64,000 nt of DNA from Protoeuglena noctilucae (lineage: Eukaryota): NCBI GenBank assembly GCA_958009085.1, contig OY253673.1, positions 806,001 to 870,000 on the forward strand. The letters are read 5' to 3'. A model generated the notes under the pieces. It made no database searches. It was not told where the DNA came from and worked only from the letters and a program-made list of their open reading frames with translations. The translations under genes were made by a program, and so were the position numbers. This document shows, piece by piece, positions 1 through 64,000 of this stretch. Position 1 is the stretch's first letter, and every line of letters starts with the position of its first letter.

Positions 1-774
1 CGTCGCGAGCCCGGTGACCCTGCGTGCCACCCCCCGCCACCATGACGAGCGAAGAGCAGCCATGCCCGGCAACCCCGTCCTCGTCGCGGGGGCGTGCGCG
101 GTGATGGGGACCCTGGTGAGATGCTCCGCCGCACGCGGTCGCGCATCCGGCCCCTCGCGTCGCGGCCTGCGCAGTAGCATGCGCAGATTCTCAGGAGATA
201 TGGCCCGCCCGCCGCACCGCGAATCGCCGCCGGCCGTCCCCGGCCGGGACATTTGGACTCATCGCGGTCGTTTGCGCTCGCGCGGCGCGCGGGAGGGGCT
301 CGGACGCGCACCGCCGGCGCGATGCTCATTGGGCGACGCCTCGGCACTTGCGCCGCAGATCCCTGCGGGCGCGGCGCTCGCGGAGGAGGCGGCGACTGCA
401 TCCGCCGGCAACGCGGCCATCTCCGCGCTGTTCGGGGCGGCCGTGGTCGTCCTTACGGTGCTGACGGGGAGCGTGGGCTACCTCACCTTCGTCAACGTGA
501 GCCGGCTCCCCGCAGCAACCTGCCTTCCCTCCATGTGGCAGGCATTGCAAGTCAGCCAGGCGCCCTGCCGCCCCGCGCGTTCAACCACCGCTGCCCTTCT
601 TCCTTGCAGTGGCAGGACAGCCGCGCTGAGAAAGAGGAGCGCCGTCGGTTCGAGCAATCGGAGAAGGACAGGCAGTACCAGCAGCAGATGGCGGCGTACA
701 AGGGCGACAAGAAGAGGGACAAGGAGAGGAAGAAGGCGACGGGGCGGGGGGGAGGGAGCGGGTTCGGGGCATGA
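1..774 (+). CDS. Small plastid-targeted single-pass membrane protein with charged C-terminal tail (5' end outside window)
   Basis: Exons <1..115, 359..496 and 610..774 join in phase 0 at GT-AG sites. Transit-like N-terminus (VASPVTLRATPR), then a TM helix (AISALFGAAVVVLTVLTGSVGYLTFV), then WQDSRAEKEERRRFEQ...GSGFGA*. Confidence 0.65.
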
Positions 775-1288
775 GGCCAGAGGGCCGGATGTATTGTCAC
801 CCCACGCCACCCCACGTTTAGGCCCACACACGTCGTCACGTGTAGGAGCGTCGATCGACGCGGGAACGGAGCAATCGACGCTCCCGTCGCCCCGCCTGGG
901 AGGTCCCAGGATCGATTCCTTTCTGTTTCGAACATCCGTGTCCGAGCGCGGGCGCCGGAGAGCCGAGGGCCGCCCTGGGCGGCATCGGCCCCCGGCCTGC
1001 GTCGCTGGTAGCAGGCGCGGCGCTGTCCGCCGCCTTCCACTTCCCTTCGCTACCCTCTCTGCATGATGACGCGTCCGGCGCGGGCCGAGCAGGCTCTGCT
1101 GCCGGCCTTTTCCCCCTTTCCCTTGGCCAGTCCTGGCTAAGATGCGCTTTGGCGCCCGTTTGTGCCAGTCACTGCCCTGCTTCGAGCCGCGTCGAGGCCG
1201 ATCTCGACTCGCTCGGCGAGCCTAGGGCCACCCCTATGAACAACAAGAATGGCGGTGTGACAAAACGTGCTTCACCGAGGCATCGCGC

Positions 1289-3172
1289 TCAGGACGCCGG
1301 GGCAAGCTCCAGTGCCCGCGCCTGCGCCCCGTACGACGTCGCGTTGTCGACGTGCCTGCCCCCCAGCCACTCCAGGCCCTTGCCCGTGGCACGGGGCGTC
1401 AGGCCCAAACTCGCTAGGTACTCTGGCGAGTGGAATTTGCTCAGGTGGCGGTGACCGCCGTCGCACAGCACGGTGACGATCACGTGGCCGGGGCCGAGAT
1501 CCCTTGCCAGCTTGGCAGCACCCACTGCAGATGGGAGGCGCGAGGCGGGATCGCCGTGGCGCGTCGGCTGCCGCTACGCTGCAGCAGCTTGCGGGCAAGC
1601 CACTCGCCGCAGTTCATCGCGGCGCTCGACCCTAGGAAGAGCCCGTCGTTGCGCATCAGGTAGGCCGCCATCTCCACGCACTCCTGGTCGGTGCCTCGGA
1701 ACGCCCCGTCAATCAGTGCGGTGGCGAAGTTGGCCGTGAGCCGGTTCAGGCCGATGCCCTCGGTGACGGTATCGAAGGGGTTGCGCAGACGGCGCCCCTC
1801 CGCCTCCACCGGTGCGTACAACACCCCTCGCTCGACCTGCGTGCGCAGTTGTCGCAGCCGTACCGTCGACACGCCCGCCCGTTGCCATGCAGCTCACTTG
1901 GGCAAGGCTCGCACGCACCTTGTTGTACAGACTGCTCCCCGGCGGGTCGACCAGGTAAACCCCGATGCGGGGGTCCAGGGCCTTCAGTGCCCGTGAAACG
2001 CCCGCCAGGGTCCCGCCCGTGCCTGCGCCGCATATGAAGGCGTCCAGGCGCCCCCCGGTCTGCTCCCAAATCTCCCGCCCCGTGTCGTGGTGTGCCCGGG
2101 CGTTTGCCAGGTTCTCAAACTGATCGGCAAAGACCGCACCAGGGAGCTCCGCCGCCCGGCGCTGCGGTCGGTGGGCAGGAGGGGGCGCCGTCGCAGGCGC
2201 CCAGAGACGATACACGGCTGAAATGGCCGTGACGGCAGCGCTCAGCTGCGAGCCATTGTGAACGCCACCCTGTGCCCTAAGCTCAGGTCAGAGTGACCCG
2301 GCTGACACTTGCCCCCGCACCTTTGCCACGTTGACGAAGTGGTCCGGGTGCGCGATGGATACGGGACGGAGTCGCTCGACCGTGGCCCCCAGCGCCATGA
2401 GCATGCGCGCCTTCTCCACGGCAGCGTCGTCCGGCATGCACACGTGGCACCGCACGCCCACGGCGGGTGCGACGGTGGCCAGCGAGACGCCGGTGCTGCC
2501 TGCCGTGCCCTCCGTGATCGTGCCGCCGGCTCTGAGGACCAGGGCGCGGATGCGAGCCCGTCGCTATCCGGCCAAAGACTAGGTGTCGCACCGAGGAGTG
2601 CAGCGGGCCGTGCCTGAGCGCTCCCGACGCCAAGGCCTCTTGCAGAATCCGCAGCGCCACGCGGTCTTTCACCGAACCCCCCGGGTTCAGGAACTCGGTC
2701 TTGCCCAGGATGTCGCAGCCTGTGGCCTCAGACAGCGACCGGATGCGCACCAGCGGCGTGCGACCGATGAGCCCCTGCGGCACATGGCGGGGCGCGACAT
2801 CGCCGCGCGGGCATGCCATGCATGTACTGACGTCAACGCACGCCACCGCATCGCCACCTCCAGCCCATCGACGATCCCTGGGCCCCAACAACTCGAGGAG
2901 GCGTCTGTGCCACTGTCCGCGCGCTTCTGGCCGCCCCCAGGCTCCGTTGCGCTGGTTCCCGAGTGACGCTTGGCAACTCCGAACGCCGCGCACGCCAACA
3001 ACACGCCGCAAGCGGCGACTGCGGAGCGGGAGAAGGGTGGACGATGGACGGAGCCTGCCATGGCCCAATGTCCGCGTTTCCCCATCGCCGCGCTTGAAGC
3101 ATGGTGTTCACCACTCGCTCCGACGATCGCGCCGCTCAACCAGTCCCTTCCCGCAGCCCTTGCTTCGGCCAT
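1289..3172 (-). CDS. Cysteine synthase-like PLP enzyme (MCY1/Cys2-type, N-terminal hydrophobic anchor)
   Basis: Spliced motifs IGRTPLVRI, EFLNPGGSVKDR (PLP lysine), EGTAGSTG, ADQFENLAN, GAGTGGT, DTVTEGIG, GLFLGSS and TVLCDGG.RHLSKF. Hydrophobic N-terminal segment present. Confidence 0.9.
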
Positions 3173-3749
3173 CGTCTGCGGCGGCCTTCAGCAGCCTGCA
3201 ACCCCGCCTTCATGCTCTCAAAACCTGCGCGGCACCGCGCCGAGCGACTGACGTCTCCGAAAGACGGGCCGTGGGTCGTTGCTGCGCCATGGGACGCCCG
3301 AAGTTGACGTCATTGCCAGTCAGCGCCATGAAACCCTCAAATGGGTGGCCCATGGGCGCTCCCCTGGCTGTTCCGCATTCATCCTGACGCAGTGCCCAGT
3401 CCGGGTCGCCCTACATCGTCCACACGGTGAGCGTGCCGGGGGTGCCGGCGCCAACCTCGTCGCGCCATCGCAGTTGAGGCTTTCTGCGCGGGACCGAGGG
3501 CGATTTCGTCGAATTTATGGCTTTTGGGCTTCAATGTAGCATGACAGCCAGCGCCGGATGTCCCTGCGACGCGGCCCGGGCCCGCGGGACTTCGATGCCT
3601 GCCCCCCGCGGCTCGGCGCGACGGCCACCGATGCGCGTCTGCTTTGCATGCGTTGACGCTTGTGCGTGCATTTAATGGTCACACTGCTCACGAGAGCGCC
3701 CATCTCGCTCAGGAGAAGCGCATCGCATCGCTCGCAGGTGCTCGCAACC

Positions 3750-4517
3750 ATGACGCGCTCCCAGATCGCCTTCGCCGCGCTGGCCCTGATCCTCGGGTGA
3801 GCCGACGACTGCAGATGTACTGTGTCCACTAGCAGCGCGTGGCGAGCCAGCAGGCGTGGATCCATGCGTCGCCTTGCGTCCCGCAGGGTGTCGGCGGGTG
3901 CCTACGCCTCCACCGGCACGGAGACCCCGGCCGCGCCCGTGGACACGCCCGCCGCGACCGTCATGGCCACCCCCGCCGCCACCATGGCCGGGGCCACCAT
4001 GCCGATGGACACGCCCATGGCCGGGGCCACGGTCACGCCGACCATGACCCCGACCATGACGACCGGGACGATGGCGACGCCGATGAGCACGACGGCGGCG
4101 GGTGCCACGGGCGCCGCGCCCGAGTCCATGGCGACCGGGCCGTCCACCCCGATCTCCTGCGGGAGCACAGGCACGCCACTCTGGGCCGAGATTGTCATGC
4201 AAACTTTTCCTGCACCAGGACACGCACTAATCCGTGCTAACCCACCCCGTCCCCCCCCCCCCCTTTTTTCCAGGGACCCCTTATACCGTTCAGCCCGGCG
4301 AAGGTCTCGCGCAGATCGCTGCGGCCAACAACACCACGGGTGCGTCGCGTCCGCGCGTTGCGTCCGTGCGCGCCGCGTGGCCCGGGGCCTGGTACGGGGC
4401 TAACACCCCTCTCCGCCTGTCTTCGCAGTGTCCGGCATCCTCGCCAACAACCCGCAGATCACCAACCCGGCCACCCAGGTCGTGCCCGGCCTGCAGATCT
4501 GTCTGCCCAACCACTGA
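3750..4517 (+). CDS. Secreted Thr/Met/Pro-rich mucin-like protein with C-terminal LysM domain
   Basis: Exons 3750-3796, 3887-4170, 4274-4339 and 4429-4517 splice in frame. Signal peptide MTRSQIAFAALALILGVSAGAYA; LysM YTVQPGEGLAQIAAANNTTVSGILANNPQITNPATQVVPGLQICLP. Confidence 0.85.
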
Positions 4518-4907
4518 GCATGGCACAGCAGCGCACAGCAGTGCAAGCTGGGCTAGAGCTCTAGGGTGCCATCCCATCGTAGCCGTCGTTCGTTGAATGG
4601 CGGCTCACCTCCCGTACGGTCGATCTGTGCACGTCAATGCCAGCCAGCCACCCAGCTGCGCTGCCCCCGCGTCTGGCAGCGTATGGCAGCGCCAGAAAAC
4701 GCAGCCCAGGGCGGGGGCCGCTCGATTTTCACCCGGCCTGGCCTCCTCACCGGCTCACACACGTGCTCGGAGGAACAAACGACTCGCCCGGGGGCTTTGC
4801 AATCCACTGCCTGTGCGTGTCACGTGGCCTAGCCAGTCTCGCTCCCGGAGCAGCTAGCTCGTAACATCAGGCTCAACCGCTGCGCAGCGTGCTGCGGGAA
4901 GCAAGAC

Positions 4908-5873
4908 ATGGGGCGGAGATGCGGGGCTCAGCGACGGGCGTGAACAGGTTCCGGGGCGCTCAGTGTCGCGAGCCACGCTTCGAACATGGCTGCCCTCCTG
5001 CGCGCGGGCGACGGCCCTTGGCGTCCCGCGCAGGAACGCGGGGTTTGCGGATCACGCGTCGCTTCCCGTGGACGACGAGAAGATCCTGGACGTGGTCTCG
5101 CGGCGCGTGGACGACCTGCTGACGTTCCAGGCAAGTGTGTGCACCCGCTTTCCGCCCTTTGCGACGCCCTTTTCTCCCCCGCTGCGGTCTCATTTACGAA
5201 CTATGTTTTGAGTCCTTTCCGCGCAGCACCTGGAGAACGTCAAGAACCAGCGGCACGAGCTGCTGGGCCGCATCGAGGAGCTGAAGGGGGAGCTGAAGCA
5301 CTGGCGGGACAAGCTGGCCCGGCAGCTGCGGTGGGTGACGCGCCGCTTGTAGCTGAGAAGCGCGGGAGGCAGGCCTCGCTGCCCACCCGCCTCGGCTCCG
5401 GCTCCCTGCAGGCAGCACGACGCGGAGCTGCACGAGCTGCAGGACGGGCTGCAGCACGAGGTGGACCGTCTCAAGGTGGAGTTTCAGGACATCAAAACCA
5501 TTCTCGGGGAGCAGCTGGAGAAGGCGGGGGAGTACAACGCGCATCTGATGAACCTACGTGATAAGAAGGATGTCCGCATGGCCGACGCTGCGGACGAGCA
5601 CTTCCGGTGCGCGAGGGGCTGTGCTGGCGACGGCAGGTTGCGTGCAGTGGTGTGCAGCGAGAGATCGTGAGCCGTCTTGTTGCACCCAGGGCGGCCAAGT
5701 ACGTGCGGCGGAGGCGGGGGTCGGAGGACGAGGTGGAGGAGCGCCGCAGCGAGTCGGGGCGCGGGTCGGACGGGGACATGCGGGGTAGCTGGCTGAACGC
5801 CGCGGGCGGTGGGGACGACACGGGGGATGAGGGCCCCGGCGGGGCGTTGGGGGATGGGCTTGGCGAGGGCTGA
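4908..5873 (+). CDS. Small coiled-coil protein of unknown function (5' exon uncertain)
   Basis: Exons read VDDEKILDVVSRRVDDLLTFQ|HLENVKNQRHELLGRIEELKGELKHWRDKLARQL|QHDAELHELQDGLQHEVDRLKVEFQDIK...; heptad pattern and acidic tail. Confidence 0.7.
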
Positions 5874-5989
5874 CTGACGTGTCACGGGCGGTGTTGAAGA
5901 AAACAGGACACAAGGGAATGCCACAGCCGCACTGGCCGCAGCATATATGGTATATGCTACCGCTGCACCTGCCCCGCCCCTTTCTGTCA

Positions 5990-6575
5990 TCACTTGAGGG
6001 CCCACTGGAGCCCCTGCAGCGTCATGCGGATGAACTCGTCGATGTTGATTCGCCCGTCGTGGTCCGTGTCCACGTCCCGCATCACCTCCTCGAACTGCTC
6101 GTCCGTCAGTCGGTCCTGGCCCATCATGGTCAGAACGCGGCGGAACTCGTCCCGCTCCAGGAAGCCCGAGCCGTCCTTGTCGAACCGCCGGAACGCCTCC
6201 CGCATCTTTTGCTCGGGTCCGCTGCCGCTGTCCAGGTCGTGTCGGATCTTGCCCACCATGCTTTGCAGGAACTCGAGGTACTGCTCGAACGTAACTGCGT
6301 GCGTGGGTGAGCCAGCGTGTTTGTTGTGCAGCTGTCGCACAAGAGCACCTACAGGTCTCTGTGCGCAGCATCTACCCCCCACCTCCTCCGCCATCCTTAA
6401 CGTTGAGCGCCTTCATGACGCCCTCCACGTCTGCCTTGGACGGGTTGAGTCCGGCCGCCCGCAAGACATCGGCCAGCTCGTCCGCCTCAATCAGACCGGT
6501 CCCGTTCGTGTCGAAGATGTCGAAGGCGGTCTTGATCACCTCCCGGGACTCGTCGTCAAACTCAAAGCTCGGCAT
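5990..6575 (-). CDS. Calmodulin-like EF-hand protein
   Basis: Exons 6575-6383 and 6294-5990. EF loops DTNGTGLIEADE, DKDGSGFLERDE and DTDHDGRINIDE; EF2 is degenerate (NVKDGGGVTFEQ). Confidence 0.9.
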
Positions 6576-7159
6576 TGCGGGCGTAGGGACGCCGCAGCCC
6601 AGCCGGTGGCCTGGAAGTCCCTGCGTGGGCGGCAACAGAGGGAATGCAAAGACAGACAACCGAGCATTATTTCCTGAGGACTAAGACCCCGCGTTGGAGC
6701 GCAGAGCCCAGGTACAAAGGTTAGCATGCGAACACCCCGGCCTCCGCGGACCGCAAGGCACAGCCCGACCAGGACGCGACCAACCTGCTTCTGTCAACGC
6801 GAAGTTCACGGCAGGGGATGCCTGAGCTTTCCTCGTGACTGCACGAGTACTATGAGATCTCTTCCAAGCAAGTCACACGCGGTGTCTATCTCTCAATGCT
6901 GTGGCGCTCCCTTTCGCGAGCTCTACTGGACGCGAAATCCTCCTGCACTCCAGCCTAACTGGGCGAGGGGCTGTCACACAGCGGTCAGGTCCTGACGTGC
7001 GTCATGACAAGAAAGCCATGCTGCATTGGAGTGTCCCGGAGAGCTCCTGTATGCTTTGAATTCCAGCTTCCCCTCCGCGTAACAGCGCCGTTCAGACCTC
7101 AGCGCTGCCTGCGCTCGCGCGCGTCGGTCCCCCGGCCTGCTGGCGGCCACCACGCCGCG

Positions 7160-9225
7160 ATGGTGGAGCAGCAGGTCGCGCTGGTCCTCTCCCGGGAGCC
7201 GGAGGGCCGTGTCCTGGCCGTGGACATGCACACGGGCGCCGCCGTGACCACGTACAAGGGGTGCTGCTCAGGTCCGCGGTGCATGGCCCTGGTGGGGGAA
7301 GACCAGTTTGCCGCGGCTCAGAGCGACAAGCGTGCGATCATGGTGTGGGCATGGCACAAGGACACGCCCGTGTCGCGGTCGTTCACGGCCGAGCCCGTCG
7401 CCGCGCTGGCCGCCACGCCGTGCGGCACGATGCTGGCCGCCGGGGGAGCCTCGGGCTTCCTCTACCTGTGGGAGACGTCCACCGGTCAGCTCTTGAGGTA
7501 AGCGTCCAGCAGCCCGGAGCTGGGCGTCCTCCGGCCTCGCAGCTCTTCGCCGGCCGCCCTTTGCTGACCGCCTCCCTCCGGCGGTCACGCGGCCCCGTCT
7601 CGTGGACCGCAGGCAATGGCCCGCGCATTACAAATCTGTCTCATGTCTCCGCGTGTCGTCGTGCGGGCATTTCCTCATATCTGGCGGCGAGGACACCCAG
7701 ACGCACGTCTGGGCACTGCTCGACGTGCTGGATCCCGCCACGCCGGAGTCGCAGGCGCCGCAGCCGCACTGGTCGCACTCAGAGCATACGCTCTTCGTTG
7801 CGGACATCGCGGTGGGCGCCCCGGGCCCCGCCGCGCTGTTCGTGACCTGCGCAGGGGACGCGCAGTTCGCGGTCTGCTCCCTCGGCTTCTGCGAAGTCCT
7901 CCGGTGAGCGCAGAGTCTGGATGCGAGACCTTGAGCTGTCGCTAAACCTGCCTGCCCCCTCGGATGGGCCACTCCCGCCCTGCGTATCTGCCTGCAGGAA
8001 GGGCACGCTGCCGGGGGCCGCCACGTGCGCTGCCCTGGACCCATTTGAGCACGCGGTCTACTTTGGCTCCGAGGACGGCTCCGTGTACTTCGTCGACCTC
8101 CTCACCGGGACCCCGGCGCCGCAGCTCGAGGTCCGCCGCGCGCCACCGTTGCTGTGCTTGCGTTGATGCCCTATGCCCATGCGGGCCGGCCATCAGCAGC
8201 AGCACTGCGCGGCTGACCTGCGCACATCTCCATTCCACCTTCCGCAGGCGGGCAGCGACCGTGCGGACGCGACCGCGGTGCGTGTCCACAAGCAGCGCGT
8301 CAACAGCGTCGCTGTCAGCACGGACGGGTGCTTCCTCGTCACCGGCTCCGACGACGGAACCATGCGCATCGTCGGCGAGTCCCGCTGCCTCGCTTCCATG
8401 TTCTTTGCCCGCGTGCACACCCATGCAAAGCGCCACCCCACCCATCGCCACCGCACCGACCTCGGCCAGCACCAAGCCTGCCCTGCAAACGCCCCTCCCG
8501 CAGACATCCAGAGCCGGCAGGTCCTCCGCGACGTGGCGCACCCGTCCCGTGCGGCCGTGACCCACGTGGCCTGCATCGACAGGCCTCTGTTCATGATCAG
8601 CGCGGGTACCGAGAAGGACGGCACGACCAGGATGCCCTCCCCCCTCGCCCACGCCCCCTCCCTCGCCGCGAGCCGCCGCGGGCCTCGGCGGTCCGTCCCC
8701 GTGGCGCCCTTGGCCAAGTTCTTAGGCCCTGTTTCTGGCTCCCAGCCCTGGGAGGGTCCGCTGGCGATGCTGGGGTCCAGGGAGGCGGCGCATGGTGACC
8801 CCTCGCCGCTCGTGAAGGCCGGGGTTCTGCGCGGCGCATCGGGGGGAGTGGAGATGATCGGGGGTGCTGGGGCGAGCGGGAGTGGGCAAGCGAGGGACCG
8901 ACTGGTGGAGGTCGAAGGGCAGGTGGAGGCGCTGCGGGAGGTGAGGGGCTGCGGGGAGGCTTGGGTGGTTGGGCTGGTCCATACTATGGACATGCGCTGT
9001 GGAGCGCGCTTGGGCTGGCAGTCCTCTCAGCGGTACTAGTGGGGTGAGGCGATGTGCATTGTGCCACTCGATGCTACTCATGGGATGGCGTCCATGCACC
9101 TTCAGGAGCTGGCAAGGGCGACGCATGCGGCCGAGCAGTGGAGGAGCCAGCATGCAGAGCTGCACGCCTTCTGCGTCGAGGCTGTCCTGGCCCAAAGAGG
9201 GTCCGCGCGGTCGGGCAAGGGGTAG
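7160..9225 (+). CDS. RID3: WD40 protein of the WDR18/Ipi3/ROOT INITIATION DEFECTIVE 3 family (Rix1 complex)
   Basis: Six exons with WD repeats: AAGGASGFLYLWETSTGQLLR.WPAHYKSVSCL, LISGGED..HVW, HSEHTLFVADI, HKQRVNSVAVSTDGCFLVTGSDDG. Short C-terminal coiled coil. Confidence 0.8.
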
Positions 9226-9368
9226 CTGAGAGGGCAGCGCCTGTTTGGGTAAATGATGCTAGCGGGCGGGTGTAGCGCGGTGTACGTCCGCAGCTCCTCT
9301 TCAAGACCCGTGTCACTGAACACGCTATCATTGGCTAGATAACCAAGCCACTGCATCCATATATCCAG

Positions 9369-12300
9369 TCACTCGTACGAGACGTCTAACTCCGCCCCTC
9401 CTTCCCCGTCGCCATCCATCCAACCCACGCCCTCGTCGTCCGCATCCGACCCCGCGCCAGCAGTCGAGAGCCGCGCTGACCCAGCACTAGGCCTGACTGG
9501 CGCCTGTACAGCGCCCCAGGTGGCCCCCAGGGCCCCCCGGGTCGACCCCGGCAGGGACCGATCCCTCGCTGACCCGCTCCCCGACGCTGCGTCCCACCCA
9601 GCCACGTCACTCGAGAAGCGCGGGGCAGAGGCCGCCGGCACACCGCGGCCGCCCGAGCTGCGCGCTCCAGACGAGCTGGGCGGCGGCGATGGCGTGCCGC
9701 TGTGCGCCGTGCTGCGCCATGCGCCGCTCCCGGGCCCAGCCGCAGCCACCGCGGCCGACCCGGCACCCGACCCCCGCCCAGCAAGGCGCTCGCTCGTGGC
9801 CCTCCCAGCTCCACTGCGCTCATCCGCACCCTCATAATCTCCCTCCACACCGTCATAGTCCCCATGGCCGCGCCTCCCATCCGTGCCTGGGCCAGACTCT
9901 TCGTCCATCGACGTGCCGGCGCTGTCTGACGGGACCATCGCGGGGTCAAGCCGCACCGACTCCAGCACGTTCTCCCATATCGTGCCGTGGGCGGAGTTCG
10001 ACGGCCCGGCACCCAACGCAGGACGCATGCTGGCGCCCCGCCCGGCGCCCGGTGCTGCGTTTGTGCCAACACCGGGATCATCGTCCGCATCCGCGTGCCC
10101 CGTCCGCCCCAGCGCGCTGTCGTGCGACCGCAGCAGGCCCGCGATGAGCGCCTTCAGCTCCGCGCTGCCGGAGAGGGGCTTGGTGTCGTGGTCATCCCAG
10201 AGCACAGGGCCGCTCAGGTGCACGGCCTGGGCCAGCAGCGACGAGATCTGCCGCTCCAGCCGCGCCGCGTGGCGCTCGAGCTCGTCGTCCTCGTCCTGGG
10301 CAAAGGCACAGTGCAGGGCACGTGGGTTAGTCAGCAAAAAGCAGGGAACACGCTCTGCATAGGCCCGGTGCTTGTGACCAAGTCAACGCCCCCTCACCTC
10401 GTCCCGCCTGGCGCGGATGACGTCGACAGGCGCTTCCGGTGCCCAGCCTGTGCGCCCCGCATCCCCCGGCCTCCGCGACTCCCCGCGCCCTGCGCCGTCT
10501 CGCCCCTGGCCACCCCCGCTGCGTCCCCGGGCCCCCCGGCTGGCAACCAGGTCCCGCAGCCTCTCCAGCTCCCGTCGCGCACGTACTACCTCCTCCTCAC
10601 GCAGCCGCTGTGGAGCGAGGGGCAGCGAGGCAAACTTTAGGTGTTTGATATCCTTGCACATCATCACTAATCCCAACATACGGCACCTACTGCCACCCAC
10701 ATAGCTCTCGCTGACACGCCCGCCACGAGTGTCACCCACACCCATGCCCATCGCCCTCGCCCCTCACCTCCGCCGTGGCCGACCCCTCCACGACCCGCTC
10801 CAGCCGCGCCGCGTCCTTCCTCGACTCCTGCAGCTCCTGCTCCGCCCTGGCCAGCGCCTCCATCACTCGCTCTAGTTCGGATTGCATCCCCGCCACGTGC
10901 CGCCCCAGCGCCGCCACAGCCCCGGAGTCCTCTCCCGCGCTCGCGCCGCGCTGACCGCCGGAGACGGGCGCGGTGGGTCCCGGCGCGCCGTCGCCGTCGA
11001 GGGGGATGCCCAGCAAGGACAGCCGCACGCGCATGGGGTGGTCCAAACGGGCACGCTCGTGGGCCAGGGCGTCATGCGACCCGGCATGCTCACGCGCTGC
11101 CTGACCCGCGGCCCCGGGGGCTTGGGCCTGCTGCCCGTCCCTCACTGTTCGTGGCTCAAGGGGCTGCGGTCGGGGCTGGGGCTGAGACCCCTCACTGCCG
11201 CCGCCAGCCCCGCTCACGCCCGCTCGGCGATCCACACCGGTCTGTCCCACGTGTGCAGGTCCGCGCTGCAAGCCGCCATCCCCCGGCGGCACCCGATCCG
11301 AGCTGCGTCCGCGGCCCCCGTCCCCCGCAAACTTGGCCGCAAGGAACACCGGGGAGGTGTCGAGCAGGAGGCGCTGCTGCTCCGCGACGATCTCGCGCAG
11401 GATCGCCGCCCTGCGCCGCTCCCTCTGCAGCTCGGACGTCAGCTCTGCGGCCGCCTCCCCGCCGGATCTGCGATCAGTGGCGAGCCCAAGCGCATGTCAG
11501 TGTTAGCGCCAAACACCCCACAAACACCGGGCGCCTGTCAGCAACCCCGCCTCTGTCCCCCAACACACCTTTACTGGCACCCTCTGCCACTCAGCACATG
11601 CCCTCATGCCCTCTCACCTAAGCGCCTCCTCCAGCCTCGCTTCCAACCCCCCCAGCCGCCCCAGCACGCGGTCCAGCTCTCCCTGCTGCCGCGCCGTGAG
11701 CTCCTCCAGAGCCCGCACCCCCTCCCAGTCACTCCCCGCTTCCACCATCTGTACGCGCCCGCTCAGCTCCCCGCCCTGCATGTCCGGCACCCCCGTCTCT
11801 CCCTCGCTCGTCGCACCACCCGGCAACGCCTCGCCCATTCGGTCACTGGCAGCAGTTGAAACCCTGCCTGCCTCCGGACCGCCAACAGAGGGGCCACCCG
11901 CACTGCTCGGGCGCACACTGGCGACGTCTCGAGACGGCGGTCGGCTGACCCCCGCCGCGCTCCCGCTCCCGTGCGACGCCCCGCTCGCAGCCGGCGCTTG
12001 TACCGCAGCACCCCCCGCATCGCTCCGCTCTGCCCAACCTCCCTCGCCCGCCTCGCCCGTCACACCATGGAACCCTCCCCACGCATCGCGCGTGACTGCG
12101 CCACCCCACGCGCCGCTGTCTGTGTGCCATGGCCTCCTCGCCATTATAGCACCTGAGGATCCAAGGCCGGCCCGTGGCTGAGCCACAGGCGCAGATATCT
12201 TGGCACGGAGCCCGGCACCGGTCGCCTGCCCTCGCGGCGGCAGCCCCGCCGGTCCGCCTCTGGGCGTCGTGTTGCCACCCTCTCGGCCCCCGCCCGCACT

Positions 12301-15300
12301 CGACGGCTGCATCGATGCCGGCATGGGGCCCATGCCCGGCACGGCGCCCGTCCCCACACGTGCCCTTCCCAGCCCAGAATCAGCATCGTGAACGTCCGCA
12401 GCGGGCAGCATGGAGCCGTGAGAGCTCGAGAACCGCTGCCACGCTGCATTCGCAGGCGCGCCTGGTTGCTCGGCACCCTCGTGCCCCCACGCACCCCACG
12501 CCTCATGCGCCGCAGCCCGGCCCACTGCATCACCGACGTCGCCAGCGTTACCACCGTCAATGTAGACAATCCCCTCGCGACCCACCGCCCCGTATGCGCC
12601 GTGTGCCCACCCCTCCAGCGAAGCGTCACCCACCCCCGGCCCCCGCTGCCCCACTCTCGCTTCCTCTGGGCCTGTCCACCCCTGCTGCCACCCACCCGGG
12701 CCACCCCGGGACTCCAACCCAGACATTGCGCCCCTCGGCTCTCCCTCCCACCCACGCTGCATGTCTCTAGGCATTTCAGGCGAACGCCCGCCCGTCACCC
12801 CCGCGCCCGGCCATCCACCCTGCGGCGCTCGCGCGCCCCACGCGGGGCCCTGCGCCACCCAGCCCATCCCTGGGTCCCACCCCGGCTCAGAATCTCCACG
12901 CGACCACGGCTGGGGATGCTCCATGCCCACCTCACCACCGTCCCTCCCCTGCCCCACCCATGGCCCTGCAGCCCACGCGGCCTCGGCACCCGCTCCCCGC
13001 TCGACTGGGACGCTCGCCGGAACAGGGTAGCGCCACTGGGCAGCCCGCACAGGCACGCCCCGTGCACGCGGGTCGGCCCTCTGCGCATCGTTCCCTTCCC
13101 ACTGACCATGGGGTGCGGCCCACGCCGGTGGCTGAGGGTGCCCCATTTGAGAGTACCTGATGTCCTCTTCCATCGGTCTCTCGACACCAGGAGCCACACG
13201 CACTGCGCCCACACCCGACGGCGCACCCCACCCACCGCCGGCTGCCTGGGCCGTCACGCGCCCCATCGCGCCTCCCCAACGCCCCTGCCCTCCGGCCCCT
13301 GACAGAGCCGCCCCACCCCAAGCGCCGTCACCCCATGCACTCCCCCTTGGGTCCTCCCCGCGCCCCTGCGCCCCGCCCACCCTCGCCTGCCCCGCCAGCG
13401 CAGTCCACGCCCCCCGCACCGCCCGCGCCGCCTCCTCCGCCGCCTCCCGCACCGCTCCCTCAAAGTCCGCGATCCGCTGCGCCCGGCGGTGCGCGCGCGT
13501 GAGCCCCGTCCCAGTCGCGCTGAGCCCCGAGGACGACTCCGTGGCCACCGACGCGGCCGCATCCAAAGCCGACGCCTCGCTCACGGACCCCCACCGCGCC
13601 GCCTCGCTCGCCACCGACCAGTGCAGGCGGGGCGGCGGACCCATCGCCGCGCCATGTGCCCCACCGGCCCCTGCACCTGGCCCTTCCCCTCTCCGCCCAC
13701 TCCACGGCGACTGCGTGCCGTCCCTCTCAAACCCCTCCTCCGTCCCTCCAGGCAGCATGCCGGACGTGAGATCCGACCGGACCAGCCCCAGGGGGTACAC
13801 CCCCGCGCCCACCGCCCCCTCGCCGCTCTGCAGACTCTGCGAGCGACCCGCATCTCCGAAAGGGTCCGGGAACCCGCGGCGGCCCAACGCAGCCCCGTTG
13901 CCTCCGCCCCTGCGCCCGCCTCTGAAGCCCCCATCCCCACTGCTCCCGGCACCCCCGCTGCTGTCGCCACTGGTGTCGCCACCACCGCCGCCGCCGCCAC
14001 TGCCATCACCGCTGCTGTCGCCGCTGCTATCGCCCCTTCCGAGTCCCTGCGGTGGGCGGCCGCCCTCGTATTCCTCCGCATCCCCCTCCAGATCGCCCTC
14101 TGGCAACTCCGCGAACCCCACCGACCGTCCGGACGGGGACGCCCCCCGCGGCCCACGGTCCTCCAGGGAAGTGCGGAGGATGCTGCGGACAGATGACGAG
14201 GCGTGCGGCCGGCTGGGCCCGGCGTGCGGGTGCTCGGCGGACGAACCGCGGGGCCAGGGGGGCGGGGACGGCAGGGGGCGCCTGCGGAGGTGCCGGAGGG
14301 CGGGCGGCGGGCGTTGCGCTGGGTTTTGGGGCGGGCATTGTAAACGCGAGACATGGCACCCATCACTGTGTCTTTGTACGCGTGGCACACACGCACCGCA
14401 TCTGCTTGCCGCTGCAATGCTCACCGAAGAGAGGTTTCCATGTCTCGTGACCGAGCGCCGTCGTCGCCCGCCCCGCCGCGAGCAAGTGCCGGGAATGCCC
14501 CGACGGGCAGCTGCGGGGACCGCCGTCCCTCACTGTGCTCCCGTCCGCTCCCTCCCTCAGACGCGCTGCGCCGGCTGGACTGCCCCCGCACCCGCGACCT
14601 CCCGCGTTCGCGCGGACCGGCATGGAGTGCCTCGGAGGCGCTGGACCGACGCGAGCCCCGACCGCTGTCGCTGAATGCCTCGTTCCCCACGGGGCCTGCG
14701 CCCTCATGCACGCTGCGATGCGTGCGCGCCTCTTGCACGGTAGCCGCCTCACGTTGAGAGCCCCGTATGCTTGCCACTGCACCCTCGTGCACGCTGCGAT
14801 GGGTGCCGGCCTCCTGCACTGTCGCCGCCTCCCGCTGCGAGCCTCTCCGGCTAGTCGTCGTGCTCTCATGCACGCTGCGGTGCGTGCGCGCCTCTTGCAC
14901 GGTCGCCGCCTCCCGCTGCGATCCCCGCCCCACGACCGCGCCCCCCTCGCTCGCCCGATACCGCCGCTGCCCTCCGCCGTCGCTTGCCTCGCTCGATCGC
15001 CGCCGCAGCATCGCAGGCGGCCCTGCCACGGCGCCTTCCTCGGACTGAGACGTGTTCTCGTCACTGGGACCCTCCAAAGGCAGCACCGCGTTCCCGAACG
15101 TCGGCAGGTCAGACGTGGAGGTGCGGACGTCGACGGACAGGGGCGGGGGCCGGGCGGCTGCGCGAGGGCCATCCAAGGTCGGGTGCGGGGCAGGGCGGCT
15201 GGCAGGGAGACCCGCGGGCACGAGGGGTGGCAGGCCACCGAGCGAGGAGGACCTGGGGCTGTGCCCAGTTGACCCTGCGAGGGCGAGGCAGGCGGAGTGG

Positions 15301-16380
15301 GATTGTGCGTCGCTTGCTGATGCATGACAAGTGACACTTGGGCTAGTGATGTCACCAAGGCGCCATGGAGGCTGCCAATGCATCGCGAAGTGCCTCACCG
15401 GGCGTAGACCAGGCCCCGCGGGCGGTGGGCCGGAGCACGCGGGGCAGGGCGGTGGGGCCGGTTGGCTGGGGCGGGACGCGGAGGGCGGTCAGCGGGGCAG
15501 GGAGGCCGAGAGAGGAAGAGGCGCACGCGGAGTCGCTCGACGGCGTCGTCGCGGTGTCTGTGCGTCCCGGCGCCAAGTCCACGTCTCCCTCCTCAGCCCC
15601 AGCAGCAGGGCCGTCGTTGCCCGGAAGGGGCGCCCACCGCGTGGTCGGGAAAGGGCCCTCCACGCCCGCCTCCTCGACGCCCCTCGCGTCGAAGTGAGCG
15701 AGCGTGCTGCGACGCCTCTCCTGGCTGGGGCCGGAGCTGGGGGTCGAGCTCGGAGTCATCCTCTCTGGGTCCGGCCCGAAGTCTTCGGCAAGGTCGCTGG
15801 CGCCCCGGCTTTGCTTCGCCTTCGCGCGGCGCTTCTTGCGCCGGCGCGGACGCGTCTCGATCGCGACCAGCGATCGCGGCTGCGGAATGACCATCGGGAC
15901 GCCGAAGGGCTCGATCGCCGCGGCAAGGGCGATGGCATCGAGCTTGCGCAGGGCCGACGTCTGCCCGCACTGCTTGGGGGTGTACCCGCCGCACGCCATC
16001 TGGCTCACGAAAAGCACTGGCGCACGTTTCGCCATCACGCCCCCTCCCACGCATCGGCAGCGGCGACCCCGCGCACAGTTGAGGCAGCATGGATTCGTGC
16101 CCCATCCGGAACGCTGCGGGGGCGGTGAGTTGAAATACTCGCGGTCCAGGGAAGATGTCATCTAAAATGTTAAGCCAATGACGCATCGGAGATGGCTGCG
16201 AAGGCACCAGGGACGCCCCTGCTGCCTGCCGAATGTCCTGCTCATGCACGCACCTTGCCCGCCGCTTCGTGGGCTTTCCTGATGGCGCCGTCCAGCACAA
16301 GCATGCCCCCTTGCCGTTTTGAACTGTCCGCCTGCTCGAGCAGGCGCCCCTCCCGGGAGCGCCTCTCCCAGCGCATCGTT
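9369..16380 (-). CDS. Very large, mostly disordered Gly/Ala/Arg-rich protein with C-terminal coiled coils (multi-exon; 5' end uncertain)
   Basis: Chain of long minus-strand ORFs (15352-16161, 14421-15398, 11614-14424, 10732-11460, 10400-10610, 9369-10300) with splice-like junctions. Coiled-coil exons (MQSELERVMEALARAEQELQE; DELERHAARLERQISSLL). Could be more than one gene. Confidence 0.55.
14695..14930. repeat. Coding tandem repeat, 81-bp unit x ~3
   Basis: Units start at 14701, 14782 and 14863. The minus strand encodes RGSQREAATVQEA(R/G)THRSVHE plus 6 variable residues per unit. Confidence 0.9.
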
Positions 16381-16791
16381 CACCCTCCAGACGACGAGGC
16401 TGACAGCGCCATGAAGAGCGGCGCGAGTAGCCAGGCGTGGCTAAAGCGAGACGGTTCCAGCGCGCAGCATGGCGATGTGTCCTAGCCCAAGGAGCGCGAG
16501 GAAATTTGAAATCAGATGCAAGACGTAGGCGGGAGGTTCTGCCCCGACGCAGCGCACTTCCCGGGTTCCCTCACGGACTTGCCCCGAAATCCACGCGTGC
16601 TTCCCTTTTCGTAGCTGGAGGGCGTCGTGACCTAGGCGCCAGTAATCAACCGGCAGCCGCTCCGCCAGAACAGCTGCTGTGAGCTGAGCTCATGGCGCCC
16701 GATGGGCCCGCCACGCAAGTAAGTGACAGCGAGCCTCGAGCAGGAGGTCTGGGTACGTTAGTCTGGCCAGCGGACAACGTGCTGAGGCCGG

Positions 16792-19700
16792 ATGCAGCGG
16801 GTGACCCTTCGGGGCGCACTGCCGCCGCTGCCGGCTCGCCCGCGCAGGCTGGCTCTGGCACATCAGCGCACTTTGCTTTGCCGCGCACAATCATCTGGCT
16901 CGAGAGCCTCGGGAGCTGGTGAGCGGGACGGGGGAAGTGAGATGGATGCATTATATCGGAGGTTGCGTCTCGCTGCGTACACCCAGAGCTCATGTTCGGG
17001 AGCTCTGAACGTTCATGGTCATGCGCCAACCCATAACCCCGTGTTGGCACCACACACGCGCCTGCACGAGCTCGTCGGCTCGCGGCATCCGGCCTCACGC
17101 TCCGGGTGGCGCCCCGTGCTTAGAAAAGCGTTGCGCGTCATGTGACGTCTCAGTCATGCATCCATCATTGCGAGGCATGGCCACCGGCCGGGGATAGCCT
17201 CGCGACTGCGAAGCTCCGGAGGTCATCGTGCCGTCCTGTGTGTTATCGACCCCGCAATCGTCCCCGCACCCGCAGAGCGAAGCTGGGCTGCAGCTGAGGC
17301 GGTCGCTCTGCTTGGCGCTGTGTCCGGCGCCGCCGCGGCGATCTACACGGGCAATGCAAAATGGGCGTACGCCTCCGTGTGCTTGCCCGTCGTCGCCTGG
17401 GTCGCCGGGGTGCAGAAGTCGCGCGAGATCCGCGCAGTGCAGCGACAGGAGCTCGAAGAATTCGCGGGCAGGCTCGAAACGGTGTACAAAGAGCACAGGC
17501 AAGCGGATGCGGACATCGGGAAGCTCCCTGCCTTTGCCCTGGCGATGCCTACTTGATTACACGTTGCTTTGATCTAAAATAAAGCCATCGCGACCATTCC
17601 CGCAGCACGGCGGCCGTGGCGGAGGCCCTGGTGCAGGCGGGGCGGTCGGGGCAGGCGTGGGCGAGCGCGACGCAGCTCAAGAGAGTGGAGGCGAAGCTGT
17701 CGGCTATGGAGGGTTCGGTGTTGGCGGCGGGCGCGGCGGCGCAGGGGGCCGCGGGTGCGGCGGAGGCCGCCGTGGAGCGCGCTGCGAGGGAGGTGGCGCG
17801 GGAGGTGGCGGTCGAAGTGCAGCGGGGCGTCATGGGGCCGATGGGGCAGACCGAGGCGAGACGGGCGGGACTGGCGCCGCTGGGGTCAGGAGCCGTGCTG
17901 GGTTGTGTCTGGGTCGGTGCTTGGCTCACCATGCGTGCAGGGACTGGCAAAGGCCAGTTTGTCGTGAGACTGTATGCCATGCATGATGACCATGACACAG
18001 TGTTGTGACCTGTGCTCAGTAAAGTTCTTGGTACACTCGCAACCTCACTCCCTCGCATGTCATCACCTGTCCCCACCCCGCCGCAGCGCACGCTGGAGGG
18101 GCTGGAGCGCACCGTGGGTGCGTTGGAGGTGCAGCAGCGGGAGTCGATGCGCAAGGTGGCGGGGAGCATACGGGGCCTGCTGGCGGAGGTTGATGACGCC
18201 GTGCGTGCCGCGGTGCGGTCGTCTGTGGCTCAGGGCGTGCTGCCTGGTGTGGCATCGACAGCGGCGTTCACTGCGGACGGCACTGGGATGCAGGGCGCGG
18301 GGCTGCGGCTGGCGGAGGGCGACTTAGCGGCGCTTCGGGAGATGGTGCGGGCGGAGTTGGCTGCGGGGCTGGACAGGTAAGGCGGCGTGGGGCTGGCGGG
18401 GTTGAGGGCATGTGGGGCGTTGTGAGGCAGCCGGCCATCGCACCTGTTGTTGGTTCTGGACGATTGAGTGGCCTTACCAATGCCAAGTGACTCGTCGATG
18501 CAGCCCCACGTACCCTGCTCTGCACCCCTCGCCCTTCACACCTCACCCAGTCACCGTCACCCCTCGCCCTCTGCTCTTCTCAGGCTGGACGAGGGCGCGG
18601 CCGGCGCCGTGCAGGAAGCGGTGGAGCGCGCCACTCGCGCGCTGGCGGACCAGATCGCCGCGGACGTGGTGACGGCAGAGCTGGAGTCGGAGCAATGGAC
18701 GGCCCTGGGGCGGAGGCTGGGAGCGCTTGAGGCCAGCCTGCGTGAGGTCCCCGGGGAGATCGGGGAGAGCATCCGCGCGGAGCTGAGGAGGGGCGCGGAG
18801 GCGGCCATGGGGGCGCGCGAGGGCGACGGGGTGAGGGGCTGGGGTACTAGACCCGCAGGGGTGGGCGGCGTGATGAAAGCGCACGGACCATTCGTGTATC
18901 CATGGCGGTGTCGATTTAATTAATAGTGAGGATGTCGTCATGTAATGTCGGCAAACGCGTTGCTCCGTTTGCACCCCGCAGGCGGGACAGGAGGGGGCCT
19001 GGGCACCGGACGCCGAGTGGGCGCGGGCAGTGGCCGTTGACGTGGTGCGGGCGCTGCGGGAGACCGAGGAAGCGGAGTTTGCAGGGAAAGCAGAGCGGGA
19101 CGGGGAAGCAGCGGAGACGAGCGACGGGGAGTCGAAAGAGTCGACCGTCAGCGAAGAGGTGCTGGCGGAGGTGCGCGCGTTGCGGGCGGCGCTGGAGGCC
19201 GGGGCGCGGACGAATGGCGGTCGGTCGGAGGGTGGCGCGTCAGCTGCGGCGTCGGGGCGAGACGCGGGGCCACCGGCGGCGGGGTCAGGAGGGGCGCCGT
19301 CACGAGCGCTGCCGGGCGGTGCGGATGAACCGAGGGCGTTTGCTGAGTGGGTGGCCGAGGCAGGCGGGCGAGGGAGCGTGGGGGCAGATGCGGGCGTTGC
19401 TTGGGACGCGGGTCCTGGGGTGGAGTTGGAAGTGGCTGGGTCGAGGCGGCAGGAGGAGCGGGGGCGTGAGTGGGCGAGGGGTGAAGAGAGGCGTGCGGAG
19501 GCGAGGGGTGGTGCGGGGGCGGGGAGGGGAGATAGGGAGGGTCGGGAGGGTCCGTGGGGTGGTGCAGGGTATGAGGACGAGGATGGGGAAGAGGGTGTGG
19601 TGCGAGAGATGGCACGGCGCAACGGGGCGGCGGATGCTGGGGCGGGTGTGGGGGAAACGCGGGACTATGATGGCGCAGTGGGTGCGTCGGGGGCGAGTGC

Positions 19701-21570
19701 GGGGCCTGAGAGGCTCGGGGAAGGGCCGGAGGGGAGGGTGGAGGGGAGGGGTGAGGGGCGGTCTCCGGATGCGTGGGCAGAGGGGCGTGGTGCCGAGCTG
19801 GGCGTGAGTGGGGAGGTTTTGGACGTGGTGGAGGAGCTGGAGCGGGCGCGGGATGTGGAGGGCCTCGTTCAGGTGACGGGGGTGTGGCGGGCTGCAGTGC
19901 GATGATGGCGCATGTGTGTCGCAGCTGCATTGGCCCATGTCTTGTTCCTTTCTATACTGTGCTTATAATATGAAATGTGTTATTCTCACACCATTTCCTC
20001 GCTTTCTCTCCCAGGAGGGCCTCGCCCTGCTCAAGGACGGCCGTGCGCTGCTGCGCGACCCCCAGGAGTCCGGCATTGGCGCAGCGCAGTCGGTGCTGGC
20101 TGCCGCGGACCTCTGCTTCGAGGCCGCGTGCCGACTGGACCCGGACTCCGCGCAGGCGCTCGGGTGAGACGAGGGACGCGGAGCGCAGGCGGCGCGGCGT
20201 GGGGTGGCACGGGCGCTGCACCTCTGCTCCCCATGCCTGCCTTGCCGAGCCAACTTGACTTATCTTATCTGATGTCATGTCATCTCACCTCATCTCTGCT
20301 CGATCTGTGCTCTTAGGAACTGGGGCAACACACTGATGGCCATGGCGCAGGCGAAGATCCGACTGGCTCAGATGGTGCGGGAGACGGTCGAGCCATCCCA
20401 GGTGCGTGCCCGCTCGTCTCACCTCATCTCTCGTACCCGCTCGTCTCATCTCATCTCCCGCACCTGCTCATCGCTCTCATCTCGTCTCCCATCTTCGCTC
20501 CGCGCTCACAGGGCCGCCGTTCCCCCGCCCCGTCCCCGCCCGTTCCCGGCGCCAAGGCAGAGCGCGCATGGGTGCGATTGGAGGAAGAGGCCGCGGAGTT
20601 GCTGACGCAGGCGGGGAGGCGTTTCCGACGGGTGCTGGAGTTGGACGCGGGGGACGCCAGGGCTCTGACCAACTGGTAAGGTTAATGAGATGGGAGTGGG
20701 GTGGGGTGATGTGACTTGAGTGGGGGAGTGGGTGGGGTGTCATGAGGATGGATGCGGCAGTGCGGTGTGCTGCCATGCTAACGCCCTCAGCCCTCTCTTT
20801 CTTGTTGTTGCCATGCTCGCGCTCTCAGCCCTACCTTCAACCTTCCTCCTCCTCCTCTCGCACCTCCCAGGGGCCACGTGCTGTGCATGCGCGCCCGGCT
20901 GACCACGTCCCGCGACCCCGCCACCGCGGCGAGGCTCTACGAGGCGGCCGTGGAGAAATTCACCGTGGCATGCGAGGTGAGAGGGCACCGGGGTTCAAAA
21001 GATATGGTAATACTTGCCACGTCTATCTCAGATGTGCCGGGTATTCGTTGACCATGTCTGTGCATCACCAAGATGACGTGCGTGCAATCGTTGCTGTCAC
21101 TCACACGCACGCATCCTTCTCGCCTCTGCTCTGCTCCCCCGCAGGTCGAGGGAGTGCGCGACCCGCCCCTCCGCCCCCTTGGCATGGCTCTCCGTGACCT
21201 GGCGGGTCTGCTGCCCCAGGGGTCCCTGGATTGGGCCGAGGCAATGGAAGACGCGGCTGCCAACCTGCGACTGGCGCTGGACAGGACACGAGGCGAGGAT
21301 GTATGCCGGGGGGTGCGGGGTGTGCGTGACGTGACGTGGAAGATTCCTGGCTGCACCCTTCGCTGCGCTGCTGAACTCTGCTCTGCCCTGCTCTCCTTGC
21401 ATGTCACACTATGCGACACACGGCACCCCCCTGCCCCGCTCTGCTCTCCTTTCGTCGGCGACCACACCCCCACTGTCGCGATGCTTACAGATGACCCGGC
21501 AGCAGAGGCGGCGTTGGCGGAGATCGAAGATGAACTGGGGACCAGGGGGGCAGCCGCGTGGAAGCTGTGA
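16792..21570 (+). CDS. Plastid-targeted membrane protein with coiled coils and C-terminal TPR-like repeats
   Basis: Transit-like MQRVTLRGALPPLPARPRRLALAHQRTLLCRAQ; hydrophobic hairpin (VALLGAVSGAAAAIYTG..WAYASVCLPVVAWVAGV); TPR-like exons FEAACRLDPDSAQALGNWGNTL and RRVLELDAGDARALTNWGHVLCMRA; stop at 21570. Confidence 0.7.
20410..20493. repeat. Degenerate intronic (CTCAT/CTCGT) pyrimidine-rich repeat
   Basis: ccgctcgtctcacctcatctctcgtacccgctcgtctcatctcatctcccgcacc... inside an intron of the TPR gene. Confidence 0.6.
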
Positions 21571-21775
21571 GGGGTGCCGAGAGGAGAGGGATGGTGGTGG
21601 ATGAGGGGTACAGCTTAACTGGTTACCAGTGCTCTCTTACTCGTGTGCTGCTTAGAGCGTCACTCAATGATCGTGCTCTCCACACCGCGCAGCCTCTTGA
21701 AACACAAAGGGGCAGCTGTGCAGTCACAACGCACGCGACACACAGAGCGCACTTTCCCTGTGAGGCCCCACGCTG

Positions 21776-23626
21776 TCACGACCCCTCCGTGCAAAGGGGG
21801 CACTGGCACAGGAACCCATAGCCTTGGAGCAGATGCTGTCTACGCACGTCAGTGGCCAAAGAGCTGTCCGTGTAGGTGATGGTAAGCTCCTCCCCCGCGT
21901 CAATGTCCCTGTGGGTCGGCAAAGAGATAAGAAGAGAGTTTGCAGAAAGGGGGTGGGTGGCTACGGGGCAAGTGGGTCGGGCAAGCCGAGTGGGTGGCAA
22001 GCGCTGATTGGGTGACAGATGGGCCGTCTCACCTCCGCGCCCGCATCTCCATCTTGGCGTCTCCCCTTGGAAAGAGCACATCGACGTTGGGCTCGCATGC
22101 GTGGTTGAACATGGATGGGACCAGGTACATCGCCGACCCCGCACGGTGCCCGCTGCCCTCACGCTCCCCCGCCTCGGCCACGGTGCCCGCCGCCGCCGCC
22201 TCCAGCATCCGCGCAAAGCTCGACGGGCCCGGCGACCCTGCATTGTGATGGAAGGCTTCATGTGAGGTGTGAGCAAGGGATGGGCTGCATGCGTATGTCA
22301 GCAGCTCAACCCTCCCTGCTCTCCCTGGGCCCCATACGATACAGGAAGCTCCTCAAACCCCTCTGCTACCTCTGTCACCGTGCATCTCTCCCTCCCCACC
22401 CACCGCCCCCACCAGCCCCAGCCCACCCCCCCGCACCCACCTTCGTCCATTGATGCAACGGGACGGGGCAGCTCGACGCGGAAAGCGTTCAAGTGAGCCC
22501 GCGCGGCCATTCCCAGGAACCACTCGGCCGTCACCGACTCTGTCAGGCTCCGCTGCAGGGCCGCGTGGGCCCCAAAGGCCTCCCCGATGGCCCCACGCAG
22601 AGCGGCGTACGCCTCGATCCACGCCGCCGGTGCCCCACGCCACTCCTGCCCCAGCCCCTCTCGCACCGCTGCGCCCGCCGCTGCCAGCGCCCCCGCCTGC
22701 CCGCAGTTTCCAGAAGTGCTCCCTGGGTTCCCCATCGGCCCCGGCCCCTCCGCCCCAGGCCTCTTCTCCTCATCACCCGTCGCCCCTCCTGGGCGCACTG
22801 CAGAGTCCAAAACACCGCTGTTCCCATCGTGTCCTATCCCATCGTCCCTTGCGCGCGCCCCGTCGCCACCATCACGCAGGTGGTGATGGGCACCGTCATA
22901 ACTGTCGTGCTGCCCCGCTACCGTCGCCGTCGTCGCCTCGTTTGCCGAGTCCCCGGGTGCACGCGTGCGCACGCGGCAGAGGTGGGAGAGGAGCCCGAGC
23001 GACGCGAGGACACTGTCGCGAGATGCGAGGCCGCTGCCTCGCCGCAGCACCAAGTCCGTCTCGACCCTGCTCGTGCATGTCACAAAGCATCAGCTCATGC
23101 GACCAGGGGCGTCGCTGCACTCGCGCACTGTTGTCCACAAGCAGGGCCCACTCACCCGAGCCGCATCAGCGCCGCGCGACCTGCCAGGAGCGCAGCGTTT
23201 GCGCCAACACACGCGTCGAAGAAAGGCCTCGTGTCGATCTTCCGCTGAATGCCCGCGAACGTCCCCGCGGCCTTCTCAGCGCATGACCCGCTGCAAAAGT
23301 GCTGCGCGGAGGTGGAGAAGGCTGCTGGCGCAAGAGCAAGCGGGGGCCGATAGCAGCGCAAGACGCGACCGCACCATGCTTCTCCCTGCCCCAATGCCCG
23401 GTATGGTCACAGCCGAGCCCCACTTGAGGCACCAGTGGCACACGTGGCTCATATCCTCGCTGACCGTCGGATGGGAGATGGCTGGCTCGGCGCCGTAGAG
23501 GATTTGGCCCTGCCGAAGGGGCACCGCTGCGACAACTCCTCGGCCAGCATGCGCAGTGACGCACACGCGGATGGGACTGCCGAACAGCGCCATGCGGAAG
23601 AGCTCCAGCGAGGCCTCATAAACCAT
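21776..23626 (-). CDS. ATXR4: SMYD-type split SET-domain lysine methyltransferase, ATXR4-like
   Basis: PIRVCVTAHAGRGVVA (SET-N), VCHWCL, WFLGMAARAHLNAFRV, MYLVPSMFNHACEPN, RDIDAGEELTITY and post-SET GYGFLCQCPLC. Confidence 0.8.
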
Positions 23627-23838
23627 CTTGCTCTAGAGGTCGCGGAGCGAAGGGCTCCATGCAGGGGTTGCGGTCTAAACAAAGTCACTGCGCACCGCCG
23701 TCGTGCTGGCTTGGCGTGTGTGGTTGAGGGACGTATCGTTTCGCTTCAGCGATCTTCAGAAAGCATCTCGTGCTCTGGAGACCAGAAACTGCAAGAAAGC
23801 GTATCGTGCCGTGCTGTGCCATGCCCTGGCAAGCAGGC

Positions 23839-25500
23839 CTATTCGCCGCGTCCCGTGGCTGACGGCGGTCGCAGCTTGCCCCGCGACAGCACGTTCCCGA
23901 CCTCGCTCAGCGCGGGCCCGGCCGCTGCGCCGCCGGCCACCTTCCCGCCGGACGCGCGCAGCTCGCTGGCCTTCGTTCGCCGCGTAGGCGCCATCACCGG
24001 CTCGGCGCTCAAAAGCGGAGGCGCGAGGTGCTGCACGCCGCCGTCCTTCCCGCCAGCCCTCTTGCCGCCGAGCAGCCCAGCATCCACGCTCGACCGCAGG
24101 GAGCTGCGAGAGGCGACGCCAGTGGGACTGACGGTGCACACAGCATTCTGAGATTACCTCAAGTCACAATGCAGCACAGTTCTCGCCATGCCAGCCGCAA
24201 GGGGTCACCTTCCAGGGGTGGGAATGCGGCTGGTCGCCTCTGCGACGGCAGACTTGACGTCGGCGAGCGACGTGCGGAGGGACGAGGTGCCGGACGCGGA
24301 CCCCGGCCGCCCCAGCTGCGTCGCCTTGCTGTCCCCCACCGCCAGGAGACGCCGCAGGTGCTTGGCCTCTTTCGCACTGCAGGCGCCGACAAGCCGAGCA
24401 GGGCCTTGCATCAAGCACCCACCGCCACAGCGTCCACAGCCACCCCGGCGGGCATCCCGTCGCCGGATCGACGCTCACCTCTCCGCAGCGCGTGCCTCCG
24501 CCTCCGCCGCCCTCGCCAGCGCGGCGTTGGCCCGCTCCTCCGCCCGTGCGAGCGCCTCGCCCAGTGCCGCCCTCCGCGCCTCCTCCCGCTTCGCCTCCTT
24601 CTCCAGCCGCGCCCTCGTCTGCTCCTCCCTCGCCAGCCTACGGGCCAGGTCGGCCGCCCGGGCTTCCACGGCCTTGGTGCTCGCCCCCTGCTCGCCCGTC
24701 CGCCTAGCCCGCTCCTGCTCCGCGGCCAGCTTGGCCTCCAGCGCCGCCAGCTCTTCGCCTTTCCGATGGCACTCGCTCCGCACGCACGACAGCTCCGCCG
24801 TGGCCGCGCGCAACGCATCCCGCTCCTCCTGCACCACAGGGCGAGGCGCCACGCGTCGCCTGCAGGGTTGAGGCCATGACACATACCGCGTGCTGCCCGC
24901 AACTCCAACGCACAGTCAAATCGTTCTCCAGTTTCCCGGTGTCCCTCTCCGCGCCCTCCTTGCCCTCCACGGGCCGCTGCTTCCCCGCCAGTGCCTCCAG
25001 CTGGGCCAACAGACGGGTGGCCTGCGGTGGGCGAGGGCTGCCGGGGTTTCCGCCGCTGTCTGCACCCTTACCACTGCCCGCAATCGGGGTGTCTGCGTCC
25101 CGTCACCTCGGCCCTCGCGCCCTGCAGCTCTGACTCGAGGCGCGTCGCACGTGCTGCGGCCTGGGCTGCAGCCTCGCGCGCGGCGTCGACCTGCGCCTGC
25201 ATCGCCGCCGTCTCCTCTTCCTTGCGACACAGCCGGCTTTGACACGTCGACAGCTGATGATTCAGCGCCGTGACTTCCCTCCGCGCATCAGCAACGCCAC
25301 CGTCAGCCTGCAAGCCCGTCTTGTCCGCAGACTGCGCTTCATTCGATGCTTCGCATCTGGACTTGAACTGGAGAATGTTGGGCGTGCAGCATTCGATCGA
25401 ATCGCTCGACACCGGGTGGGCCTGTGCACGGGCGACAACGGGGGCTCAGCCCTAAGCCTGGGCGGAAGTGACAGAGGCCGCGGCAGCCCAGCGGCGTTCA
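23839..25500 (-). CDS. Coiled-coil protein of unknown function (5' end uncertain)
   Basis: Heptad-rich exons ARREVTALNHQLSTCQSRLCRKEEE and EERDALRAATAELSCVRSECHRKGEELAALEAKL. Low-complexity tail ends at 23839. Confidence 0.6.
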
Positions 25501-25974
25501 TGAACGCGGAAAATCAATGCAAGTCTCACTGCAACTGGCCGCGGCGATCACCTCTATGTCGACGGCCCGCGGGCCCGGGCCACCCTGGCTCACCATTTGC
25601 GAGAATTTGCGCTTTCCTGTCCCTAATCTCACGAGGAGAGGCCAGAAGGGCAAGAAGCGATAACGGTTTGGTTGATTGGGCGCGCTTGACGGTGGGTGCA
25701 CGGTTACACGCCGATGGCGATGTTGGCCCGGGCCCGGACAATGTCAGGGACATGCCAGCCAAACTGTGTCACAGTCTCACCGTTTTGACAGCGGCGCCAC
25801 TCCGCAGGCAGCTTATACGAGTGAGGTCGGAGTTTTTGGGCCGCTGCGCTCCAGCCTTCGGGCAGCTCCAGCCAGGGGCACGGCAAACGCGAAGGCCGCC
25901 TCCCTTAGAGTTAGTTAGTGTGTGTTGTGGACCTAGATACTTAGTTCGTTCGACGTAGAAATAGCGATGCTAGC

Positions 25975-28900
25975 ATGAGGGAGGACGGCAAGGGGCCCTG
26001 GGCCCGCAGCTTCCGGGCAAGTGCACCGCGCGCGCATGGGGCGGGTTGCGCGAGCCAAACCCGGCGCTTCTGCAGGCCGAACGCCACGGCACGGGATGAG
26101 ATGTGCCCGGTCTGTACAAGCGCAGCACATGCACTCCTCGGATGCTCTCGTTTCAGCGCTTGCTGCTGTCCCGTTGCAGGCATCACTCTCGCGCCGGACG
26201 GACGCGGCGCAGGCGCAGTTCCATGTGGACAACCTGGACGTGTCAGCTATCCGTGCACGCCTCGGCGCCCTCATCTCCCCCAGGTCGGTGCTCGTCGCGC
26301 TGCGTGTGGGTGCAGACACGTGTCCGTGTGTGCCCGTGCCGCCCACCGCGCCTCATGCCTCTTCCTCAGGCGCAGCGCGAAGCAGTTCGCTGCCGTCAAC
26401 GTCGACCAAGCGCCGGAGACACCGGGATGGGGCCCCACGGGCGCTTCGCAGCCTGCCACGGCAAACTCCCCGCGAATGCGGTGGGGGACCGCGCGCCGCG
26501 CGTCGTCGACGCGGGCACTGGACGCGCGGCTCACGGCGTCGTCATCGCGGTCCACGCACGGCCTCGCGGCGTGGCTCGCGCGCCTGCGCGCGGGCGAGGT
26601 CCAGCAGCCTACGGCACATGCGGTGATGGAGACCCCCGGCCCATCGCTCCTGACGTCCGGATCGCCCACCCCACACCTCCGGGACATCGATCCTATCGCC
26701 AGCCACGCGCGCCCATCCCCCACAGTCTCGATCGTCAAGGCGACATCCTCCTCTACCGTCACAGGTGATTGATATGCCAGCAGCAGCGCATGGAATCGAA
26801 CCTGGGTTCCCGACTGAGAGCGATGCCTGCGATCTTATCTGCATGTGCGACCGCAACCCTGGGTGCCTTCGTAACACCTGCAGTGGCCCATGTGTCGGCC
26901 GCCGAACCCCCGCCTACTGATCGGGACCGCCTCCCAGTCATGGCAAGAGAGGGGCAGGGGCAGGCAGGCAACGCGTCTCGCACCCTCTCGGCGGGCGGGG
27001 CAACACCGCTGGCCCCTTCTGCGGGACCCAGGCAGTTCCCCGTCCCGCAGCCGCCCCTCGCCAGCCGCCCCTACTCCCCCACTCGTTACCAGGACCGCGC
27101 CACCACGGCCTCCGGCGACCGCTCCAGGCCGGCGTCTGTGTCGCGGGCCGCCAGCGGCGAGCTGTCGACCGCGCTCGCGGCCCTGCGGGTGGTAGGGAGC
27201 CCGGCGGTCTGCCCGACGTCGCCCCATGCTGTGCATTCGGCACACTCGGGCGCGTCGCTGCGGCGGGGCTTGTCCACGGCGCCGATGGGGACGTGGAGCG
27301 CCCACGGGTCATTACCGGACGGCTCATCGCCGGGGGACTGGCGAGACGGGGGCGCCGCCGCGAACGACGCTCTGCAAGCCCGCACCTCTCGCCGGCGGCT
27401 GTTCAATCAGTCTGGCCGGTCGGCCGACGCCGCGCGGCTGAGCCGGTCCACGAGCGCGCGCGTGTCCAATGGAGCCCAGGGCGGGGCCACCGCGTCCGCG
27501 AGAGGTGGGCGAGTTGGGCCGGCGTCGTTGGGCGGGCCGAGGTTTGCGGGTGATGCGGTCGACGTGGCTGGCAAAGGGACAGGGAAGGAGGCGGCGAGGA
27601 TGGCCGCTTCCTCCGGGGGGTGGCGCGAGGGTGGTGGGGCACTGGGGGCGCCCACGGCAGAGTGGAGCGGCCTGGCGTGCACGGACATCGATGGCGATGT
27701 GGACCTGGCGGCATATCCCTTGGGCGGTGACGACGCCGCCCCGTCGCCCGTCGCCGATGCTGTGCCGGCCAGTCCACCCCCGGGTCTGACTATCAACGAC
27801 ACTGGTGATGACGGTGGTGATGGGGCTGGTGTCGATAGCACGGGTGTGGGGGAGGACTTGTTTCCCGGGGTTATCGAGGAGGCGGCTACTAAAGCGTCCG
27901 CTCCCAAGCGGGCACCCAGGAGAGGCCGGTCGAAGAAGGTCAAGAGGGGCGGCAGCAAGCGCGTGAAAGGTACAGACGCGGGGGGAGCCGGGCAGGCAGA
28001 GGCGTCGCTCTTAGGCCTGGGTGCACCTCCGGTCGGTGCACCTCCGGTGGCAGACGGTCTGCCTGAAACTCTCGCGGACCGTGGGGCCGGGCACATGGCA
28101 AGCGCGGATGGGGCGGCAGCAGTCACACCCAGGCATGAAGCCGAGGGCGGGGCGTTGCTGGCTGGGGATGTGGGAGAGCCGGCTGGGGCGCATTGCGTGG
28201 ACGCCGGGGGCACATCAGGGGGCACTCCACTGAAGGCGGAAAGGGCTCGGCGGAGGGCCCCGCGAGAACGTGCAGAGGCTGGTGGGAAGGACCCCGCGTC
28301 GCCTCGCGTTTTACTGGGTCGTGCGCGTAGCCGGCGAGCGGCGGCGGAGGCGGCGGCCAAAGCGGCGGCTGGCAAGGCGGTGGCGGCCGCGGTGGCGGTG
28401 GGGCCGCCAGGCAGCGATGAGGACCGAATCCGGACGCTGCGTGGCAGCAGCGACAGCATGGGCAGCGTGGTGAACGCTGGGATGCTGGGCGACGGCGACG
28501 TGGCTGTAGAGGAGGGCGGCGACCGGGGAGGCGTGGATGGGGGGCGAGGATGTGAAGGGACGGCTGCAGCGGCCGTCATGGAGGTGGCAGCTGGCAAGGT
28601 GAGGGCGTCTGAGCTATGGATTGGTGTAAAAGGCTTACGTGTAACTTCCCTCGTGCCGCGTTATTGGCTTGCATTCACCACGCCTACTGCGCCGTGTTGG
28701 GTTGGTTATGTTGCATGCCCGTCTGTGGTTGCAGGAGCGGCCCAAGCGAGTGGGATCCAGGCCCCGTGACCATAAACGCGCCTCCGCCAGCGGCGCTTCG
28801 GAAGCCGTTCCGCCGGGGTCCGCCAACCACGCAGCCGCTGCCACGGCCCGCGCGCCCGGCCCTCACAGCGCGCCGCGCAGGGCCGCCAACATGGTGTCCA

Positions 28901-29661
28901 AGGCGCCCGTGGCGGAGGCAGAGCAGGGCCCTGAGCCGGGCGGAGGCCGCAGCGCCAGCGGCGCAGTTGCCCCGGATGCGGACAGTCGAGGTCCCGATGA
29001 GATAACGGAACTCGAGCTCAAGACGGCGCTCGCCGCGTCGCCATTGGCAGCGCGGGTGGCAGCAGCTTATGCCGACGCCGCCGCTGCGTCCTCGGGCCCG
29101 CCCTCCCCGGTGAAGATCCTCGCGTCGCCAGCGCCCGCAGAGAAGCGAGGTGAGACCGTACATGTCGCGCCGCCCGGACATGAGAGGGCGCCTCCACGCT
29201 CGTCTCCCAGCCCTCCTGTCCGCCTTGCCCAGGCATCCACGTCCAGTCCCTGGCAGACCTCACAACATGCCTGGCGAACTGTCTCAACGACCACCCCCGA
29301 CCTCGGCGCAGGTGCTGGGGTGAACGTGGAGGCGATGGTGGCGGCGGCGGCCGCGCGGGTGCAGCGGCGCTCGCGGGAGCAGCGCGCCGGCGCGGCCCTG
29401 GAGCGGCAGCGGCTGGCGGAGGCGAGGTCCAAGGCCCGCGAGTCGGCGAGCCGGTGGAGGGCGGAGAAGGAGCGGCGCCGCGCTGTGACGTACGCCGTCA
29501 ACGCTCTGCTGACTCTGGTGGAAAACCGGGGCGCAGAGAGGTTCCTGGCGACCGTGGAGACATGGCGGCGGATGGGTCTGGTGCCGGGGGAGGTGCCGGA
29601 GTCGGAACAGGGCAGCGACGGGGAGCGGGGCGAGGGCAACGGGCACGCCAACGCCGTGTGA
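25975..29661 (+). CDS. Large disordered protein with C-terminal SVBP/CCDC23-like helix
   Basis: Exons in ORFs 25975-26772, 26769-28769 and 28669-29661. C-terminus contains EKERRRAVTYAVNALLTLVENRGAERFL. Confidence 0.6.
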
Positions 29662-29934
29662 GGGCGGGCATGGGTGCATGGCAAGGGTGGGCCGTTTTTC
29701 TTCGCCGGGACATGCGGCGATATTGGCAGAGGAGCACAGGACGCATCACAGGCAGTTTGGCAGGCACCAGCGCGGTGGGCAATTTCGCAGCCGCAGACAA
29801 CCGCACGCGTACATCTATGCTTTTCTCTACAGTAATCCCATTGAATCACACGGAACGTTCCATAATCTACCTGAGATATGCACCTGCTCCCTCAATAAAC
29901 TTTGCACGCCAAAGGCTGACGAGCGCATAACTAG

Positions 29935-32454
29935 TCACGAACCACTCAAGGCCTGCCTGCCCTTGCTTTGACCGATCCCAAGCGCCTCGATTCTCTCTGA
30001 CAGCCTTTCCAGAGCCTCGTGGAACTTGCCTCCTTCCCAGTAGATCTGCCCGCAGTCCCCGCACCGCCAGAACGTGCTTTGCGACTGCAGCACGCCATCG
30101 GGGACCTCGTGGCCCGCGGGCAGCTCAGCGGAGCTCTGCAGATCGCAACGGGCAGCGGCGACACGTAAGAAGGACAAACCCTCGCCGCCTTGTCCTAGCC
30201 CTCACAATTGAACTTCCCATCCCACACCCGCGCCCGCAGCCTCTCACCAGCTGCCTCGCCTCAAATTCCCCGTTGCACTTCGAGCATCGCGACATGATGT
30301 CGTCGCGGTGCAGCGGCAGCCGGAAACGCCCCGCCACCTCCCGCATCTGCTCCTCTCGCCTCTGCTGCTGCACTAGGTACGCCTGCGCCGTGTATCTGCG
30401 AAGCGACAGCGACAGCCAAGTCCCCGCTTGTGCCAGCACACCGCCTGACCCTGATATCCGAGGAAACATGCCCAGGGCAGCGTCGGACCCGACGCAATCC
30501 CCGCCACTCCTGAGCCGCTCCCGAAGCATCACCTGGCGCGCACAAACGCCCGGTCCTGCGTCAGCACCACGCGGCCTTCCCTCTCCGCCGCCTCCACCAT
30601 CGCCCGGTGAGCCCGCCACCGCTCGCTCGTCCGCACGTCCCGCAGCTCCGGGGGCAGCCCCGCGGCGTCCACCCCGTACAGCCGCATCAGCCGCGCGAGG
30701 CCCTCGAGCATCGAGTCCAGAAGGAATCTGCGAGCACCACGCAGTGATTCGTCAGCCCTTCCAACAATTCATCAAAGCTCTCGTTGCGTTGGTCCAAGCG
30801 GACTGCCCACCCTCGCTCCTAACCCGGTAGGAGTTAGGAGCGACCCGGTAAGAGCGACCCAGTGAAGATGGTTAATCAAACCCCTCTTGTGAGCTCCCAT
30901 TGACGATAAGGCATTCCCTGTGACAAGCCACCCGCCGTGTCACCTGGCCCGCCCCCCAAGGCCCTGCTCCCAGGGCACCACCACGCTGGCCACATCCACC
31001 ACCGCCTCCGCCCGCCGCGTTGATCCACGGCCGTCCCCGCCCCCACCAAACATCGCCCGCGCCAGGCTAAACCCCGGCACCTGCTCCACTTCCACCCGCT
31101 TGCCTCTCCGAGACCCCCGGACACCGTGGGGCCTGCCGGCACTGCCCACCCCAAACGGCCCATCCTCCGCCAGCGTCACACGCCACCCTTGCTTGGCGTG
31201 CTCCACGCGCAGCTCACACCCCCACGCAGCCGCCGTCGCCGCCTCCGCCCCGGGGTCCCCGGCCCGCCCCCGCTCGCAGCGCTCCGCTTCACCGTGCCAT
31301 GCCGCCGACTGCGGCCCGGTAGTGCTCGCCTCCTCCGCAACTCCGCCGAAGTCCTTGCCAGCGCCTTCCCTTACGAGCCCCTCGGCGCCGTCACCGCCCC
31401 CAGGGGTAGTTGCACCCGAAAAGTCTCTCCTCGGTGATACCTGAGCTTCCTTAGAAAGGCGCGCTGGTGCAGGGAACAAGGGGTGCGTCCAGGGGTCGTG
31501 TCTGACGGCCTGGAGGAAGCTATCGAGCAAGGACAGGAGGACGAGGGCATCCTGGGCAGCGTACGACACCTGGGCTGCCGATAGGGGTCGCTGCGAGGGC
31601 AAACACCGTCTGTGCTCCGGCAGGGGATCGCATCAAACCATCACTCATGGTGCAAGCCAGCGGTTAATGTGGCCATGACACAGGCAACTCCCCTTTGCAC
31701 CTCTCACCTGGTCCCACGCGCTGCACTGCAGGGTCTTGTCCATAGGCAAGCCCAGCTGGGCCTCCACAAGGGCCGAGAGGCCACCGCACGCAGGGCTGGC
31801 CACACCTGCGGGGGCAGGGGGCCGTGGGGATGGTGTCCCAAGCACGGTGCGACTGAAGACGTCACACCCTGGGAATGGCGCTGGAATGCACCTGGCACGC
31901 CCAGCGCTAGGAGGAAGGAGGAGAGGGCGCCGAGGTCGATGGCTGGGCCGACCGAGGCGCAGGGGGCGTCGTCGGCTGCGTCCGTGGCAGCGGCGATGGC
32001 GCGAAGGTCGCTTGGCAGTTGGTACCCGAGCTTAAGGACCCTCTCATCGTGGAAGGCGCTGGAGAGGAGGCGGGCCACTTCAGTGGGTGGGAGGGCCATC
32101 ATGTCGAGAACCCAGCACTCGTCACGGCGCGATTGCCTCCGGATGCCTAGCTGCACCACGAGTGCAGGAGGAACACATCGGGGCCCTGAGGATTTCGCGT
32201 TCGGCGACCACTCGCAGTCCACGGAGACGACCACGGCGTCCCGTAGGGCTGCAGAGAGTGAGGGTGGCGCGGCATAGGTCGACAGATGGCCAGTGCCACT
32301 GGCCACGCACACCATCACAAAGCGGGAAGGCTACAACAAACCTACGCATCCTACCTTTACCGAGAGCTCCCAGCTCATTGGGTTCGTCCAGCAACTTGGC
32401 GGAAATGGATGGGTCTGCAGCCCAGCACGTGCTGCTGCCATCCCTCGTGGCCAT
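29935..32454 (-). CDS. EXD3: EXD3/Mut-7 family 3'-5' exonuclease with C-terminal Mut7-C (PIN-like) RNase domain and zinc ribbon
   Basis: DEDDy motifs VSVDCEW, GYQLPSDL, LPMDKTLQCSAW.QRPLS.AQ.YAAQDA. Mut7-C motifs FLLDSML.GLAR.MRLYGVD, GRVVLTQD, SRCSKCN, WRCGDCGQIYWEG. Start codon uncertain. Confidence 0.85.
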
Positions 32455-32668
32455 CGGCGTTGCTGCTATGTCCTCGTGGAGCTCTTCGATTGCGGCTTCA
32501 GTTCAGGAAAGCGGTTGCGCACCAAGTTGAATAGTGTGTTGCAGGTGTTTATGCGTCAAGTGCCGGTCAATGTGCCAGCCCCAGCCCAGCCCATCCGCGC
32601 GGGACCGCGCCTGCCAGCCGCAATCTTCACCTCAAGGATCACGTGCAAGGCGAATTGATTTGCGCGCG

Positions 32669-34761
32669 ATGGCTGCTTGCATTTCCGTGGTTCCCGCGGG
32701 GTTCGCGGCCGCCCCGCGGCCGCTGCGCAGGGACGTGCGCGCAAATGCGACCAAGGAAGCTAGAATCGCCGTTCTGGGAGCCTCGGGCTACACAGGTGTG
32801 CGGCGAAGGCGAAGCGGACCGCGGGGCCACGGTTAGGGCGCGATTGCCGCGCCGAGGGCCGATGGCGGCACAATGCCCACCGCGAGAGCTGGTATATGCG
32901 ACAAAGTGTCCGCTGATGGGGATGGACTGGGCCTTGCTGGACAGGAGGGGCGGCATTTGCCGAGTGCTTCCACTGGGAGTGTGGGCGGATCGCGGCGCGT
33001 GTGACCCTCGATGGGCCGCCGCAGCGATCCAGAAAGCTTGTACAACTCGCTTAAGAACTGCTGTGCGCGTCTTGGGAAATATAACGCGGCAGTCGCGTCG
33101 CGGCCAGCCATCAAAGACGCAATCGTCTCAGTACCCCCCGCAGCGGCGCACGCGAGCGCATTCGCCCGATATTTGTTCAGTGCAAGTACGTTTCTTTGCA
33201 AAGCATTTTCAACTCGTATCACTGACGCCTGCAGGTGCCGAGGTCGTGCGCCTGCTGGCCCTGCACCCTCACATGCGCATCACAGCCATGACGGGCGATT
33301 CCCAGGCGGGGAAAGACTTCTCCGAGGTGTTCCCTCACCTGGTGAGTGCTTCATGATGGTGGGGCGCGCCTTGGGCAGCGACGAGGAGGCGGTGCAGGGC
33401 CGCAAATCTACACGATCGGTCCATCATCGCAGATTGCTGCGCCGGAGGTGCCCAGGCTCATCAAGATCGACGACGTCAAGTGGTCGGAAGTTGACGCCGC
33501 CTTCTGCTGTCTGCCGCACGCCACGACACAGGCAAGGGGCCAGTTTCTCGAATGCGGCCCTCGGTGCGCAGCCCCCGGTTGTTTGACGTTGATGCGGCCT
33601 CGTGCGTCCTTCGCAGACGGTCGTGAAGAGCCTGCCCAGCGACATCAAGGTGGTGGACCTGTCGGCCGACTTCCGCCTGAAGGACGTGGCCGTCTATGCC
33701 AAGTGGTACGGCGGGGAGCACCTGGCCCCGGAGCTGCAGAAGGAGGCGGTGTACGGGCTGACGGAGCACAAGAGGGAGGAGGTCAAGAAGGCGCGGCTGG
33801 TGGCCAACCCGGGTGAGACGAGGGGCCTCGGGCGTGTTCAAGAGTCACAAGTCGCAAGGAGACGATCCCGTCTCACAGCGGCGCCTCGTCGTGCCCTGCA
33901 GGCTGCTACCCGACGTGCACGCAGCTCCCGCTGCTGCCCCTGCTGAAGAACAAGCTGATCAAGCCGACCAACATCACCATCGACGCCAAGTCGGGGACCT
34001 CGGGTGCCGGCCGCTCGGGTGAGTGAGCCTGGATGCTGACAACCTCACCCTCGCCAGGGGCTTCGTTCGGCAACCGCGCGGAATATGCGATTGCCAGCCA
34101 CCGCTACCCCTGCAGCCAAGCAGCCGAACCTCTACTGCGAGGTGACGGAGGGCATGCACGCGTACGGCGTGTCGAGCCACCGCCACATGCCGGAGATTGA
34201 GCAGGGTCTCTCCGAGGTCGTGGGGCAGCCCGTCCTGGTGTCCTTCACCCCCCACCTCATCCCCATGTCCCGCGGCATGCTCTGCACCACGATCGTCGAG
34301 ATGGCCGACGGCGTCACGCGTGAGTGCGCCGGGCCGGGCGTCTTTTGCATGCACTCCGCTCCCGCTCCCGAACATCGCTTCTCCCGCCGCCCCGTCCCGC
34401 GCAGCTGGGGACCTGAGGAAGGCCCTCTCGTCCGCCTACGAGGGGGAGCGGTTCGTGCGGGTGCTGGGCGAGGGCCAGGTGCCGCACACCCGTCACGTGC
34501 GCGGGTCCAACATGTGCCTCATCTCGGTGTTCCCGGACCGCATCCCTGGCCGGGCCATCATCCTTTCCGGTGAGCGCCGCGGCGGCCTGACACCGCCGAC
34601 CCCCTGGCGGGAGCGGTTGTGGCACAATGTCTGTCCCCTGCCTGCTCCCAGTGATCGACAACCTCGTGAAGGGCGCCTCGGGCCAGGCCCTGCAGAACAT
34701 GAACCTGGTCATGGGCTTCGACGAGGCGACGGGCCTGATGCAGCAGCCCATGTTCCCCTAG
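32669..34761 (+). CDS. argC: N-acetyl-gamma-glutamyl-phosphate reductase, plastid
   Basis: Transit peptide followed by [75 protein letters not shown] and [17 protein letters not shown]. Eight exons. Confidence 0.96.
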
Positions 34762-35241
34762 GCGGGCGCGCTTGGTGATGCGACCTTTGTCAACTTCCCT
34801 TTGGTCTGCCGGATCAATCGCCGGATTTAGGCGCCCCAGGGAGGCGTGAAACGCTGGCGCCAGAGCGCATGTAAGAGGGCACATGCTCCGCGACGTCACC
34901 ACCCCTCCCGCCGTGGCCCCGGCCCCCAATTCGCCCTCACCTCCCTCTGACGAATCGTGCTCCACAATTCCGTGAACGCGCACGGTGACTCTCGTCGCTT
35001 GCCCTTGACCCCTCACATGCGGTGAGCGATTGCAGCCGCGTCGTGTCGAAGGAGGGTAGGGGCGAGGATATCGCGGGGTTTCGGCCGAACAGGCCCGCGA
35101 GTCGACGGCCCAGGGGGGCAATGCTGCAGGTGACCCCCAAGCCCGCCGCGCGTATGCCGCCCCGTGTCGCTCCCGCATCTCCGGAGATCTCGTTTCGATC
35201 CGCCGGGACCCTGCGAGGCGCCGCTTTTTGCCGCGCAGAAA

Positions 35242-37050
35242 ATGCTGTCGCACTTAGGGCGGGAGAAGCGGACCCGGGAGGCCTCCAGCGCGTCCCGGGT
35301 GCTCGTGGACGATAATATGGAGGGGACGGTGGAGGCCGGGTCCGTGTCCCTCGAGGGCACGCGCTACGGCAAGCTCAACCAGGACTGGGTCGGATACGGG
35401 ATCGTGGGCGATGGGGAGGGGCGCTCGGGCTGTGTGTGTACGACAGTGTGCGATGGACACGGGTGAGCAGGTCCCCGGGCCGGAGGGGGCCTCGGAAAGC
35501 CCCCCGACCTCCCCGGGCACCTTTAACGGCCCGTGCCGGTCCGGGACTTCCGGCGGGTGCTCCCGCGATGCGCTTCGGACCTCGAACTCTCGCTTGGCCT
35601 GATCTGTCGTTGCGGGGGACTCGCCGCGCTCCGACGCGTCCACCTCGCTGCAAGGGCCCCGCTCCCGATGCGCGGGCTCCGAGCGCCTTCGCCGGGCCGG
35701 CGAGGACGTCGCGGTCGTGGTTGCCGTGACGCTGGCGGGGGTTCTCCGCGGGGCGGAAAGCCCCGCGCCGGCTGCGCGCTCCTCGACGCCGGGGGCATGC
35801 GCGCTGCGGGCCCTGGCCCGCCCAGCCGCCCGCGGGCCCGCGCGCGACGCTCGCGGCGCCCCTCTGGTCGCTCGCAGGGTGTTGGGCGAGCGGGCGGCGG
35901 AAATCGCGGGGCTGCACATCATGGACGGCCTCAAGGACCCCGCCAACGAGTTCCACAAGTGCAAGGACTTGAACGAGGCGAAGGTGAGGCCTTGCCGCGC
36001 GCGACGGACGACGTGGCGGAGCAGCGGGGCCGCCCGAGTCGACGCAGGCGCCCCGCGAGAGCCTCGGGAGCCGTGCGCCCTTGCCGCAGATGGCGGAGCG
36101 GTTGACGGCGATCCATCACGGGGCACACGACAAGATATTGCGCCAGATATACGACGACCCGCCCCAGGAGCTCAAGTTCCCTCCGAGCGGGCCGGGGGCC
36201 ATGAAGCACCGGCTGAAGGTCATGAACGGGACGCAGATGTACCTTCCGGTGCGGTACGGGGAGCCGAAGATCCTGGAGATGGGCACGACGGCCACGACGT
36301 GCCTGGTGCAGGGGGACACGCTGATCGTCGCGAACGTGGGGGACTCGGCGGCGGTGCTGGGCTTCAAGAACCGTAGCAACTACGAGGGGCAGTGGGTGAC
36401 GACGCGGCACTGGGTGATGGATGAGGCGGAGAGGAAGCGGGTGGTGGACCGCTGGGGCAAGGAGACGACGATCGGGTGAGCGGTCGGGGGATGGCGGGGG
36501 CGGGGGCGCAGCGGGCGCCGGCGTGGGTGGGCGTTTACGACGTGTCGGCGTGGCTGCTGTGCGCAGGGAGGACGGATACCTGGGCATCAAGCGCGGCCCG
36601 TGGGCGGGGTTCGAGCTGGCGGTCAGCCGCTCCCTGGGGCACAAGTTGATGGCCAACTACGGGGTGGTCCCTACGCCCACGGTTCGCAAGATGACGCTGC
36701 GGCCGACGGACTGCTGCCTCATCGTGGCGTCGGACGGCATCTGGGACGTGATGGAGCCGACCGAGGCTGTGCGTCACGTGATGAGCAACATCGACAACGG
36801 AATGAGCCCTCGGCAGGCCGCCGAGGAGTTGGTCAGGTAGGCGGCACTGTGGCAGACGGCATTGACACTGAAGCGGGGGGCAGGTCCGCGCGCTCGCCGG
36901 TGGCAGGCTGATGTGTGACACCCCGGCATTGTCGCTGCCCGCAGGGACTGCATCAGCTTGGCTCTGGACCTGGACGGAGATGCAGACAACACCACAGCGG
37001 CCATCGTTTTGCTCAACGGCCACGGGCCGGGGGCCGCCAACGGGAAGTGA
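35242..37050 (+). CDS. Protein phosphatase 2C (PPM family)
   Basis: Motifs NQD, CDGHG, GTTAT, VANVGDS, LAVSRSLGH, IVASDGIWDV and DNTT. Additional 5' exons are possible. Confidence 0.9.
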
Positions 37051-37372
37051 GCCCCGCTAGATCGACGGACCGTTTGCCCTATGACGCCAGGGCCGCTGCC
37101 GGCCGCATTTCTTGAGCTTGCAGTTCCCCCACCCGGGCAATCCCACGTCGCCCATTGGACGCGCACAGATCGGGCAGCTCCAGCAGCTTCGGGTTCGCGT
37201 TTGACAGGCCGAATCCTAAGTATCACCCTTCCTAGCGCGCTCGCTGGCAGAGGCCGGCGTAGCTGACTTCAAAGGAACCGCCACCGCGGAAACACAGACA
37301 TGGGGGCAGGTGCCCCGCTCGGTGCGGCGACACTGACCCCCCTACGTGCGCCAAGAGTCCGGCCGCCCCGCT

Positions 37373-39848
<2,476 letters not shown>

Positions 39849-40529
39849 CTCGTCCTCGCTTCCCTTCGCAGACTGGCCGGGGGCGCACGGCGGCAGGCGC
39901 TTCGTTCCCCGGGTCGCTGCGGTTTACTGGCACAAGAAAGTCAGAAACACGTCATCCTCGCGGCCGTGCCGAAACCGGGGCTCGCTCTCACGCCTTGCAG
40001 TTGTTCGTCTCGCGAGTTCTCCCCGCGTGAAAGGCGTGCGATTACAGCTCCGACTTTCGCCTTGCCGCTCTGACCGCCGCATTCGAGGCGGTGAAGATTC
40101 CACCGGGAGGTTTTTCTGAATAACACGCAACACTCGCGTCGCAGGGGGCGGATGCGCCACTTATGATGACGCGCGAGCGCCGTGAGGTGCGCAGGGGGGG
40201 GTGGAGGGGGTTGCGCCACGCCCTTCCTGGCTATTAAGGTGCCGAACCGCCTCCATGGGAGGGGGACGCGCTCGCGGGCGTCGGAGCGCGAGCCCCGTGG
40301 GTGGCCCGGGTGTCAGTCACCAAGAGCGGCTGCCGAGCGCGCATTCTCCGCTTGTACCGTGGTGCTAGCATCGGATTGCTCAGTAACAGCGCTGCACCGT
40401 CTGCTGGGACCCATAGCGCGCACATACGTGCGCGCCGGCAGGCGCAGTGGTCCTCATCCGTCGCGGAGGCCAGTGCACTATCCGAGTGGTCTGTGCGGGG
40501 CGCGTGCACTGTGCAGCGCATAATCGCTA

Positions 40530-41804
40530 GTGGTTCTGACAGCGCGACTGCTCGCCGCGCCCGCGGCGCGGCAGGCAGCGCGGGCCACCTGGGCCAAGCA
40601 CGGGCTCGATTGGCGTCCCTTGACTCGCGCCCCGCTCGCGCGCTGCACGCAGGCGGTCGCCACTCTGGCGACAGAACGAGACTTTGCTGCTCTGGGCATC
40701 GCGAGGGACTGGTTCGCTGTGCGCCGCGCGGCCCTCTCGGGAGCCGAAGAGGGCTCCCTTGACCGCTACCTCGTCGGACGGTGGGCCAGGCCGCGGGAGG
40801 CGCCGGAGCGCCCCGGCACGAGCAAGGACGGCGGGGACAACGCCAAGGACGAGCTCGCGCAGCTAAACCGACACCTGCGCGGAGCCCAGCGGTGCTCGCT
40901 GCTGGGCCCCGGGTCTGCCTTCGTGGGGTCCCAGGTCTTCTCCAACAACCCCGCCCACGGGCGCGACGAGCGCTGGAAGGTCTCCGTGCGCATCACGGAG
41001 GCGGACGTCGAGCGGGGGCTGCTGCGAGGCGTCATGGACGCAGTCAATCAGCACCCGGGGGGCACCTCGGGGGTCAGGTGCGTCGCCCCCAGGGCTCTAG
41101 AGGCAGTCTCGGGTCCCGCAATCACTCATGACCAACCCCCTGGGCGTCCTCCCGCGTCCCCATCGACACCGTGCTGTCTCCGTCCCCGCAGCACGTTTTG
41201 GGAGGGGGAGGTGCTGGACGGGGACCGCGTGGGGCTGCTGACGGGCCGCCTGGGCGCCACTGCGCAGGTGGACCGGGTGCACTGGGCGCGCTTCCCGCCC
41301 GTGGAACGCATGCTGGCTCGGATCCGGGCGGGAGAGGACCCGGACCCCACCGACCTGTCACGGTACCTCCTCATGCGGTGGAAGGAGACGTTCTTCGTGG
41401 CATCGCCATCGGAGGTGAGAGCTGGGGCAGGCAGAAGTGGGGTGGTATGCAGAGGTGACGGGTGCTGAGGGCAAGTAGCGGTGGGGCGGCACGCAGGGGT
41501 AGGTGGGGAGCCACCCGCCAGGACCAGCAAAGCGGATGTGAGCTCGACCCCGCGGACCTCCCAGCATGGCCACCTCGACCGATGCCCAGCCCAGTCGCCT
41601 GCCGCAACCGCATCGCTGTCGCTCCTCCCCTCGCAGTGTGCGCTGACCATCGCTGGCTTCTACTACATATGCTTCGATCGCGTCACTGGCGCCGTAGACG
41701 GGTACTACTTCGATCCCCGCTCCAACCCCTTCCAGCGCCTGCAGCTGCGGCGGAGTGCCCCGAGCTCCGGCGTCATGTCCCTCGGGGCTTGCGAGAGCCT
41801 CTGA
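40530..41804 (+). CDS. GID4: GID4/Vid24 substrate receptor of the GID/CTLH E3 ligase (5' exon not located)
   Basis: CSLLGPGSAFVGSQ, WKVSVRI, TFWEGEV, D..HWARF, YLLMRWKETFFV and LTIAGFYYICFDR.TGAVDGYYFDP.SNPFQRLQL. Confidence 0.88.
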
Positions 41805-42777
41805 GACAGCAAGGCGCCCACCGAGTCTCCCGCTCGGCTTTACAGTGATGCGCTGTCGTGGGATTCCTCCCCTGACCCCTCTCGGCCCAGCCTGGTGACC
41901 GCGCATCCGCTGCTCGCCGCAAGTCCCTGCGCGGCAGGGTGCACGTTTTGAAGCGGCCAGCAGTAGCGTGTGCCGACAGCCGCGTCAAGAGTAGCGACGT
42001 CCTTCTCTCGGCCTGTCGCCGTGCCCTTCTCTTCGCTTTCCCTCAGCTGCGGTCAGGATGAGCGGCTGTGCTGGGCTTTGGATGCCCCAGCGACAGCCCC
42101 TGCCCCGTAGCCATCCATGGTCTGTTGCTGGCAACAGCCATGCCCCTCTTGTCACTCGCTGAGACGAGGCCCTCGCCGACTCTTGATCTTGATGCGTGCA
42201 CGTAGCCCTCTCCCTGCACTGCGCGTTGCGCACCCGTGATGTCATGCCTCCTGCCTTTCTGAGCCTCTCCGAGCACATCCTCTGGCCGCTGGCCCAGTCC
42301 CGGTTCCAGTTCTGTTTCAAACCCTTTTCAAAGTCAATGACTGACAGCCGCTGAAGTGCAACACGAGTGGAACTGCGCTTGCATGGCAGAAGGACCACGG
42401 GTGGTCAAAAAGGGCGCACTGCACTGCGAGGGGCGCGCGGATGGTAAAGCCCAGTCGCGGCACAGGTGGCGAGGGAGCCCTGGGGTCAAACACCGCCCAG
42501 GGAGCTGGAAGCACAGAACACAAGCAGTTGCCCTGGTGGCAGGCACTCACGGGCCGCCGGGCCCTGCACAAGTGGGGGTGCCAATCTTGGTGCGCCTCCT
42601 GCGCATGTCGCGTGGGGGAGGCCGGGACGACGAGATACGGGCGTGGGGTGGGTGGTCAACGGAGAGAGCGGAAAGAGGCCGGCCATGTATGCGACCGCGG
42701 TTCGACTCCAAGCTCGATACCGCAGAAGGCGCGGCTGAAAAGACACTGAAAAACCCATAGCTCGCTGGCCTGTTGCG

Positions 42778-45700
42778 TCATATGATCGGCGGCCCCAGCG
42801 CTAACCCCGCCCCGCCCTGCCCCTGCGCGACGGCCACGGTCGCAGTGCCGCTCCCCTCGCGCCGCGGGGCGTCCTCGAGCCCCGGCTGCAACGAAGGGCC
42901 CGCCTGCCCGGGCCCGTCCGACCCCCACGTCTGCGTCACGCCCGAGTTGGCCACCGGGCTGGCGCCGCGGTCCGTGCCCCGCCGCTTGCTCTCCCGGTCG
43001 CCGCCCGCGTCCAAATCCACCTCCCCCACACGCCGCTTCTGCACACAGAGCAGAGCCAGAGAAGTCATGGATGCCCAGGGCCGAGTGAGCCAGTACAGTC
43101 ACACGCGTGCTTGCAGTCGGATGCCGCCCCTGACCTGCGGGGCAGCACCCGCGCCGTCCCCGCTCGCGTCGCGCGCCACCACCCCCGCCGAAGTCCGTGG
43201 CGTGATGGGGCCCTGGGCTGTGTCCTCTCTCGCAGGGTCCCACGCCGCAGGTGGAGTCGTGCCCCGCGCCCTGTCCTGCGCCTGCGGTGGGCCCTCGGGG
43301 GCCATCCCCAGGCTGTCGCCGGCCAGATGACCCGACAGGCCGGCCCCGGCGGGGTCCCGCCGGCCAAAGGCGCCATGGGGAGCGGCGGCCCAGAACCCCA
43401 GGGGCGCGACCAGGTCGGAGGCCGGCAGGGACGCCCCGGGCGGAGAGGAGCTCAGGGACATCATCGTGTGCGCCGCGTCGGCGTCGTCCTGCGGGCGCGT
43501 GGGTCCAGAAAGGCGTGGGGGGTGCTGTAACAACGCAGGCAAGCAATGGGCATGCAACTGCCATGTAGCACGGCGTGCACCCACCTGTCGCTGGGCTTTC
43601 CTCCCAATCTCCCCGAGCGGCCTCGTCAGCTTCTCCAGCTCCACCTCCGTGTCCACCCGCCTGCCGCTGACCATCCCCATGAACGCATGGCTGCAGGCAC
43701 GGCCACGGACGACGCTTGGCCTGACGTTGGAACAATAGGCCCAGCAGCGGAGCATCCCTGCGCCCTTCGCGCCGTCACATCATTGGCATGTCCACTGGCA
43801 CCCAGGGAATCGGACGTAGACACCATCAAACATCGACCTCATTCATGAACCACAATGTCATCTTCACCCATCATATCCCCCCCAATAAATCACCTGAGGG
43901 ACGGTCCCTTCGAAGACGTACCACCCCCCCGCGTGTCCCTGCCGTCTCCCTCTGAGGTTTCCTCGGCCCCACGGCTCCCCTGCGCCCCCGCCACCGCCTC
44001 TAGGCTCGTGCCGGCGGGAGCGTAGTTGTTGTTGAAGAACGGCGGGGGTCGCCGGGGCTGCCCCGGCCTCGGCGCGCTCGCGTGCACGCCGGGGTGGCCG
44101 TGCGCGTGGCCGTGCGGGTGCGGGTGCGGGTGCGAGTGCGCGTGGGTGAGCGTTTGGGGAATGAAGGTCTCTAAAAAGTCGATGAAGGCGGGCAAGTTGG
44201 GCGGGGACGATTCGAGGATGGTCGGGCTGCCGCCGAGCCCGGCGGGGGCGGCAATGGACCCGTGCAGGGGCCCCTGCAGGCTGGGGGGTGACGTCCCGAG
44301 GGGCCGCAAAAAGGCACCAGCGCTCTGGCCGCTGAGGGAGGGGGAGGAGCCGCCGGGACGCGACGGGGTGGTGGCGGGCCAGGCTCCGGCGGACATGGGC
44401 CGGGCGGGGCGGGAGGGGTCCCAGCCGAGCGCCATGTGGGGCGCGGTGGGGGCGGTCGTGGGGGCAGTGCTGTTGGCCTTGGGGTGCGCGCCCGCGCCCG
44501 CGCTGCGCATCGCCTGCCCGTCCGAGGACCGCAGGGCGTGCGTGAGGGCCGAGGGCGGCGACTGGCCGGGGTCGGGCGCCACGCGCGGCATCGCCACGCC
44601 GCGGGCGTCGGGCAGCCCGATGGCGTCGAGCGAGAAGGGCCCCGACCCGGGCAGATTGGCCAGGAAGCTTTCGGGGGAGTAGCCCCGGATGAACTCCTCC
44701 CCCCAGCTGTCCGGGGAGGTGCCCAGCAGGTGGCCCGCTGGTCGTCCCCACCCGGAGATGCCCCGGCCCAGCCGCTGGAAGTGGTCCGCGGGCATCCTGA
44801 GGTCACTGCGGAGCGCGAGGTGAGGCTGGAAGCTATGCCATAGGAATAGAAGGAGTAGAAGGGGCGATCGCAAAGACAGCCGCGAGTAGTGATGGCGATG
44901 GGTGCGCTTGGGTGCGGTGGCCGCTGTGGCAGCCTCGTCAATAGCCGATCGCCAGTCACCTGTAGATGCTCGACGGAGGGCTCGTACCCCCAGGGAAGGC
45001 GTCGTCCCGGGTCACCCCGGGGGACGCAGCGCGCCAGAAGGACGTTTCGCTCCCGAGCGTGCCCTTGCTCGGCGGGCCCAGCGGGGGTGCGGTCCCCATC
45101 TGCGGGTGCGAGCGCAGCCGCGGGGCGGGCGTCTGATGCATACGCGCAAGGATCGCGGCGAGTGCTGAAGCACAGCGTCTCGTGGAGCCCAGTATGCGCG
45201 AGCACCTCATGCTTAGTCGCATGACCTATGACCGTGAGCTCACCTGGGGCAGGGAGAGTGACCCTGGGCCCTTGCCGACCCTCATGCTCAGCCCCTGCAG
45301 ACAGTGCGAGTTGATGGCGCGCGTCGCATGCTGCCCAACTGCGGAGCGCTGTTGCGCCACGCTGTCCTCCTGCAACAGCCGCCTCGCACCTGGATCTCCT
45401 CGGTGAGCTCCCGCGCGTGCCGCGGGGTCACGGGCCGCTCGGGGGGCTTCACCACCGCCTGGGCGACGAAAGTCCTGTGGGGGACACGGTGGGCGGGCAT
45501 CACTTGTGGGATAGATGAGCCAACTGGTGCCAGGCAGGGGGAGACATCGGCGCACATCGTGTCCGTCAAGAGAGCCAAGGACGGTCCCCGTGCAAGCGCA
45601 ATGCCTCGTCTCGCGTGTGCGGCGGTGGCTCATCGCGTCACCTGTGCGCTCCCGATGCCGTCGGGCTGCCCCCCGAGGGAGACGCCGAGTTGGACAGTGC

Positions 45701-46615
45701 CTTGGCCAGCTTGCAGTTCCATTGATTCTTCACGGCATTGTCTGTGGGCGCGGCAGGCGACGGCGATCGTGCTGCGGCCGACGTGCTGTGGCTGAGTGAC
45801 ACACGCAAGCAAGAAGGCGAACCTGCCACCCGCACGAGCGGGCGCGCAGCGTGGATGTAGCTGTCAGCTCCGATAGGGTAGGAATGAGGCAGGGCATTCC
45901 CGCAGGCGCCTCCCTGCCGCCCCTCCAGCCCCTCACCGGTGCGGCCGGGCAGGGCTGCTGCGATCAGCGCCCACTTGTTTCCGTGGATCCGGTGCAACTC
46001 GATGATCGTGCGGTTTTCCTCCTCCGTGAAAGGGCCGTGGTTGAGCCGGCTGTCGAGCTGATTGGACCACCGCAATCGGCACGCCTTGGGGTCTCGGGGG
46101 GCACCACCTAGGCCCAGCTTGTTAAACTCCTCGGATATCATGTTCCACTTGGACGCGCCGTGCAATTCCACGAGCTGCGGGGAGGCCGGGGCCAGCGACG
46201 ATTGCAAGGCGGTGGACCACAGCAGAGGGGCGAGCGACGCGGCCACGCTGCACCACTGGCGGGGACCCGACACCGCGCCCCGAGACCGACGCGCCTTGAC
46301 CAGCGCTTCGTCTTCCTCCTTCGACCACGCCCGCCTGAGCTTGTCGCCGAGGACGGGTCGCGAGCGGGATTCACGCAGGCGACGACCGCCGCGACTCGTC
46401 GAGGGCTCTTCAGACGCCAATCCCGCGGACGCCGAGATGTCAGTGGCTGCGTCGCGTCGCCGTGAGTTATCGGAGTTGCGGGCCATGGCCGGGACCATGG
46501 CCGGGCCCCAGCCGGGGCTCGTGCCGATTGTCCGTCCAAATGCGACGGCTTGCCCCTGCGGTGAGGGGGCCATGCCGAAATTGGCATCGAATGCGATGGA
46601 TCTGCAGCTCTGCAT
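42778..46615 (-). CDS. R2R3-MYB transcription factor with long disordered C-terminus (alternative in-frame ATG at 46906)
   Basis: WSKEEDEALVK|LVELHGASKWNMIS...CRLRWSNQL...PFTEEENRTIIELHRIHGNKWALIAAALPGRT|DNAVKNQWN. Downstream exons include a His-Pro tract; stop at 42778. Confidence 0.85.
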
Positions 46616-47506
46616 GCGCCGAAACCGGCGCCGTGAGCTCGGACCGCGACCTTGCAGGACAACTCTGGTCGCGACTCGCGCATCGCGGGCCCCGGTGGCC
46701 CGGAGGCCTCGCAAACGACCGATATACACAGCAGGCTTGCGTGCTTTGCCTGCATGCTGGCCATCGGGTGGCCAGGACGCATAGATACCCCGGCGCGGGC
46801 TGACGCCTGATGCCCCATCCTGCACCGCCGCCCGCGCCGAGCTTTGCCCCCCCGCCTCGTCGAGCCTCATCCGCAGGGAAACTCCGCACACGATGGGGTC
46901 GTCCATCCCCACCTGGGTGGTCTCTCGGGGCGGCACCGGCCGCGCAATGTCAGGGCAGGGGAAGTCGAACCCCGCGCGAAAGGAGATGAATCTGACCGCT
47001 GCCTTTGCTTTTTATGCAATAATGTCTAAAAGCCCGCCGCCCGCCGGATAGCGAGCACGGCAAAGGCCTCTCCCCGGCTTTGAGCGGACGATGCAAAGCT
47101 CCCAGCAGCGGCAAGGGAGGGTGACCAGCACCCCCTCGCTCGGAAACAGTAAATGCGTGGCTCACACCGCGCGAAGGGAACCGAAATGCGCGCTCCCTGC
47201 GAGATTCCCATCGTTGCCAGAAGCAGGACTAGTCAGGGGAAGGCTTGAAACAATATTCAACAAAACGAGGCGCACGCGTCTGCGCATGCCGCGTGGATGG
47301 CATCACGCAAGAGAGCGGCCCGAAATCAAGCAACTCACTCGCCCCCCCCCGCCTCGAGGCAGGTCGCCTCGAGCGCAACGCCAATGACTGGCGCACCCCG
47401 CCCTCCAACGCCTTCCGCCGGCAGGAAGCTGGATGCGCTGTGTGCCGCACCCTCTGCGCCGGAACGGCAGCCAGCCCCCGCCGGCCCATGCCACCACAGG
47501 GAGACT

Positions 47507-49369
<1,863 letters not shown>

Positions 49370-49418
49370 CTAGAGGGCGGGGCGACTGCCCTCGTCAAGC
49401 GCTGGAGGCCCGCTCAAG

Positions 49419-50488
49419 ATGCCGCTCCTCTTCGCGTGCCCGGCCGTGGCGGCGCCGGGGAGGGGCCTGGGACGGCCAGGCACGGCCTGCGCCCCCCGGG
49501 CCCCGCTGGGGCGGCACGTCGCGCGTGCGGCCGCGCAAGGCGGGCTCGCGGCCCGCCTGTCCCAGTGCCAAGACGCGGAGGGCGTGTGGCTGGCGATGAC
49601 GATGCACTGCCTCACACGCGCCGAGCAGGCGTCTGGGCGGCTGCTGGTCGGCATCGCTGGGGTGCCCGGCAGCGGCAAGTCGACGACCGCGCACGAGGTC
49701 GCGCAGCTTTTGAACGAGGCGGGAACGGCGGCGTGCGTGCTGCCGATGGATGGCTTTCATCTGTACAAGAGCCAGCTGGACGCGATGCCGGACCCCGCAC
49801 AGGCGCACGCGCGGCGGGGCGCCCACTGGGTGCGTCCTGCATCGCACGGGGTGCAGACCCACACCCACGTCGCCCCGCTCACACCTCCCTGCGCTCGTGC
49901 TGCGCAGACGTTCGACGGGCGCCGCTTCGTGGAGCACCTGCGGGCCCTTCGCCACCGCGTCTCGCTGCGGGCGCCCTCGTTCGACCATGGAGTGGGCGAC
50001 CCGGTGGAGGAGGACATTGAAATTGGCCTGGATGTCGAAGTGGTCCTTTGCGAGGGCAACTACCTCCTCTTGCCGGAGGGGCCGTGGGGAGAGGCGATGC
50101 AGGTGAGGCCAGGCGGCGTGGGGCGCTGGGATGGCCACGCCGCAACCACCGAGTGTGGGCGAGAGGGCCGCACGCGTGGCTTTTCCACGCAGCACTTTGA
50201 CGAGACCTGGTTCATCGACTGCGACTTGGAAACGGCCATGGGGCGCGTCCAAGCACGGCAGCTAAGCATCGGCCTGACTCCGGAGCAGTCCCGAGGTGAC
50301 AATGTGCTCTATACACCTTCCACGGTTGATGCACGCACGAGGCTTGCGCTCACCCCGCCCCCCGTCCTCGCCCTCTCCCAGTTCGCATTGAGACGAACGA
50401 CCGCCCCAATGCACTTGAAATCCAGCGGACCAAGGACAGGGCCCACGTGCTGGTGCCGTCCCTGCCGCTCCGCAAGGAGAGGCACTGA
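49419..50488 (+). CDS. P-loop kinase of the YFH7/uridine-kinase-like family, probably organelle-targeted
   Basis: VGIAGVPGSGKST, LPMDGFHLY..LD.MPDP..AHARRGAHW|TFD, APSFDHGVGDPVE.DI, EGNYLLL and RIETNDRPNA. Confidence 0.88.
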
Positions 50489-50528
50489 GCGGGTGCGTGC
50501 CAGGGTGCGCCAGCGTGCGCCGGAGCGC

Positions 50529-51585
50529 TCACGCGAGCACCCCACAGTCCTGGATGACCACGCGCTGGAGCGGCCGCCCCGAGCGCTTGTCGGTTGCCGT
50601 GTCCTCGACCTTCCGCACGACGTCCATGCCCTCCAGCACGCGGCCGAAGACCACGTGGCGGCCGTCCAGCCAGGGCGTGGGCCCCGTCGTGATGAAGAAT
50701 TGGCTCCCGTTCGTGTTGGGGCCCGCGTTGGCCATGGACAGGCACCCGACCTGCAGCCGCAAGGGTGCACGGTCACTGCGTCGAGTGCAGTCATCTCAGC
50801 TCAGCTCAGCTCAGCTCAGCTCGTGGCAGCCGCGCCTATTAAGACGGGCAGGCCGAGGCGTTGCTCGTAGATTAGAGCGACTCGCCTCGTGGGGAACAGC
50901 GAAGGACTCGTCGGGGAACCTAGCGCCGTAAATGCTCTTGCCTCCGCGCCCATCGCCGCGCTCAAAGTCGCCTCCTTGAATGACGAAGTCCTTGATGACG
51001 CGGTGGAAAGTGCAGCCCTTGTAGCCATAACCCTTCTCACCGCTGGCAAGCGCCGCGAAGTTCGCCGCCGTCTTTGGGACGACAGAGCCGTAGAGGCCGA
51101 CCACCACGCGGCCCGCTGGCTGGTCGCCGATGCTGATGTCGAGGAACACGCGACTCGTGACCTCGGGCCTCTTCGCGTCGTCCGCATGGGCCGCCCCGGT
51201 CAGCACGCCGGCGAGAGACAGGCCCGCCAGCGCCCTGCACGATTTGCGCAGGGGTAATCGTCATTTGGACTCCGCCGTCATCTGCTAGCCGACATTGCGA
51301 CGCTGTAATGCGTCGCTCACCACAGCGTGGATCGCTTGCCAGCCTCAGCATTGCGACCCGGCCCCGATGCCTGCGCGCAATCGATAGTACGACTTCTGAT
51401 TGTTCCATCGCAGAGAAGGACCGGTGTTCAAAGCCCTGCTAGAGAGCTAGGGCCAGGCTCGAGTGGCGTGCGCATCGCACCTTGCAAAGCGGTGCGCGGG
51501 TCGTGGCCTTGCGCACCCTGCACGCTGCAATCATTGCGCGGCAAGCGGGCGCACCCGCTCCCGCGACGCATGATCGCAGAGCCAT
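50529..51585 (-). CDS. Thylakoid-lumen cyclophilin (CYP20-2-like peptidyl-prolyl isomerase)
   Basis: Bipartite presequence ending [10 protein letters not shown]. Motifs [44 protein letters not shown] and [10 protein letters not shown]. Confidence 0.92.
50795..50822. repeat. (CTCAG)5 microsatellite in cyclophilin intron
   Basis: ctcagctcagctcagctcagctcagctc. Confidence 0.9.
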
Positions 51586-51681
51586 GGCGAATTGTTTCAC
51601 TTCTAAGCCACTTGCTGCTAGACAGTCACGACGAGCTTGAATTGCAATCACTGAGCAACAAACGGCCGAAAAAATACCAAG

Positions 51682-54600
51682 TTATTGACCTCGGTGGTCA
51701 GGGCCCGTGCCAGACCCGCTGGCGCCCCGCACGTCGCGACCAGCTCCGCCTGTCTCGTGGTCCCCCCTGACTCGGCCGACCAGCTCACGCATGCCGCGGA
51801 CCGTCTCCTGCACTCCCCCCGGCCCCGCCGACGCGCACTGGCTCGCCCCCGCCCCTGCGCTCGCCCCCGCCCCCGCGCTCGTCCCCGCCATGCTCATGCT
51901 CAGCGCCAGGGCCAGGTCCAGGTCGTAGTCGTCGTCGTCTCCCAACGCAGGCGCGTCCGCGAACGCGAGCGTCTCACCCCCGCCCCGGAGCCACGCCTCC
52001 ACGCGTTCCCGCCCTTGCAGCCGCGACTGCCCCTCGTCCCGATCCCCAGCCGCTCCCGGAGAGTCGCCGGGACGCGGGCTACCTGGCCCCATCCACCCGA
52101 CAGACCCCGCATCCGACGCCCCTCCAAGGCTTCCCCGCGTTCCCAACGCCAAGCCCAGGGCGCCACCAGCCACGACAGCGGGAGCATTGGGACGCTCTTT
52201 GTCCCGCACCGACGCCGACGGCTCATGCGCCGGGGCTGGCAGTCCCGCGATGTCCGTCATGTGCGGCCGGCCCCTCTCCCGCTCCGTCAGCTGTCGTAGC
52301 ACCTCCTCCACTTCCCGGTCCGACACCTCGCGGCGCGCCGGCACCGCCTCCGGAGCCATCTCCAGTCGGCTCAGATGCAGCGCCCTGCGTGCGTTACACA
52401 AAGCGGATCCCTTCCAGAAAGCTTCCTTCCCTTCACCTTGCAACTCAATGGTGGTTCCCTGCGACTCCATCTTTGGCGATGACACCGCTATGACGCCGCT
52501 CACCGCTCCAGGGCAGCATCCTCCTCCAGCTCCCCGTTCTCCGCCCACACGTTGCGAGAGCCCACGCCCCACCGCGCGTCCCAGCCGGGGTCGGGAAGGC
52601 CCCCATCGGGGTCCACCTCCCAGGCATCCCGCTTGTACTCCAGAGCGCCCTGGCCTCCCAGAGGCGACGGAGGGTGCCGCCTCCCCAGCCCTGCCCCCGA
52701 CCCGGACCCCGACGCCCACTCGCTGCCCGCGCCCGCAGGCGCGCCGTGCCCCGGGGGCGCCTCCAGGAGCAGCGGCTGGGCGGCAGGGAGCCCCGCCCCC
52801 GCGTCACCCCCACGCCACGCCCCTCCCGAGTCCCGGCGGGCCTTCTTCAGCGATGAGCGGTGCGACGTCCCGGCCCACGTGTCAGACGGGGACGCCCCGG
52901 CGCCCGGGTCCGCCCGTGGCACGGCCCTTCCCCGCGCGGCATCCCCCGCAACCGAGTCGATGTCGTCATCGCCGGACACGTGCCCCGCCACCGACGCGTG
53001 GTCTGCGTCGTGGCCCTGCGCGGGGGGCTCCTCCAGCGACGCGCGCTTCGTCTCCTCCTCCAGCGCATCCCTGCGACGCCGAGACGGACCTCTCCTCGGC
53101 AACCCACGCACAGGCCACACCTTGTGCAGGGTCACACCGCGTGCAGGTCGACCCGGGCACAGATCATACCGCATAGGATCCAAGGGGGAGGTGGCAAAGC
53201 AGTCAGCCCCGTTGTCCAGTTTTGCAGGCCCTCACCGGAAAGACCCCCCGTCCCGGGGATCCCGCGCAAGCGTAAAGACGTTCATCTCATACGCCGCCTC
53301 GTTCAGGCGCCGGAGGTCGTGCTCCCGGCGGAATCGCTGGCGCAAGAAGTCCTGCATCTGGCTGGGGGACACGAACCAAGCCACGTAGGCCCCGTCGGGC
53401 TGGCCGTCCCCAAAGGCGTGCCCGTGGGAGTCGACCAGGCACGCCGGGCCGCGCCAGGGCACAAACATGCCCAGCGTCTCGCCCCGGCACGTGAGGAGGA
53501 TGCTGTAGCCAGCCCCGGGGGCGCCCGGTGCGGGGGCCGACGCGCCCCCCGCAGCCACAGCCCCAAAGGTGGCGCCCAGCGTCCCCGCGCCCCACGCCAG
53601 GATGTCCCACAGGTGCCGGAAGTCGTCCTGGATGTCCCCTTGTCGCGTGGGGTCGTTCGCCTCTGCCGCGTCCCCCGCCCCAGCATCGCCCTGGGCCTCG
53701 CCCCCCGCCCCAGCCCCGTCCTCCGCCGCGGGGGCCTCCAGTGCGCCGTCCGGGTAGGGCACCCGGTGGTGGACGAGCCGGGACTTGAAGGGCCCGACGT
53801 GCTCGTAGAGGTCAAAGACGGAGAAGAAGTCGTGGACGCGGTGGGCGCGCCCCGTGGCGCGGCTGTAGCCACGCCGCGCCAGCATGTGCCAGATGCAGCC
53901 CTCCTCGACGGCGCGGGCGACGTCGGCAGCGGCGGAGAGCGCCACGCCCTCCATGAGCAGCGCGGTGGCGTACATGGCGATGGTGGTGCACGCGCTGTAG
54001 TTGGAGCTCTCGTCCATCTTGCACGAGAACTGGCTGACGGTCGTGCTCGTGCGCCAGGCCACGGCGTACGTCGTGCACTGCAGCCGCTCGCCGTCCCGCG
54101 TGACGTCCGCCACGTTGTGCGCGCCCCCGCTGCCGTCGTTCTCCGTGGGGTAGTTGCTGGCGACGAGGGTGATCGGGGCCGCCCCCGCCGCGCTCACGAA
54201 GAAGCGGAAGTAGTGGCGGCCTGGCACCGTGCTGCGGGGTGGGCGAAGGTGCACAAGTGTTTCTGAAGACGCACTGGGACGAGGGGTCTCGCACCACAAA
54301 GCCTTCCTCAAGAGCCATACCTGAGAGTGGCGCGGAAGATCCGCGCCCCGACGCTGTGCATGGGCTCCAGCAGGCGCTTCCCGTTCGGGAGGTCAATGCA
54401 CAGGAAGGCAGCCGCAGGGTCGGTCACGTGGGTCGACGCGACGAGGAGGTCGACGGATGCTTGCAGCGGCGCCGAGCCTGCACCGTCACCCGCGAGCCTG
54501 TGACAACTGAGTGGCTTCCAGGTCCCGAATCGATGGCGAGCTGCGGCTCGCGGCTGGGTCGGTGGGACGGAGGCCTCATCACCTGGCGAGAGGGGCAGCG

Positions 54601-54854
54601 CCAAGCTGGGCCGCTCCGAGCAAAGCGCCGGACGCGTCGCGCGAAGTGCCGTCAAGGGAGAAGACGCCGTCCTTCTGCCCTTCCGGCCGCGAGAAGGGCA
54701 GTTCGGGGCTACCTGCGCATCCAAAAGCCCCAAGCGTCTCGCCCTTTGCGCACCCCAGAAGGCCAGACGCGCTTGCAAAGCCCCCCCTGGCCTCACCTGT
54801 CATGGACCCGACGGGATCCATGGTCTCTGTCCCGCACTCCGACGCATCCTCCAT
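51682..54854 (-). CDS. Putative VTD/C76-type deubiquitinase with N-terminal CBM48-like domain and C-terminal UIMs
   Basis: Exons ~54854-54797, 54582-54321, 54231-53236, ~53095-52504 and 52384-51682. Motifs SQF...SACTTIA and LVDSHG; PGRHYFRFFV...PTENDGSGGAHNV; UIMs EEDAALERALHLSRLE and DDYDLDLALALSMS. Confidence 0.72.
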
Positions 54855-55198
54855 CCCGTGCAAAAGCCTTACCCCCCGTGCTCTGCGGGACAGCACACGG
54901 AGCAACCGGCGTTGCCCAGGGGGCCCCGCGTTCCCCACAGACAGCCTCTGCCTCTCCGAAACGCGCAGAGGGCGTGGCCCTCTGCGCACACGGGGCAGCA
55001 GGGCGCCGCAAGGGCGCCTCGCCGTGAGCACAGCGTGGGCCTGGGCCGCCGCGGCCAAGCGGCCAGAGCGCAGCGCACCATCCTGAGCAACGTCGCAGCT
55101 GGACCTACCTCTCTCGGGCTTCTTGGTCTTTCGAATGCGGTCGAATGCGCGCCCCGGGCGCTGGGGAACGGCAGCGGCACCCGGCTGTTCACCACCCC

Positions 55199-55267
55199 GC
55201 GCGAAATCGCGACTGGCGGGCACGAGCGCGGATGGGAGCGGCCGGGCCCTCCGTCCGACTGACGTCA
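55199..55267. promoter_or_regulatory. Candidate E2F site and CRE/C-box in the divergent promoter between the DUB-like gene and cyclin A
   Basis: GCGCGAAA (reverse complement TTTCGCGC) at 55199-55206 and palindrome TGACGTCA at 55260-55267. Confidence 0.4.
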
Positions 55268-55481
55268 GGTGCAGGAATGCGGTTTCTGGCATCTGTCGCC
55301 CTCCGCCGGCCTCGTCCGTCGCCCGGGGCCCGCCGATGCACTATATTCGCTACGCCGGGGGCTGGCAGGCCGTCCCTTGTCCGCCCCTTCTTCGGCGCGG
55401 CGCCCTCCCGCAGGGTGCTCAAACCCGAATCCCCCACCCTGCCCCCCCGGGCCCGCGGCGCCCGCCCCCTGCCTGCTTAGG

Positions 55482-58400
55482 ATGTTCCCCTTCGCTTCAG
55501 AGTCCATGTACGGCGGGCCGACCACCCGCGCACGCTCGGCTTTGAATGCCAAGCGGCCTCGGGTGGAGGAGTGCGAGAACGTCGACCCGGAGGTAGATAC
55601 CCCGGCCCGCGCCGCTCCGCTCGGTCGTTTTTCTCGCTCTCCGCTCCGTCGCGACCGGACGGCCCCCTTCCGCGCCCGCAGCGCGAGCTCCACGGTCTTC
55701 GCCACGCCTTCGGCTCCCTGACCAACGCCCGCGGCCAGGACGCGACCTTCGTCAGCAAGCAGGTGAGCGTCGATAAATATAACGCGCTGGTGACCGCGCG
55801 TCCGCCATCGCGCCACTTTTGGACCGGCCCGGGACCTCCTCCAATGTTCCCGCCTTTGGGGGCGCGCCATTCGCACTGGGGCTCCCCGCGCGCCTGGCGG
55901 ATGCGATGAGCGCATGGATATTTACGCAAAGCGCGCCCGGCGATGCGCTTCGCCCCTGCGCGGGCCGCCGGGGCGGCACTCCGGGCCCCTTGTGCTCGGG
56001 GGGGCCCCGACGCCACGCACGGGGTCCGCCGCCCGAACCCCGGCCGCCCAGAGGGCAAGACGATCCCGGATCGCTCGCGGGAAGACGGCCGACCCCCCTC
56101 CCCCGCCCGCCATCGCAGGGGACGGGCGCAACCGCCAAGGCGCAGGGTACGGGGCTGGCTTTCGCCAATGCGGCGCCGCCGCAGGCCGATCGGGTGAGCC
56201 GCGCATCCAGCGACGCTTATTTCCTTAATACGCCGCGCCCGGCGCCCGGTTATGCGCTGCGCAGCCCCCGGTTTGGCCAGGCCGGGCCTTCCTTTTGGGC
56301 GTGCTGGGAAGGGCCTGCTTGGCGCCCTCCGCGGGCCGCCGCTGCTTCCGCCAGCGCTCCGCGCCCCCTTTCAGTCCCGAGTGCGCCCCCGCGGACCCGG
56401 CTGGCCCACTGGTGTCGCTACCGGGCGCTCCCAGCGACTCGGCAGGTTGGCTCCATGCCCTTTTCGCGCACGGGAAGTAAGCGCCGCATGTCCCTCCATG
56501 CCCGCTCGAGGATTGGCTTTTCGCATCCGGTGCGCTACGTCCGGGCGGACCGCGCGGCCCCCCCGGCTCGTCCCACCGCCTTGCACGCCCCCCAGCGGTT
56601 GAGGGCGTGGATCGGGCCCGTGCGCCGTTTGCCGCCCTCCCGGGACGCTGCGTATGCGTTGCGGGAATGTCGGCGGCCGAGATTTACCCCGGGGGGATCG
56701 GCGGGCGCCCGCCCGGGATGCTTTGGCAGGGTGCAACAGCCCGGACCCTGCTGGCGCCGGGAGCCCCCGCCCCCGGGGCGCCCCGGCCGCGCCGTCCGCA
56801 GCGCGCGCTCTTTGCCTCTCGTAGCGGCCAATCCGATGCCGCGGAGGCTTGGATACCGTCCCGCGGCTGAGACCTGAGGCCTGCCTTGCGCCGACGCAGG
56901 ACGCATGCTCCCGGCGGGACGGACAGGCGGAGGCTCTGTGCAATGCGCTTCCCAAGACCCCGACCGCGATCCAGAAGGTGCGCGATGCCCCGATCGCCGC
57001 GGCAGGGGCCCGGCGGGCCGGCAGCGCTCGGCCAGTCGGTGCGACCCCCGCACCCCTTGCGGACCCGCAGGACGCGGCCCGCACGCTGACGTGCGACGAG
57101 GTGTGCGTGAACGACCGCGAGGATCGCTGGGAGAACATCGGTGAGGCGCCCGCGCGATGACCCAGCGCCTCGTGCACGGCGGGACCCGCGCGGCCCCCGG
57201 CCCCCACCGCCGACGTCCCTGCCGCGCGGCCTCTCCCCAGACGTGGACCCCGCGAACCCCGTGCTCGTGGGGCGATACGCCAACAACATCTTCCGCAACC
57301 TCCAGGCATCAGAGGAGACGAAGCGCCCCAACGCGCACTACCTGGCCATGCAGACGGAGATGACGGCCCAGGTGCGGGGCACGACTTCCGCGGCCGGCAC
57401 CTGGCCCCGGCCTGTGCGACGCCCCGCGCGGCGATATCTCAGCATGACGGCGCCCTGCGCCATGACCCCAGCGCGACGACCTGCTGCACAACGCCAACCG
57501 CGTCCCCTCCCCCGGCCGTCCCCCGCAGATGCGCGCCATCCTCGTCGACTGGCTCGTGGAGGTGGCGGAGGAGTACCGCCTCAACAGCGAGACGCTCTAC
57601 CTGGCCGTCAACTACATCGACCGCTTCCTGTCCCGCGTCTTCGTCTCCAAGTCGCAGCTGCAGCTCGTGGGCATCACGTGCATGCTGGTCGCGTCCAAGT
57701 ACGAGGAGATCTACGCCCCGCAGGCGGGGGGCGTTGCTGTCAACGAGACTGGGGGTGGTGGTGGTGGTGGTGGTGGTGCGCTGGGCCCCGGCCGCGAGCC
57801 GATGCGCCGCGACCCGGCTCGCCGCCTCAGCACCTCGCCAACACCTCGTTCCGCAGGTGGACGAGTTCTGCTACATCACGGACAACACGTACACGCGCGA
57901 GGACATGCTCCAGATGGAGTCGCTGGTGCTCGACACGCTGCAGTTCGAGTTAACCGCCGCCACCAGCAAGGCCTTCCTCCGGCGCTTCCTCCAGGCCGCC
58001 CACGCCGACTCGACGCTAGAGTACCTGGCGGCCTACCTGTGCGAGCTGGCGCTTGTGGACTACGAGATGCTGCGCTTCCCGGTGAGGGGATGGGGGCGAG
58101 GGAGATTTGGCGCAGAAAGGGAGGCGCGACGGCGGTGGCGTGGGCGACGGTGCTAGGTTTCTCAGCTGCAGTGGAAGGGCGATGTGACCAAACTCGGGGC
58201 TGCGACGGGAGGGGTTGGGGTCCCTGTGTCCGCGCTTGGGCATGGTCCTCCCCTGCCGCAGCGGACGCGTCATCGCCCACGCGCCGCCCCCCTGCCGCAG
58301 GCGAGCAAGGTCGCGGCGTCCGCCGTGCTGCTGTCCCTCTACACGCTCCAGCGGCACCCCTGGACGCCCACGCTGGCCCACTACACCCAGTACCCCGCCT

Positions 58401-58661
58401 CCCAGCTCGCCGACTGCGCCCGGAGGCTCTGGGTCCTCTTCCGCAGCGCGCGCCTCCCCTCGGCGCTGCCCGCGGTGCGGGACAAGTACTCGGCCCCTCG
58501 CTTCAAGGTGAGGCCCCGTGCCGCCACCCGCAGCCCCCGCGGCCGCGGCCCTTGCGCCCCGGCACGCCGTCCTCAAGGCATCGCCGCCCCGCACGCGCCC
58601 GCAGTGTGTGTCCAAGCTCATGCACCCGCACGAGCTGCCCGGGCACATCTTCAGCGACTGA
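55482..58661 (+). CDS. CYCA: A-type cyclin
   Basis: D-box RHAFGSLTN; cyclin box [16 protein letters not shown] (A-type LVEVxEEY signature); KYEEIYAP and FCYITDNTY. About ten exons, including a 75-nt exon at 56119-56193. Confidence 0.95.
57754..57777. repeat. (GGT)8 microsatellite in cyclin intron
   Basis: Eight tandem GGT triplets. Confidence 0.9.
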
Positions 58662-59311
58662 GCTGCAACTGGCGGACCCCGCTGCACCCGCGGCGGAGGC
58701 CGCCGACGGGCGGCGCGGCGGGGCAGTCCCCGCGCGCTTGCCGCCCGAGCGTGACGCGTGGCCCGCATACCCCGCTCGCTTTTTCCTCGCTGCTCCGGGG
58801 CACCGCCCGCCTCCCCCCTGTGTTGGTCCCCCCGTGCCGCTCGCCCTGTGCGGCGCTGGGTGGGCGGGTGCGTGCACCCCGTACCCGGGGCCCGTTTCGT
58901 TTCTCGTAGGCGCCCTCCGGGCCTTCCGTGCCAGGCCCGGACGGCGACCTTGTGCTGGCTGCCGAGCCCATGCGCTCCCCGCTGGCGCCGCCTCCCGAGT
59001 GCAGACTTTGGTTCTGACATGCATAGCGCGACATAGGCACCCTCCCGTTTCCTGCGTAGCTGACCTGCTAGCTTTGCTTAGCCCCCCCGCTAGGGCACGT
59101 ATGCACGGCACGGCATGCCTCGGCGCTGCCAAGAGTCGAGATTCTATCAGCGGTCTGACGCGCGCATGCCTCGTTATCTGCGATCTAGGGCCCCCATTTG
59201 CGGCCGGCCCCGTGTGACGAGCCAGGCAATCCAGTTGAAGCACTCGTGTGCCTTGTCTTCACATGCCATCACGCGCGTTCCAATGTCACCCCTACAACCG
59301 CACGCTCCCCG

Positions 59312-61653
59312 TCACTCCCCGTCCCCGCCCTCCCCCCCATCGCCCGCGGAGCGATACGTGTCCCACACCTCCCCCAAGCTCTGCGAGCGTTGGGCAGAGT
59401 CGCACGGCTGGGCTGCCACAGGGCACCGCTCTCGCCTGCCCCCGCCATGTGCCGCACATCTCAATGCGCGACTCGCCTCGGCCATGTCCCCCAGCGCCTC
59501 CTCCTCCATCCCCCACTCCTTCACCACAGCCCTGCCACGCCGGCTCCTCAGTGCCCCCTGGACCCCGTCCCTGCGACCCACAGAGCAGCACCCCTGACCA
59601 CATCCACACGGGTACCACATGACTCGCCTGCCATGCATTGCTCTTTGCAACCCTTCCAAAGCCAGCCATTCCGTTGGCTCCCTCCCAGCCCACGCACCTC
59701 GCGCGCCGCACCAACTCCCCCGCCTCCCAGCAGCTCATCAGCCTCGTCAGCACTGGCATGTGACGCACGTGCCGCCCCGTTGAACACGCGCTCCCCGCTT
59801 CGCCATCGCGGCCCGAACTCGTCAGCCCGTCGGCGGTGAGGTGCGGGGCAAAGTACCCCGGTGTCGTCGCAGGCACGGGCTGGGGCACCGGGCATACCGA
59901 CGCGTACCGCACCCAGCCGCGACCCCTCTCCTGCGCTTCACGGACCGCCTCGCGACCAAGCGCCTCAGCCACATGCCCCGCGTCAACAACTCCACCGTCC
60001 ACCGCCAGCCCTCTGCAAGCCATGCCCCAGGGGTCCGTTGTTCCACTCGCTGTGCTGCCGAGTGCTTTCGGGTGCCAGCCTTCAGTGGAGCAATGCGCGC
60101 GGGTACAGGTGACCCCGCGCGGCTTCACCTGGCACTGACGGACTCGGCGACGAGACCGGGAGGTGGGCCCGGGGTGCGTAGGACCGACACAGGCGTGACA
60201 GGGTCGTGGATGCTTGGGCATGGGGTGGACGCGGCGAGGACAGCCACGGGGCCTAGTGGTCCGGCGACGGCGCTCACCACGTCGCGCAGAGAGGCTGCGG
60301 CCGGCCCCACGGCACGTGCCGGGGTGGTGAGGCAGTCCAGAGCGCTAGCCAGGGGCGCACCGGCCAGGTAAGCGCCGGCCGCGCCCATCACACCGGCCGC
60401 CAGGCGCCCTCGGTCGAGGTGCGGGAGGTGCGCCACGGCTCTCGCCGACAGGGGCGCCACCACGAGCGGCAGGCGCTGCTGCACGAGGGCCGCGAGGGTG
60501 AGCCCGTGCCCCAGGCGCGCCTGCAGGGCCACGCCCTCGTCTTCAGAATCAGGCGCGGTGTCGTCTGGGGCCGGGAAGTCCTCCACGGGGTGCACGAGGG
60601 CAGGGACGGTGTGGCCGACGTCGTCAGCGATGTACTGCAGCGCGTGGCAGGCGAGGGCCGAAAAGCCGGTGGGGTGGTCGAAGAGGACGTGGAAGCCTTG
60701 CAGGGAATCGCAGCTTTCAGTCTCCCGGCGAATCGCCTCCTCCAAGCCGTCCCTGAGAGGCAGAGGCAGGGCGACGGTGAGGCGATGCGAGAGGGACGGC
60801 GGCATGCGTGCTTGGGCCAGGTTGCTCGGCCGCACCTGAGCTCCTCGGAGGCGAGGACGTCCGAGCACTGCTGCCAGGACGTGAAGGGCGACGTGCCCCA
60901 CCAGACGGCTGGGAGCTGCAGGACGCTCTGCGCGCTGAGGTAGGGCTTGGTGAAGTCGGTGAAGTGGCGGGCCTGTCGCTCCAAATGGCGAGCTGCCGTG
61001 ATCGCGGGAGACTCCTCGCTGGCGGACGGGGCGCATTCAGCCTGCCCCTCTGCCTCCAGCAGGTGCGTGAAGTCGCTCTTCGGCTCCGCGGAAGCCAGGT
61101 AGTGACGTGCGGCACCGGTCTGCGAAGTCGCCGCAGGGAAACGAACATATGAATGATAAGCAAAAGATGGTTGGCAAAGGGGACAGCGGGGAGCACGGGA
61201 GAGCGCGGGGGGGCTCACCCAAGTGGACAAACCGGACGAGGCTGCCGCTGCGGCCGCCGTGGGGTCGACGCCGGGGCCCACAAGCGTTCCATGGGGCGAC
61301 CACGATCCGAGCGCGCCGCGCTTGTCGACCATCACGCACCGTGGAGTCATTGTCGACTGCCCGGAAGTGGACGCCCGCTCCCGCAGCAAGGTCCCCACTT
61401 CGATGTGGGAGGAGGCACGCTGGAACGGCCCATCCGATCCCTCCAGGCCGACAAGCTCATCCTGCAGTAGATCCGCACGCAAAACGCGTCGAACCAGCGA
61501 GCTTCTACGGTGCAGCAGCACGACAGGGCCGCTGTGCGCGCGCTTCGGCCAAAGCAGTCGTAAACGGCGCAAGCACGCAACCTGAATGTTCCAAAAGTGC
61601 GCTCCGACAAAGTTGGAGAAGGCCCCCAGCTGCAGGGTGACAATCTCCCGCAT
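59312..61653 (-). CDS. MSTO1: Misato/DML1 tubulin-FtsZ-like protein
   Basis: MREIVTLQLGAFSNFVGAHFWNIQ|DE, TPRCVMVDKRGALG, HFTDFTKPYL and IRRETESCDSLQGFHVLFD..TGFS. Confidence 0.9.
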
Positions 61654-61752
61654 GGATGCTGAGCTCCCTCCCCCCGTCTCGAGGAATCTCGCTCGCTTTC
61701 AATTGAGGCTTTCTCTGTCATGACGAAATCGGACACTCAATTCAGGAACAGC

Positions 61753-64000
61753 TCAAGCAGCGACACAGAAATAACTTACTAGCAGCTGGTGCAGCACAGC
61801 CCGCGTCAGCATGCGGGAGGTGCGCAGCACGAACTCCGCTGCCTGGACAGCCCGCTGCATCGCAGACGCCTTGGCCACGGCCAGGTCCACCACGGCGCAC
61901 GACACGACCTCCTCTCCCAGCGTGTCCTCCCCATTCATTTGCGCGCGCACCACCTCATCACCCTGCCACCTGCGCACGCCCAGCACCTCCCCCGGCCCCC
62001 CCGCCACCCACCCCCACCACGCGAGATGGACCGCACCCGAACCCCCCTCCACGCGCGCCTCTGCTGGCCCCGCCTCGAGCGTCATTGCTTGCTGGAAGTC
62101 GGCAGGTTCCCAGGCTGCGAGCGGGGATGCGCTGCGGAGACGACGCGCGACCTGCGCGCGAGAATGGGACTTGCTCAGATGTGCCGGGGCAGGGCGGCCA
62201 CTCCTGAGCTCCGTCTGGGGCGCGCTCGCGAGCGAGGCACCTCTCGCAGGCACCGAGCCAGGATGAACGGTGCTGTGGACTCGGGACCATCCCCGCGCCC
62301 ATCGGCCCTCGCGCGGCCCTCGAGGTGAGCCGCGAGGCAAAGCTCTGCGGCCCCGGCGCCCGGCACGACCCAGGGGTGTTCGACGGCCGTCCGTAGCACG
62401 TGGTGGGCCGCGTCTGCCGATGCCTGCAGCGCCGCGCCTGCGTATGGGGATCCATTCGGGGCTGATTGCCTCCAAGAGCTGATGAGACCGCAAAGACGCT
62501 TCTCAACGAAGGCCAAGGCACGAATGACGCAACGGTTGGACCGGGCTGTGGTGCATGGGGCCCACCCCGATGGAGACGCAGCGAAGCGAAAGCAAAGCAA
62601 CACACCGGCGGCCTCCGTGGGGGCGCAGCAGAGGAGCGTCAGGACGGGGCACGAGTCATCGTCGTCGCTTTCGGGCTGCTCCGACACCCGGCCCCACGGC
62701 ACGATCCCGAGGAAGTCCCTCCCCGCCACGCGCCGCAGATACACGTGTGACGCTGCGCCGAGGCTGTCGCGGAGGGCGGGGCCCAGGGCGTGCTCGATAG
62801 ACGGGAGAGGCACGGCGCCCGTGGCGCGCCTAAACGCGCCCACGTGCATCGCCGAGAGACGCTCGACTGGCAAAACGCCTCTCTTGCGGAGCGACTCCTG
62901 GACCAAGGGATGGACTGTGATGGAAGAACAAACTCGCCAGTCCAATCCCCCGCATGCTTAAGAGCAAATCTCTGCTCCTGTCAAGGTCCCCTGTGCCCAG
63001 GCTGCAGCACAGGCGCCGCCTGCTCGACAGTTCGTGACACGCAGAGGACTGCTAGTAAAATCGCGGACTCACTGGTGCGTTGGCTGGCCACCACCCTGGC
63101 CCCCGCGGCGCAGAGAGCCTCGACTGCCGCGTGCAATGCCGCCAACTGCGCTGCCTCCGGCTGCGTATCCCCCGAGAGCATGTCGATAGAGGCGGCAGGG
63201 CCGAGGTGCCGAGGAGCTTGGTCCTCCGTGGCGGCAAGCACGTCGAGCGGGCAGGTGAAGAGCGCCACAAGGTACGGTGCGTCGGCAGGGCCCATGGGCA
63301 GCAGACGCTCGTGCCCGGATTCGATCCTCAGGCGGGACGGCGCCAGGACTCCAGGCAGAAGCACGCTGGCAGCCACGGCCCCTCCCGGGGCGGCCTGTGT
63401 GGCAGTATGGTGGCAGGCAACCATCCACAGCACGTTCCCGACAGGCGACAGCACGCCCATGCTTGCGCATGCTCACCAAGGTTCGGAGCCCGGAGGCCAC
63501 GTGCCCCGTGGCGGCGGTGCGGACGAAGCCCTCGACGACGAGCCGGGCCATCCGCTCCACACCTTCCACCCCAGCCACAGGAAGGACCTTAGGGCTCAGG
63601 ACGCCCCTGGCCAAGCCGAGCAGCACGTGCGCATTGCCCCAGTCGAGCTCAACGCACATTCGTCCCACGCCCGCGTCTGGTGGGGCGTCGAAGGCAGGCG
63701 ACGCATCGTGTCCCATTGCGGGCGCTGGATGCGCGCACTTGCCACAGCGCAGGCGGGGCGGACCGTCGGAGCGGCAAGCGAGGTCCGGCGGGACGAGGAG
63801 AGCCTCCACGACGTCGGCGTGGTGTCGCAGCGCTGCCAGACACCGTACCCGGAGCGGGCCTGGAGGGAACGCCGCCGACACCTCCTGCGCGAGGAACGTC
63901 ACGACGGGGTTGGGCACAAGAGCGATTACCGACACCGTCCAAAAGAATGGGCTGTCTAATCAGGAACCGCATTGGTGTGACCGTCTCCGTCATAGCAAGG
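61753..64000 (-). CDS. MKKS: MKKS/BBS6-like chaperonin-like protein (5' end outside window)
   Basis: Exons give ELDWGNAHVLLGLARGVLSPK, ASVLLPGVL, RLLP...VALFTCPL, VVASQRT|VHPLVQESL...PVERLS, LTLLCC, AAHHVLRTAVEHPWVVPGAGAAELCLAAHL and VVDLAVAKASAMQRAVQAAEFVL. These are collinear with human MKKS segments as I recall them. Confidence 0.75.

Follow-up and report, generated by a model that had tools for sequence, protein, structure and literature searches.

A spliced, transcribed gene with six coding exons probably encodes a divergent VTD-class deubiquitinase with a CBM48-like module and ubiquitin-interacting motifs

The window, that is the whole stretch of 64,000 nucleotides analysed here, contains on its minus strand a gene in which six GT-AG introns are skipped in RNA contigs from marine metatranscriptomes. 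The RNA evidence stems from four runs of one study, two of which (X1 and X3) represent the same sample. A 5'-UTR exon, which in a single RNA contig of run X1 covers at least 55109..55201, is spliced to position 54882 by removal of a 226-nt GT-AG intron (54883-55108), an event seen in this one run. The start-codon exon (54797..54882) carries the ATG at 54854-54852 and is coding from 54854 to 54797; when the sequence upstream of this ATG was read in frame, a stop codon and no earlier ATG were encountered. An 84-nt intron (54713-54796; joint 54710/54795 in runs X1 and X3) separates it from coding exon 2 (54583..54712, 130 nt), which is supported by RNA joints on both sides and by a check of the frame and encodes a low-complexity N-terminal region. 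Coding exon 3 (54321..54497, 177 nt), with its acceptor at 54497 in X1 and X3, specifies the first half of a CBM48/AMPK-beta-like beta-sandwich. It is followed by coding exon 4 (53236..54231, 996 nt), with the second half of this module and the entire predicted VTD protease domain, by coding exon 5 (52504..53070, 567 nt), a low-complexity linker whose final codons form the acidic half of a first ubiquitin-interacting motif (UIM), and by coding exon 6 (51682..52384, 703 nt), which holds the second half of that motif, a second UIM and a low-complexity tail ending with the stop codon TAA at 51684-51682.

Each of the two introns that flank exon 5 (53070-52504) is spliced out in three of the four RNA runs. 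Over introns, run X2 yielded unspliced pieces only, and some runs lack cover for parts of the gene; these gaps are given no weight. A first-pass annotation of this DNA had spoken of a 1-kb exon, and the RNA contigs confirm the splices at both of its ends (54231-53236); its designation as exon 3 had to be corrected, as it is actually the fourth coding exon and a 5'-UTR exon lies further upstream. A gene model joining the first coding exon straight to 54477 is open as well but was rejected, the RNA showing exon 54712-54583 and acceptor 54497. Position 54477 serves as an alternative exon-3 acceptor in run X4, where it shifts the frame and leads to a stop at aa 91. The RNA-supported coding sequence is open for 876 codons. 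Nuclear, spliced and transcribed, the gene belongs to a GC-rich eukaryote, presumably a marine green alga.

The 876-aa product is likely composed of a low-complexity N-terminus, a CBM48/AMPK-beta-like sandwich, a divergent VTD protease and a disordered tail with two UIMs; outside the two folded modules it is mostly of low complexity. The protease was analysed within P0001, the 333-aa translation of window:53235-54233(-), which includes VSQFSCKMDESSNYSACTTIA and SILLTCRGETLGMFV...CLVDSHG. On sequence and fold evidence, a papain-fold domain of the VTD (peptidase C76-like) type was placed at 53256..54068 on the minus strand (about residues 56-326 of P0001 and 177-447 of the full-length protein). 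Its proposed oxyanion-hole residue, Gln189 (P0001 Q68; 54030..54032, minus strand), is aligned with the TQY-motif Gln of Wc-VTD1. The proposed nucleophile, Cys203 (P0001 C82; 53988..53990, minus strand), is the first residue of a predicted helix (82-94), and an Asp-x-His motif, Asp389-Ser-His391 (P0001 D268-S-H270; 53424..53432, minus strand), is located at the end of a predicted strand (264-268). The peptides and minus-strand codon positions that had been quoted for these residues all check out. In the family alignment, Q68 is conserved in all six rows covering that position and C82 in all six true alignments (fragment P0010 shows a seventh Cys, but its alignment is doubtful). Asp-Ser-His is found in six of six rows truly covering the motif, a count that omits the fragments P0009 and P0011, in which this portion of the domain is missing and the alignment is spurious. 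A loss of Cys, Asp or His in orthologues would have spoken against the assignment; in every relative covering them the motifs are intact.

Single-sequence searches of Pfam, of the PDB with phmmer and of a word index of homologues (both length classes) returned nothing or only the self match. No Pfam family, PF04843 Herpes_teg_N included, matches the domain in P0001 at E<=10, and none matches it at E<=1 in four relatives (among P0005-P0009). When profile A2 was compared with 177,635 distinct PDB sequences, only two matched at E<=1 and both are VTD structures, Wc-VTD1 (8ADB/8ADC, E=3.4e-9) and DrT1-VTD2 (8ADD, E=3.5e-4); the untrimmed profile A1 gave values of 7.4e-6 and 0.72, respectively. In the A1 alignment to 8ADB, the family Cys falls on chain residue 35 and Asp-Ser-His on residues 162-164. 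With a construct start at aa 279, residues 35, 162 and 164 correspond to C313, D440 and H442 of Wc-VTD1, which are among the residues reported as mutated by Erven et al. (2022, PMC9741609). The A2 profile alignment pairs Asp-Ser-His with FDSH of 8ADD, and the Asp-x-His motif is described in the same article as invariable across VTDs (PMC9741609). A single-sequence AlphaFold2 model of P0001 proved unusable (pLDDT 37.6). The model built from an alignment of eight sequences was moderately confident, as it reached a pTM of 0.61 and a mean pLDDT of 56.7, with 117 of the 333 residues at 70 or above and values of 70-89 in the core blocks. The top six Foldseek matches of this model are all VTD chains, and the VTD-first order recurred in a comparison without Foldseek that covered 48,161 representative chains. 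In a language-model Atlas, 18 of the 30 nearest clusters, the best of them scoring 0.95, belong to the PF04843 set, which we treat as a lead only. The VTD/C76 assignment made in the first-pass annotation is thus upheld by the two PDB matches, the aligned catalytic motifs and the conserved residues, and the modelled alpha-beta-alpha fold, which is papain-like, can be superposed on the structures of M48, DrT1-VTD2 and Wc-VTD1. On this profile and model evidence, the description of the protein as a divergent member of the herpes-tegument-like (VTD) deubiquitinase class appears largely right.

The CBM48/AMPK-beta-like beta-sandwich spans about aa 70-165, and its C-terminal half is encoded at 54087..54230 on the minus strand. 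The sole Pfam match of this window piece is AMPK1_CBM (PF16561; E=0.14, 12.8 bits, cut-off 26.8), and relative P0008 also matches this family below the cut-off (E=0.026). With profile A3, built from N-terminal pieces, the top 15 PDB matches were all AMPK beta CBMs (E 0.039-0.34); alignment A3 mis-stacked the two window exon pieces onto each other, and the result therefore rests mainly on the homologues. For residues 8-100 of P0006, all ten of the Atlas structure matches listed were AMPK1_CBM clusters (TM 0.64-0.72). The positions of Lys126 and Trp133, two sugar-binding residues of AMPK beta-1, are not conserved in the family: in the A3 alignment to 1Z0N, in which the first Trp region is unaligned, Lys at chain position 59 and Trp at 66 are placed opposite Cys/Arg and non-aromatic residues. 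A resemblance to AMPK1_CBM is found in the window and in relatives with all Pfam scores under the thresholds, and on this basis the CBM48-like module is a candidate.

In the C-terminal part, UIM 1 (52360..52532, minus strand; core at aa 641 of the full-length protein) is formed by splicing, as had been suggested. The first of the two exons involved, which runs down to 52504, closes with ...ELEEDAALE and two bases of an Arg codon, and the exon starting at 52384 completes this codon and continues with ALHLSRLE. Acidic half and core are joined at an RNA-confirmed splice, the intervening 119-nt intron (52385-52503) being removed in contigs of three of the four runs. UIM 2, an acidic run followed by LDLALALS, was found at 51892..51939 (minus strand; core at aa 798), where a motif had been proposed at about 51890-51940; its score with Pfam UIM (PF02809) is sub-threshold (9.9 bits, E=0.97, cut-off 21). 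In P0005, the same Pfam model reached 20.1 bits against the cut-off of 21, and the best stretch is the counterpart of UIM 1. The UIM pattern (acidic run, then a hydrophobic-x-x-Ala-hydrophobic-x-x-Ser core) occurs at three sites in the tail, which represent two distinct motifs; three sites were reached in none of 5000 shuffles of the tail, and 286 of them had at least one. A further, 'degenerate' UIM had been seen in DALEEETKRASLEE. This candidate was rejected, as it mismatches the UIM core, gives no pattern match and has no conserved counterpart in the nearest relative.

The family is tiny. An exhaustive phmmer search of 1.84 billion representatives returned eight, four of them fragments. The combination of CBM48-like module, VTD and UIMs recurs among them: P0005 has two UIM-like motifs, P0006 one UIM-like motif and a CBM-like N-terminus, and P0008 a CBM-like N-terminus. 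The earlier idea that the protein may define an algal deubiquitination system is overstated for a single small gene family. A scan of thirty ORFs from 42.6 to 64 kb of the window gave Myb, Ras, P-loop kinase-like, cyclophilin, cyclin, Misato and TCP-1 matches, and none of these 30 contained a Rep, helicase, OTU or capsid domain. Given these ordinary neighbours and the lack of transposon or viral domains in the ORFs scanned, we rejected the idea that the locus derives from a transposon or a virus.

Compared with Wc-VTD1 from Waddlia chondrophila, the algal domain shows an identity of about 15-17%; some 45 low-complexity residues are inserted between its helical half and its sheet half, and the conserved F/Y-G-D-G-x-P loop that follows the His is longer; the protein also differs from the bacterial, fungal and protist VTD subfamily to which Wc-VTD1 belongs in its host and its architecture. 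Identity with the murine cytomegalovirus M48 USP (2J7Q; PF04843, peptidase C76) is 12%, and the PF04843 model does not match. Whereas the herpesvirus large-tegument deubiquitinases (DUBs) are part of a giant capsid-associated protein, the algal one comes from a cellular gene that contains introns and has housekeeping genes as neighbours. DrT1-VTD2 is encoded by a zebrafish Helitron, in contrast to the algal locus, which has no transposon context in the 30 ORFs scanned. UIM-bearing DUBs include ataxin-3, a Josephin protein, and USP25. They share with the algal protein the arrangement of a catalytic DUB domain and short UIM helices in a disordered tail, but the catalytic class is different; as a functional analogy only, the likeness suggests UIM-assisted engagement of ubiquitin chains.

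In the mechanism that we propose, the core helix would present Cys203 at its N-terminal end for attack on the isopeptide bond after Gly76 of ubiquitin. His391 would act as general base, oriented by Asp389, which lies two positions before it in the strand that they share, and the Cys-Asp-His triad would be 'inverted', as is typical of VTDs. Gln189 may contribute to the oxyanion hole, a role assigned to its counterpart in work on M48. The UIMs could bind the ubiquitin of chains or of ubiquitinated substrates and keep them near the catalytic domain, and the beta-sandwich module may localise the enzyme or bind a partner. Judged solely from its intact residues, the algal VTD would be catalytically active. 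We infer a specificity for ubiquitin rather than for ubiquitin-like proteins (UBLs), a linkage preference and the above roles of the UIMs and the CBM-like module. Wc-VTD1, the nearest match by sequence, has been grouped with K6-directed bacterial, fungal and protist VTDs (Erven et al. 2022, PMC9741609), which makes a K6-type preference possible. Some of the VTDs characterised in that article are unreactive with mono-ubiquitin probes (PMC9741609), and activity may therefore be hard to show here.

Substrate specificity is unreadable from sequence, and VTDs have been argued to have evolved from non-DUB proteases (PMC9741609); the protein could thus be a VTD-fold cysteine protease that acts on a UBL or another protein, as enzymes of the YopT/AvrPphB type do. 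We regard this as unlikely. All VTDs assayed in PMC9741609 were active on ubiquitin and, according to the same source, the Waddlia enzymes ignored SUMO, NEDD8 and ISG15 probes. The tail of the algal protein has UIM-like motifs that are conserved in relatives, and in one HMM alignment an acidic residue pairs with Glu363 of Wc-VTD1, the mutant of which was tested for ubiquitin binding (PMC9741609). It is very unlikely that the protein is an inactive ubiquitin-binding scaffold. Such pseudo-enzymes exist among VTDs, as exemplified by the insect iVTDs (PMC9741609), and a protein largely of low complexity beyond two folded modules might fit this role; however, none of the residues Gln, Cys, Asp and His is lost in the window or in any relative covering them, which argues for selection on catalysis.

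Plant DUCs also combine an N-terminal beta-sandwich, C2-like in their case, with a following DUB domain of VTD-like fold, they too belong to the green lineage, and single DUC copies are reported for selected algae, some with C2 divergent or absent (10.64898/2025.12.04.692294). As described in this preprint, however, the order in DUCs is Cys, His with an aromatic gatekeeper, and Asp (C318, H441, F442, D456), the classical Cys-His-Asp triad. The algal family instead has an invariant Asp-Ser-His without a gatekeeper, the next residue being Gly in four of six rows and Ser or Ala in one row each, and its alignment has no conserved acidic residue on the following strand. The N-terminal module resembles AMPK1_CBM and not C2. 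Whereas DUCs are described as having no detectable sequence similarity to other DUBs (10.64898/2025.12.04.692294), the algal family is significantly similar to two VTD structures, and the exhaustive phmmer search gave its eight matches only, with no land-plant-like set of relatives. Set apart in this way on the published description of DUCs, the algal protein is exceedingly improbable as a member of that family.

It was not until 2022 that VTDs became the eighth DUB class defined in eukaryotes. Their distribution has been described as patchy, and a 2025 preprint of the group that defined them describes them as absent from mammals and plants (10.64898/2025.12.04.692294); Supplementary Fig. 6b of PMC9741609 names 'Chlorophyta' as a tree tip. 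Read as a divergent VTD, the algal protein would extend the class into the green lineage with an expressed, intron-containing gene of green algae in which the catalytic residues are intact. The DUB class itself is already known; for the architecture of CBM48-like module, VTD and UIMs no description was found in the searchable literature, to which it would be new. The gene is a tractable candidate for addressing the role of VTDs in free-living cells, the tuning of linkage preference by UIMs and the kinship of VTD and DUC folds. A wider scenario, which we consider quite unlikely, is that Chlorophyta kept or acquired a resident VTD deubiquitinase whose CBM48-like module tethers ubiquitin-chain editing, possibly K6-directed, to glucan or to a SnRK1/AMPK-beta-like partner, and that the beta-sandwich plus VTD-fold arrangement could be the ancestral state, plant DUCs having arisen from it via re-inversion of the active site. 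If true, this ancestry would link VTDs and DUCs, DUB classes now treated as sequence-unrelated. Because Pfam misses the domain, proteins of this kind now carry the annotation 'hypothetical', as does the one relative named as Bryopsis. A metagenome scan with A4 identified three loci among 322 pattern matches; one of these (L002) is the gene of P0005 save one residue, and the other two resemble the query to about the same degree.

Translation of the window bore out the peptides and positions that the first-pass annotation had read on the minus strand at 51682-54854. The large exon (53235-54233, minus strand) gave a 333-residue open frame, P0001, which contains VSQFSCKMDESSNYSACTTIA and then SILLTCRGETLGMFV...CLVDSHG. 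Gln68, Cys82 and Asp268-Ser-His270 of P0001, encoded at 54032-54030, 53990-53988 and 53432-53424 (minus strand), correspond to Gln189, Cys203, Asp389 and His391 of the full-length protein. Contigs of four marine metatranscriptome runs (X1-X4, all from one study, X1 and X3 from one sample) were placed on 51400-55300 and established expression as well as gene structure. Minus-strand GT-AG introns were found at 54713-54796 and 54498-54582 (X1 and X3), at 54232-54320 (X1) and at 53071-53235 and 52385-52503 (X1, X3 and X4 in both cases). A further GT-AG intron of 226 nt in the 5′ UTR (54883-55108, minus strand) was seen in one contig of X1 only, which places the transcript start at or past 55201. 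In X4, a GT-AG intron with another acceptor was present (54478-54582, minus strand). The two 3′ splice sites are 20 nt apart: 54497 (X1, X3) keeps the frame, whereas 54477 (X4) shifts it and leads to a stop at codon 91, and the resulting isoform may be non-productive. With the 54497 acceptor, the coding sequence comprises 54854-54797, 54712-54583, 54497-54321, 54231-53236, 53070-52504 and 52384-51682 (minus strand), i.e. 2631 nt or 876 codons plus stop; the in-frame sequence 5′ of the start holds a stop and no further ATG. The public record P0004 (window 53235-54299) begins with 22 residues read from the upstream intron and ends at the intron that follows the large exon, so it represents only a single-exon piece of the true 876-residue product. 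X2 provided unspliced contigs only (52222-53189 and 54643-54977), running over introns removed in the other runs, which could stem from genomic DNA or pre-mRNA in the library.

No match to P0001 was obtained in Pfam at E≤10 or with phmmer against the PDB. When 1.84 billion representatives were searched exhaustively with phmmer, eight proteins came out at E≤0.001, namely P0004 itself, three long proteins (P0005, 776 aa and 47% identity; P0006, 829 aa; P0008, 1001 aa) and four fragments. Word-index homologue searches yielded nothing beyond the name of P0008, which is recorded as a hypothetical protein from Bryopsis sp. KO-2023. In the alignments, Q68, A81-C82 and D268-S269-H270 are unchanged across the four long proteins. 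The C-terminal half is missing from P0009 and P0011, whose alignment there is spurious, and the N-terminal half from P0007 and P0010; among the rows truly covering each site, Gln, Cys and Asp-Ser-His are each kept in six of six. The Cys, Asp and His proposed for the active site are conserved in every relative that covers them.

Of 177,635 distinct PDB sequences, a profile of the trimmed family alignment matched just two at E≤1. The stronger match was 8ADB/8ADC, with an E of 3.4e-9 and 39.8 bits; the other was 8ADD, with an E of 3.5e-4. With the untrimmed alignment the values were 7.4e-6 and 0.72, respectively. These structures are Wc-VTD1 with and without ubiquitin and the zebrafish Helitron VTD (PMC9741609), members of the viral tegument-like (VTD, peptidase C76-type) deubiquitinases (DUBs). 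In the untrimmed profile alignment, the family motif TQ(Y/F)...AC(T) aligns with TQY...ACT of Wc-VTD1 (chain Cys35) and FDSHG with FDPHG (chain Asp162 and His164). Since the crystallised construct begins at residue 279, these are C313, D440 and H442, whose alanine mutants are inactive (PMC9741609). The same source gives two numbers for the catalytic cysteine, Cys319 in a passage of the text and, through the mutant C313A, 313 in a figure legend. The distance from Cys35 to Asp162 along the 8ADB chain agrees with C313 and D440. In one HMM alignment, Glu363 of Wc-VTD1, a mutant of which was assayed for ubiquitin binding (PMC9741609), also falls opposite an acidic position within the family's (L/F)D(L/I)Y motif; this possible correspondence is only a hint.

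An AlphaFold2 model of P0001 from the eight-sequence alignment had a pTM of 0.61 and a mean pLDDT of 56.7, with core blocks at 70-89 and disorder in the N-terminal 55 residues and a Gly/Ala-rich insert (154-206). Cys82 opens helix 82-94, and strand 264-268 closes with Asp268. When this predicted model was searched against the PDB with Foldseek, VTD chains filled the best six places (probability 0.99-1.00), separated by a gap from AvrPphB (9.4) and further YopT-like domains (7-9). A scan of 48,161 representative chains without Foldseek gave the identical top three. In the protein-language Atlas, 18 of the 30 nearest clusters carried PF04843 (top score 0.95, 198 shared features), which is a lead only. 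Fold alone does not settle whether the locus encodes a VTD or an algal member of the plant DUC family, DUBs with a VTD-like fold (10.64898/2025.12.04.692294). Against DUC, which we compared by description only, three observations from sequence decide for VTD: the invariant Asp-x-His, described as an invariable VTD hallmark mirroring the papain active site (PMC9741609), the small residue after His, and the significant matches to two VTD structures. In addition, no land-plant relatives were among the eight phmmer matches, and DUC membership appears highly improbable.

The product is best read as a cysteine isopeptidase belonging to the VTD class, and with VTD structures the only ones reached by the trimmed profile at E≤1, VTD chains leading the fold searches and the six-of-six conservation of Gln, Cys and Asp-Ser-His, the original class assignment held up. 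The data show gene structure and expression, the class of fold, kinship to VTDs in sequence and conservation of the key residues. From these we infer an active enzyme with specificity for ubiquitin, in which Cys203 would act as nucleophile, with His391 as the base and Asp389 as its orienting residue. By analogy with M48, Gln189 would lie at the oxyanion hole. The UIMs of the disordered tail would capture ubiquitin chains, and the CBM48-like module might serve in localisation or partner binding. As for linkage, the closest sequence match, Wc-VTD1, is placed among K6-directed bacterial, fungal and protist enzymes (PMC9741609), so a K6 preference is possible. The VTD class itself is already known; we regard the lineage and the architecture found here as new. 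The words 'plant', 'Chlorella' and 'Chlamydomonas' are absent from the text of PMC9741609, where 'alga' is found only in the name of a person and 'Chlorophyta' only as a tip label on a schematic tree. The DUC preprint states that mammals and plants lack VTDs (10.64898/2025.12.04.692294). In full-text literature searches, neither a VTD from a chlorophyte nor a CBM48-like + VTD + UIM architecture was found described.

UIMs were sought with a pattern that places an acidic run ahead of a hydrophobic-x-x-Ala-hydrophobic-x-x-Ser core, and two distinct matches were found, at residues 641 and 798. The tail frames hold an acidic-LDLALALS motif (51892-51939, minus strand) and another motif in two halves across an intron; the first match straddles an RNA-confirmed splice, in keeping with the suggestion of a UIM formed by splicing. 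Three pattern sites were observed, a count that none of 5000 shuffles of the tail attained; 286 of the shuffles contained one or more. The first motif is close to the best stretch of the Pfam UIM match in P0005 (20.1 bits, cut-off 21), and the second scored 9.9 bits. A third, degenerate UIM proposed earlier found no support. The pattern occurs twice in P0005, once in P0006 and not in P0008. The ends of P0008 (residues 1-32 and 877-947) gave weak zinc-finger-like matches (zf-Di19, E=0.055; Yippee/Mis18, E=0.73), and with these and no UIM pattern in P0008, accessory modules vary between lineages.

The proposed CBM48-like module stood in part: Pfam, PDB profile and Atlas gave the same AMPK1_CBM pointer, with all sequence scores below threshold, and the evidence is consistent with a putative module of this type. 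The sole Pfam match of the window's own 48 residues was AMPK1_CBM (E=0.14; P0008, E=0.026), and the best 15 PDB matches of an N-terminal profile, built on an imperfect alignment, were all AMPK beta CBMs (E 0.039-0.34). For residues 8-100 of P0006, Atlas feature matches included AMPK1_CBM, CBM48 and CBM20 clusters, and all ten structure rows were AMPK1_CBM clusters (TM 0.64-0.72). At the metagenome locus of P0005 (L002:2812-3000), the frame is open 5′ of the called Met and encodes more beta-strand-like sequence, so that the CBM-like module extends beyond the start of the database protein. The positions of AMPK beta-1 Lys126 and Trp133, which we take to be sugar-binding residues, are not conserved in the family where alignable in the N-terminal profile alignment, making glucan binding doubtful.

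The DUB gene lies in an ordinary gene-dense chromosomal region (G+C of the window, 68.8%). Neighbouring ORFs at 45641-47011(-), 47993-49369(-), 49374-50867(+), 50531-51260(-), 57161-59214(+), 60391-61698(-) and 62178-62957(-) carry, as listed, Myb, Ras, P-loop kinase-like (MeaB match), cyclophilin, cyclin N/C, Misato and TCP-1 domains, and no transposon or virus domain was detected among 30 neighbouring ORFs scanned. Contigs of X1, X3 and X4 span the DUB-gene 3′ UTR from 51480 up to 51802 (X1), the X1 contig including also the final ~120 nt of the coding region, and run on into letters matching 51340-51369 (region 50972-51802). This implies a 110-nt GT-AG intron (51371-51480, minus strand) and a link into the adjacent downstream cyclophilin gene. 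Possible causes are read-through transcription, a merge during assembly, or a cyclophilin 5′ UTR that overlaps the DUB gene at its 3′ end.
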